Made by a program: the position numbers and the translations under genes. Below the pieces are notes generated by a model. It had not been told where the DNA came from. It saw nothing but the letters and a program-made list of their open reading frames with translations, and searched no databases. DNA of 48,133 nucleotides from Deltaproteobacteria bacterium (lineage in GTDB: Bacteria > SAR324 > XYD2-FULL-50-16). Positions 1-48,133 of the stretch are shown one piece after another; within the stretch, counting starts at the first letter, position 1, and the number at the start of each line of letters is the position of its first letter. The stretch lies in NCBI GenBank assembly GCA_029881655.1, contig JAOUME010000003.1:1-48133 (forward strand). Reading direction: 5' to 3'.

Positions 1-2
1 TT

Positions 3-986
3 TCTGGAGATCATGAAACCATCCATGGTGCCGCTTTCATTAGCCAAGATTCCGTGCAAAAAAACCCTGTCGGTAGTTGGGTCGTCAAAAACGGAACCAA
101 AATAAACCTTTTTGACGAATCAGATAAAATCTACCAGATCCGACTTGGTGAGAATCCTGGAGACAAGGGCGAATTCCGTTTTTACTTTACCTCCAAAGCA
201 AATGCGGAACTTTTACTTAAAAAAGGAAAAATATCCTTGATGATCGAAGAAACCGAAAACATCATACAATTTCATTTCGACCCCCGTCATTCTGACTCGA
301 AAATCGCTTTTCTTCTGATTAAAAACGGACTCCCACCCGAGTTTATCCAAAACAAAAAAACCGATGTGACGGTGATTTCGGCAATCGGCAACCGCTATAT
401 CGATTACTTGATACCTGGCTTGATAGCAATTGGGATTATGAATTCATGCATTTGGGGGATCGGGTGGACCTTAATCGAAATGCGGATGAAAAAACTACTC
501 CGTAGAATCGTCGCGACTCCTTTGAAAAAACATGTTTTTTTGATCTCCCATTTCACAAATAGGCTGATTATCACGCATTTCGAGTTATTGGTTTTATTTT
601 TATTCGCCCAATTTTATTTCGACATCACGGTCGAGGGAAGCCTTTTGGCTCTTTTTTTAATGGTGTTATGTGGTAACATCGCTTTCGCCGGTATCGCAAT
701 TGCCTTATCCTGCAGGGCACAACAGACGATCGTGGCCAACGGTCTGATCAATCTAACGACCCTGCCCATGTTTGTCGTATCAGGTATTTTTTTTAGTTAC
801 CACAACTTCCCTGAACTGGTTTTACCCATTATAAAAATTCTGCCGTTGACCATTTTAGCCGACGGTATCCGAAGTATCTTTATCGAAGGTAGCGGGGTAC
901 TTGATTTGACATCTTCATTTTCAATACTCATCGCAACCGGCGTGATCAGTTTTCTTGTCGGTCTGAAATTTTTCAAATGGCATTAA
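3..986 (+). CDS. ABC-2 type transporter permease (5'-truncated)
   Basis: Frame is open from position 3, upstream of the GTG at 54. C-terminal multi-TM region has YIDYLIPGLIAIGIM, EMRMKKLLRRIVATPL and SGIFFS..FP, typical of ABC-2 permeases. Confidence 0.85.
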   Translation, partial: SGDHETIHGAAFISQDSVQKNPVGSWVVKNGTKINLFDESDKIYQIRLGENPGDKGEFRFYFTSKANAELLLKKGKISLMIEETENIIQFHFDPRHSDSKIAFLLIKNGLPPEFIQNKKTDVTVISAIGNRYIDYLIPGLIAIGIMNSCIWGIGWTLIEMRMKKLLRRIVATPLKKHVFLISHFTNRLIITHFELLVLFLFAQFYFDITVEGSLLALFLMVLCGNIAFAGIAIALSCRAQQTIVANGLINLTTLPMFVVSGIFFSYHNFPELVLPIIKILPLTILADGIRSIFIEGSGVLDLTSSFSILIATGVISFLVGLKFFKWH

Positions 987-1047
987 CGAATAACCCAGAT
1001 CGTCACAGTCCTGTCTATGATTATCACCTTCATACAAAGGAGAAGAG

Positions 1048-1728
1048 ATGACATTCAAGCACAAACCGGAACTTATTAGTTTTCAGCTTTGTCCTTTCGT
1101 TCAAAGATCAGTCATTACCCTGCTTTATAAAAATATCCCTTTCCACCTCCGCTTCATCGACCTAAAAAACAAACCGGACTGGTTTTTGGAAATATCGCCC
1201 CTCGGAAAAGTGCCGGTCTTAAAAATAGGTGATGAAGTTCTTTTTGAGTCACAAGTCATCAACGAGTATTTAGATGAAGTTTCCCCACCTCAGCTTCACC
1301 CAACCGATCCCCTTATAAAGGCAAAAAATAGAGCCTGGATCGAATTTGGTTCCAGCCTGATTATCGCTCATCATCAGTTTACGACCTCCAAAGAACAGGC
1401 TCAAATGGAAAGATTCCTTAAAGAGTTGCACAACAAGTTAAAAATACTTGAATCCAGATTGGATCAAAAACCTTTTTTTAACGGAAAGGAATTTTCGCAA
1501 GTCGAGACGGCTTACGCGCCTTTAATGATCCGGTTAAAAATCATTGAGCAAAAAACTTCCCTTTTTTCCCTTAAAGACTACCCCAAACTTAGTGCATGGT
1601 TTAATTTAACTTGTCATATTAGGGCAGTACAAGATTCCACCATTGATCAATTTGAAAAACTGTACCTAGAATACTTAGTTAATGCGGAGAGTTTCTTATC
1701 AAAAGATTTCCCAGATAAATCTCTTTAA
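1048..1728 (+). CDS. Glutathione S-transferase family protein (Cys-type, CPF motif)
   Basis: N-terminal LCPFVQR, SPLGKVPVL and LFESQVINEYLDE motifs; AAGGAG SD upstream. Confidence 0.9.
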   Translation: MTFKHKPELISFQLCPFVQRSVITLLYKNIPFHLRFIDLKNKPDWFLEISPLGKVPVLKIGDEVLFESQVINEYLDEVSPPQLHPTDPLIKAKNRAWIEFGSSLIIAHHQFTTSKEQAQMERFLKELHNKLKILESRLDQKPFFNGKEFSQVETAYAPLMIRLKIIEQKTSLFSLKDYPKLSAWFNLTCHIRAVQDSTIDQFEKLYLEYLVNAESFLSKDFPDKSL

Positions 1729-1881
1729 AGGTTTACTCTGTTCAAACTCCCCTTCGTTAATAATGATTGATCAATGAAAATCAAATCTGACGGCCAACGC
1801 GACCTACCAATAAAATGATTAATTTGAATTTTAAGAACAGCGATAATAACTCCATTGAAATAAAATAAACAAAATGCTTGC

Positions 1882-1910
1882 TTGCTTAAGATATTCTCTT
1901 TTGATAGGTT
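1882..1910 (+). promoter_or_regulatory. Putative sigma70 promoter upstream of fabMG-like gene
   Basis: TTGCTT-N17-TAGGTT with TG extension; same pattern as the candidate upstream of purD. Confidence 0.4.
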
Positions 1911-2014
1911 TCAAGCCATACAAATGTTTTATTATAAAGCAAATCAATGAGTAAAGATTTCAAAAATACGCCGTTTACTGATATTAATTAATAAGAAATT
2001 ACCCTGGAAACGAC

Positions 2015-3337
2015 ATGAGCCTTTTTACACCTCTTCGAGAACTGCCTAAACAAGCAGAATTTAAAAAAAATGACGTTTTCCTGCTTTTTGGAGAATTAAT
2101 CCCCAGGGGCTACGCTAACGGGCTTGTGAACGCCGCTAAAGAAGCGGGAATGACCATCGTCGGAATTACAGTCGGAAGAAGAGAAAAAAATAACGCTTTA
2201 AGATCGTTAACCCCGGAAGAGCTCAAAGAAGCGGAAGCCAATCTGGGAGGAAAGATTTACAACGTACCTCTTTGGGGCGGTTTTGATATGGATTCCCCTG
2301 ATGATGGTCCCACTCCCCAGGAGATGCTAAAGGAGATTAAGGTCGACAACTGGGAAAGCTTTAAACTCGACTGGGACCGCATCAACGCCTGTAGAGAAAC
2401 TGGCATCAAGCGTTTTCAGGATTCGCTAGCCAAAGTGATGCGGGAGCTCCAAGCCGATATACCAAAAGACGCAAACGTTTTTTTTGCCCATACGATGGCA
2501 GGCGGAATACCCAAAGCAAAAATCCTTTTATTTCTTACCGCCCGGATCGTCAAAGGTACCGGTGATCGTTTTTTATCCTCGGAACCCTTTTGGAAATCGG
2601 ATTTAGGGCGGCTGGTTAAAATGAATTTCGAGGAAGTCACGGCCAACACTTTTAGCTACTTGATTCAGGCCAGTGAAACTATCAGGCAAAAACAAACCCA
2701 AAACAGTTGTCACGTCTGTTATTCGGCTTATGGTTATCACGGCTCGGAGATTTTAATAAACGACAAGTACCAGTGGCAGACCTACACCCCCTACCTTCCA
2801 GGATGGGCCAAGGTCAAACTGGAGGAAATCGCCAGACATGCATGGGAAAAAAACATCAAGGCGATCGTTTACAATTGCCCTGAAATCAGAACCAATTCAA
2901 GCGATCTTTTCGCCGGTGTAGAATTGTCCTTATTTCCCCTGATTCAATCTTTGGAAACAACCAGTGACTCGAACTGGACTAAAACTCAAATCGAAAAATG
3001 CGTAAGTAAGTTGGCCGACGGTATATCAAAAGATAAAATGCTCGACCAAATCAACGGATATCACTGTCATGAAGCGATTAAAGCTTTTTATGAAAATTTT
3101 GAAGACTGGCCCCGCCATAATAACCAACAACTTGCCGATTACATGATTGATATGTCTGAGCAGATCATGAATATGAACAAAACCAAGAAGGATTCCATTT
3201 CAGACTTTTTAAGTGCTCTCGTAGTTCAAAGCACTGGAAACCTCATGTTGCACGAGTCTTGGAATCCGCACGGACCTGTTTTATGGTTGGGACATGATTT
3301 GATCGCAAAAGATCTGACTCAAAGAGATAAAGGATAA
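2015..3337 (+). CDS. fabMG: FabMG-family enoyl-ACP reductase
   Basis: Full-length resemblance, from recall, to the metagenome-derived FabMG: DVFLLFGEL..RGYANGL, GMTIVGITVGRR, FFAHTMAGGIPK, YSAYGYHG, WQTYT.Y, YNCPEIRTNSS, GPVLWLGHD. Confidence 0.85.
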   Translation: MSLFTPLRELPKQAEFKKNDVFLLFGELIPRGYANGLVNAAKEAGMTIVGITVGRREKNNALRSLTPEELKEAEANLGGKIYNVPLWGGFDMDSPDDGPTPQEMLKEIKVDNWESFKLDWDRINACRETGIKRFQDSLAKVMRELQADIPKDANVFFAHTMAGGIPKAKILLFLTARIVKGTGDRFLSSEPFWKSDLGRLVKMNFEEVTANTFSYLIQASETIRQKQTQNSCHVCYSAYGYHGSEILINDKYQWQTYTPYLPGWAKVKLEEIARHAWEKNIKAIVYNCPEIRTNSSDLFAGVELSLFPLIQSLETTSDSNWTKTQIEKCVSKLADGISKDKMLDQINGYHCHEAIKAFYENFEDWPRHNNQQLADYMIDMSEQIMNMNKTKKDSISDFLSALVVQSTGNLMLHESWNPHGPVLWLGHDLIAKDLTQRDKG

Positions 3338-3399
3338 CTCTTGTTTAAAAGGTTTATCTGGTTTGAAAAAAATCATCAACCCGATCCCTTCTTTTAACT

Positions 3400-4557
3400 A
3401 TGAAGTTCGGTCTCTTTCATCAAACAGCTAGAGCCTGTATTTTTCTTGCACTTACCCTTTATTTCATATGTGGTTCTTTATCGGCTCAACAACTATTCAA
3501 TCTCGCAGAAATTGACCCCAATCAGACCAATTTTGAAGTTTATCACTCGTTTCAGCATAAATTGCTTCTAGTGGCTCTAACTTCAAAACCAAATGCCAAA
3601 TTCGACTGTTCTGCAAACCGATATTTGTTTTACGATTTCGCCAAAGAAATCTTTTTCGAGATTCCCGCAGGTTTTTTATTGATCAGCAAGGACTACTCCA
3701 AAGTTTTCTACACCAAGATTCATACTTTGGGTGGTCTCAACCTCAATAATACCAAACAGTGGGAAAGTGACGCGGCACTTATCATCAAGGCTCTGAACAT
3801 CTCTCCCGAGACCATGGAAAAAGCGAAGATCGTTAGCCGGGTAAGCAATCTTGCCTGTTGGATGCAGCCCGCTCTTTATAATTTAAAGTCAAAAAAATCC
3901 CAAACTTTTCCTTATCTGGCAGCCAATCTCTGTAAAAATAAATTTTGCGGGGAAGCTTTCTGGCCCAGCAACAAAGAAGTGCAATTCTGGATGCAGGTCG
4001 ATCCAAAACTACACCATTTGATCCGACTTAACGTCAACAGTCTGGATATCAAGTACAAGAAGAAGGGACCCGTGAACTTGCGTGATAATCTGAACCAGTC
4101 CAGTGCTCCAAGAGAAAACCTGATCAATGAAAAGAACCTAGGAAAAGGTCAAATCAAACTGCTTGCGAAAAAGGGCAAGGAGATCCTTCTTGTATGGAAC
4201 ACCACCACAAAGGGAACCATCAAGATCGATTTAAACCGCACTAAAGCAGATCATTTTGCCTCCAGCCACTATCAGCCTTTGATTCAAAATCTGATCAATA
4301 AACAAAAAATCCCCCAAGCGAAATCCCTTATCCAATTCGCCTTGTGGCTTGAACCAAAAAGCCAATTGATCCTCTATGAAAACATAAAACTTATGGGATC
4401 ACTTTTGATGTACGATGAAGTTTTTAAATCATTAAAGAAAGATTTCGATAAGCCTCAAAGAAAAGGGATTTGCCAAAAGATCCACCTAGACAAAACATTT
4501 CAGAAGTTATGGAAAAATCCTCTTTTTATCGAGGCCTTTAAAAAGAACTGTTCTTAA
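3400..4557 (+). CDS. Exported hypothetical protein
   Basis: 385-aa ORF with signal peptide (LSA-QQ) and a helical C-terminus; no recognised family. Confidence 0.7.
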   Translation: MKFGLFHQTARACIFLALTLYFICGSLSAQQLFNLAEIDPNQTNFEVYHSFQHKLLLVALTSKPNAKFDCSANRYLFYDFAKEIFFEIPAGFLLISKDYSKVFYTKIHTLGGLNLNNTKQWESDAALIIKALNISPETMEKAKIVSRVSNLACWMQPALYNLKSKKSQTFPYLAANLCKNKFCGEAFWPSNKEVQFWMQVDPKLHHLIRLNVNSLDIKYKKKGPVNLRDNLNQSSAPRENLINEKNLGKGQIKLLAKKGKEILLVWNTTTKGTIKIDLNRTKADHFASSHYQPLIQNLINKQKIPQAKSLIQFALWLEPKSQLILYENIKLMGSLLMYDEVFKSLKKDFDKPQRKGICQKIHLDKTFQKLWKNPLFIEAFKKNCS

Positions 4558-4577
4558 GACAAGAAGGCTTTTTATCC

Positions 4578-5348
4578 ATGAATCGGCGATTTCTAGTTCA
4601 TTCCCAGTTGGTTTTTTTTTTCGCGTTGATTGTTTTAACAACTTCCTGCCAGCCGTCACCAAGACCAGCCTTAACTCATGGCATCAAATTGCCGACCGGT
4701 TGGTTCATTTCCCACTATAACGCTCAGGTCGATCTTTTGAGTGCAAATGAAAAGGGAAAAAACTACTCGATTAAGTTTGACCGTATCACAAATAATAAAG
4801 AGGAAAGTTATTTTCTAAGCCTTGCGGAAGCCATCTTCCCAATGAAAAATAAAATTTTGGCTGAAATCCGTGGCAGTTCCGTTCCAAAGCAAAAGCTTGA
4901 TAATTGGTATTTTGAGCGGTTATGGTGGTTCGATATTTATCAAGGTGGTTTTATACCATACGCTATAACAGGCGATGCGGTTAACTTTTACACCCAGCGT
5001 TATATCAACTTTAAAAAGAACTTAAAAGAGACCCCCTCAGATCTTTTATGGAAAAAAGGAAATAAGGACAAGGTGGAATTCACCTACGAGGCGCAAGTCA
5101 TCATCCCTCAAAAGAGAACCGATGCTAACTTGCGGGAAGTTAGCGAAAGTTATCCCATCCGGGTAATCATGAGCCTAAAATGGTATGAATTCTGTGGACA
5201 GCCTTGCGGTTGGGGATTCGAGAAGAAAAGGGAAATCCTGTTTAGCTCTAAAACAGAAGTCATCGAAATCAAAGGAGACGGTATTTTTAAAAAATGGGTC
5301 AGCACTCCAGAGTCTCCCTATGCTCCCCATCAATGGATAACTTTCTAA
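4578..5348 (+). CDS. Hypothetical lipoprotein with CxxxC motif
   Basis: Hydrophobic N-terminus ending LTTSC; internal FCGQPCGWG; tight spacing to neighbours. Confidence 0.7.
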   Translation: MNRRFLVHSQLVFFFALIVLTTSCQPSPRPALTHGIKLPTGWFISHYNAQVDLLSANEKGKNYSIKFDRITNNKEESYFLSLAEAIFPMKNKILAEIRGSSVPKQKLDNWYFERLWWFDIYQGGFIPYAITGDAVNFYTQRYINFKKNLKETPSDLLWKKGNKDKVEFTYEAQVIIPQKRTDANLREVSESYPIRVIMSLKWYEFCGQPCGWGFEKKREILFSSKTEVIEIKGDGIFKKWVSTPESPYAPHQWITF

Positions 5349-5358
5349 ACGAGAAACA

Positions 5359-6186
5359 ATGCAACCCCTGCCTGCCGATTCCATCATCTATCAAGCCCGC
5401 TTGACAAACTGGAAAGATGCGGCAACAAAACTGTTGGATGCCGCTGGGCTTTTTGAGCGGATTCAATCACATAATAAAATTTTGCTTAAACCGAACCTCG
5501 TAACAAACGACCCTCCACCTATCACGACACCACCCGAATTAATCGAAGCGATTATCCTTTATCTTTGGCAAAAGGGGTGTAAGTCCGAAATTATCGTTGC
5601 CGACGGAACTGCCATGCCTTCCCTGAGTACCAAAGAAGTGTTTAGGCAGCTTGGATATAATCGATTATCGAAGGATTATGGAGTCATACTCAAAGATTTG
5701 GATACTGAGCCTTTGATGCTAAAGAAAAATCCCGCTTGCAAAAGATGGCCTGAAATCTATCTCCCGAAAATTGTCTTTGAAAGCTTTTTGATTTCCGTTC
5801 CCGTCTTAAAAGCCCACTCATTTTCAGGAGTTACACTCACCATGAAGAATATGATGGGTCTGCCGCCTTCAAAACACTATCAGCGAGGGGGTAGCTGGAA
5901 AAAATCGGCTTTCCATCACCGGATTGAAGAGGCAATATTCGATTTGAACCGGCATCGATCACCTGATTTTACGATGATGGATGCCACAGTAGGGATGAAG
6001 GACGCTCATTTATGGGGAGAAACTCTTAAGCCACCTCCCAACCTGCTTCTAGCGAGTTATGACCCTGTCGCGATAGACGCTTACGGAGCGAAGATCCTAA
6101 GTAGAAACTGGAAGGACATAGGCCATATCCGAAAAGCTGACGGAATATTAGGCAAAATCGAGGGATTGAGTTTAGTCGAGCTTTAA
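5359..6186 (+). CDS. DUF362 domain protein
   Basis: ILLKPNLV, TTPPE, ISVPVLKAHS.SGVTLTMKNMMG and SYDPVAIDA motifs. Confidence 0.85.
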   Translation: MQPLPADSIIYQARLTNWKDAATKLLDAAGLFERIQSHNKILLKPNLVTNDPPPITTPPELIEAIILYLWQKGCKSEIIVADGTAMPSLSTKEVFRQLGYNRLSKDYGVILKDLDTEPLMLKKNPACKRWPEIYLPKIVFESFLISVPVLKAHSFSGVTLTMKNMMGLPPSKHYQRGGSWKKSAFHHRIEEAIFDLNRHRSPDFTMMDATVGMKDAHLWGETLKPPPNLLLASYDPVAIDAYGAKILSRNWKDIGHIRKADGILGKIEGLSLVEL

Positions 6187-6472
6187 GCTTTGACCTTTAA
6201 TGAATAGTCAGCTACCCGAAATTTTTTCTATTTTTTCAGACATCGATCCCACGTCAAATGGCTTCAACTACATTTTCGCAACCTAACTGGCGCAAAATAT
6301 TTTAATGCTTAACCATAAATAAATTTCTCAAATTCCAATTGTCTTGCAAGAATCTCTTCTATGTCTTTTATATTGACTAAGTCCAATAATTCATAGATAA
6401 ATAAATATTTTATGTCTTAAAAAGGATCTATTTTCCTTATATCGTCAACCTTTAACCTTTAGACCCAATTTT

Positions 6473-8311
6473 ATGAGTGAAACAGCAACCCAAATAAATG
6501 ATAATCATATCAAATTTATTGAAGAAGAAATTGATTTTGAACAATTAATCTCCGCCAGTTTAGATAATCTAAAAGAAAAAGAGACCGTCAAGGGAAAAGT
6601 AACGAACATCTCAAAAGATTTCGTGACGGTAGACTTTGGTTACAAATCAGAAGGCCAAATCCCCAAACAGGAATTTCAGGGTGAAGATGGCGAGCTGACT
6701 GTTCAAGACGGTGATGAGACGGAAGTTTATATTGAGCGTTTTGAAAATGATGAGGGACAGGTTGTTGTTTCTAAAGAAAAGGCAGACAAGTTAAGAGTCT
6801 GGGGAGAAGTCGGAGAGGTTTTCGAACAAGATGGTATCGTCAGTGGTGTAATCACCGCCAGGATCAAGGGTGGTCTATCAGTCGATATTGGCATCAAGGC
6901 ATTTTTACCCGGTTCACAAGTTGACCTGCGACCGATTCGCAATTTAGACAAACTGCTGGGAGAACGCTTTGATTTTAAAGTTTTAAAATATAATCCAAAG
7001 AGAGGCAATATCGTTCTTTCAAGAAGAGCGATATTGGAAATCGACCGACAGGAGCAAAGAAAAAAGACATTGGGCTTATTAAAGGAAGATTCGGTTATCA
7101 AAGGCCATGTTAAAAATATTACCGATTATGGCGTATTTGTAGATCTTGGTGGTGTAGACGGACTGTTGCACATTACCGATATGACTTGGGGCCGTATCGT
7201 TCATCCTTCAGAGATGTATCAGATCGGGGATGAGATAGAGGTTCTCATTTTAAAGTATGATGAAGAAGAAGAGAAGGTCTCTTTGGGCCTGAAACAAAAA
7301 ACAGCCAATCCATGGGATATGGTAAAAAAGAATTATCCAATCGGAACAGAAGTTTCAGGAAAAGTCGTCAGCCTTACGAACTACGGAGCCTTTATTGAAA
7401 TTGAAGAAGGTGTCGAGGGCTTAATTCACGTGTCGGAAATGTCCTGGACAAAAAAGGTAAGACAACCTTCCTCGGTCGTTTCGCTTGGTGATGTGGTCAA
7501 GGCCATCATCAAAGAGCTTGATACCGAACAAAGGAGAATTTCTCTCTCTATGAAAGAGACAATGTCTAATCCATGGAACGCCGTTGCCGAAAGGTATCCG
7601 CCCAACGCTATAGTTTCAGGAAAGATCAGAAACATTACCGACTTTGGGATATTTGTCGGTCTGGAAGAAGGGATTGACGGTTTAGTTCATGTTTCTGACA
7701 TGTCCTGGAGTCAAAGACAAAAAAATCCGCATGAACTTTATAATAAAAATGATGAGATCCAAGTTAAGATCTTGAGCATTGATGTTGATAACCAGAGGCT
7801 ATCCTTGGGGATTAAGCAATTGGAAGAGGACCCTTGGCAAGCGTTAGAAAACAATCTTAATGAGGGCGATGTCATAACAGGAAAAGTCGTGCATGTTGCC
7901 GATTTTGGTGTTTTTCTAGAAGTAAGGCCCGGTGTCGAGGGACTGATTCATGTCAGTGAGATCGATAAAGAGGTTAGTAAAAAAAGTCTGACACAGTTTT
8001 ATCCATTGGGCAGTGAAATCCAGGCTAAAATCATTAACCTGAAACTCAGCGAAAGGCGCTTAGGTCTTAGCGTGACGAGTGTTATGGACAAAGATGCAAC
8101 CGCTGAAGTGGTAGAAAGTCAAGATACCGATATCCCTTCAGAAATGAGTGAAAAGGACAAGCCAAAGAAAAAAGCTAAAGCCGAAACTGAAATTGTAGCT
8201 GATACCAGCCCGGAAGAAGAAAAACCGGTAAAAAAAGCTACGAAAAAAGCCAAGGCAGAAGATTCTGCGGAACAAGCCGATGACGCAAAACCTAAAGAAG
8301 AAGGTAATTAG
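6473..8311 (+). CDS. rpsA: 30S ribosomal protein S1
   Basis: Six S1 repeats (e.g. DYGVFVDLGGVDGLLHITDM, YGAFIEIEEGVEGLIHVSEM) plus a charged C-terminal tail. Confidence 0.97.
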   Translation: MSETATQINDNHIKFIEEEIDFEQLISASLDNLKEKETVKGKVTNISKDFVTVDFGYKSEGQIPKQEFQGEDGELTVQDGDETEVYIERFENDEGQVVVSKEKADKLRVWGEVGEVFEQDGIVSGVITARIKGGLSVDIGIKAFLPGSQVDLRPIRNLDKLLGERFDFKVLKYNPKRGNIVLSRRAILEIDRQEQRKKTLGLLKEDSVIKGHVKNITDYGVFVDLGGVDGLLHITDMTWGRIVHPSEMYQIGDEIEVLILKYDEEEEKVSLGLKQKTANPWDMVKKNYPIGTEVSGKVVSLTNYGAFIEIEEGVEGLIHVSEMSWTKKVRQPSSVVSLGDVVKAIIKELDTEQRRISLSMKETMSNPWNAVAERYPPNAIVSGKIRNITDFGIFVGLEEGIDGLVHVSDMSWSQRQKNPHELYNKNDEIQVKILSIDVDNQRLSLGIKQLEEDPWQALENNLNEGDVITGKVVHVADFGVFLEVRPGVEGLIHVSEIDKEVSKKSLTQFYPLGSEIQAKIINLKLSERRLGLSVTSVMDKDATAEVVESQDTDIPSEMSEKDKPKKKAKAETEIVADTSPEEEKPVKKATKKAKAEDSAEQADDAKPKEEGN

Positions 8312-8338
8312 TCACTTCACTAAACAAAACCATCAGCT

Positions 8339-8378
8339 AGAGGACACAGTTTTTTGATAATATTTTTATGTGTCCTCT
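8339..8378. repeat. 10-bp inverted repeat after rpsA (possible terminator or mRNA-stabilising stem)
   Basis: AGAGGACACA (8339-8348) and TGTGTCCTCT (8369-8378) with a 20-nt spacer; no U-tract follows. Confidence 0.5.
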
Positions 8379-8426
8379 AACTCATCCAACGTAAACTTCA
8401 ATCACAGCAATTGGTATGAGGTTGTG

Positions 8427-9320
8427 ATGAATAAATTAAAGTCGTGGATAAAACAACACCCTCTCTGGGTCTTGTTAATAGTTTCCGCCGTTTTGCACCT
8501 TATCGTCATTTCTTCGATTAACCTCAAACAGTGGATTAATCCACCTACGCAAAAAACCTTTGAAGTCGATCTGGTTGAAAAGCAAAAAAGCTTATCCAAG
8601 CCCGCCAAATCATCTGTAGCAGTCAAGAAAGCCCCCCCACAACCCGAAAAGGAAGTGCCGAAAAAGGACGAAATTTCAAAAATACCACCAGCAAAACCGA
8701 CCTTGAGTCTTCGATCAAAACTCACATCTCAAGAGCAGTTGGAAGGACTCGTATCGGGCACGCCGCCTAATGAAATCAAGCAGGAACAAATCGCCATCCA
8801 ACCTGAAGAAAGCAGAATTGTTTTAGATGCCGACGAAAAAAGCAAAGCCGATATAAAAGCACTCATCATCAAAAAACCCGAAAAAAGCACCTCCCCAATA
8901 ACCGGGGTCAACGCCAGCCAAGTTAAGGGCAAAAGAAACAAATCTATACCCACCCCTCAACTGATCGATAAATCAAGTAGTTTAATTAAAAACGCTGAAA
9001 AAACACCTTCAGGGATAAGTGGCGGGAAAAAGACTTCCTCTAAGTCCGACAGCATTATCGAAGGAGAGGTCAGTAAAAGAAAGATCATCTCCAAACCCAA
9101 GCCGCCAAAACTCAACCTGGATAAAGACGTGACCATCTCCCTGAAGTTTACCGTGCTCTCAAACGGAGAAGTCGATCAAATCATCCCTTTCATTAAAGCG
9201 GACTCGGAGTTGGAACGTCTCGCGACCCGTCTTTTAAGGCTATACCGATTTGAGCCTCTTTTCGACAGTGAAAACACCCAAAACGGTATCATCCACTTCA
9301 CCATCAAACGAAAGAATTAA
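8427..9320 (+). CDS. TonB/TolA-like energy transducer protein
   Basis: N-terminal TM with SAVLH (SxxxH) motif, Pro/Lys-rich linker, TonB_C-like end (ISLKFTVLSNGEV..., YRFEP). ATG 8427 preferred over GTG 8370, which lies inside the inverted repeat. Confidence 0.7.
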   Translation: MNKLKSWIKQHPLWVLLIVSAVLHLIVISSINLKQWINPPTQKTFEVDLVEKQKSLSKPAKSSVAVKKAPPQPEKEVPKKDEISKIPPAKPTLSLRSKLTSQEQLEGLVSGTPPNEIKQEQIAIQPEESRIVLDADEKSKADIKALIIKKPEKSTSPITGVNASQVKGKRNKSIPTPQLIDKSSSLIKNAEKTPSGISGGKKTSSKSDSIIEGEVSKRKIISKPKPPKLNLDKDVTISLKFTVLSNGEVDQIIPFIKADSELERLATRLLRLYRFEPLFDSENTQNGIIHFTIKRKN

Positions 9321-9338
9321 AACAATCGACAGTGTTTC

Positions 9339-10331
9339 CTAATTATCTTCAGTATAATAAGATCGCATAACCTTTCGGTTCCCGACTGGATCAATGACCT
9401 TTACATTGCTGATTTTTTCTTTCCAATTGGCCTTGACCGGTATTGAAATTAAAGGCGCGACGATTTTCAATGCTTTTGGTAAAAAAGTAAAAGCGGCGGG
9501 AAGACGACCCAATAACACGCCGTCTATGATCAATTCCACCTCCTCGTCCAATCCATCAATACCCAGATCTGAAAAAGCTTCTTTCCGCATTAAATCATTA
9601 TCTAAAAAGGTTTGGAATGGGTTTAAACTCGATAGCTTTTTAAAAGACCCAGGGCAAAGATGGTAATAGTCAAACTTACTCTTGCTGATTCTTAGTTTAG
9701 TATGGATTTTAGGCCCACCAATCAGTGAATTACCAAGTAAAATAAAGGCCAAAAAAACTTTTTTATCATTAATAACTTTATCCTTTTGACTGAGCACTAA
9801 TCTTTTGTTTTTTTTATCGGAGTTAATTAATGACGATAACTTCATCCAGGTTTTCCCCCCTCTTTGAAGAAAAGGTAGTTGAAAACTTGAAACCCCCATC
9901 ACAGCGTCATTGAGGACCAGTTGGCTAGCCGGCAAACCCTTCTTGTCAGTGAAGTGACAACGGACCAGATCTATTGGAACCATCGTCTTCTTTTGCAAAA
10001 GCTCTGACATCTCTATTATTCCGGATGGAAAACCCAGACTTTGGGCAATGGCTGTTTTTTTCTGATCAGGTAAATATGCGAGATAATTTTCTCGTTTTAT
10101 GTTAGACAGATAGGAATAGAGACTATTTACAAAATTGCTGAAAAAAAAATCATCCCCCACCACAATAATATAATCAAAAGATCTCAACTGAACAGATGAA
10201 AATGAATTGGCAGCGTCAGGGTAAAACAACTCTGCGTTTGGAAATAACTTTAACAGATACGCCTGGTTTTTGCTCCAAAACCGGGCCGTTTTAGAGGATA
10301 AAACTAAGTTGACAATAAAAAGATATTTCAT
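9339..10331 (-). CDS. Diacylglycerol kinase (YegS/DgkA)-like protein with degenerate catalytic motifs
   Basis: Fold landmarks YLFIVN, IIVVGDD, PIDLVR, IDGVLLG.LP..FT.LPKALKI. Confidence 0.7.
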   Translation of the reverse strand: MKYLFIVNLVLSSKTARFWSKNQAYLLKLFPNAELFYPDAANSFSSVQLRSFDYIIVVGDDFFFSNFVNSLYSYLSNIKRENYLAYLPDQKKTAIAQSLGFPSGIIEMSELLQKKTMVPIDLVRCHFTDKKGLPASQLVLNDAVMGVSSFQLPFLQRGGKTWMKLSSLINSDKKNKRLVLSQKDKVINDKKVFLAFILLGNSLIGGPKIHTKLRISKSKFDYYHLCPGSFKKLSSLNPFQTFLDNDLMRKEAFSDLGIDGLDEEVELIIDGVLLGRLPAAFTFLPKALKIVAPLISIPVKANWKEKISNVKVIDPVGNRKVMRSYYTEDN

Positions 10332-10534
10332 AAAACGTTACTTGTGACCTGACGGTTTAATTACATTAATATACAAAAAACCTTAGTTTAAAAGTTTTAA
10401 ACCTTATAGTTAAACATAACTGATTCTTTTTGTTTTTAAAACTGCTTTTTCCTTATGATTTATAAATAGCATCATAAACAATCATTGCAAAATAATCCTG
10501 ATCAATGCTATCGGATTTGATAAGCTTGATCCCG

Positions 10535-10564
10535 TTGACATCTCGGCTCTTTGAGCTCTATGAT
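10535..10564 (+). promoter_or_regulatory. Putative sigma70 promoter of the hldE-rsmD operon
   Basis: TTGACA-N18-TATGAT, ending about 90 nt before the hldE ATG. Confidence 0.55.
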
Positions 10565-10651
10565 TAACGGAACATAAAGTTAATATATACCTAAAATTTA
10601 AAATGACCATGGTTATGTCAAACCATTTTATTACTTCCTGATAAAGAATCG

Positions 10652-12076
10652 ATGGATCAACAAATTAGACAGCAATTAATCAAAGTCATCAGCAACTTCA
10701 CCCCAAAAAAAATGATGGTTATTGGTGATTTGATGTTGGATCAATATACTTGGGGTAGTGTCAGTCGCATTTCGCCCGAAGCACCCATACCGATTTTATC
10801 AGTCGATAAAGAAGAATTCCGCCCAGGGGGCGCGGCCAGTGTCGTGGCAAATATCCACGCGCTGAATTCAAAAGTCTTTCCCGTCGGTTTAATCGGCAAC
10901 GACTCTCAGGGCGAGACTTTTTTAAAGGCCATGGATGATTTGAAGATCGACAGATCCGGCATCATTAAAGGAGACTCCATACAGACGATCATCAAAAAAA
11001 GAGTGCTGACCTCCCAACAACAACTGCTCCGGATCGATTACGAAACCACCTCAGAAGAATATGAAAAGTTTGAAAATGCCCTCATGGAAAAAATCAAGGG
11101 ACTCCTGCCTCAAATGGACGGTATTATTTTTTCAGACTATGCGAAAGGGGTTTTCAGCCCGAATCTCACTCAACAAACCATCCAGTTGGCTAAAAAGCAC
11201 CAGATACCAATTTGTTGCGACCCGGGAAAGGGAAAGGACTATACTCAATATAAAGGTGTTACGACCATCAAACCGAACCGATCGGAAACTGAACAAGCCT
11301 CCGGCATCAAACTGAACACCCATGAGCAAATCCTTCAAGCTGCTGAGGTTCTTCAAAATAAATGCGCCTGCGAATTTTTGACCATCAGTCTGGATAAGGA
11401 CGGCATTTTGCTTTTTAGAAACAAAAACGACTTTCAGTTCATACCAACTTCCGTCAAGGAAGTCTTTGACGTTACTGGAGCCGGGGATATTGTCATCAGT
11501 ATCCTAGGCGTTTTGATCGCATCGAAGATTTCTCCAGAGATTGCCATCCACATGGCCAATGTCGCGGCGCAAAGAGAAATCTCTCACCTAGGAGTGGTCC
11601 CCATCCCCTGGAGGGAGATTAATGCTTACTTGTGCGATAACAGCCTCAGTCAAAAAGTCACTACGGTTGAGCAGTTACAACACGAACAATGGGACCATAA
11701 CAAAAAGCCTCTTATTTTCACCAACGGTTACTTTGACCAGTTTTCTACGGGCCACTTAAGGTTCATTCTCGAGATCGGCGAGATCCCGGGAAAACTCATC
11801 GTTGCCATCAACAGCGATCAATCCATCTTTCGGCAAAAGGGGGTTTACCCCTTGCTAAAGGAAAATGACAGGGCACGCATTCTGGCCAGTTTCGAAAATG
11901 TTTTTAAAGTCCTGATCTTCGATGAAGACGATGCCTCAAATCTGATCGAAAAACTCAAACCTGAGATAGTCGTCAAGGGAGAGAAATTTAAAGGCCAGGT
12001 GCTTCCGGAAAATGATATCCTTAAACAAATCGGCACTGAAATAAAATACATCCCCCATTTCTCCAATCTGCCATGA
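10652..12076 (+). CDS. hldE: Bifunctional heptose-7-phosphate kinase / heptose-1-phosphate adenylyltransferase
   Basis: GDLMLDQY.WG.V.RISPEAP, SDYAKG, KPNRSE, FDVTGAGD; C-terminal FTNG.FD...GH, AINSD and VVKG. Confidence 0.92.
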   Translation: MDQQIRQQLIKVISNFTPKKMMVIGDLMLDQYTWGSVSRISPEAPIPILSVDKEEFRPGGAASVVANIHALNSKVFPVGLIGNDSQGETFLKAMDDLKIDRSGIIKGDSIQTIIKKRVLTSQQQLLRIDYETTSEEYEKFENALMEKIKGLLPQMDGIIFSDYAKGVFSPNLTQQTIQLAKKHQIPICCDPGKGKDYTQYKGVTTIKPNRSETEQASGIKLNTHEQILQAAEVLQNKCACEFLTISLDKDGILLFRNKNDFQFIPTSVKEVFDVTGAGDIVISILGVLIASKISPEIAIHMANVAAQREISHLGVVPIPWREINAYLCDNSLSQKVTTVEQLQHEQWDHNKKPLIFTNGYFDQFSTGHLRFILEIGEIPGKLIVAINSDQSIFRQKGVYPLLKENDRARILASFENVFKVLIFDEDDASNLIEKLKPEIVVKGEKFKGQVLPENDILKQIGTEIKYIPHFSNLP

Positions 12077-12630
12077 TTCGGATTTCTGGTGGTTTTTTAA
12101 AAGGGAAAAAAATTCGAGCACCTAATATCAGCCCTTTACGGCCTACTTTGGAAAAAACCCGTTCCGCCATCTTCGACACGCTGGTTTCACGTTTCCAACT
12201 AAAAGACTACTGCGTCATTGATCTTTTCGCTGGTTCGGGAGCACTTGGTTTTGAAGCTCTCAGCAGAGGCGCGGCAAAAGCGGTCTTTATCGAAAACAAT
12301 AAGAAACTTTTCTCTGGGCTAAAAAATACGGCTGAGGAGCTCAAAGTTGGAGAATTTTGTACCTTTTTCCTGAGCGATGCGTTAAACTGGATTCAGGATT
12401 TGTCCGTTAATGCTTCCAAGTCTCTATTTCTGGTAGATCCACCTTATAAAAGCAACCTCAGTCAAAAAGTGCTGGAACTTCTGGCACATAATAAAATAGA
12501 CTTGACCAATAGCCTTGTAGTTATTGAAGAAAGTAAGCGTTCAGAAATAGATATCCCAGAATGTTTTTTGGTGATCAAGCAGAAAATATTTGGAGATACA
12601 CAATTGTATTTCCTTGAATTTAAAATATGA
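12073..12630 (+). CDS. rsmD: 16S rRNA m2G966 methyltransferase
   Basis: RISGG..KG, LRPT, DLFAGSGALGFEALSRGA, DPPY; ATGA overlap with hldE. Confidence 0.93.
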   Translation: MIRISGGFLKGKKIRAPNISPLRPTLEKTRSAIFDTLVSRFQLKDYCVIDLFAGSGALGFEALSRGAAKAVFIENNKKLFSGLKNTAEELKVGEFCTFFLSDALNWIQDLSVNASKSLFLVDPPYKSNLSQKVLELLAHNKIDLTNSLVVIEESKRSEIDIPECFLVIKQKIFGDTQLYFLEFKI

Positions 12631-12640
12631 AATACCCCCC

Positions 12641-13375
12641 ATGAAAAAACTTATATCCAGTTTGATGTTAATCCTAATACCCTTGAACATTTTAGTAGCG
12701 AGTCAAGGAGCCTTTTTGATCGTCAAATCCACTTATCTTTATGATGAAATAAACAAATCCGGCAGGAAATTTTTAACGCGCTCAAAAAAAGCCTTTGAAG
12801 TGATCGATATCAAGGAGCTTTCATCGGGTTCCTTGATGTTTCAAATTATCTACCCCCTAAAAAAAACATCGATTACCGGCAGCGGTTTTATAGTCGAAAA
12901 CGATCTTGAACTAAAAGAACTAGGTACGGCAAACATCAAAGTTTATAACAAAATCCCTCAAAACAAAAAAGAAAATTTCAAATACAAACTCATACCCGCA
13001 AACCAATTTTTATTTTCAGGCAAACAATCAGAATCTCCCGTTTTTAAGAATATTTTATTCAGAGCCGTCAATTATAAGGCAAAAGTCCCCAAATTGTACT
13101 GGGTCGACAGATGGGCCGGAATATTTAGAGCCGACAAGACGGCTGAATGGTTAAATGATGTTCATCAAAGACTCAAGGCGCAAAAACAGCCCTGGTCGAT
13201 TACGCAAAAAATCCTGATGGGATCGGTTGAAACGGGTTTTACTAAAGAGCAGGTATTGATGTCGCTGGGGCAACCTGAAAAAGAAATCAAGTCCGATGAC
13301 GGAAAGCAGGATGAATGGGTATACCCGCACTATAAATTAATTTTTGAAAACGAAAAAGTAGTCCGGGTTTTGTAA
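12641..13375 (+). CDS. Exported protein with C-terminal SmpA/BamE-like motif
   Basis: Signal peptide MKKLISSLMLILIPLNILVA from ATG 12641; C-terminal GFTKEQVLMSLGQP...EWVY. Confidence 0.65.
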   Translation: MKKLISSLMLILIPLNILVASQGAFLIVKSTYLYDEINKSGRKFLTRSKKAFEVIDIKELSSGSLMFQIIYPLKKTSITGSGFIVENDLELKELGTANIKVYNKIPQNKKENFKYKLIPANQFLFSGKQSESPVFKNILFRAVNYKAKVPKLYWVDRWAGIFRADKTAEWLNDVHQRLKAQKQPWSITQKILMGSVETGFTKEQVLMSLGQPEKEIKSDDGKQDEWVYPHYKLIFENEKVVRVL

Positions 13376-13382
13376 CAGAAAA

Positions 13383-14987
13383 CTATTTCATTGACTTGAC
13401 ACAGCGAAAACCGACATCCTTCCAAGCATAGTCGACCTTGCTACTAGTTCGAAACCAACCCAGGGACTTATCCTCAGGTTGTGCCCATGAGCCTCCCCGG
13501 ATCACTTTTTGTTGAGAAATCTGACGGCCTTTCGGAAAGGACTTTAAATAATCATCTACCCATTCTCGAACATTCCCCGCCATATGTTGTACACCATAAA
13601 CCGATACATCCCTGTTGTCTGCCTCAACATCCAGTGGTTTTAATTCTGCCGACTCCAGTGTTCTTGCGTAATTTGGTTTGAATTCATCCCCCTCCCAAGG
13701 ATATTTCCTGCCGGACTCACCACGAAAAGCTTTTTCCCATTCCGCTTCAGTTGGTAACCTTTTATTGTTTTTCTTGCAATAAAGGCTGGCGTCGTTCCAA
13801 CTGACCTCGACGACGGGTAGGTTCTCCTGTCCTGGGGGTATTTGAGAGTTGACCCAATAAGGGGGAGCTCTGTGTCGATATTGTTCGATGAAATTTTTAT
13901 AATTCTCGTTGGAAACCTCAGTCCTATCAATATAATATCCCTTGCTTAGATTTACGGTGAACTGGGGACTTGAAAGACGGTCTCCCTCATTGGAACCCAT
14001 GATGAATCTACCAGAGGGTACAAACACCATCTCGCCTTTTATGTGGTTCATGTTTTTGGTTGAGTTTTCAGCTTTCACATCTTGCTTTTCACTCGAAAAG
14101 CTTATCAAATCTGCCCACTCAATAACACCGTTGTAAATATTTAATAGTTTAAGTGACGCGACAAACTGCCCTTTTTTTGAGGTGATGCTGCCGTAAATAA
14201 AAGCATCCACACCATAAAGCTCTCCCATTTTCTTCGCTTTATTCTCATCAATGAATTCCAACATACCCAGTTTCTGTTCTTCTAATATCAACCTCAAGTT
14301 ATCCCTGTCCACAACCTGAAATACTTTATCTGCGGTAAGGGTCACCGAGAGAAAATCGATGATCTGGTTTGTCTTGAATTCGCTTTTAATGCTCCAAAAA
14401 CTAATCTGATGAATCTTGTCTTTTTTAAACCTTTCCAAATCACTACGGATAGACGTAACCATTTTTTGGGAAAGGTTTAAAATTGCTTTTGTCTCTGGCC
14501 TCAAAGGCGCGATTTCAAAAAAGTCCGCCCAAATAATCGCCGAACTTTCAACATCAATGGCTTTAATGGTGATGGTGTCCTTATAAAAGTTACCATAAAT
14601 AAACAAATCCACACCCAATAAACGGCCCAGTTCCTTATAGGTATCCGTAGAGACCATACCAGACAAGTTAAACTTCTGTTCGTTTAAGATCAGTTGGAGC
14701 TTTGAGCGATCGATAACTTTAAATTTATGACTACGGACAATAGCGACATTGGTATAGTCGATCAGCTCATTGATTTTATCAGTCTGTAGATTTCCTTGAA
14801 TTTTTGAAAATGCGACGGTTTTATATTTCTGCCCATCCACCTGATTGAGTGAATCGGCAATCTGGCGGGAAAGATTTATGGTGTCTAACGCAATAAGCGG
14901 GGAGGAGCCGAATGCGAAAAGAAAAATCCCGACAGTGATGATCCTAATCCAAATTGAATTCGATAATGGTAATGTCAGTTTTTTCAC
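13383..14987 (-). CDS. Exported protein: two CsgG/LpoB-like domains plus FGE-sulfatase (SUMF1) domain
   Basis: Two copies of V.DR..L.LIL.EQK...G.L.GVD.FIYG; C-terminal F.MGS, RLPTEAEWEKA, MAGNVREWV, RGGSW, GFRC. Confidence 0.85.
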   Translation of the reverse strand: MKKLTLPLSNSIWIRIITVGIFLFAFGSSPLIALDTINLSRQIADSLNQVDGQKYKTVAFSKIQGNLQTDKINELIDYTNVAIVRSHKFKVIDRSKLQLILNEQKFNLSGMVSTDTYKELGRLLGVDLFIYGNFYKDTITIKAIDVESSAIIWADFFEIAPLRPETKAILNLSQKMVTSIRSDLERFKKDKIHQISFWSIKSEFKTNQIIDFLSVTLTADKVFQVVDRDNLRLILEEQKLGMLEFIDENKAKKMGELYGVDAFIYGSITSKKGQFVASLKLLNIYNGVIEWADLISFSSEKQDVKAENSTKNMNHIKGEMVFVPSGRFIMGSNEGDRLSSPQFTVNLSKGYYIDRTEVSNENYKNFIEQYRHRAPPYWVNSQIPPGQENLPVVEVSWNDASLYCKKNNKRLPTEAEWEKAFRGESGRKYPWEGDEFKPNYARTLESAELKPLDVEADNRDVSVYGVQHMAGNVREWVDDYLKSFPKGRQISQQKVIRGGSWAQPEDKSLGWFRTSSKVDYAWKDVGFRCVKSMK

Positions 14988-15165
14988 GGATATTATTTAT
15001 TTTAGATTATCACCGTTTACTATCGATCGAAATGGAAAATTCAGCTACTAATGAATTTCCTCTTTATATTTTTACCCTGAAACGGTATCCAGTATCTAAC
15101 AAAAACCAAAGAATATTTATAACTTATCCTTGTTTTTTAGGCAAGTATCATAATAAATTACGAGC

Positions 15166-15873
15166 ATGACTTTGTTTATCGTTTCCACACCCATCGGAAA
15201 TCCCGATGACATCACTTTAAGAGCTCTAAAAACCTTAGAGACCGTCGATTTTATTATCTGTGAAGAATTTAAAAACGGACAGCGTTTTTTAAAACAGCAC
15301 AAGATACTAAAAGAGATTTTCACCTTAAACGAACACAACGAAAAAACAGAGGCCACCTTTATTTTATCGATGCTCTTAAAGGGTAAAAATGCCGCTCTTA
15401 TTTCAGATAATGGAACTCCGGTTTTCGCTGACCCGGGAAATCATTTGGTCAGTATGTGTCATCAAGCAAAGATCAAGGTCTCACCAGTACCGGGCGCATC
15501 ATCGCTCTTATCCGCTATCGCCGTTGCCGGTGTCGATTTTAACCAATTTTACTACGCCGGTTTTCTGTCCAGGAAATCAGAGGCCCGACGAAAAGAAATC
15601 AGATCGTTTCAAACCATGTGCTGTCCGGTCATTATTTACGATACGCCTTACCGACTGCTACAGGTTTTAAAAGATATGCAAAGCGAAATCCAAGATCGCA
15701 GGATGATCACGATTTTGTTTTCCATGACAAAAGAAGATGAAATGATTTTAAAGGGTTATCTGACGGATTTGTTGAAAAAACTGACCAAAAATCCATTGAA
15801 GCAGGAGTTCGTCATTATCTTGGAGCCTTCGATGAAAAAACAGCGTGCGCACATGCTCAATAAACACCGGTAA
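15166..15873 (+). CDS. rsmI: 16S rRNA Cm1402 methyltransferase
   Basis: LFIVSTPIGN.DDITLRAL, ISDNGTP..ADPG, PVPGASS, GFL.RK. Confidence 0.93.
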   Translation: MTLFIVSTPIGNPDDITLRALKTLETVDFIICEEFKNGQRFLKQHKILKEIFTLNEHNEKTEATFILSMLLKGKNAALISDNGTPVFADPGNHLVSMCHQAKIKVSPVPGASSLLSAIAVAGVDFNQFYYAGFLSRKSEARRKEIRSFQTMCCPVIIYDTPYRLLQVLKDMQSEIQDRRMITILFSMTKEDEMILKGYLTDLLKKLTKNPLKQEFVIILEPSMKKQRAHMLNKHR

Positions 15874-15887
15874 ACATGTTAGGTGAA

Positions 15888-17663
15888 TTAAAACCGATCC
15901 AACAGGCTACCCCATTTATCAAGGACTTTTCGTTGTGTCTCGGGATCTTCTTCCAACACCGGCGGATACCATGTCTTCATTCGACAATCGATCACCACAG
16001 ATCCTTTAATCCCTATATGAAAACGCTCAACCCTTTGATCACCGTAGATATCTGCCGCCGGCTCAAAACGGGTAAAGACATGCCAGATGAAATCCTCCGG
16101 ACTCCTACAGGCCTCAATTGCGTCATCAAGCAAAAAAATTATTTTAAATCCTTTTGCCAGCGGTTCCAAAAGAACTTCCTGAGCTAAATCCTTTTTCATA
16201 ATATAAGGGACACCTGAAACACATAAGGCACCAGGACAAAATACCACCGGATTTTTTAAGTGCGCTGATTTTAGTTTACAGTCCAGATCCCTTTTCAGCT
16301 GATTTATCACCGGACCGATTCCCATTAAAATTCCCTTGCTTCCCTTATTTACTTTAGGACCCGTATAATCCAGGGTATCCTGAGAAATGTTTGAAAGTAT
16401 AAATAGGTCCTTTTCAAAATCAGCCCTTTCCAAAACTATTTCGAGCAAAACCTTAAAATTTCTAATTTCACAATCCTGATCGGTAACAAACAAAAACTTG
16501 GTCAAGGAGAGATGCCCCTCACTAAGTATCCTTAACGCCGCCGTAAATGCCTCCTTATAATATCGGTTCTTCACCACCGCAGCAGCCAAAGAGTGCACAC
16601 CTGACTCCTCGTAAGCCCAAACCTTCTTCACATTAGGCATCACAATCGGAAAAAGTGGCTCCAAAATCTCTTGCAAAAATTCGGCGATAAAATGATCCTC
16701 TTGAGGCGGGCGACCGACGATCGTGGCCGGGAAAATAGCGTTCTTGCGGTGATAGACCGACTTTACCTTCATAAATGGATAGTCATGACAAAGAGAATAA
16801 TAACCGTAGTGATCTCCAAATGGCCCTTCCGCTCTTCTTTCGTGAGGAAATATTTCACCCTGAATCGAAAAATCAGCCTCCACCACTGAAGGGATTCCGA
16901 AACGGTCAAAGTCACCGATTTTAAGTTTTTTGCCCATCAGCATTGACGCGAAAAGCAGTTCAGGCACGTCCTCTGGAAGAGGCGCAATCGCCGCGACCGT
17001 CAAAGCGGGCGGACCTCCGACAAAAATCCTGGCCTTAAGGGGAAGGTTCCTTTTTTCAGCCTCGAAATAATGAAACCCGGCTCCACGGTGAATTTGAACA
17101 TGCATCCCAGCATGGGTAGCGTCAAAAATCTGAACCCGATACATCCCCAGATTCCCTTTACCGCTAACCGGGCATTGGGTATAGACCAAAGGCAGGGTGA
17201 TAAAACCACCACCGTCATTGGGCCAACTTTTGATTTGAGGCAGTTTCGTCATATCGCCACCTGGAATAAGGCTCTCAAACCCCGGTCCCTTGTTTTGCCT
17301 TTTCAGCCCGATTTGAAGCCCCTTAAACGCAAGGTCTTTCGCATTCCAGATTTTTTTGAAATTTGGTGGCAGCATATTCATCATCACGCCAGCGGCCGAT
17401 GCGATGAATTTCCTGGCATCATCACCAAACGCCAGATCGATTCTTTTAACCGAACCGTAGAGATTCGTAACCACCGGGAACTCGGTCCCCATGACATTGG
17501 TAAACAGCACCGCTGGCCCTTTTCTCCTATTGACTTCCCTTTGAATTTGCGCCAATTCCAAGTCGGGATCGACCGGATCGTCCAAAACCCAAAGCTCATC
17601 ATTGTTTTTTAGCAATCTAGTGAAATCCTCTGTACAAAGAAGCGCTTTATTTTTCCGGCTCAT
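15888..17663 (-). CDS. UbiD-family (prFMN) decarboxylase, menaquinone-pathway-like long form
   Basis: VVTNLYGS, WPNDGG.FITLP, NLGMYR.Q, EGPFGDHYGYYS, GRPPQED, DTLDY. Confidence 0.9.
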   Translation of the reverse strand: MSRKNKALLCTEDFTRLLKNNDELWVLDDPVDPDLELAQIQREVNRRKGPAVLFTNVMGTEFPVVTNLYGSVKRIDLAFGDDARKFIASAAGVMMNMLPPNFKKIWNAKDLAFKGLQIGLKRQNKGPGFESLIPGGDMTKLPQIKSWPNDGGGFITLPLVYTQCPVSGKGNLGMYRVQIFDATHAGMHVQIHRGAGFHYFEAEKRNLPLKARIFVGGPPALTVAAIAPLPEDVPELLFASMLMGKKLKIGDFDRFGIPSVVEADFSIQGEIFPHERRAEGPFGDHYGYYSLCHDYPFMKVKSVYHRKNAIFPATIVGRPPQEDHFIAEFLQEILEPLFPIVMPNVKKVWAYEESGVHSLAAAVVKNRYYKEAFTAALRILSEGHLSLTKFLFVTDQDCEIRNFKVLLEIVLERADFEKDLFILSNISQDTLDYTGPKVNKGSKGILMGIGPVINQLKRDLDCKLKSAHLKNPVVFCPGALCVSGVPYIMKKDLAQEVLLEPLAKGFKIIFLLDDAIEACRSPEDFIWHVFTRFEPAADIYGDQRVERFHIGIKGSVVIDCRMKTWYPPVLEEDPETQRKVLDKWGSLLDRF

Positions 17664-18150
17664 CAGTTTTCCTTGAAAGGAAGCTATAAAGAATCAGGAT
17701 GACAAATCCCACACTAATCAAGTCATCTGCGAGATTGTTGACGAAAAAACTTTTGTCATAAAAATGAAAATACATATAATCCGTAACCTGTTGACGGAAG
17801 GCCCGGTCAATGAGATTTCCAATAGCACCAGCTAAAATCAAGGAATAACCGACTTTTTCGACAGTAACCAGTTTCGCCCAGTATATAAACAAGTAGATAA
17901 AAATCCCCGCAACGACGACAAACGACACCCCTGCCAAAGCTGGAACCCTAACCATATCAGGCAGATTGGACAAGAAACTAAAGGAAATTCCTCTGTTTTC
18001 CTGATATGTTAAATGAATAAAATTTGGAATGATCTCAACAAAGCTGCTGGAAGTTAAATAACTTCTCACCAATATTTTAATTACTTGATCTAAAAGCGCT
18101 AAAATCCCAATAAGAATAAGATAAAGCACCATCTCTGTATGTTTCTTCAT
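17647..18150 (-). CDS. lspA: Lipoprotein signal peptidase II
   Basis: LDQVIK, NRGISFS, GAIGNLIDR, VTDY, NLAD motifs; probable start at ATG 18150. Confidence 0.92.
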   Translation of the reverse strand: MKKHTEMVLYLILIGILALLDQVIKILVRSYLTSSSFVEIIPNFIHLTYQENRGISFSFLSNLPDMVRVPALAGVSFVVVAGIFIYLFIYWAKLVTVEKVGYSLILAGAIGNLIDRAFRQQVTDYMYFHFYDKSFFVNNLADDLISVGFVILILYSFLSRKTDEPEK

Positions 18151-18302
18151 TATGAAATACCGCCGATCTATTTGTTGGGAGTTGGAATTAACAGGAAAAC
18201 CAATCATAATCCAGAGGGATTAGGAGTACAGGAAGACTCAAGGTTGTCTCATCGAATATAAGAACTCTTCTGGGGTCAAATTTAACGTCAAACAAACGAA
18301 AC

Positions 18303-18989
18303 TTACAATTTGATTTTTTCACCGGACATCTCGTCCTCTTCCATTTTCGTGCCTGAAATTTCGACACCCGACATGATCTCGCCTGCGATATCCTTTAATG
18401 CCATAACTTCTCCCGAAGGTGAAACACTCGACATTTTTCCCTGAGGAATATCAATATCCTTATTGGTCACCGATGAGGCCATATTGACCAGACCATCGAC
18501 CGTGGCGACCGTGGTTTGTTCCATTTTATATTCAACCACAAAATCGGTACCCTTTACTCCGATCACCGCATTGGAAGTCTTTATGATCACTCTTTGCTTT
18601 CTGCTTTTGGTTATCATTGCTCTGATTTTCCCGAATGGAGAAAGGAAGAAATTTTTGATAGCACTATCTTTTTTAGCGTTATCCTGATTGATTTCCAGTT
18701 TCGTCGAAGCTGCCACGATAACCTCGTCACCCGTACTCAATTGAACCTTGGCCTTTCCAGTCGCCCCAGTTTTAACAACATCCTTCATCTTTAAGACCAT
18801 CCCGAAACCGCTAACTTTCTTTTCCACTCCGTCCCTTACGACGAGGACTTCTCCTTGAACGACGAAAACCTTGCCCAGTCCATCCGAAGCGGGACCAAAC
18901 TGACAAAAAGCCGTCAAAGGCAGGAAAAAAAGAATCACGATGAACAAAGTCCGTTGGGCCGCAAAGCTGGATATTTTTTTCGGTTCCAT
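18303..18989 (-). CDS. FecR-domain exported protein
   Basis: Signal peptide; DVVKTG..GKA.V.L..G and IKTSNAVIGVKGTDF motifs. Confidence 0.85.
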   Translation of the reverse strand: MEPKKISSFAAQRTLFIVILFFLPLTAFCQFGPASDGLGKVFVVQGEVLVVRDGVEKKVSGFGMVLKMKDVVKTGATGKAKVQLSTGDEVIVAASTKLEINQDNAKKDSAIKNFFLSPFGKIRAMITKSRKQRVIIKTSNAVIGVKGTDFVVEYKMEQTTVATVDGLVNMASSVTNKDIDIPQGKMSSVSPSGEVMALKDIAGEIMSGVEISGTKMEEDEMSGEKIKL

Positions 18990-19214
18990 AGTTTCGAAAG
19001 TCGCTACAAGTTTGTTAAAATAATTTCAAGTTCGACGAAAAAGCAAATAATCTTATTGTATCAGAAGCCTTAGACTATATTTATTTATAATAAAATACAA
19101 CAAAAAACCCAAATTCCCGGACCGGAGTTAAATAAACCGACTCACTTAATTTAAACCTTCTGGTCACTATGGCGATGAATCATGATTAAAACTTGGTCTG
19201 GTCTTGTTTAGGTG

Positions 19215-19231
19215 TTGGCGCATAGATTGCA
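19215..19231 (+). promoter_or_regulatory. Sigma54 (-24/-12) promoter upstream of Hsp20-like gene
   Basis: TTGGCGCATAGATTGCA: GG at 19217-18 and GC at 19229-30 with exact 10-nt spacing and a TTGCA -12 box. Confidence 0.7.
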
Positions 19232-19372
19232 GATATTCTTTAGTAGTACGATTCAGTCTGGATTTTTTGTTAAGGTTTTTTATTTTTGTTGCCGATAAAA
19301 GAAGTAGTGATGTAAACACATCCTGCGTCAACGACTTTCAATAGAAGTTAAACCCAAAAAAAGGATCAACGG

Positions 19373-19768
19373 ATGAAAAAGACTCCTTTGAAAAAAACGC
19401 AACAAAATGCACGAATCCAACTTAAAAATCATGCGGAATACAAAAAAGTAATCTTCCCACTTTCTGATTTAAATATCACTGACAACGAAAAAAACGCGTC
19501 CGTTTTTTTGGATTCCGCGGGAACCGGAACCAAGCGCATTGAGGTCCGCTTGGAAGGAGACCGTTTTTTAGTCGAAGGGAAAAAAATTCCTCAGGAGGGT
19601 TTCAACCTGAAAATGATTTTCCATGAATATCTGGACGGCTTTCTAAATTCCCAAATCACCCTTTCTGACTCCCTTAATCTGAGCCATATTGAGGCCAACC
19701 TTTTTAACGGACAGTTGCGCCTCAAGGTATCAAATAAACTAACAGCAAAAAGCTTAAATTTTAATTAG
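19373..19768 (+). CDS. Divergent Hsp20/alpha-crystallin family protein
   Basis: P.SD..ITD, IEVRLEGD..LVEG and IEANLFNGQLRL alpha-crystallin landmarks; AAGGA SD. Confidence 0.7.
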   Translation: MKKTPLKKTQQNARIQLKNHAEYKKVIFPLSDLNITDNEKNASVFLDSAGTGTKRIEVRLEGDRFLVEGKKIPQEGFNLKMIFHEYLDGFLNSQITLSDSLNLSHIEANLFNGQLRLKVSNKLTAKSLNFN

Positions 19769-19774
19769 TCTTTT

Positions 19775-19801
19775 AGGCAAGATATTATATTGATCCTGCC
19801 T
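19775..19801. terminator. Possible bidirectional terminator between convergent hsp20 and peptidase genes
   Basis: AGGCAAGAT / ATCCTGCCT stem (one mismatch, G-U on the minus strand) in the 54-nt gap; U-tracts are weak. Confidence 0.45.
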
Positions 19802-19822
19802 TTCCTTGCGTATGATTAAAAT

Positions 19823-22807
19823 TTAGATTTCGAACATACGCAAGGGACTATCGTTTAAAAGTTTCAACTCCCTTTTCATAACTTCCTCTCCAGTGACAAC
19901 AGCGACAGAGGATTTCTGATCAAGGTATTTTTGTGCCACCTGAATAATCTCCTCCTTGGTGCAACTTAAAATCTTTTGTCTCACCTGCTCTCTCATCTTT
20001 AGAGATTTCCCTTTGCGGTCGAGGATATATTCCTTTTGAGCCTTGGCAGCCGGAGAAACAGGAACATCCAGCTTGCTACAAGTCTGCAGAATCGCTTCGT
20101 CAACGTCATGTTGGCTAAAATGATCACCATTGATCCATTCCAATGCCTTCTCGTAAACACTTAAGGTGTTCGAGATATGCGGATCACGGTAAGAAAGAAA
20201 GGTCAAAACCCCTTCCTCTGAATCATAACCGGCCATGCCGCCATAGGCGCCACCTTTTTCTCTAATCTCACCGTGCAGATAACATGATTGAATCAGATTG
20301 GATAACACCAATAAAACCGGACTGTCTGGATTTTCATAGGTCGGCACCTTAAAACATTGGGCCACATACGCCACCGGTGTCGTAGTGATCCAGGCTTCCC
20401 TTTGGTAACCTAGGCTGAATTGGCCCTTATGCTCAGGAACATCCTTTTTATCGGTACTTTCCGGCCATTCGGTATTTATCTTGGACAGAAAATCGCAAAA
20501 CTCCCGGATATAATCCTGGGTTTGTTCAAATGCCTCTTTTTCGCCAACGATCAACAGAGAAAGCTTTGATGCCCGCAAAAAGTCTCTAAGCACCATCTGA
20601 AAGGATTTGGATGCCTCAATCAAAGCGGGCTGACTCATCTCGGCCAACCGGTTCATCAAGCGCAGTTGATAGACCCCTGAATGAACTTCACTGACATGAC
20701 TCACGAAACCATAGTTTCTTTTCGCCAGACTGTTGGCATAACTATGACCTGAAGAAATCACTGAATTATAAAGCCGGTTGGCTCTTTGTGTGATTAAGGT
20801 CTGAAGATGATGGGTCTCATCCATTCTGAAATGGCCCATCATTTTTTTAGCTAACTCAAAAAGCTTCCCTTGATTTTCGTTCAGAGCCCGACTGGCGACG
20901 CAAAAATACTCCTGAAATTCCTGCTCGCCACCGATCACAGGCTCGATAACAGGTCCCGCTGAAAAACCACCTGTAAAGCGGTTGACCTGAGCATACATCT
21001 GGTCAAAGCTGAGATCCTCCGCCCCGACATTGGTCAGAAAAAAACCCAACACCGACATAAGTTCACGGTCTTTCTTAGGCAAGTCTTCCACCTTAAAATA
21101 CCAGTTGAAATACATGATGCCGTTTGTTGGTTGTTCATAAAAAGTCACATTAAGATCGCTCATCTTCATGGTCGGCTCAACATGTTTTACCTCAACGGGG
21201 ATATCTGAGACCCTCAGGCTCGGCAGACAAGAAAGATCCTCTTCTTCTTCCTGGTATTTCTTCAGTTTCAAAGCATCCTCTATAATCGACTGTTTTTCTT
21301 CGTCAGTCAGTTTTGAACGAATTTCCTCCAGGCTTTTCTTTAATTTTTCATCCCTCATGTTTTCCAATTCATGATCAGGTTTCAATACCACTTTTACCCT
21401 GTGTGGATTTTTAAGGAGATACTTCTCAATCTGCTTCTCCAGAAAAGGACCTTTCGCGATATTTTCCTTTAATTGACGCATGGTCTGATCGAAATCAATG
21501 GCCTTTACCGGGTCGCCACCATGTACCCAAATACTGAAAAATCGGAACAATAAATTCAGGCAATAAGGGTAATGCCCGCCACTGATCTCTTTTACGTCTA
21601 ACTCGATCTGGTGGATAGCTGAATCGATCTGTTGTTGATTAATCCCGTCTTTGACCACCCCTTCCAAAGTTTCGATAATCAAGGCTTCCACCTTGTCGAC
21701 ATCTTCATCAGCTACCCCCTGAAGGCCCGCACTGAAATAAGTCTCTAAAATATCATCTTCAAACCCAGTGGTATCGGCCATCGATTTCCCTAAATGGGAT
21801 TCCAGCAATTTCCGGCTCAATGGCGCGCCTGGATGGCCCAATAAAATCAAATTGACCAATTGAAGAGATAAGACTTCTAACGGCTCCTTAATGTTGCAGG
21901 CCAGCCAAGCCAAAGCGACCTGGCTTCTTTTACCATCATCTTCCTCCTTGTTTAATGGGTAGGAATAAGTAAAAGATTGTCGCTCATTATATCTTTCGAC
22001 CTCTTCGACGAAAACCACGGGGTTTGCCTTGTTAAATTTGCTCAATACCATTTCATCAATCAATTTTAAATGGTTCCCCAATGGGAAAGAACCATAGGTA
22101 TAAAACAAAGAATTACTAGGATGATAATATTTCTTATGGAAATCGTTCAACTGCTGGTGAGTCAGGCTACGAATCTCTTCAGGATCGCCACCAGAATTGA
22201 ACCGGTAGTTGTTAGTCGGGAAAAGCGCCTGATTAAGGCTTTGATGCATAACACTGCTTTGGGAGGACATCGAACCCTTCATTTCATTATACACAACCCC
22301 CTTTACCATCAAAGGTGAATCTGGATCATCTTCTTTCTCAAATTCGAGTCGGTGACCTTCTTGCTTGAAATTGATATCGAGCAAGCTGGGGAAAAAGGCG
22401 GCATCCAGATAAACCCGCATCAGATTATTAAAATCAACCTCATTTTGACTGGAAAAAGGATACATGGTCCAATCGCTGGCGGTAAAGGCGTTCATGAAAG
22501 TCTTCATGCTCCTCTTGATCATCGAAAAAAATGGATCACGAACCTGATATCTCTCCGATCCGCAAAGGGCAGTATGCTCCAATATGTGAGCCACCCCTGT
22601 CGAGTCAGAAGGAGTCGTCCTAAAAGCCACACCAAAACAATTGTTGTCGTCCTCATTGCTGAGGTGGATCATCAAAGCACCTGTCTTCTCATGCTCCAAC
22701 TGATACATAATGTTTTTTAAGGTTGGAATCGAGGTTGCCTTTTTAATCAAAAATCCGTGGATGCTTTGTCCTTCTTTCAAATTCGGGTTTCTTTCGTCAA
22801 TTACCAT
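19823..22807 (-). CDS. M16C zinc metallopeptidase (presequence protease PreP/Cym1-like)
   Basis: DSTGVAHILEHTALCGS (HxxEH), FMNAFT, GVVYNEMKG, IREKGGAYGG, SYRDP. Confidence 0.93.
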   Translation of the reverse strand: MVIDERNPNLKEGQSIHGFLIKKATSIPTLKNIMYQLEHEKTGALMIHLSNEDDNNCFGVAFRTTPSDSTGVAHILEHTALCGSERYQVRDPFFSMIKRSMKTFMNAFTASDWTMYPFSSQNEVDFNNLMRVYLDAAFFPSLLDINFKQEGHRLEFEKEDDPDSPLMVKGVVYNEMKGSMSSQSSVMHQSLNQALFPTNNYRFNSGGDPEEIRSLTHQQLNDFHKKYYHPSNSLFYTYGSFPLGNHLKLIDEMVLSKFNKANPVVFVEEVERYNERQSFTYSYPLNKEEDDGKRSQVALAWLACNIKEPLEVLSLQLVNLILLGHPGAPLSRKLLESHLGKSMADTTGFEDDILETYFSAGLQGVADEDVDKVEALIIETLEGVVKDGINQQQIDSAIHQIELDVKEISGGHYPYCLNLLFRFFSIWVHGGDPVKAIDFDQTMRQLKENIAKGPFLEKQIEKYLLKNPHRVKVVLKPDHELENMRDEKLKKSLEEIRSKLTDEEKQSIIEDALKLKKYQEEEEDLSCLPSLRVSDIPVEVKHVEPTMKMSDLNVTFYEQPTNGIMYFNWYFKVEDLPKKDRELMSVLGFFLTNVGAEDLSFDQMYAQVNRFTGGFSAGPVIEPVIGGEQEFQEYFCVASRALNENQGKLFELAKKMMGHFRMDETHHLQTLITQRANRLYNSVISSGHSYANSLAKRNYGFVSHVSEVHSGVYQLRLMNRLAEMSQPALIEASKSFQMVLRDFLRASKLSLLIVGEKEAFEQTQDYIREFCDFLSKINTEWPESTDKKDVPEHKGQFSLGYQREAWITTTPVAYVAQCFKVPTYENPDSPVLLVLSNLIQSCYLHGEIREKGGAYGGMAGYDSEEGVLTFLSYRDPHISNTLSVYEKALEWINGDHFSQHDVDEAILQTCSKLDVPVSPAAKAQKEYILDRKGKSLKMREQVRQKILSCTKEEIIQVAQKYLDQKSSVAVVTGEEVMKRELKLLNDSPLRMFEI

Positions 22808-23451
22808 TGTATCCTTTCACTAAAAATTAAAATAGAATCGATGTTGAAAAAAATGAAACAAATAAACTGCTGCTACAATTTCGTCGGACAGCAACAAATT
22901 TGGTTTTTAAAATTTATTTAACTTATTAAGTCAATAACCATATTTAATTTCGCGTATCTTTTCCTCGCGCTTAACGAAATAAAAGTTAATCTCTTTTTAT
23001 TTTATATATTTACAAAACAATTAATTTTTGCGTGATATTTTATTTGCCATCATTGTCAATCATTTGAGAAGCAATTGAATAATTGATTTATCTTATAATA
23101 TCATCTGATTGACAATATTGTAGGTCTCCTTCAATAACAAAACCTCCAGCTCTAAACTCAAACAATAAGCGTGGTTTCGTTCATTATCTGATATTTTTTG
23201 CTTCGACTTTGCCCGCAAATTGGCTGATTGTCTTTTAACACCTAACACATTAATTTTAATTCTTTTTATACTATACAAAACTATTGAACAAAATTGTAAT
23301 GGGATTTAACAATAAACTACACAATTGAATGAATGATTCAGAAAAAGCCCAAGGTTTTTTCAATTCGTTTTATTAACAAATGCGCTCCTCCAAGCACCAC
23401 CGATCAAGTGAAAGTCCATTATAGGTTTTTTACAATCCACTATTTTATCTT

Positions 23452-23468
23452 TTGGCACAGTATAAGCA
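23452..23468 (+). promoter_or_regulatory. Sigma54 (-24/-12) promoter upstream of SutA-like gene
   Basis: TTGGCACAGTATAAGCA: near-consensus -24 box TGGCAC and GG-N10-GC spacing; the -12 box is imperfect (AAGCA). Confidence 0.6.
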
Positions 23469-23493
23469 GAAATAGAGGGACTCCTGCGAGACA

Positions 23494-23539
23494 AATCGGA
23501 AGAGACTTTCTTTCATAGAAATGTCAGTCTCTTCCGATT
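23494..23539 (+). repeat. Perfect 14-bp inverted repeat (leader hairpin)
   Basis: AATCGGAAGAGACT (23494-23507) and AGTCTCTTCCGATT (23526-23539). Confidence 0.85.
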
Positions 23540-23573
23540 ACAAAAGATTTAACCCTAGATGTTGGAGACCAAC

Positions 23574-23783
23574 ATGAAAAAAACATTTGTGATCGCCAGA
23601 AGAAGAAAAAAATCGACTTCTTTTAATCCCAGCAAAGAATATGTGAACAAAGCTATTGAGGATTACCTTAAGAAAGGTGGAAAAATAACCAAAATTGTTG
23701 ACCTTTCAGATAATCTCAATGAATTTATATCAGCTCCGGATGTTAAATCTCCTGCTGATGAGTTCTTGATGGATCGTTTTTAG
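23574..23783 (+). CDS. Small protein with SutA-like RNAP-binding motif
   Basis: AIEDYLKKGGKITKI resembles Pseudomonas SutA AMEEFLSRGGKVQEI (from recall). GGAG SD precedes ATG 23574; the ORF track starts at 23559. Confidence 0.6.
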   Translation: MKKTFVIARRRKKSTSFNPSKEYVNKAIEDYLKKGGKITKIVDLSDNLNEFISAPDVKSPADEFLMDRF

Positions 23784-24621
23784 TCGTTTTAAATAGATAC
23801 TGCCGAATTTGCTTCATATCATCCCATACCAGACTTAAGGCTCTCGAGTTCCTTAACAGATATGATGGATGAAAAGTCGGAATCAATGGGAACTTATCGT
23901 AACGGATCAAAGTTCCCCTCATTTTCATAATCCCTGACGCATCAGGGATTAAGGCCTTAGTCGCTATATTTCCAAGAGTGACGATCAACTTAGGTTGAAT
24001 GAGGCTGATTTGCCTTTTGAGTATAGGTAAACAAGCGTCCATTTCCTGCGAAGTTGGATTACGGTTACCAGGTGGTCTGCATTTAACCACATTGCAGATA
24101 TAAACCGAATTCCTGCTGATCCCGATCGATTGAATGATTTGGGTCAAAAGTTTTCCGGCTTTACCAACAAAGGCCAACCCCATATTATCCTCTTCCTCTC
24201 CAGGCCCTTCGCCAATAAATAACAATTCAGCCTTTTGATTTCCCTGTCCAAAAACAATCGTCTTTCTTTCTAAAGACAAATCACAGTTCGCGCAGTTGAA
24301 ATAGCTTAGTTTTAAAGAATCAAGGTTTTCCGGATTTTTTCGAACATCCTGCTTTTCCTCAAGCTGTTTTTTCGCAGCCAGAATTACTGCTGGTTGACGC
24401 GGTATTTTCTCAAGGGTCTTATTTTCCAGTGAGACTATTATCTCTCCGCTTAAAGTTTCGATTGGCTTCCTTTCGGACTGAAAAGTCTTAAACGCGCTTA
24501 ATATCTGTTCTCTGCATGCCTCGTCCAGTGGCTCCAAACATATGTAGTCCGATGCTCCACTAAGGGCTCTGAGCTTGTTTTCCAGTTTTTTTGCCGTGTC
24601 AGAAACAGTTTCTTGATTCAT
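23743..24621 (-). CDS. Family 4 uracil-DNA glycosylase (4Fe-4S) with N-terminal extension
   Basis: CANCDL, VFGQG, IGEGPG, FVGKAG, NVVKCRPPGNR, TFHPSYLLR. Confidence 0.93.
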   Translation of the reverse strand: MNQETVSDTAKKLENKLRALSGASDYICLEPLDEACREQILSAFKTFQSERKPIETLSGEIIVSLENKTLEKIPRQPAVILAAKKQLEEKQDVRKNPENLDSLKLSYFNCANCDLSLERKTIVFGQGNQKAELLFIGEGPGEEEDNMGLAFVGKAGKLLTQIIQSIGISRNSVYICNVVKCRPPGNRNPTSQEMDACLPILKRQISLIQPKLIVTLGNIATKALIPDASGIMKMRGTLIRYDKFPLIPTFHPSYLLRNSRALSLVWDDMKQIRQYLFKTTKNDPSRTHQQEI

Positions 24622-24814
24622 TTACGAAGCTTAATTTTTATCACGCGATTTTGGATGCTTACTTTTTTTGAATTTTCGCATCTTTTCTATTGGTAGTTGA
24701 AACCAGAAGAAAAAGAGTTTAGTTTTGATGATCCAGGAATAAAAAAAATGAATTACATCTACAACTTTTTAATAAATAAGTTTACGCTTCCATAAGAACA
24801 ATGAAAAGGGGTTT

Positions 24815-25849
24815 ATGAAAAAAATATACTGCTTTTTGATAGTTTTTCTTTTTGGAGTCGTTGTCGCGCTGGGAGGTGGTTTCGACGTTTTTCATTTTGA
24901 TGACGCTCCAGATGAGGTGATGGACAGCGGGAAAAACCGATGTTCCTTCGATAGACTTCAAATGGATACCAGATGGCCCTGGAAATCGTATTTATCCTGC
25001 ACGGATTATGATTTCAAAGGAGTCAAAACCAAGCTTTATTTTGAATTTAATAACAACGAACTTCAGGCGGTTTACGTTGTTTCGATCGATATTGCGGATT
25101 ATCGGCTCATCAAGCACTTAAAACCAAAACATCTTGTAGCAAAAAACAAAGGTAGTAAAAAATTGTCTTCTAACTTGGCTGACCAGCTTATTTTTCAAGA
25201 CAAGGTTTATGTCTTTGATAAAGGCAAACAAAGAACCGATTTTTTTTATAATGGGAAATGGGAGTGGGAATTAAAATTTTCTGATCTTTATCAAATCGAG
25301 TCCGATCTCGACCGTCAAAAAAGCCTATTGAAAAATGAGGAAGATGGGGCTGTGACCGAGTGGAAAAATTATTCTTTCGGGGAAAAACCCGACATAACCA
25401 AATCTAAGCTGGAAGGTTTTTGTGAAAAACTTGAGGCTTCAACCTTCGAAGGTTCGGATGGAAATAAACTTTTTGTTTGCAAAGGCTATCCTTTTGTCGA
25501 ACAAAAAATACAAGTCCGTTTTTTGTTTTTCAAGGACGCATTGGTGAAAATCGAATTGGACCTAGATCCAAAATGGTATGAGACTCTGTTACCACAGCTA
25601 AAAACAAAATATGGCAAACCTTATATTGAACTTTACCAAAGCCGCCTTTTCTACTCTTTTATCGAATTCCCAAAATTCAATGTGGTTATGCGCCATAAAA
25701 TTGATCCACAATCCCAGGGACTTCGTGTTTATTTGGAATACTCAAGCCAGGAATTTATGAACTCCAATTTGCCGTCAAGGAACATAAAACCCGATAATAA
25801 ATTAAAGAGGAAAAAAACCCAGCTTGAAAAAATCCAGGATAATATATAA
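24815..25849 (+). CDS. Exported hypothetical protein with internal duplication
   Basis: Signal peptide; two similar alpha/beta repeats, each with two Cys. Confidence 0.7.
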   Translation: MKKIYCFLIVFLFGVVVALGGGFDVFHFDDAPDEVMDSGKNRCSFDRLQMDTRWPWKSYLSCTDYDFKGVKTKLYFEFNNNELQAVYVVSIDIADYRLIKHLKPKHLVAKNKGSKKLSSNLADQLIFQDKVYVFDKGKQRTDFFYNGKWEWELKFSDLYQIESDLDRQKSLLKNEEDGAVTEWKNYSFGEKPDITKSKLEGFCEKLEASTFEGSDGNKLFVCKGYPFVEQKIQVRFLFFKDALVKIELDLDPKWYETLLPQLKTKYGKPYIELYQSRLFYSFIEFPKFNVVMRHKIDPQSQGLRVYLEYSSQEFMNSNLPSRNIKPDNKLKRKKTQLEKIQDNI

Positions 25850-25899
25850 TAGTAATCGCCTTTGTTATTAGTATATTATAAATTTTCAAATGCTATTTT

Positions 25900-25928
25900 T
25901 TGACGATTTATACTCTTGCTGATAGAAT
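25900..25928 (+). promoter_or_regulatory. Putative sigma70 promoter of the htpG-lptD operon
   Basis: TTGACG-N17-TAGAAT with TG extended -10. Confidence 0.65.
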
Positions 25929-25987
25929 ATTTAGTGAATTATATTGTTTTTGTTTAATAACAACCCTTTAGATTTAAGTCAGAAATT

Positions 25988-27868
25988 ATGAGCAAGCAAA
26001 CAAAAAAAAATGAAGTCGAAGAATTTCAGTTTCAAGCTGAAATGTCGCAGTTATTGCACCTTATTACCCATTCTCTATATAGCCACCGTGAAATTTTTTT
26101 AAGAGAGTTGATATCAAATGCGTCAGACGCTTTAAATAAAATTCATTTTTCATCCCTGACAAACGACAAGATCCTGGGAGATGACCCAGAGCTTAAGATT
26201 CAGATACAATTCGATGAAAAAAAGAAAACCTTTTCCATAACCGATAACGGTATCGGTATGACTCATGATGAACTCATCAAGAATATCGGAACGATCGCCA
26301 GTTCCGGCACATCCGAGTTTATCAAGCAGATCACCGGTGATAAGAATAAAGATATGGAATTGATCGGTAAGTTCGGGGTTGGCTTTTACTCCGTCTTTAT
26401 GGTCGCGGATGAAGTTTCTGTCGAATCCAGGTCATTTGATGATAAAAAAGCTTACAAATGGACCTCTGCCGGGACCGGCTCTTTTTCGATTGAACCGATC
26501 GAAAAAGATAAAAGAGGTACAACCATTTCTTTTAAATTTAACAAAGACTCTCAAGAATTCGCCTCCAAATTCAAAATCGAAAGCATTATTAAAAAATATT
26601 CTGATTTTGTATCCTTTCCAATTGAATTAAACGAAGAAATCACCAACAAATCTACCGCCCTCTGGGCTCGGGACAAGAAAGAGATAAAAAAAGAGGACTA
26701 CATCGAATTTTACAAATATATCTCCAACGCTTATGACGAACCTCTATCCTGGCAGCATTTCAATGTTGAGGCTCCCGTTCAGTTCAAATCGATTTTATTT
26801 ATCCCCAAGGAGCCGGATCGGCAACTTTTCAACCAGAACCTAGATACCAAGATCATGCTTTACGTCAAGCGGGTATTCATCCAGAATGACTGTAAGGACC
26901 TCTTGCCTCAATGGCTTAGATTTGTTCACGGAGTCGTCGACTCTGAAGATTTATCCTTGAATGTATCCAGGGAGACCACTCAGAAAAGCCCAGTCATGGA
27001 TAAAATCAGTAAATATCTGGTAAAAAAGCTGATAGCCGAATTTCAAAAATGGGCTGAAAAGGATCAGGATAAATACGCGTCCTTCTGGAAGGAATTTGGC
27101 AATTTCATCAAGGAAGGGATTCACACCGATTTTTCCAACAAAGATAAACTAATCGAGCTCTATCGTTGTTACTCATCAGAAAGTCCCGACAAGTTGATTT
27201 CACTCATGGATTACAAAAATCGTATGGGTGTTGATCAGGAAGAGATCTATTTTGTCTGTGGGAAAAACAAGGACATAATCGAAAATTCGCCCAACATTGA
27301 ATATTTCAGAAAAAACAAGATAGAAGTCTTATATCTTTTCGATGAAATTGACGATTTCATCATGCCTTCCATCGGCACTTATCAGAAAAAAAAGCTGGTC
27401 GGCATCGACAAGGCTGAAATTAAGATCAGCGAGTCTGAAGAGAATAAAAAAGACGCTCTCGGCAAGGCAGACCAAGAAAAACTGCTGGGTTACATCAAGG
27501 ACATTCTTGGCGAAAAAGTTGAGGATGTCATCGAGTCAAAACGTCTGGTGGACAGTGCTTGTACTCTGGTCAGTCCCAAGGACGAGATGAATGCGAACAT
27601 GGAAAAAATGATGAAGATGATGGACAAAAATTATCAAGGAAGCAAAAGAGTAATGGAAATCAATTCGTCCAACTCCTTGATAAAAAACTTATCCAGCATT
27701 CAAAATAAGTCCCCCCAAGATCCACTCCTTAAAGACTGTATCGAACAGCTTTACGAAGGCGCGCGTCTTTTGGAAGGTTCACTGAACGACCCATCCAGAC
27801 TGGTTCCCAGAACCAATCAGATCATGCAAAAAGCGACCGATCTATATTTGAAGTCGATAGGATCGTAA
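25988..27868 (+). CDS. htpG: Chaperone HtpG (Hsp90)
   Basis: FQAE, SLYS..EIFLRELISNASDA, DNGIGMT, IGKFGVGFYS, LNVSRE. Confidence 0.97.
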   Translation: MSKQTKKNEVEEFQFQAEMSQLLHLITHSLYSHREIFLRELISNASDALNKIHFSSLTNDKILGDDPELKIQIQFDEKKKTFSITDNGIGMTHDELIKNIGTIASSGTSEFIKQITGDKNKDMELIGKFGVGFYSVFMVADEVSVESRSFDDKKAYKWTSAGTGSFSIEPIEKDKRGTTISFKFNKDSQEFASKFKIESIIKKYSDFVSFPIELNEEITNKSTALWARDKKEIKKEDYIEFYKYISNAYDEPLSWQHFNVEAPVQFKSILFIPKEPDRQLFNQNLDTKIMLYVKRVFIQNDCKDLLPQWLRFVHGVVDSEDLSLNVSRETTQKSPVMDKISKYLVKKLIAEFQKWAEKDQDKYASFWKEFGNFIKEGIHTDFSNKDKLIELYRCYSSESPDKLISLMDYKNRMGVDQEEIYFVCGKNKDIIENSPNIEYFRKNKIEVLYLFDEIDDFIMPSIGTYQKKKLVGIDKAEIKISESEENKKDALGKADQEKLLGYIKDILGEKVEDVIESKRLVDSACTLVSPKDEMNANMEKMMKMMDKNYQGSKRVMEINSSNSLIKNLSSIQNKSPQDPLLKDCIEQLYEGARLLEGSLNDPSRLVPRTNQIMQKATDLYLKSIGS

Positions 27869-27888
27869 ACCGTCCAAAAGAGTAAACT

Positions 27889-30342
27889 TTGAAAAATATA
27901 GCGATTGTGATTTTTCATAAGTTTCTTTTCTCCATTTTGCTAATACTTCCCATCGCCAGCTTGGCGCATGGGAAGTCATTGGTCGTCGAGGGGGAATTGG
28001 ATCGGTTTGACAAGGAAAAAGGAATCCTGATCTATAACCATCCGCGGGTCACCTTCGAACAAAAGACCATCTTGGGAGACAAACTACAATACAACCAAAA
28101 AGATAAATTTCTGGTTTTCAGCGGCAATATCATTATTCGCATGCCGGAATTGCTCTTGAGTGCCGATCAGGTTACCTATGACATCCAAAGCAAGGTACTT
28201 ACCCTAACAAACGCCACTCTTTTCGACAAACACTCGCTCGCATTCATCAAGGCATCCAAAATCAAGACCCTCAATGACAGCGAGTTTGTCGTTTACGATG
28301 GGTCCATCACCACCTGCAAGCCCGACTCAAGGGCTTGGGAACTCAACGCCAATTATATCAATTATCAAGTAAATCATTTTGCTTATGCCAATAACACCGT
28401 ACTTAAATTTTATCGTATACCACTTTTTTATACTCCTTTTTTTTCCTGGCCAACCAAAAAAGGAAGAGCCTCTGGACTTCTTCCACCTAGTTTCACCAAT
28501 CAAATCGGGAATCTCGACTACTCAAAAAACTACGGCAAACGCCTAAAAATCCCTTATTATTTGGCGATCGACAAGGCCCAGGACTTGACGTTGACAGCTG
28601 ATATCATAGATAAAAGAGGGACGGGGATTGAGGTTGAATACCGTTACGCTTTTTTAAAAGACATGCTGGGAGAAATTCGTTTCTGGTACCTGGATGAGAG
28701 TAAAGAACAAAGGGATTTATACCATGAGAACCTCGGCGACCTCGAAAGAGCGAATGATCCCTTTCTACCAGCCGAGCCCTTGGACCTTAGGCCTACGAGG
28801 TATAAAATCGAATTTGATCACAAGCAAAACATTTTTTTAAGCGGTCGGCTTTTTTTACAGCACCACCAATACAGTGATGCTGAGTTAAATTCAGAATATT
28901 TCGACTCCGAATTGTTCGGGGCAAACCGCTATTATCAAAGAATCGACTTGATCTTTCCCTGGAAGAACGGGGATATCAACCTTGGGCGAGAAATCGGCAA
29001 TAATTTTAGACATCCTTCACTTTACGACACCTCCCCCGAATACGACACCAGTACCAACAAAGGGTCATACATCAATATTTCCCACCGCTCCGCAAGAATC
29101 CTAGGCTCACCCTTATCCCTTTCAATGAACGGAAACTCGACAAACCACATAGGTGAATGGGGTTGGAAAGGTAAAGTCAACCAGTTTAATGCCGCCTTCA
29201 GCGCCCCAATAAAAATCGATTTTATCAATGTTATGCCGCAACTCAAAAGACGTTACCTAAACTTCGACATAAATTATGATAAAAGCAATATCGATTCCAA
29301 GATGCTACCTTTAAATTTCAATGCCTTTCCAGAACCTTTCGCATGGTATATTGACCAAAGAGAATTGGAGTTAAATTTTGAAATTTTTCGTATTTTTAAA
29401 AACCAAAAAAATCTAGGGAAACTCTCTTTTCAACCCAGACTGATTTTTTCAGAGATCAATGATGTCGATCAGAAGCAATCCATCGATTTCACAACCGAAA
29501 GTTTGTTGACCACAAAAGGGCTAGAGGAGATCTCGGCGGACAGCACCAATTCGGATTACTATAAGTATAAATCAATTTTCGTCGAGCCGACCTTGAGTAG
29601 AAAAAGTATCGAATACCGTCTTGACACAGTCTACCTAACCAAGGATCCCTTAACCCAAAAAATCAGACCCTTTTTCAAGCTTGAACTGAGTCAGACCTTT
29701 AACCTGAACCGCAAAGGTAGCAAAGAAGAAACCGATCAGGCGTTCGTAGGTCCTCAAATTCCTGATAATCTAAACGAAACCAGTTTCGGCAATAAAAAGA
29801 TGCCCTTCATAATCAACATGACCCTTTCTCCAATATCCCGTTTCCAGGCATCCCTTTTTAACCGATACGATTACGAGGAGAACCGATTCGTTGAAACCGT
29901 TATCAAATTATCCGCCGTATCTCCAGATGAAAGTCATTATGGCCTTCAGTACATCAAAAATACTAAAAGCTATATCGACCTAAACGGTGACGAGCATCAA
30001 TCAAAATCCAGATACTCAATCTATCACTTTCTGAAAATAGGTAATCGGTTCGACCTTTATTTGCGTGGAGAATGGGATTTAAACAGAAACGATCTGAAGA
30101 TCCAATATGGATCAAACAAGCAGATCAAAAGGCTCAACACCCAATTATTCGCAGCTGAAACCAAGCTCTATTTTAAGCATGACTGTTACCAGTTTATAGC
30201 GGCTTATTCGGAGTACAGCAAATACCAATGGATAAAAGGAGTTCAAACGGAGTATATGGACCGTAAATTTACCTTTACATTTCTACTAGAGGGATGGCCT
30301 GACATATCTAATCCCTATCATAGGGAATACTTGCTTCAATAA
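27889..30342 (+). CDS. lptD: LPS-assembly protein LptD
   Basis: N-terminal OstA-like beta region, ITTC...W, PLFYTP..SWP, RASGLLPP, IPYYL, C-terminal HDCY; 817 aa. Confidence 0.85.
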   Translation: MKNIAIVIFHKFLFSILLILPIASLAHGKSLVVEGELDRFDKEKGILIYNHPRVTFEQKTILGDKLQYNQKDKFLVFSGNIIIRMPELLLSADQVTYDIQSKVLTLTNATLFDKHSLAFIKASKIKTLNDSEFVVYDGSITTCKPDSRAWELNANYINYQVNHFAYANNTVLKFYRIPLFYTPFFSWPTKKGRASGLLPPSFTNQIGNLDYSKNYGKRLKIPYYLAIDKAQDLTLTADIIDKRGTGIEVEYRYAFLKDMLGEIRFWYLDESKEQRDLYHENLGDLERANDPFLPAEPLDLRPTRYKIEFDHKQNIFLSGRLFLQHHQYSDAELNSEYFDSELFGANRYYQRIDLIFPWKNGDINLGREIGNNFRHPSLYDTSPEYDTSTNKGSYINISHRSARILGSPLSLSMNGNSTNHIGEWGWKGKVNQFNAAFSAPIKIDFINVMPQLKRRYLNFDINYDKSNIDSKMLPLNFNAFPEPFAWYIDQRELELNFEIFRIFKNQKNLGKLSFQPRLIFSEINDVDQKQSIDFTTESLLTTKGLEEISADSTNSDYYKYKSIFVEPTLSRKSIEYRLDTVYLTKDPLTQKIRPFFKLELSQTFNLNRKGSKEETDQAFVGPQIPDNLNETSFGNKKMPFIINMTLSPISRFQASLFNRYDYEENRFVETVIKLSAVSPDESHYGLQYIKNTKSYIDLNGDEHQSKSRYSIYHFLKIGNRFDLYLRGEWDLNRNDLKIQYGSNKQIKRLNTQLFAAETKLYFKHDCYQFIAAYSEYSKYQWIKGVQTEYMDRKFTFTFLLEGWPDISNPYHREYLLQ

Positions 30343-30364
30343 AAAAAAACGCACTGAATTGCAC

Positions 30365-31048
30365 ATGGTTGCTAAAACCCGATACCTTTATGTTTTGATC
30401 ATTATTTTTGTCAGTTATCTCGCAGCTGGTAATAATCCTCTTTGGGCTCAGGAATATCAAAAACCTCTCGAGACTTTTTCAACAGATAAAATCCAGATCA
30501 TTGAGGGGATATCCTATTGCCACGGAGGCTACGGTTACCAGAAAACCGCCATTAGAATCAACGGAGAATACTACCATAAAGATTCCAATATCAGCCCCTA
30601 TATACCGACCATTCAACCATTATATATTACGTTTTTAAGTTTTGGATGCTCCTTTAATCCATTTTTTGTGGATTATTATATTATCGACGACTCTTTAAAA
30701 TTGCCGAAAATAGTAAATGTTAATGGCATCGACTACAACAGCATCGAATTTCAGGTCAGTTCCCTGTCAACCGGATATACCTTTAGCTTAATTCCGCATT
30801 ATTTGTACCTGGACATCGGTGTCAGCTACATGCAGTACAACTACAAATTTGGGATGTATGGTGATAACAGGTATCAGGAGTATGAAAGTCAGGACGTTAA
30901 CGTCAGAAACTATTACTCGCTAGGATCGCTAAAATGGTTTATCAACCCTTTTATCTATATAAAATGGCAAAATCAGCTTTCCATGTATCAAGACAATCTA
31001 ATCAACTCGACCAATCAAGTCGGGATTAATCTTTTTTCCAAATTTTAA
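30365..31048 (+). CDS. Putative small outer-membrane beta-barrel protein
   Basis: Signal peptide, Tyr/Gly-rich amphipathic strands and terminal Phe; ATG 30365 (ORF track starts at TTG 30359). Confidence 0.55.
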   Translation: MVAKTRYLYVLIIIFVSYLAAGNNPLWAQEYQKPLETFSTDKIQIIEGISYCHGGYGYQKTAIRINGEYYHKDSNISPYIPTIQPLYITFLSFGCSFNPFFVDYYIIDDSLKLPKIVNVNGIDYNSIEFQVSSLSTGYTFSLIPHYLYLDIGVSYMQYNYKFGMYGDNRYQEYESQDVNVRNYYSLGSLKWFINPFIYIKWQNQLSMYQDNLINSTNQVGINLFSKF

Positions 31049-31978
31049 ATGAAAAAAATCATCCTTTTTTCAACCTTAATCATCGTGGCTTTTGTTGCCT
31101 GCGGAAGAAAAACTTCTCCAAGTCCCTACAACTCGGATCAGGTGATCTCTAAAACCTTGCCCCCGGTTGAAAATTCCAAAGTCAGTTACAAGAATAAAGA
31201 CATCAAGGTCACCTTTGAGCTTCCAAAAAGTTTTTTAATCCAACAACAAAAAATTGCCCCCCAAGCTTATCAAAAGTCCATGGGGAAAACCAGTCAGCTA
31301 TTCTCATACGGAAAAGATAGCGAAAAACAATTAAAAATCATATCTTTCGTGCAGCTCAATTTCTATAAACCCCAGAGCGGTTGTCTACTCTGCGAACCCT
31401 TACTGGTCGAGTCGGTCCGTTTTGATTTAAAAACCGGAACTCCAAGGATCAATTCAAGCGATTTTTCAAATCCAGAATATTTAACAAAAATTCAGTTTGA
31501 AGCCATTAATAAATGGAAATACAAAATTACTCTTCCTAATAAACTCTTTCTTCTGAATTGGGAGCAAATGGGATACTTCATGCAGGTCAATTATTTGACC
31601 AATAGGGAAGAAATCTCTTTTCCCTCTGAAAACCTGATCCCTGTAAGGCCCGCTCCTCTTCCAAAACCGAAGGTTTTTGTTAAGCAGGTTGATCCACAAG
31701 ATCCATTATTGGAAAAAGCTTTTATTTTTCTTAAATGGAACCTTGTGTTAGAGACGACACAAGTTGTCATCGAAGAAAATGGCAACCTCTTTTCTGAGCC
31801 CCTTTATTATAAATTAAATTTATACCAGATTAAAAATGACGGCAAAGAAACTCAGCTCAATAAAAATCCGCTTGTTAAGGGAACCTTTTTAATCAAAAGA
31901 CCGGCGGATACAATTTACGCGACATTTATGGATCGCTTTGATAACGAATCAGAAAAAGTATTTATTTTCCAGGAATAA
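31049..31978 (+). CDS. Lipoprotein with LptM-like N-terminus and CxxC
   Basis: Lipobox FVAC followed by GRKTSPSP; GCLLC; FnIII-like C-terminus (LKWN, YKLNLY, DRFDNES). Confidence 0.7.
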   Translation: MKKIILFSTLIIVAFVACGRKTSPSPYNSDQVISKTLPPVENSKVSYKNKDIKVTFELPKSFLIQQQKIAPQAYQKSMGKTSQLFSYGKDSEKQLKIISFVQLNFYKPQSGCLLCEPLLVESVRFDLKTGTPRINSSDFSNPEYLTKIQFEAINKWKYKITLPNKLFLLNWEQMGYFMQVNYLTNREEISFPSENLIPVRPAPLPKPKVFVKQVDPQDPLLEKAFIFLKWNLVLETTQVVIEENGNLFSEPLYYKLNLYQIKNDGKETQLNKNPLVKGTFLIKRPADTIYATFMDRFDNESEKVFIFQE

Positions 31979-32152
31979 TTTATTTGTAATTATCTCCTGC
32001 ATTTAAAAGAGTGTTTCTTTTTTCGATAGTCAAAATATCTAAAACATGAAAAATAAACCCATAAGTTAAAAATCAAGGTCGAATTTATTGATGCGATTAA
32101 ATGATTATAAACTATCAATTTACTTGCATTTGACCCAACTCCACCGAATTTA

Positions 32153-33955
32153 ATGATTCAAAATCACCCTTATATTAATCAAGTTTTCGTTATTATTTGT
32201 TTTTTTCTCATTATAGGTTGCTCTTCCCAAGCTTATATCCAGGAAAACGAATTGCTCATCCTACAAGGCAAAAATGAAGAGGCATTAAGAAATTACAAGA
32301 GAATTTCCAAAGAAGACCCAAAAAATCCCGAGTTGCACTACCGCTTTGCCTACGCTGCCCATTCCGTCGGTCAGTATAACCTGGCTGAGACCGAGATTTT
32401 AAAAGCCATCCTGCTTGACCCTTTAATTGATCGCTACCAGCTATTGGCCGGGATGATCTTTTATAAAAACGAGAACTATTTTAAAGCGATCAATCACCTT
32501 AGCAGTGCCTTGGATCTAAACCGCCAGATGTTGGAGGCTTATTATTATTTGGCATTGTCCTATGAAAGAACCGATAAGGTCGATGACGCTCTAAAGAGCT
32601 TAGAAGCCGCCATCGACATCGAACCGCTCTATTTCGAAGCCCACTTAGCATATGTTTCGATCAATTACGACCGCCTAAAGTCACAAAATAAATTCCCATC
32701 TTTAATTCATCAACTCGAAAAAGCTCTGAAACTTAAACCGAAATCGCCTCAGGGGAATTTACTGCTTGCGAAATTATATAACTCGATAGGAGCCAGTTTT
32801 AAAGCTAAAAAAGTTTTAACCGATTGGATCAAAAAATATTCTCAAGATGACCAAATCATCCTGGAGTTGGCAGGGATGGAATATCAGTTAGGGAATCAGG
32901 AGTTGGCGGGTGAATACCTAACTAAAATAAAACAACACAACTTAGAATCCCGGTTGTTAAATCTAAAAATTAAAAGCGAAACCCAAGATACTGACAGTTT
33001 CGTCAAGGAGATTAAAAACTTGATCTGGAAGTATCCATCAGAGATTCAATTATATATCCTGTTGGGAGAAATCGAGCTTTCCAGGGGAAATTTAACTGAA
33101 TCCGAAAATCTGTTGCAAAAAGCTCTGAAGCTAGAGCCAAATTCAGCCAAAGTCTATTTCCAATTATCGAAAGTTTGGAACGCAAAAAACGATCAACAGA
33201 GTTCTCAATGGGCTCTCAGTAAGGCCATTGAGTTTTCACCGACCGACTTGAAAATTCAGCTGGAATACCTAAAAAATCTCATCCATACCGGGAATGTTGA
33301 ACAAGCCAAAGAGTTGATCGCCAATTTCAACCCTGACCCGAAAAATTCCGATGTCATTTTTGTCAAAGGGTTAATCGCGAAAAAACAAGGCGACTTTAAT
33401 CTGGCGGACAAGCTTTTTAGACGCGCCCAAAAACAACAGTTTTCCATTGATATCGAACTGCAGCTGATTGATATCGAAATCTTGCAGGGTATGCACAATG
33501 ATGCCGAAAAACGTCTTAAAAGGGTTTTTAAGCTTTTCCCCGAACATTTCCAAGCTAAAATGATCTTTACAAAGTTATTGTTCTACCGGAAGAGTTTTGA
33601 CGAAATCATCAAGGTGCTTTCCCCTTATTTGAAAAGCGATAAAGTCAATGGAGAAGTCTATCTGTACTTGGCTGAGGCTTGGGTCCAGAAAAATAACATC
33701 CAAAGAGCCATCGAAATTTTAGAGAGTGGAGTTAACATCTGGCCTCGAGACCTCGAATTGATTCAAGCCTATACTTTTTACCTGGGCATTCATAAACAAT
33801 ACAAAAAAGCCGTCCAACTTCTAGAAGACGCCCTTACTTTTAAACATCAATACCGTTCATTGTTTTCTTACCGTCTTGGTTATTATTACTTTTTGATGGG
33901 AGACAATAAAAAGTTCAAACAAGTGGCCCAGCAAAATCACCTAGATTCATTTTAG
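32153..33955 (+). CDS. TPR-repeat lipoprotein
   Basis: Lipobox IIGC; many 34-aa helical repeats (A...DP/EP). Confidence 0.85.
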   Translation: MIQNHPYINQVFVIICFFLIIGCSSQAYIQENELLILQGKNEEALRNYKRISKEDPKNPELHYRFAYAAHSVGQYNLAETEILKAILLDPLIDRYQLLAGMIFYKNENYFKAINHLSSALDLNRQMLEAYYYLALSYERTDKVDDALKSLEAAIDIEPLYFEAHLAYVSINYDRLKSQNKFPSLIHQLEKALKLKPKSPQGNLLLAKLYNSIGASFKAKKVLTDWIKKYSQDDQIILELAGMEYQLGNQELAGEYLTKIKQHNLESRLLNLKIKSETQDTDSFVKEIKNLIWKYPSEIQLYILLGEIELSRGNLTESENLLQKALKLEPNSAKVYFQLSKVWNAKNDQQSSQWALSKAIEFSPTDLKIQLEYLKNLIHTGNVEQAKELIANFNPDPKNSDVIFVKGLIAKKQGDFNLADKLFRRAQKQQFSIDIELQLIDIEILQGMHNDAEKRLKRVFKLFPEHFQAKMIFTKLLFYRKSFDEIIKVLSPYLKSDKVNGEVYLYLAEAWVQKNNIQRAIEILESGVNIWPRDLELIQAYTFYLGIHKQYKKAVQLLEDALTFKHQYRSLFSYRLGYYYFLMGDNKKFKQVAQQNHLDSF

Positions 33956-34121
33956 ACTTCTTTTCTATTTATTGCCCTGTTTATTTTGAAAAGTTTTCCA
34001 AATCACCCTTTTTAAATCGTTTTGAAACCTCAAAGCATCATTACTTGGAAATTGCGCTTGATCGAGGAAAGTGTTTTATATTATGCTTTTTCAAAAAGAA
34101 CGAGGTTAAAAAATCAAAGTA

Positions 34122-34322
34122 ATGTTTAATCTAAGTAAAAAAAAAGAAGCAAAATACCTTTATCTGTTGCCGGGTCCAGACGATTTAGCACAGTGGGAAG
34201 TTTTAAATGAGGAGGAACTTGAAAAACGCGTCAAGGAAAACCGACTTGAGGAAGGGTGTAAGCTCTTTAAAATTGAGCAGGAAGTCAATATCCGTTTTGA
34301 AAAAATAATCCATTTGGATTAA
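34122..34322 (+). CDS. Small hypothetical protein
   Basis: 66-aa ORF with protein-like composition filling the gap before mutS; GAGG upstream. Confidence 0.6.
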   Translation: MFNLSKKKEAKYLYLLPGPDDLAQWEVLNEEELEKRVKENRLEEGCKLFKIEQEVNIRFEKIIHLD

Positions 34323-34394
34323 TTTCATTTTTTTGGTTCGCCCGTCCAGATCCTCCGCCTTTTTTCAATAATTTAACACGCTTCTTATTATTTC

Positions 34395-37082
34395 ATGACT
34401 GTACCCCTTTTAGATAAAACAACTCCGATGATGCGGCACTTCTACCAAGTGAAGGCTGACTATCCGGGTACAATCGTTTTTTACCGCATGGGAGAATTTT
34501 ATGAAATGTTCGGGGACGATGCCATTTTGGCTTCGAAGCACCTTGAAATTTCCCTGACTACAAGAAACAAGAATCAACAAAATAAAATCCCCATGTGCGG
34601 TGTTCCCGTACACAGCTACGAGAGCTACTTAAACAAGCTATCCCTAAAAGGATTTAAGGTGGCTATCTGCGAACAGGTTGAAGACCCAAGTCTCTCTAAA
34701 GGACTCGTCAAGAGAGAAGTTACTAGGGTCGTCACCCCCGGCACGATCATCAGTTCTAATCTTTTAAATAACCGTGAAAATCATTATATTTGCTGTTTGT
34801 ATCCAGATAAGAAAAATTCTTTGCTGGGAGTTGCCTTTTGTGACTTTTCAACAGGCGAATTCGAGGTTGATGAAATCCTCAACGATGTGAATTTATCAAA
34901 ATTAACCGAAATAATCCATCTCTATCAACCTGTTGAAGTTCTTCTGCCTGACTTTTCAATAGAAAAATCCTCACCAACCCACCAGGAATTCTCAGAAAAG
35001 ATTAATAAGATTCTTTTTACGCTAAACAGTCCGCCGCATATCGAACTGTTAAAGACATATTATTTCGACTATACCAACAGCAAAAAAGCACTTCAAAATC
35101 ATTTCTCCATTCATAATCTGGCGGGATTCGGAATTGAGTCTTTTACCGTTGGCATTTGCGCTGCTGGAGCGGGTTTGAACTATCTGATGGAAACCCAAAA
35201 AAACCCCCTTTCCCACTTTAAGAGCATCAAACGCATCCATAAAAACGATGTTATGTTTTTGGATGATACGACCACGAAAAATCTTGAACTTTTCGACAGC
35301 TTTGACAAGCAGAGTTCCAAATTCAGTCTGGTATGGCATATAGATCACACCAAGACTTCCATGGGGGCTAGGCTTCTAAGGAAATGGCTAAAGACTCCCT
35401 TGACCAACCGAAGCATAATCGAAAACCGCTTGGATTTGGTCAGTTCCATGACCAAGGAGTTCACACTCTTGAAAAACATTCGCCTTGATCTGACAAAAAT
35501 TGGGGATCTGGAAAGAATAATCACAAGAATATCCCTTCCCACAAGTTTAATCCAGGATTTCATCTATTTAAGACAAAGCCTGAAACCCTTAAAATATCTC
35601 AAGGAGTATTTTTCCCAATTTAAGGACCCTAAACTGATCGACAAAACAGTATCCTTTGATCCGCTAGAGGATCTTCACCTGTTTTTAGAGAATCACTTTT
35701 TAGACGAACCAACAAAAAAAATCAATGACGGAGGTTATATACGCTCCGGAATTGACCCAGAGCTCGACGAATTAAGAAACCTCATGCAAAACGACAAGCA
35801 GATCATCGCCAACATTGAAGCCGAGCAACGACGAAAAACGGGAATCTCTTCACTAAAGGTACGTTTCAACAGAGTGTTCGGATACTATATCGAGGTATCA
35901 AACGCCTCTCGTCACTTAGTTCCCCAAAATTATATCCGAAAGCAGACCCTGGTTAACAACGAACGCTTTATTACAGAAGAACTAAAAGAGCTTGAAGAAA
36001 AAATTCTCACAGCCCAGGAAAAGGCAATTAAACTTGAAATGGATATCTTCCAAAAGATCAAAGCGCGCCTCTATAATGAAATCGGCAGAATCCAATCGAC
36101 TTCTGCTTTGATCGCAGAGATGGACAGCCTGGGTTGTTTTGCCTATCTCGCTAAAATGAACAACTACTGCCGACCTGAATTTTATCCAGAGGATCAATCA
36201 CAACAAATATTCATTGATGAAGGACGGCATCCGGTTATCGAAACCCTTCAGTTAAGCGAACCCTTTATCCCCAATGATTGCGAACTTAGTGCGGAAAACC
36301 AGTTCATTATGATCATTACTGGTCCAAATATGGGTGGAAAATCAACCTATATGAGGCAAACCGCCTTGATTGCCCTTATGGCCCAGATCGGGTGCTTCGT
36401 ACCCGCAAAAAAAGCAAAGCTATCCATCTTCGACAGAATCTTTACCCGGGTGGGCGCTTCGGACAACCTGACCCGAGGTCAAAGCACTTTCATGGTGGAA
36501 ATGAGCGAAGCCGCGTCAATCCTCAACAACGCGACTTCAAAGAGCCTGATTATCCTGGATGAAATCGGAAGGGGAACCAGTACTTTCGATGGAATCAGCC
36601 TTGCATGGTCAATTATCGAATTTTTACACCGCATAAAGCCTTTGACCCTGTTTGCGACACACTATCATGAACTAGTTCTGCTGGAAGACAAACACCCTGG
36701 AATCCGAAATGTTAAGGTAGTCGTGCATGAGGAAAACGAAAACATCGTGTTTTTAAGAAAGGTGATTGCCGGACAGGCCGATAAAAGTTATGGTATCCAA
36801 GTCGCTCGCTTGGCAGGCTTACCGACCGAGGTCATTAGTAGAGCAAGGGAGATCTTACAGGAACTTGAGGTGGCTGAGAAACAATTTGGGAGTTACGAAG
36901 CGATTAAATCAGGGCAATGGAGCGAAACCCGACCTTTAAAAGAAAATGAACAAATAAGTTTCCTGCCGCCATTGGAGCCTTGGTTGGATGAACTAAAGAG
37001 TTTTGATTTAAACAATAAAACTCCCTTACAAGCGCTGGAATTTCTGAATAATATTCAAATTGAACTCAAGAAACTAAATTGA
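34395..37082 (+). CDS. mutS: DNA mismatch repair protein MutS (MutS1)
   Basis: TPMM, RMGEFYEMF, GPNMGGKSTYMRQ, STFMVEM, DEIGRGTST, ATHYHEL, SYGIQVA. Confidence 0.97.
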   Translation: MTVPLLDKTTPMMRHFYQVKADYPGTIVFYRMGEFYEMFGDDAILASKHLEISLTTRNKNQQNKIPMCGVPVHSYESYLNKLSLKGFKVAICEQVEDPSLSKGLVKREVTRVVTPGTIISSNLLNNRENHYICCLYPDKKNSLLGVAFCDFSTGEFEVDEILNDVNLSKLTEIIHLYQPVEVLLPDFSIEKSSPTHQEFSEKINKILFTLNSPPHIELLKTYYFDYTNSKKALQNHFSIHNLAGFGIESFTVGICAAGAGLNYLMETQKNPLSHFKSIKRIHKNDVMFLDDTTTKNLELFDSFDKQSSKFSLVWHIDHTKTSMGARLLRKWLKTPLTNRSIIENRLDLVSSMTKEFTLLKNIRLDLTKIGDLERIITRISLPTSLIQDFIYLRQSLKPLKYLKEYFSQFKDPKLIDKTVSFDPLEDLHLFLENHFLDEPTKKINDGGYIRSGIDPELDELRNLMQNDKQIIANIEAEQRRKTGISSLKVRFNRVFGYYIEVSNASRHLVPQNYIRKQTLVNNERFITEELKELEEKILTAQEKAIKLEMDIFQKIKARLYNEIGRIQSTSALIAEMDSLGCFAYLAKMNNYCRPEFYPEDQSQQIFIDEGRHPVIETLQLSEPFIPNDCELSAENQFIMIITGPNMGGKSTYMRQTALIALMAQIGCFVPAKKAKLSIFDRIFTRVGASDNLTRGQSTFMVEMSEAASILNNATSKSLIILDEIGRGTSTFDGISLAWSIIEFLHRIKPLTLFATHYHELVLLEDKHPGIRNVKVVVHEENENIVFLRKVIAGQADKSYGIQVARLAGLPTEVISRAREILQELEVAEKQFGSYEAIKSGQWSETRPLKENEQISFLPPLEPWLDELKSFDLNNKTPLQALEFLNNIQIELKKLN

Positions 37083-38899
37083 AACTGCGGCTTTTAAAGA
37101 AAACAAGGACTATTCCCCCCGGAAGCTCAAACCTCCATTTGCTCTTATTTGGGGTTTTTTTATCCTTTGTTCTTTTTTTATATGTTCCATCAGTTTTGGC
37201 AGATTCAGTCGACCGAGCCTACCAGAAAGCCGCAAAGAAATATTATCTTTTATACAAAGACACTCCTTTTAGAGATAAAGAAGATAACTGGCTTAAAACC
37301 ATTAGCCAATTTGAGCGTATCTACAAAAACCACCCCAATCACTCAAAAGCCCACAAGGCTCTCTTTAATATCGGCAACCTTTATCGCTCCCTGTATAAAT
37401 GGAATCATAAGCAGATTTATATCGACCGTAGCAATATCTCCTTTCGCAATCTGGTCAACGAATACCCCAAATCCAATCTGGTGGACAACTCCCAATTTAA
37501 CATCGCCGAAAACTATGAAGTCTACAAGAAAGATAAGAATCTGGCTTACATCGAATATAATAAACTGATCGAACAGTTCCCCAAAAGCTTTTACACAGCC
37601 AAAGCCAAAAAAAAAATCAGTTCCCTTGGGCCTCCGAACAAAGATCTACAAATCCTTCCCGTAACTGAAAATGCCATCACTCCGATCGATTTAACCAGAG
37701 CCCGCTTCGGAGGTTTAAGTGAAGAGGAGGACAAAATTTCTCGCCCCTTGATCCTTGTTTCAAAAGTCGATTATTGGTCAACTTCGGACTGGTCAAGAAT
37801 GGTCGTCAATATTAAAGACGATGTCCGCTATAAATATCAGGTCTTAAAGGAAGACAAAAGTATCGGGAAAGGCAAACGGATGTACATCGATATTCACAAT
37901 GCCTTTATCCCGAAAAAATTTAAGAAAAAAATCGCGGCAAACGACGGATTGATCAAACAGGCAAGAATCGCCCAATACAATAAATCCACCGTCCGTATCG
38001 TCTTAGATCTTGCCAGTCTAAAAAGAATCAAGGTATTTCACTTCAAACTCCCCAATCAGTACAAAATCGTCGTCGATATTCTCGGGCAATCGGCTATAAA
38101 CGGCCTTAAGGGCGAATTCGCCAATGCTGTGCCCAAAAAACAAACCAAAAAAAATAACTTTGTCAGCCATATCAAACCGGGAAGATACAGTGCTGATCAA
38201 AACGCCATTTCTCTTTCAAAAGCATTGGGCTTGAAGGTTAAAAGGATTATTTTAGACCCAGGTCACGGTGGAAGGGACCCCGGAGCTTCGGCTTACGGTC
38301 TGAAAGAAAAGGATATCACCCTTAAAATCGGTCATACTTTAAAAACCCTTATCCAGAATAAATATCCTGATATCGAAGTCCTGATGACTCGCGAAAAAGA
38401 CCGGTATCTGAGCCTGGAGGCTCGAACGGCCTTTGCAAATAAATACAAGGGAGATCTGTTTATCAGTATCCATTTTAACGCCAGCAAAAGAGAGCATATC
38501 CGCGGTATCGAGACTTATTTTCTAAACCTGACAACGGATAACGACGCTCTGGAACTGGCGGCGAAAGAAAATCAGACCAGTTTAAAAAGCATCAGCCAAC
38601 TACAAAATATTCTCAACGACCTTATGACCAACTCAAAAATCCAAGAGTCAAGCTTGTTAGCGGAAAATATCCAAACCTCCTTGATTAAGGGGGCAAATAA
38701 CAGCAAAATGATCAGACAAAGAAATCTTGGTGTAAAACAGGCACCGTTTTTTGTGCTTCTCGGAGCAGAGATGCCCAGTGTGTTGGTTGAGTTTGGATTT
38801 ATTACCAATAAAAAGGAAAATCGATTGATCAAAAATAAAGAATACCGTGCGGTCCTGGTTGAAGGAATTTTTAAAGGGATCGAATCCTATATGAATTAA
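37079..38899 (+). CDS. N-acetylmuramoyl-L-alanine amidase (TPR-AMIN-Amidase_3)
   Basis: ILDPGHGG.DPGA, EKDITL, FISIHFNA, VLVEFGFITN; AMIN-like VRIVLDL; N-terminal TPRs; 4-nt overlap with mutS. Confidence 0.92.
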   Translation: MKLRLLKKTRTIPPGSSNLHLLLFGVFLSFVLFLYVPSVLADSVDRAYQKAAKKYYLLYKDTPFRDKEDNWLKTISQFERIYKNHPNHSKAHKALFNIGNLYRSLYKWNHKQIYIDRSNISFRNLVNEYPKSNLVDNSQFNIAENYEVYKKDKNLAYIEYNKLIEQFPKSFYTAKAKKKISSLGPPNKDLQILPVTENAITPIDLTRARFGGLSEEEDKISRPLILVSKVDYWSTSDWSRMVVNIKDDVRYKYQVLKEDKSIGKGKRMYIDIHNAFIPKKFKKKIAANDGLIKQARIAQYNKSTVRIVLDLASLKRIKVFHFKLPNQYKIVVDILGQSAINGLKGEFANAVPKKQTKKNNFVSHIKPGRYSADQNAISLSKALGLKVKRIILDPGHGGRDPGASAYGLKEKDITLKIGHTLKTLIQNKYPDIEVLMTREKDRYLSLEARTAFANKYKGDLFISIHFNASKREHIRGIETYFLNLTTDNDALELAAKENQTSLKSISQLQNILNDLMTNSKIQESSLLAENIQTSLIKGANNSKMIRQRNLGVKQAPFFVLLGAEMPSVLVEFGFITNKKENRLIKNKEYRAVLVEGIFKGIESYMN

Positions 38900-38945
38900 T
38901 TTTGAAATTTATCTCCACTACAAAACTCTTCTTTTAAAATATTTT

Positions 38946-39644
38946 ATGTCAAAACAATTCACGGTTCTTATCCTATTTTGTGCCTTTATGGTGTCCTGCC
39001 AAAGCTTAAGCCAAAACCTAAACGAAAGCATCTCCAATAGCGGAATCGAAAGACTCAAGTTAGAGTACCAAATTCAAAAAGCTCCTAGTCTTTCCCACGA
39101 ATTCAATGAACTTTTACATCAGAATGTCGCCGTTTTTTCAGTGATAACCGCCAGGGAAATACCAAGTAATCTTTCCGATGAACTCATTGATATCGTCAGA
39201 CAAAGAATCAATCAAACAGGTTTTTTCTCTAAATTAATTGGAGATGAAACGATTCGGGAGTTTTTCTCAGGGAACCAAGAAGCCAACCATTTAAAGGATA
39301 ACTACTTGGACAGCTTGGTAACAGTATCCGTCTCTGATAAGGATATCATCAATCCTTTGGGAAAAGAGCTCCAATTCGGCAATCTAGTCGTCCTGCACAT
39401 GGATTTGTGGCCCTGTCCGACATGCAAAACAAATGACCTGATCAGGATCAAAGTCCGCGTCGTTGATGCAGATTCCGGTATTATTATCTGGACAGGAATC
39501 AACGAACAGGTTATAAATTTCAAGGAAGAACTGGACTTACCGTTGATATCAAAAAATCTTACCAAAGGTTTGATGACCGCTTTTTATCACCGATTCAAAA
39601 AAAAGTGGCATAAAAAAAGATACGTTCATCTTGCGGAAAATTAA
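38946..39644 (+). CDS. Hypothetical lipoprotein (LpoB/CsgG-like fold possible)
   Basis: Lipobox MVSC; RVVDADSG.IIW strand; CPTC. Confidence 0.65.
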   Translation: MSKQFTVLILFCAFMVSCQSLSQNLNESISNSGIERLKLEYQIQKAPSLSHEFNELLHQNVAVFSVITAREIPSNLSDELIDIVRQRINQTGFFSKLIGDETIREFFSGNQEANHLKDNYLDSLVTVSVSDKDIINPLGKELQFGNLVVLHMDLWPCPTCKTNDLIRIKVRVVDADSGIIIWTGINEQVINFKEELDLPLISKNLTKGLMTAFYHRFKKKWHKKRYVHLAEN

Positions 39645-39661
39645 CAAATTATCTAGATCCC

Positions 39662-40258
39662 ATGTTGAAAACTATTGATATTTTCATTAAAAACCACCTT
39701 TTTTACCCTAAAAAAGAAACGGCGGAAAATACCGAAATCCAAGATAATCCCTTGTTCGGTTATCTTAAGATATATGAAAATCAACATCGTATTCTCTTTG
39801 TTTTGTACAGGGGTTTGATCGTTACTTTTTCTTGTTTTTTATTATTAATCAGCTATTTGATCTTCAACTTGATGGATAACCAGCTTTTCCCCGGCTGGGC
39901 AATATACACATTTTACGGGATTGATATTTTGCTTGCTGTTGGTGTGGTCAAAGCGGTCATTGAATTAAAAAAATACCAAAGAAAAAGTCATAATCTGATG
40001 CGTGAGATCAAAGAACATCTCAAAAAAGATCTTGGAAAACTGGAAAAAATCAAATCAGAACATAACTACATCAGCAACACCCATAAAAAGATCCAGCAAA
40101 AAATCAAATCCATCGGTCTGCAGACAAAAAAACCAGAATTTCTTCAACATGAAGGATGGGACTTCAAGACCTGTCCTCATTGTCACTCGAAAGTTGAGTT
40201 AACAGAGGATACTTGTTCTCACTGTCAGCAGCATCTGGGCGAGACGCTTGAGAATTAA
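39662..40258 (+). CDS. Two-TM protein with coiled coil and C-terminal zinc ribbon
   Basis: Two hydrophobic helices, a charged helical region, then CPHC-x10-CSHC. Confidence 0.75.
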   Translation: MLKTIDIFIKNHLFYPKKETAENTEIQDNPLFGYLKIYENQHRILFVLYRGLIVTFSCFLLLISYLIFNLMDNQLFPGWAIYTFYGIDILLAVGVVKAVIELKKYQRKSHNLMREIKEHLKKDLGKLEKIKSEHNYISNTHKKIQQKIKSIGLQTKKPEFLQHEGWDFKTCPHCHSKVELTEDTCSHCQQHLGETLEN

Positions 40259-40262
40259 GCTT

Positions 40263-41966
40263 CTACTGGGAAATCGCCTTAACAAGCAACTGTCTTTTCC
40301 TTTCACCCCGAAATAGATTTTCCTCTAAAGTAAAAGCGATATCCAGATTTGAACCTGGGGAAAAATCCTGTACACCGTTCCAATAGATCATTTCCAGATC
40401 TTCTCCAAAGTTCCATTTCAAATGTTTTTCCATCATTATCTTTGGCTCCGGCAGCTTTAAATCCTTCAACATAAAAACGGGTTTATCGTTATTAAGGCCG
40501 TAGGGTTCAAACAGCTTTAACCTTTCGATAAGATCAAATGAGCACATTTCCAAAGTCACCTCCAGATCTGTTTCTATTTTTGGGTTTAAAACATTGACCG
40601 TTTCCCGCTTGCAGTATTGGTAGTATTTTTCCTCCAAAATCACGAGGTTTTCTTTCGTTATACTTAGTCCTGCGGCATTGGCGTGACCACCATAAAAAGC
40701 CATGAGATCGCCGTTCTCATGAAGAAAGTCGAACATATTGATGTTGTACGACCGACAAGACCCCTTAATGATTCCATCCAAACCATCAGCCAAAATAATC
40801 GTTGGCAGTTTTAAGCTTTCCATGATTCTGCTAGCAATAATACCAATAAGCCCTTCATGAAAAGAGGGGTCGTAAAGTAAAACCCCCAACTGGTCCCTGG
40901 CGATCACCTCCGCTTTTTCCAATGCGGCCTTTGACATGCTTTGCTGTTTTTTTTGTCTTTTTCTGTTTAACTGAGCTAACAGATTATGATTCTCCTCAGC
41001 TGACTGCTGGTCATCAGAAACTAAGAAATTAAGGGCTTTATCGGCTTCTCCTAAGCGACCCGCGGCATTTATCATCGGTGCCAAACGAAAGGCGATCAGT
41101 CTTGGATCAATTTTTTGGATTTTATTTTTTCTATAAAAGATCTTAAAACACCAAGAGTCAGACTCTTGCCCCTCATCCAAGGCTTTTTGATCCATCTGCT
41201 CCAAACCAAATTTGACGAAAAGCCGATTTAATCCCAGAAGGGGCACTTGATCGGCGATCGTGCCTAGTGCAACCAGATCCAGGTACTTTAATAGATTGGG
41301 TTCAGGTAAGGATTGAGACCAGAAGCCTTTGGTCCTGAGCTCCGTTCTAAGTGCCGTCAAAAACAAAAAAGCGATTCCTACACCAGCTAGATTTTTTTCC
41401 GGATAGGGGCAGCTTTCCTGCTTCGGATTGATCACCAGACACTCGGGCGTTTGCTCTAATATCGGCAAATGGTGATCAGTGATAATTACCTCGATTTGAT
41501 GATCTTGAAGAAAAGACACTTCTTGCTTTGAACAGATCCCGTTATCGACAGTTAATACCAATGAAGGTTTCCTTATAACGATTTCGTCCGCGATTTTTTG
41601 CGTCAGACCATAACCATGTTTAAAACGGCTTGGGATTAAAACCTCAAAATTCTCAATCCGGGAAGCTTGGAAAAAACGGAATATCAATGCGGAAGAGCTG
41701 ATTCCATCGACATCGTAATCCCCCAAAATCAGTATTTTCCCTTTCTCGTTGATAGCTTGAATAACCCTTTGAACAACCTCTTTCATATCTTTAAGAATGA
41801 CAGGATCGGGAATATCCTTTAAGGCTGGCTTAAAAAAAGAGGATGCCTCCTTTAGCGAATCGTCCTTGATGATCGCCTGAACGATCTGATCTTCGGTCGA
41901 AAGGGGAGATTGCTTTTGATACCAAGAATGAAGGTAGGTTTTTGAAATGATTTTTGGACGGATCAT
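40263..41966 (-). CDS. recJ: ssDNA exonuclease RecJ
   Basis: GDYDVDG, VDNG, TDHH, LGTIAD.VPL, INAAGR, GGHANAAG. Confidence 0.95.
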   Translation of the reverse strand: MIRPKIISKTYLHSWYQKQSPLSTEDQIVQAIIKDDSLKEASSFFKPALKDIPDPVILKDMKEVVQRVIQAINEKGKILILGDYDVDGISSSALIFRFFQASRIENFEVLIPSRFKHGYGLTQKIADEIVIRKPSLVLTVDNGICSKQEVSFLQDHQIEVIITDHHLPILEQTPECLVINPKQESCPYPEKNLAGVGIAFLFLTALRTELRTKGFWSQSLPEPNLLKYLDLVALGTIADQVPLLGLNRLFVKFGLEQMDQKALDEGQESDSWCFKIFYRKNKIQKIDPRLIAFRLAPMINAAGRLGEADKALNFLVSDDQQSAEENHNLLAQLNRKRQKKQQSMSKAALEKAEVIARDQLGVLLYDPSFHEGLIGIIASRIMESLKLPTIILADGLDGIIKGSCRSYNINMFDFLHENGDLMAFYGGHANAAGLSITKENLVILEEKYYQYCKRETVNVLNPKIETDLEVTLEMCSFDLIERLKLFEPYGLNNDKPVFMLKDLKLPEPKIMMEKHLKWNFGEDLEMIYWNGVQDFSPGSNLDIAFTLEENLFRGERKRQLLVKAISQ

Positions 41967-44293
41967 GAATTTTTATTGACCAATTTTAACCTCGCTTTTT
42001 TTGAGTCATATGAATCCATGGTTTCTAAAAAATATCTAGACTGCTCGACAAAATAAGATAAAGCGGTAGAATTTTTTCCATCGACATAATTTTTATCAAT
42101 ATAGCCGAAGTATTGCCTGGAATCAACATAGCCTGAAAGTCTGTAGTTCGCCAAACCCATTAAAAAATTCCATTCCACTTTGTTTTTCTTCGAAGGTTTC
42201 ACATCTTCAAGAATATCAATTATCTCATCCCATTTCTCCAAGCTCTTTTTTATCCTTGCCTGTTTCATTTTCAATTCCTGAAGCTCTCCGTTGCTGATAA
42301 TTCCTCCGCTACTCATTTTCATGACCAACTTGTCAAAATCAATCGGATTATAAGATTTCTCAAGATACCTTGGAAAATCAATAAAATATATCTTGTGGGA
42401 CGAACCTTTGACAGTACCAATCTCGTTGAACTTGTGACTTCTTTCAACTCTCACCTGATTTTTTAGCTCCTCAAGCTGGATTTCATCCAGCCTAAAAGGG
42501 ATTATTGAATTGCAGTCACTACAGTAAATATCATTTGGTATCCAGACGGATTCGGTTAGAAAGTTTTCCATATAGTAAATAACCGATTCGTCGATATAAA
42601 CCTTATCCAAATTGTAACTAGAAACGATACCGCAGTGATCGCAACGAAGTCGAGCCGACATGACTAAACCCGATTTTCTCTTGATAAATCCTTCGCTGAG
42701 GATATCTTTTTTTAAACTATCTGGAATTTCTATTTTTAACACTTGTGATAAAAATAGCAAAAGCTCTGCCTTTTGATCGTCCATCGGCTGATCACAATCA
42801 ATCAAAAGTTCCAAAAAAGATTCATCCGGCAGGTACTCAATGGTTTGATACAACATTTCATAATGGGTTTCAGTTAAATAATCGAAATTTTTCCATAACA
42901 ACCCAATGATTTTTTTCTGCGGATGGAGTTGGAAAAGTTTTAAAGCATAATCAACTGCGATAACATCCTTTTTATCGATGTAATATTTAAAATTCTCGAA
43001 ATAGATCTGAAACAAAACATCAACCAGATATTTTGAATAGTTTGGGTTAGGGAAAAAACTGGACCAAGGGATATCATAACCTAAGAACTTCCCCTGAAAA
43101 AGTCCCCAAAGAACCTCGGATTTCGATTTCTCGATGGAAAGTGAAAATTCTTTCTTGGTTATTTTTAATTGTTTTCCCGTCCAAATGGGTGCTTCCGGGA
43201 AAAAAAGATTTAATATCCTTTCCTGGTTTTCCTGGGTCAAAAGAGATGAATGATAATAATTGGCAATATGGTGAAGATTTTCATCGGGGTTTTCGAGCCA
43301 CTGCTTAACATACTTTGAGACAATTAAATAAATAGGAATCGATAATAAATAAAATGACTCCAGTTTGTTGATTTTAATAACTGTATTTCCAAATTGCTCC
43401 TTTTTATCGTGAAATTTCTCTACCACCCAAAGCTGCCTATGGTAATCCTCAAGAGGGATCACATCTTTTATATTTTTGATGATTTTATAAACACCTTCGA
43501 TAAATTCACCATATTTTTTTGGAATGTCCGAATGCGTTTCAAAAAAACTTTTGAGGGAGCGATCAACATCGTGCCACAGTTGCTGATCGAGGATGTTAAC
43601 GTTAATTCCAAACATATTCAAGCATTGCTTGAGTATTGAGTTAAGACTATACCCGCTAAGAAGTTTGCTTGATATCCATTCGTAGATCTCCATTTTACCG
43701 AAAAAATTGATAAATTGAAAGGTTAGTTCCACATCGGAGAACAAATCCCTGATAATGAAATAATGATCAATGATCCTTTCGATCTCTTCTTTCTCTTCAC
43801 AAAACAAAAGCAAAGAACCAATCAAAACCGTGCTCTTGATCAAATCCTTTCGGTAACTCATTAAATCCTGCAAAACGATTGGAATATGCCTCTTTTTATC
43901 TATATTTAAAAACGAATCAACAGCCACCTCCAACTCAATTCGGGTTGATTGCTCGCTCATCACCAATTGGCGGTACCATTTCTGTAACAATCCGATGGAA
44001 AAATCGTTCGGAAACACCGACAAACAGTAGGCAGCAGCGTACTTGAGTTGCCCTTCCGATTCGCGGAATATTTTCACGGCATCCTTGAAATGCTGATCAA
44101 GTTTCAATTCAGATATTTTGGATAAACCCGCTTCCTGAATTTCAATAAAAGGGGAATCAATAAAGTTGTGAATTTCTTTTTCTACTTTATCAGGATAATG
44201 GATTAGGAATTGGTAAGCACCCCAAATCGCGACCGTTTCATTTCTTGAAACCAATGCATCTTTGATCGTTTTAAGGCTATATATTTTTTCCAT
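41963..44293 (-). CDS. Large helical (HEAT-like) protein with CxxC...CxxC zinc site and C-terminal TPR-like region
   Basis: 776-aa ORF; HEAT-like N-terminus, CDHC and CSDC; ATGA overlap with recJ. Confidence 0.75.
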   Translation of the reverse strand: MEKIYSLKTIKDALVSRNETVAIWGAYQFLIHYPDKVEKEIHNFIDSPFIEIQEAGLSKISELKLDQHFKDAVKIFRESEGQLKYAAAYCLSVFPNDFSIGLLQKWYRQLVMSEQSTRIELEVAVDSFLNIDKKRHIPIVLQDLMSYRKDLIKSTVLIGSLLLFCEEKEEIERIIDHYFIIRDLFSDVELTFQFINFFGKMEIYEWISSKLLSGYSLNSILKQCLNMFGINVNILDQQLWHDVDRSLKSFFETHSDIPKKYGEFIEGVYKIIKNIKDVIPLEDYHRQLWVVEKFHDKKEQFGNTVIKINKLESFYLLSIPIYLIVSKYVKQWLENPDENLHHIANYYHSSLLTQENQERILNLFFPEAPIWTGKQLKITKKEFSLSIEKSKSEVLWGLFQGKFLGYDIPWSSFFPNPNYSKYLVDVLFQIYFENFKYYIDKKDVIAVDYALKLFQLHPQKKIIGLLWKNFDYLTETHYEMLYQTIEYLPDESFLELLIDCDQPMDDQKAELLLFLSQVLKIEIPDSLKKDILSEGFIKRKSGLVMSARLRCDHCGIVSSYNLDKVYIDESVIYYMENFLTESVWIPNDIYCSDCNSIIPFRLDEIQLEELKNQVRVERSHKFNEIGTVKGSSHKIYFIDFPRYLEKSYNPIDFDKLVMKMSSGGIISNGELQELKMKQARIKKSLEKWDEIIDILEDVKPSKKNKVEWNFLMGLANYRLSGYVDSRQYFGYIDKNYVDGKNSTALSYFVEQSRYFLETMDSYDSKKARLKLVNKNS

Positions 44294-44496
44294 TATTATT
44301 AATGCGAAAACTAAGAAAGCGCTCTTAACTTAATATTTATTTTATTGTTTTAATTGGGGTTGAAAAGCAAGTCCCATTTTTTTGATTTTTACAGTGCTAA
44401 ATTATTTATACTAGCAGTCTCTCAAAGCATCAAGTTAAAATCATGATATTTTCGACTTCATCAAAATCAAATAACCAAAAAAATGATCTAAGCCAC

Positions 44497-44525
44497 TTGC
44501 TTACTTCACCTGAAAAAGTTAGATT
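44497..44525 (+). promoter_or_regulatory. Putative sigma70 promoter of the purDE-purN operon
   Basis: TTGCTT-N17-TAGATT. Confidence 0.45.
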
Positions 44526-44612
44526 TCAATCAGGAACCATTGACTTTAATTAGCATTAACCCGAGCCACCTTTTCTTTAAGCGTTTTAGCAAACTCACTT
44601 TAATCATAACTG

Positions 44613-46376
44613 ATGAATGTACTTATCGTTGGCGCGGGCGGCAGAGAGCATGCCCTAGCCTGGAAATGTTCAAAAAGCGCTAAAATCTCATCGCTTTTCG
44701 TGACCCCTGGAAATGGAGGAATTGCCAAAATCGCCGAATGTCTCGGAATAACCGACATTGATGAGATCGTCAAGCTGGCGGTAGACAACAAGATTGATTT
44801 GGCAATCATCGGACAGGAAGATTACTTGGTAAAAGGGCTTACCGAGTTGTTAGAAGTCAAGGGGATCTCGGTTTTTGGCCCGGGCAAATTCGCCTCCCAG
44901 CTTGAGGGAAGCAAGGTCTTCGCAAAAGAATTCATGCAAAAGCACAAAATCCCGTCCGCCAGCTACGAGGTCTTTAATGATCCAAAAAAAGCATCTAAAC
45001 ACCTAAAGGCACAACAACCACCCTATGTCATCAAAGCGAGCGGGCTGGCTGCCGGAAAAGGAGTGATCCTTGTCGATGATTTTGAGCAGGCCGAAAAAGC
45101 CATTGAGCGGATCATGGTGGATAAGTGCTTTGGAGAGGCGGGCGAACAGGTTGTCATCGAAGAATTTCTCAAGGGCGAGGAAGCTTCCTGGTTCGTCATC
45201 ACCGATGGCGAAAACTTCCACTGCGCTCCAAGCCTCCAGGATCATAAAAGACAGCTTGATCTCGATCAAGGCCCCAATACAGGCGGCATGGGGTGTTACT
45301 CCCCTGCGCCAGTCGTCACGAAGGCGGTTCAAGAGAAAATCATCAGAGAGATCGTTGAGCCTACCCTGGAAGGGATGAAAAAAGAGGGGCATCCCTATAA
45401 AGGCGTTTTATACATCGGCCTGATGATTGACCAGCAGCAACCAAAGGTCATCGAATACAACATCCGTTTCGGCGATCCAGAGTGTCAACCCTTAATGATG
45501 CTTTTAGACAGTGATCTATTGGAGATCGCTTTGGCCGCTACTGAAAAAAGACTCGATAAAATCTCAATTGACTGGAAGCAAAAATCAGCTGTTTCCCTGA
45601 TATTGGCATCGGGGGGGTATCCCCACTCCTACCAAAAAGGCCACGTCATTCAAGGATTAGAAGAGATCATTGAAGGCGATGATCTGATGGTTTTTCACGC
45701 TGGCACAAAAAAAGATCAAAACCGTTTTATGACTTCCGGCGGCAGAGTCCTTGGCGTAACCTGCCTTGCCGATGATCTCCCGAGTGCCATTGAAAAAGTC
45801 TATGAGACCGCTAAATACGTTCATTGGCCACAAATGCAATACCGCAGGGATATTGGCCTGAAAGGATTAAAAAGAATGAGCGGTAGCCGCTCTGAAAATC
45901 TGGTTACAATCCTTATGGGATCGGCCTCCGATGCTCCCGTTGCAAAAAAAGCCACCCAAATTTTAAAACAGTTCAATATCTCCTTTAAGGTTTATGTTTC
46001 TTCGGCTCACCGTACTCCGGAGAGAACCCGGAATCTTATTCAGCAGACAGAAAAAGATGGTTGCGAGGTTTATATCGCCATTGCCGGTATGGCGGCTCAC
46101 CTCCCAGGGGTTATCGCCTCTGAAACCCAAAAACCGGTCATCGGGATTCCCGTTGATAGCATGTTAGGAGGACAAGACGCCCTTTACGCGATCGTTCAAA
46201 TGCCACCTGGAATCCCGGTCGCGACCGTCGGAATCAACCGTGGTGAAAACGCGGCTCTCTTGGCGACTCAAATTCTGGCATTGAAATACCCGGCGATAGC
46301 GGCCTATCACCAAGAATACCGCCTGCAAATGGAACAAAAGGTCATCACTTCTCAGGCGGGGATAGTAGACGCATGA
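44613..46376 (+). CDS. purD-purE: Fused phosphoribosylamine-glycine ligase / PurE
   Basis: GAGGREHALAW, GLAAGKGV, GPNTGGMG, EYNIRFGDPE, GGRVL; then MGSASD, SAHRTP, AAHLPG, QMPPGIPVATV. Confidence 0.95.
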   Translation: MNVLIVGAGGREHALAWKCSKSAKISSLFVTPGNGGIAKIAECLGITDIDEIVKLAVDNKIDLAIIGQEDYLVKGLTELLEVKGISVFGPGKFASQLEGSKVFAKEFMQKHKIPSASYEVFNDPKKASKHLKAQQPPYVIKASGLAAGKGVILVDDFEQAEKAIERIMVDKCFGEAGEQVVIEEFLKGEEASWFVITDGENFHCAPSLQDHKRQLDLDQGPNTGGMGCYSPAPVVTKAVQEKIIREIVEPTLEGMKKEGHPYKGVLYIGLMIDQQQPKVIEYNIRFGDPECQPLMMLLDSDLLEIALAATEKRLDKISIDWKQKSAVSLILASGGYPHSYQKGHVIQGLEEIIEGDDLMVFHAGTKKDQNRFMTSGGRVLGVTCLADDLPSAIEKVYETAKYVHWPQMQYRRDIGLKGLKRMSGSRSENLVTILMGSASDAPVAKKATQILKQFNISFKVYVSSAHRTPERTRNLIQQTEKDGCEVYIAIAGMAAHLPGVIASETQKPVIGIPVDSMLGGQDALYAIVQMPPGIPVATVGINRGENAALLATQILALKYPAIAAYHQEYRLQMEQKVITSQAGIVDA

Positions 46377-46996
46377 GCAATCTGGCCGTTTTTATCTCCG
46401 GAAACGGAAGCAACCTTCAGGCGATCATCAACCGCTGGAAAAAAGAAGACACCGCTTTCGACATCAAACTTGTCTTTTGTAACAAAGATGACGCTTACGG
46501 GATCAGAAGGGCAACCAAGGCGGGTATACCGGTAAAGATCCTGTTGCACAGCGATTTTGTTGATAGACAAGCCTACGACCAAAAAATACAGGAGATCATG
46601 CTGGCGCATCAAATCGACCTGATTGCGTTGGCCGGGTTCATGAGACTCTTAAGCTCTTGGTTTGTCGAGAAATGGGCCGGAAAAATCTTAAATATCCACC
46701 CCTCACTTCTACCCGCTTTTCCAGGATTAAACGCTCAAAAACAAGCCTTGGAACATGGTGTCAGGTTTAGTGGATGCAGTGTTTTTTTTGTTGACTCTGG
46801 AGTCGATACTGGGGCGATCATCAGCCAAGCGGTCGTCCCCATTTTCCTAAACGACAGCTTGGAGACACTTTCAAAGCGAATCCTGAAAAAAGAGCACCTG
46901 ATTTTCCCTACCGCGATCAACGATGTAGCTCTGGGAAAGGTTTCGCTATGTAACAGTAAGGCTGTATTTAAAATAAAGGCAACCCAAACAAATTAA
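46373..46996 (+). CDS. purN: Phosphoribosylglycinamide formyltransferase
   Basis: ISGNGSNLQA, LAGFMRLL, NIHPSLLPAFPG, VDTGAII. Confidence 0.96.
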   Translation: MSNLAVFISGNGSNLQAIINRWKKEDTAFDIKLVFCNKDDAYGIRRATKAGIPVKILLHSDFVDRQAYDQKIQEIMLAHQIDLIALAGFMRLLSSWFVEKWAGKILNIHPSLLPAFPGLNAQKQALEHGVRFSGCSVFFVDSGVDTGAIISQAVVPIFLNDSLETLSKRILKKEHLIFPTAINDVALGKVSLCNSKAVFKIKATQTN

Positions 46997-46997
46997 A

Positions 46998-47345
46998 ATG
47001 ACAAAAACATCCATCGCCTGGTTTTATTCCAGAAAAGGCTGAACTACCGCCAAAAAAGCTCAAGAGTTTCTTGAGAGAAAAAGGATTCAAATCGAAGATA
47101 CCCAGTATTCAGGCGAAGTTAAATTTAACGCCGAACAAGCTTGGGAACTGCTCAAAAAAGCCGAAACGATCTATTGCGCGAAAGGAAAAAGAATTATTTG
47201 TTTTGTGCCGGAGAAAGATCCCAAAGAGGATATCCTTAAAAAGATCATCGGCCCTAGTGGAAACCTTAGAGCCCCAACATTAAAAATCGGAGAGATATTT
47301 ATCGTTGGCTTTAATCTCGACCTTTATACGGAAAAAATCGCGTGA
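46998..47345 (+). CDS. ArsC/Spx-family selenoprotein (UGA readthrough at codon 15)
   Basis: Manual translation: MTKTSIAWFYSRKG(U)TTAKKAQEFLERK...IIGPSGNLRAPTLKIGEIFIVGFN...KIA*. TGA at 47040-42 occupies the first redox-motif position. Absent from the ORF track. Confidence 0.82.
47059..47075 (+). promoter_or_regulatory. Candidate bacterial SECIS apical hairpin
   Basis: CTCAAGA-GTT-TCTTGAG: 7-bp perfect stem, loop begins with G, 23 nt between the UGA and the loop. Confidence 0.6.
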
Positions 47346-47469
47346 GTTAAAGGCTGTCGAAAAATCTATTTTCATTGACCTAGATACTCCATAAACATTA
47401 TGCATGAATTCACCCCAAGATATCGGTTTTTTGGACGTTATCTTTTCCTTAAACTCCCGGAAGTGTTGA

Positions 47470-48133
<664 letters not shown>

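Follow-up and report, generated by a model that had tools for sequence, protein, structure and literature searches.

The window, a stretch of 48,133 nucleotides, ends in a tight same-strand purine cluster made of a purD-purE fusion, purN, the gene of a probable selenoprotein and purA (Table 1). The frame of the third gene opens at ATG 46998-47000, runs through 14 sense codons to TGA 47040-47042, continues for 100 sense codons (47043-47342) and ends at TGA 47343-47345; no in-frame Met codon is present 3' of the first TGA in the frame up to 47345. The earlier note on this DNA had described the frame in the same way, including the lack of a later in-frame ATG, and re-reading of the sequence showed this description to be correct. 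The read-through product is MTKTSIAWFYSRKG-U-TTAKKAQEFL...GPSGNLRAPTLKIGEIFIVGFNLDLYTEKIA. An N-terminus of the form M-[ST]-K is common to the window protein and its relatives (alignment with 19 relatives), and the gene's own stop TGA sits at the usual C-terminus of the NF041106 family. With table 11, the sole ORF in the selenoprotein frame is a 46-aa GTG ORF (47205-47345), so a gene caller using this table either misses the gene or calls the 46-residue stub.

Table 1. Features of the selenoprotein locus and its two flanking genes (positions in the window).
Feature	Coordinates	Strand	Details
purN (formyl transferase), upstream neighbour	46373..46996	+	PF00551, 204.2 bits; stop TAA 1 nt before the selenoprotein ATG
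ArsC-family selenoprotein CDS	46998..47345	+	115 residues = 114 standard + Sec15; stop TGA 47343-47345 included; frame, NF041106 match, alignment with 19 relatives
UGA codon 15 = Sec	47040..47042	+	alignment column shared with TGA in 18 relatives, Cys in 1
Codon 18 GCC (Ala), where the family has its second (resolving) Cys	47049..47051	+	alignments; copy in run X2
SECIS hairpin	47059..47075	+	7-bp stem CUCAAGA/UCUUGAG, loop GUU, loop G 47066; starts 16 nt after the UGA; folding and conservation
Cys60 codon TGC	47175..47177	+	predicted strand 57-62; Cys at 60 in 0/126 other family sequences
Cys68 codon TGT	47199..47201	+	predicted strand 65-69; also in P0002, not in L120; 0/126 other family sequences
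purA (adenylosuccinate synthetase), downstream neighbour	47494..48132	+	PF00709, 268.5 bits; runs off the window

The region around codon 15 was also found in the run of a second study (X2), where a contig of 151 nt with a low depth (2.6) covers 47007-47157 with 0 differences and spans both the TGA and the GCC codons. Run X1 gives a match as well, but may be the source sample. None of the listed sequencing runs is an RNA run.

The purD-purE fusion (44613-46376, + strand) is a single ORF of 587 residues with the GARS N, A and C domains and AIR carboxylase, and its stop overlaps the start of purN (ATGA, 46373-46376). Upstream of it, on the - strand, a 776-residue ORF (41963-44293) has no Pfam family above threshold; a weak match to 'Effector-associated domain 4' (E 4.9e-4) is below cut-off. 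The surroundings of the selenoprotein gene were screened in about 100 loci. No redox partner recurs near the gene in these loci and the neighbourhood is not conserved, with other housekeeping contexts observed; gyrA, for instance, lies upstream in 10 of them. In 25 cases, a semialdehyde dehydrogenase gene (PF01118, PF22698) lies downstream in the same orientation, with a median distance of 7 nt (e.g. L034:1914-2945), an arrangement which suggests that the two genes are co-transcribed in those lineages. The window has no such neighbour. Because the context is not conserved across the about 100 loci, the neighbourhood was dropped as a clue to function.

Family assignment and predicted fold

The read-through protein matches the NCBIfam model NF041106, 'ArsC family (seleno)protein', at 111.7 bits (cut-off 85), over profile positions 1-107 of 107 and residues 6-110. 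No Pfam family is found at E up to 0.1, PF03960 included, and TIGR00014 (ArsC) is absent from the NCBIfam matches within the same limit; a few distant homologues carry a precomputed PF03960. The models TIGR01617 (Spx/MgsR; 22.8 bits, cut-off 75.05) and NF008107 / PRK10853 (YffB-type ArsC family reductase; 14 bits, cut-off 121) score below their cut-offs, and the glutaredoxin models of NCBIfam far below theirs.

This kind of selenoprotein is already known: the family is curated as NF041106 and is listed in a 2026 review as 'Arsenate reductase-like protein', with motif UxxC and one Sec (PMC13188914). The window protein shares with this family the Sec column, a SECIS hairpin formed from the A-Q-E-F-L codons and the C-terminal half GPSGNLRAP...VGFN. 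Its identity to the relatives that were found does not exceed 56%. It differs by its motif, U-T-T-A instead of the UxxC of the review (PMC13188914), and by its place in a separate clade together with the metagenome locus L120 and the database protein P0002 (C18 to A/S, A38 to S/T, K40 to D/E). The text of the review does not mention a 'UxxA' motif; the supplementary files of the papers may list motif variants. 'ArsC-like' selenoproteins had been tabulated in 2006 for Desulfotalea psychrophila and Desulfuromonas acetoxidans (Zhang et al. 2006, PMC1794560). These are likewise Sec-containing ArsC homologues of anaerobic delta-type lineages, and their identity with NF041106 is assumed from the table entries of that paper, not from sequences. 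A Sec-containing arsenate reductase with motif UxxS (COG1393 / TIGR00014) is part of the Sargasso Sea set (PMC1088965, PMC13188914). As an ArsC-superfamily protein that has one selenol and lacks a second Cys, it is, from the accounts given in these two papers, the nearest published analogue of the UxxA of the window, although it belongs to a different family (TIGR00014, not matched by the window protein).

The AlphaFold2 model (20-row alignment) has a pLDDT of 94.3. Its predicted elements are a strand (8-11), a helix (16-27, helix 1), a strand (35-37), a helix (45-52) and a hairpin (57-62/65-69), followed in the C-terminal part by a helix (76-83), two strands (94-97 and 100-103) and a last helix (107-114). 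Sec15 directly precedes helix 1 in this model. The N-terminus of helix 1 is the usual position of the nucleophile in CxxC oxidoreductases, and the product would be a small protein of thioredoxin/glutaredoxin fold with its selenol at this place. R773 ArsC uses a catalytic Cys plus an arginine triad; alignment with Spx places just one Arg in the window protein, that of the conserved N-L-R-A-P loop. The name 'ArsC family' is used here for a sequence relation, and carries no claim of arsenate reduction for the window protein.

Relations to structures of the Spx, YffB and ArsC families (1z3e, 6gho, 1rw1, 3gkx, 3l78) were examined with several methods; no solved structure of the NF041106 family itself was found in these structure comparisons. 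Common features are the thioredoxin-like core, the nucleophile that starts helix 1 and an R-x-P loop ahead of the last strands. In contrast, identity is 11-21%, with a TM of about 0.5 and an rmsd of 6-8 A (Foldseek), the middle of the window protein consists of a helix, a beta hairpin and a helix, and the curated family cut-offs are missed. Spx is the best match both for sequence profiles (E 9e-5, positions 8-110) and for Foldseek (E 6.6e-5, TM 0.55), which would fit a regulatory Sec protein, e.g. a redox-sensing partner acting as Spx does for RNA polymerase. With VIA, however, YffB 1rw1 comes at the top (Z 8.3), followed by Spx-like 3l78 (Z 7.8) and ArsC-related 3gkx (Z 7.7, in an ArsC-related range of 7.6-7.7), and all these rows (Z 7.6-8.3) barely exceed the Z of about 7 obtained for plain glutaredoxins and GST N-domains. 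The Spx switch moreover requires a CxxC pair, absent in the window protein, the middle subdomain differs (the beta hairpin 57-69 stands in place of helices), the TM remains about 0.5 and TIGR01617 gives less than a third of its cut-off score. A regulatory role of this kind is thus quite improbable.

Codon 15 in homologues and the Sec machinery

The genomes of 40 relatives were searched in six frames and the gene was identified in 19 of them; an in-frame TGA is present in 18 of these copies and missing from 1. All 18 TGAs align with codon 15 of the window gene (G-U-x-x-C), where the remaining copy has a Cys (N-C-T-T-C). An order-level genome search added no genome to the first 40. When one genome per species was scanned with a pattern, 363 relatives were obtained: the best 80 of these 363 consist of 79 UxxC and 1 CxxC forms, from SAR324, Desulfuromonadales, Desulfobacterales, Poribacteria and other taxa, many of them Desulfuromonadales or Desulfobacterales. 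A metagenome scan gave 46 loci, distributed as follows: a non-TGA stop in L164, a frameshift in L162, U-V-S-S in L120 and UxxC in the rest. In L164 (767-862) the non-TGA stop codon occupies the Sec column of a short partial match, and L162 (1501-1849) is a frameshifted copy of a gene intact in L128; either may be a decayed copy or an assembly error. Over the 144 DNA loci, window included (the parseable loci among 145, L019-L163), the codon at the Sec column is TGA in 142 cases, TGT in 2 and TGG in 0.

Some database proteins have a Trp at the Sec column: 17 of the 75 in one set (the query P0001 is among the 75) and 11 of the 148 in another. Taken at face value, they would fit a recoded genome that translates every TGA as Trp or Gly (code 4 or 25). 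Against this, 10 of the 17 W proteins are 79-91% identical to loci with TGA in the DNA (45-62% for the other 7), and the tails of P0003 and P0019 past the family C-terminus begin with W, i.e. the stop was read through. No W database protein corresponds exactly to any compared DNA locus, so the mistranslation argument rests on these 79-91% identical pairs and on the read-through tails. We read the W forms as code-4-type mistranslations of TGA, and not as real Trp. In addition, TGG is found in no locus, and TGA is an ordinary stop in the window too, since 4 of the 25 long stop-to-stop frames end with it, as does the selenoprotein gene itself. A dedicated tRNA-Sec (UCA) is also present in the genome, together with selA, selB and selD. 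A recoded genome is therefore extremely improbable. The earlier note had proposed to look at this codon in homologues, with Trp among the residues that would speak against Sec: the homologues carry TGA or Cys, and Trp appears solely in database proteins that we take as mistranslated.

Trp at the Sec position is present in many public proteins (P0003-P0015, P0019, P0020, P0059 and others) and constitutes a systematic annotation artefact of selenoproteins. Such Trp residues and read-through tails are expected from gene calling with TGA=Trp on short metagenome contigs, where code 4 callers write Trp at the active site.

The search for selA, selB, selC and selD, also suggested by the note, found all four in the genome, which is 88.7% complete in 304 contigs. 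selA scores 518.8 bits (cut-off 267.9). selB scores 327 bits (cut-off 242.25), with its N-terminal part at a contig end and a C-terminal piece on another contig. selD (G000:C287:10108-11025; 348.1 bits, cut-off 125) has one in-frame TGA and is itself Sec-containing. The tRNA-Sec reaches 65.1 bits with Rfam (gathering 47), and its anticodon is tca according to ARAGORN.

The probable SECIS hairpin

The hairpin located downstream of codon 15 was compared with the bacterial SECIS model as given in the review: an apical loop of 3-9 nt on an upper stem of 4-16 bp, a G as the first or second base of the loop, after which G or U usually comes, a distance of 16-37 nt from the UGA to the apical loop, and an MFE of -7.5 kcal/mol or below (PMC13188914). 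The window hairpin has a loop of 3 nt and a stem of 7 bp; G47066 is the first loop base and U follows; 23 nt (47043-47065) separate the UGA from the loop. The MFE is -7.4 kcal/mol for the 23-nt hairpin, -7.5 for 45 nt and -9.0 for 61 nt, values that border on the published limit of -7.5. Stability does not distinguish the hairpin significantly from shuffled sequences (z -0.84; 32 of 200 shuffles fold as well). No SECIS family was reported by Rfam over 46900-47450 at E up to 10, where chance-level unrelated matches alone were obtained. After the terminal TGA (47343-47345) there is no hairpin with a G-first loop.

Each of the 127 distinct TGA forms that were compared keeps the loop G. In 106 of them the stem pairs in one register with 5/5 bp; another 17 use a shifted register instead (CAGG/CCUG, 4/4 bp), and the remaining 4 have 4/5 bp. 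The hairpin is built from the codons for A-Q-E-F-L. In 19 TGA forms, Gln22 (CAA), Glu23 (GAG) and Leu25 (CTT) use one codon each (entropy 0), versus an entropy of 0.79-2.19 for all other conserved multi-codon columns. In the 18 sequences with CTG for Leu25, codon 22 always ends in G, and Phe is TTC in 16 of these 18, compared to just 3 of the 108 CTT sequences. The lower stem co-varies via the wobble base of the Ala21 codon, with 6 cells changed on both sides; this covariation score is reached by 0 of 500 shuffles, and slid controls are far lower. In the Cys form a GAA codon removes the loop G, and the hairpin falls to -3.6 kcal/mol versus -7.4. L120 retains the TGA and the same hairpin. Two alternative codon solutions that produce one hairpin are unusually clear comparative evidence for a SECIS in NF041106. 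While the ribosome stands at the UGA, SelB-GTP-Sec-tRNA(Sec) would bind the hairpin and insert Sec.

A branch without the second cysteine

The earlier note had placed the TGA at the first position of an N-terminal CxxC. The first half of this statement holds, the TGA being in the first Cys column, but the second Cys is absent and the motif is U-T-T-A. Such a motif is rare: a census of 145 sequences gives 140 UxxC, 2 CxxC and 2 UxxS, and the window is the sole U-x-x-A. L120 and P0002 both have U-V-S-S, the Sec of P0002 being inferred from a 'W' in its protein sequence. Three positions set the three sequences apart (given in the order window, L120, P0002): position 18 is A, S and S versus Cys in 126 of the 126 others, position 38 is S, T and S versus Ala in 125 of 126, and position 40 is E, D and D versus Lys in 116 of 126. 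From TGC to the GCC of codon 18 there are two substitutions. Among their other cysteines, Cys68 occurs in both the window and P0002 and Cys60 in the window alone, neither being present in the 126 others, and L120 is without any Cys, with a Glu at 68.

The three sequences also group in trees from which the motif columns were masked. The more careful of two trees, built from 59 rows after thinning to less than 72% identity, unites them in one branch with supports of 100 UFBoot and 97 SH-aLRT. This clade is recovered by every one of 200 bootstrap trees (100%) and its stem is 0.53 long; for this tree the tool warns of long branches and few columns. The clade also appears in a quick tree with 129 rows (SH-aLRT 98), in which the window row is flagged for unusual composition and long branches. 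In view of this flag, there may be some relaxation of constraint in the window gene.

More forms lacking Cys18 are found among distant database proteins (P0046, P0052, P0090, P0091 and the CxxS form P0171), so losing the second Cys is a recurrent event in the wider superfamily. A strict coupling of positions 18 and 38 was considered: true in the DNA-backed set, it is broken in the wider 50%-identity library, where 5 sequences combine C18 with S38 or T38 and 2 combine S18 with A38.

The missing resolving Cys, a table 11 reading that stops at codon 15 and the lack of a Pfam match could together be understood as marks of a pseudogene, in which a Cys codon has mutated to TGA and left a dead remnant or a 14-residue peptide. 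This is very improbable. TGA is the normal codon of the family (142/144 loci), the 100 downstream codons are open and all 20 invariant columns of alignment A2 are kept, the Sec/Cys column included. The gene has an intact SECIS, the genome encodes the Sec machinery, and the Cys-less state is common to a deep clade. The preference of the earlier note for Sec decoding over pseudogenisation is thus borne out by the NF041106 match, the TGA in 142 of 144 loci, the conserved hairpin and the Sec machinery. We conclude, with a probability of about 0.92, that 46998-47345 is an intact, expressed-type NF041106 selenoprotein gene, in which UGA15 is read as Sec via the hairpin and whose product is most likely a single-selenol protein.

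The three linked changes of the clade suggest, at the level of sequence, a one-selenol active site. Ala replaces the resolving Cys in the window protein and the clade has lost that Cys, and Sec15 would therefore work as a single selenol: a substrate, or a thiol from outside the protein, would be bound to it in a mixed selenenyl-sulfide, in place of an intramolecular Se-S cycle. By analogy with monothiol glutaredoxins or with CxxS/UxxS ArsC-type enzymes, a single-selenol mechanism is the most likely one for the window protein. An alternative is that the resolving Cys has been relocated, with Cys68 (strand 65-69) or Cys60 replacing the lost Cys18 in a Se-S bond with Sec15. The distribution of the two residues is suggestive, since Cys68, found in the window and in P0002, is seen in 0 of the 126 others, and Cys60 is unique to the window. 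However, L120 has kept its TGA and hairpin although it has no Cys at all and a Glu at 68, and the register of the predicted hairpin should turn residues 60 and 68 towards opposite faces of the sheet. Relocation is accordingly unlikely. As a clade-wide rule, a relocated Cys68 is weakened by the Cys-free L120; for the window copy it is possible.

Returning to the single selenol, we tentatively propose, at somewhat less than even odds, that NF041106 includes a one-selenol branch, so far undescribed, to which the window sequence, L120 and P0002 belong. In this branch the loss of Cys18 would have been accompanied by changes in the loop that follows strand 2 (Ala38 to Ser/Thr, Lys40 to Asp/Glu), and the chemistry or the substrate would differ from those of the UxxC majority. 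Some members may have a new partner in Cys68, and the gene would here be part of a purine-biosynthesis operon. What is new is this small Cys-less clade, a modest detail: one divergent member is added to a known selenoprotein family. The biological gain is small and no new question is opened by the gene alone, but it offers a clean worked example for the recognition of such selenoprotein genes.

Finally, in gene trees whose deep forks are poorly supported, the copies carried by genomes of the window's own taxonomic family (L026/L036, L033/L035/L037 and L038) occupy three places, none of them sister to the window copy. The gene tree therefore departs from genome taxonomy, by transfer or old paralogy.
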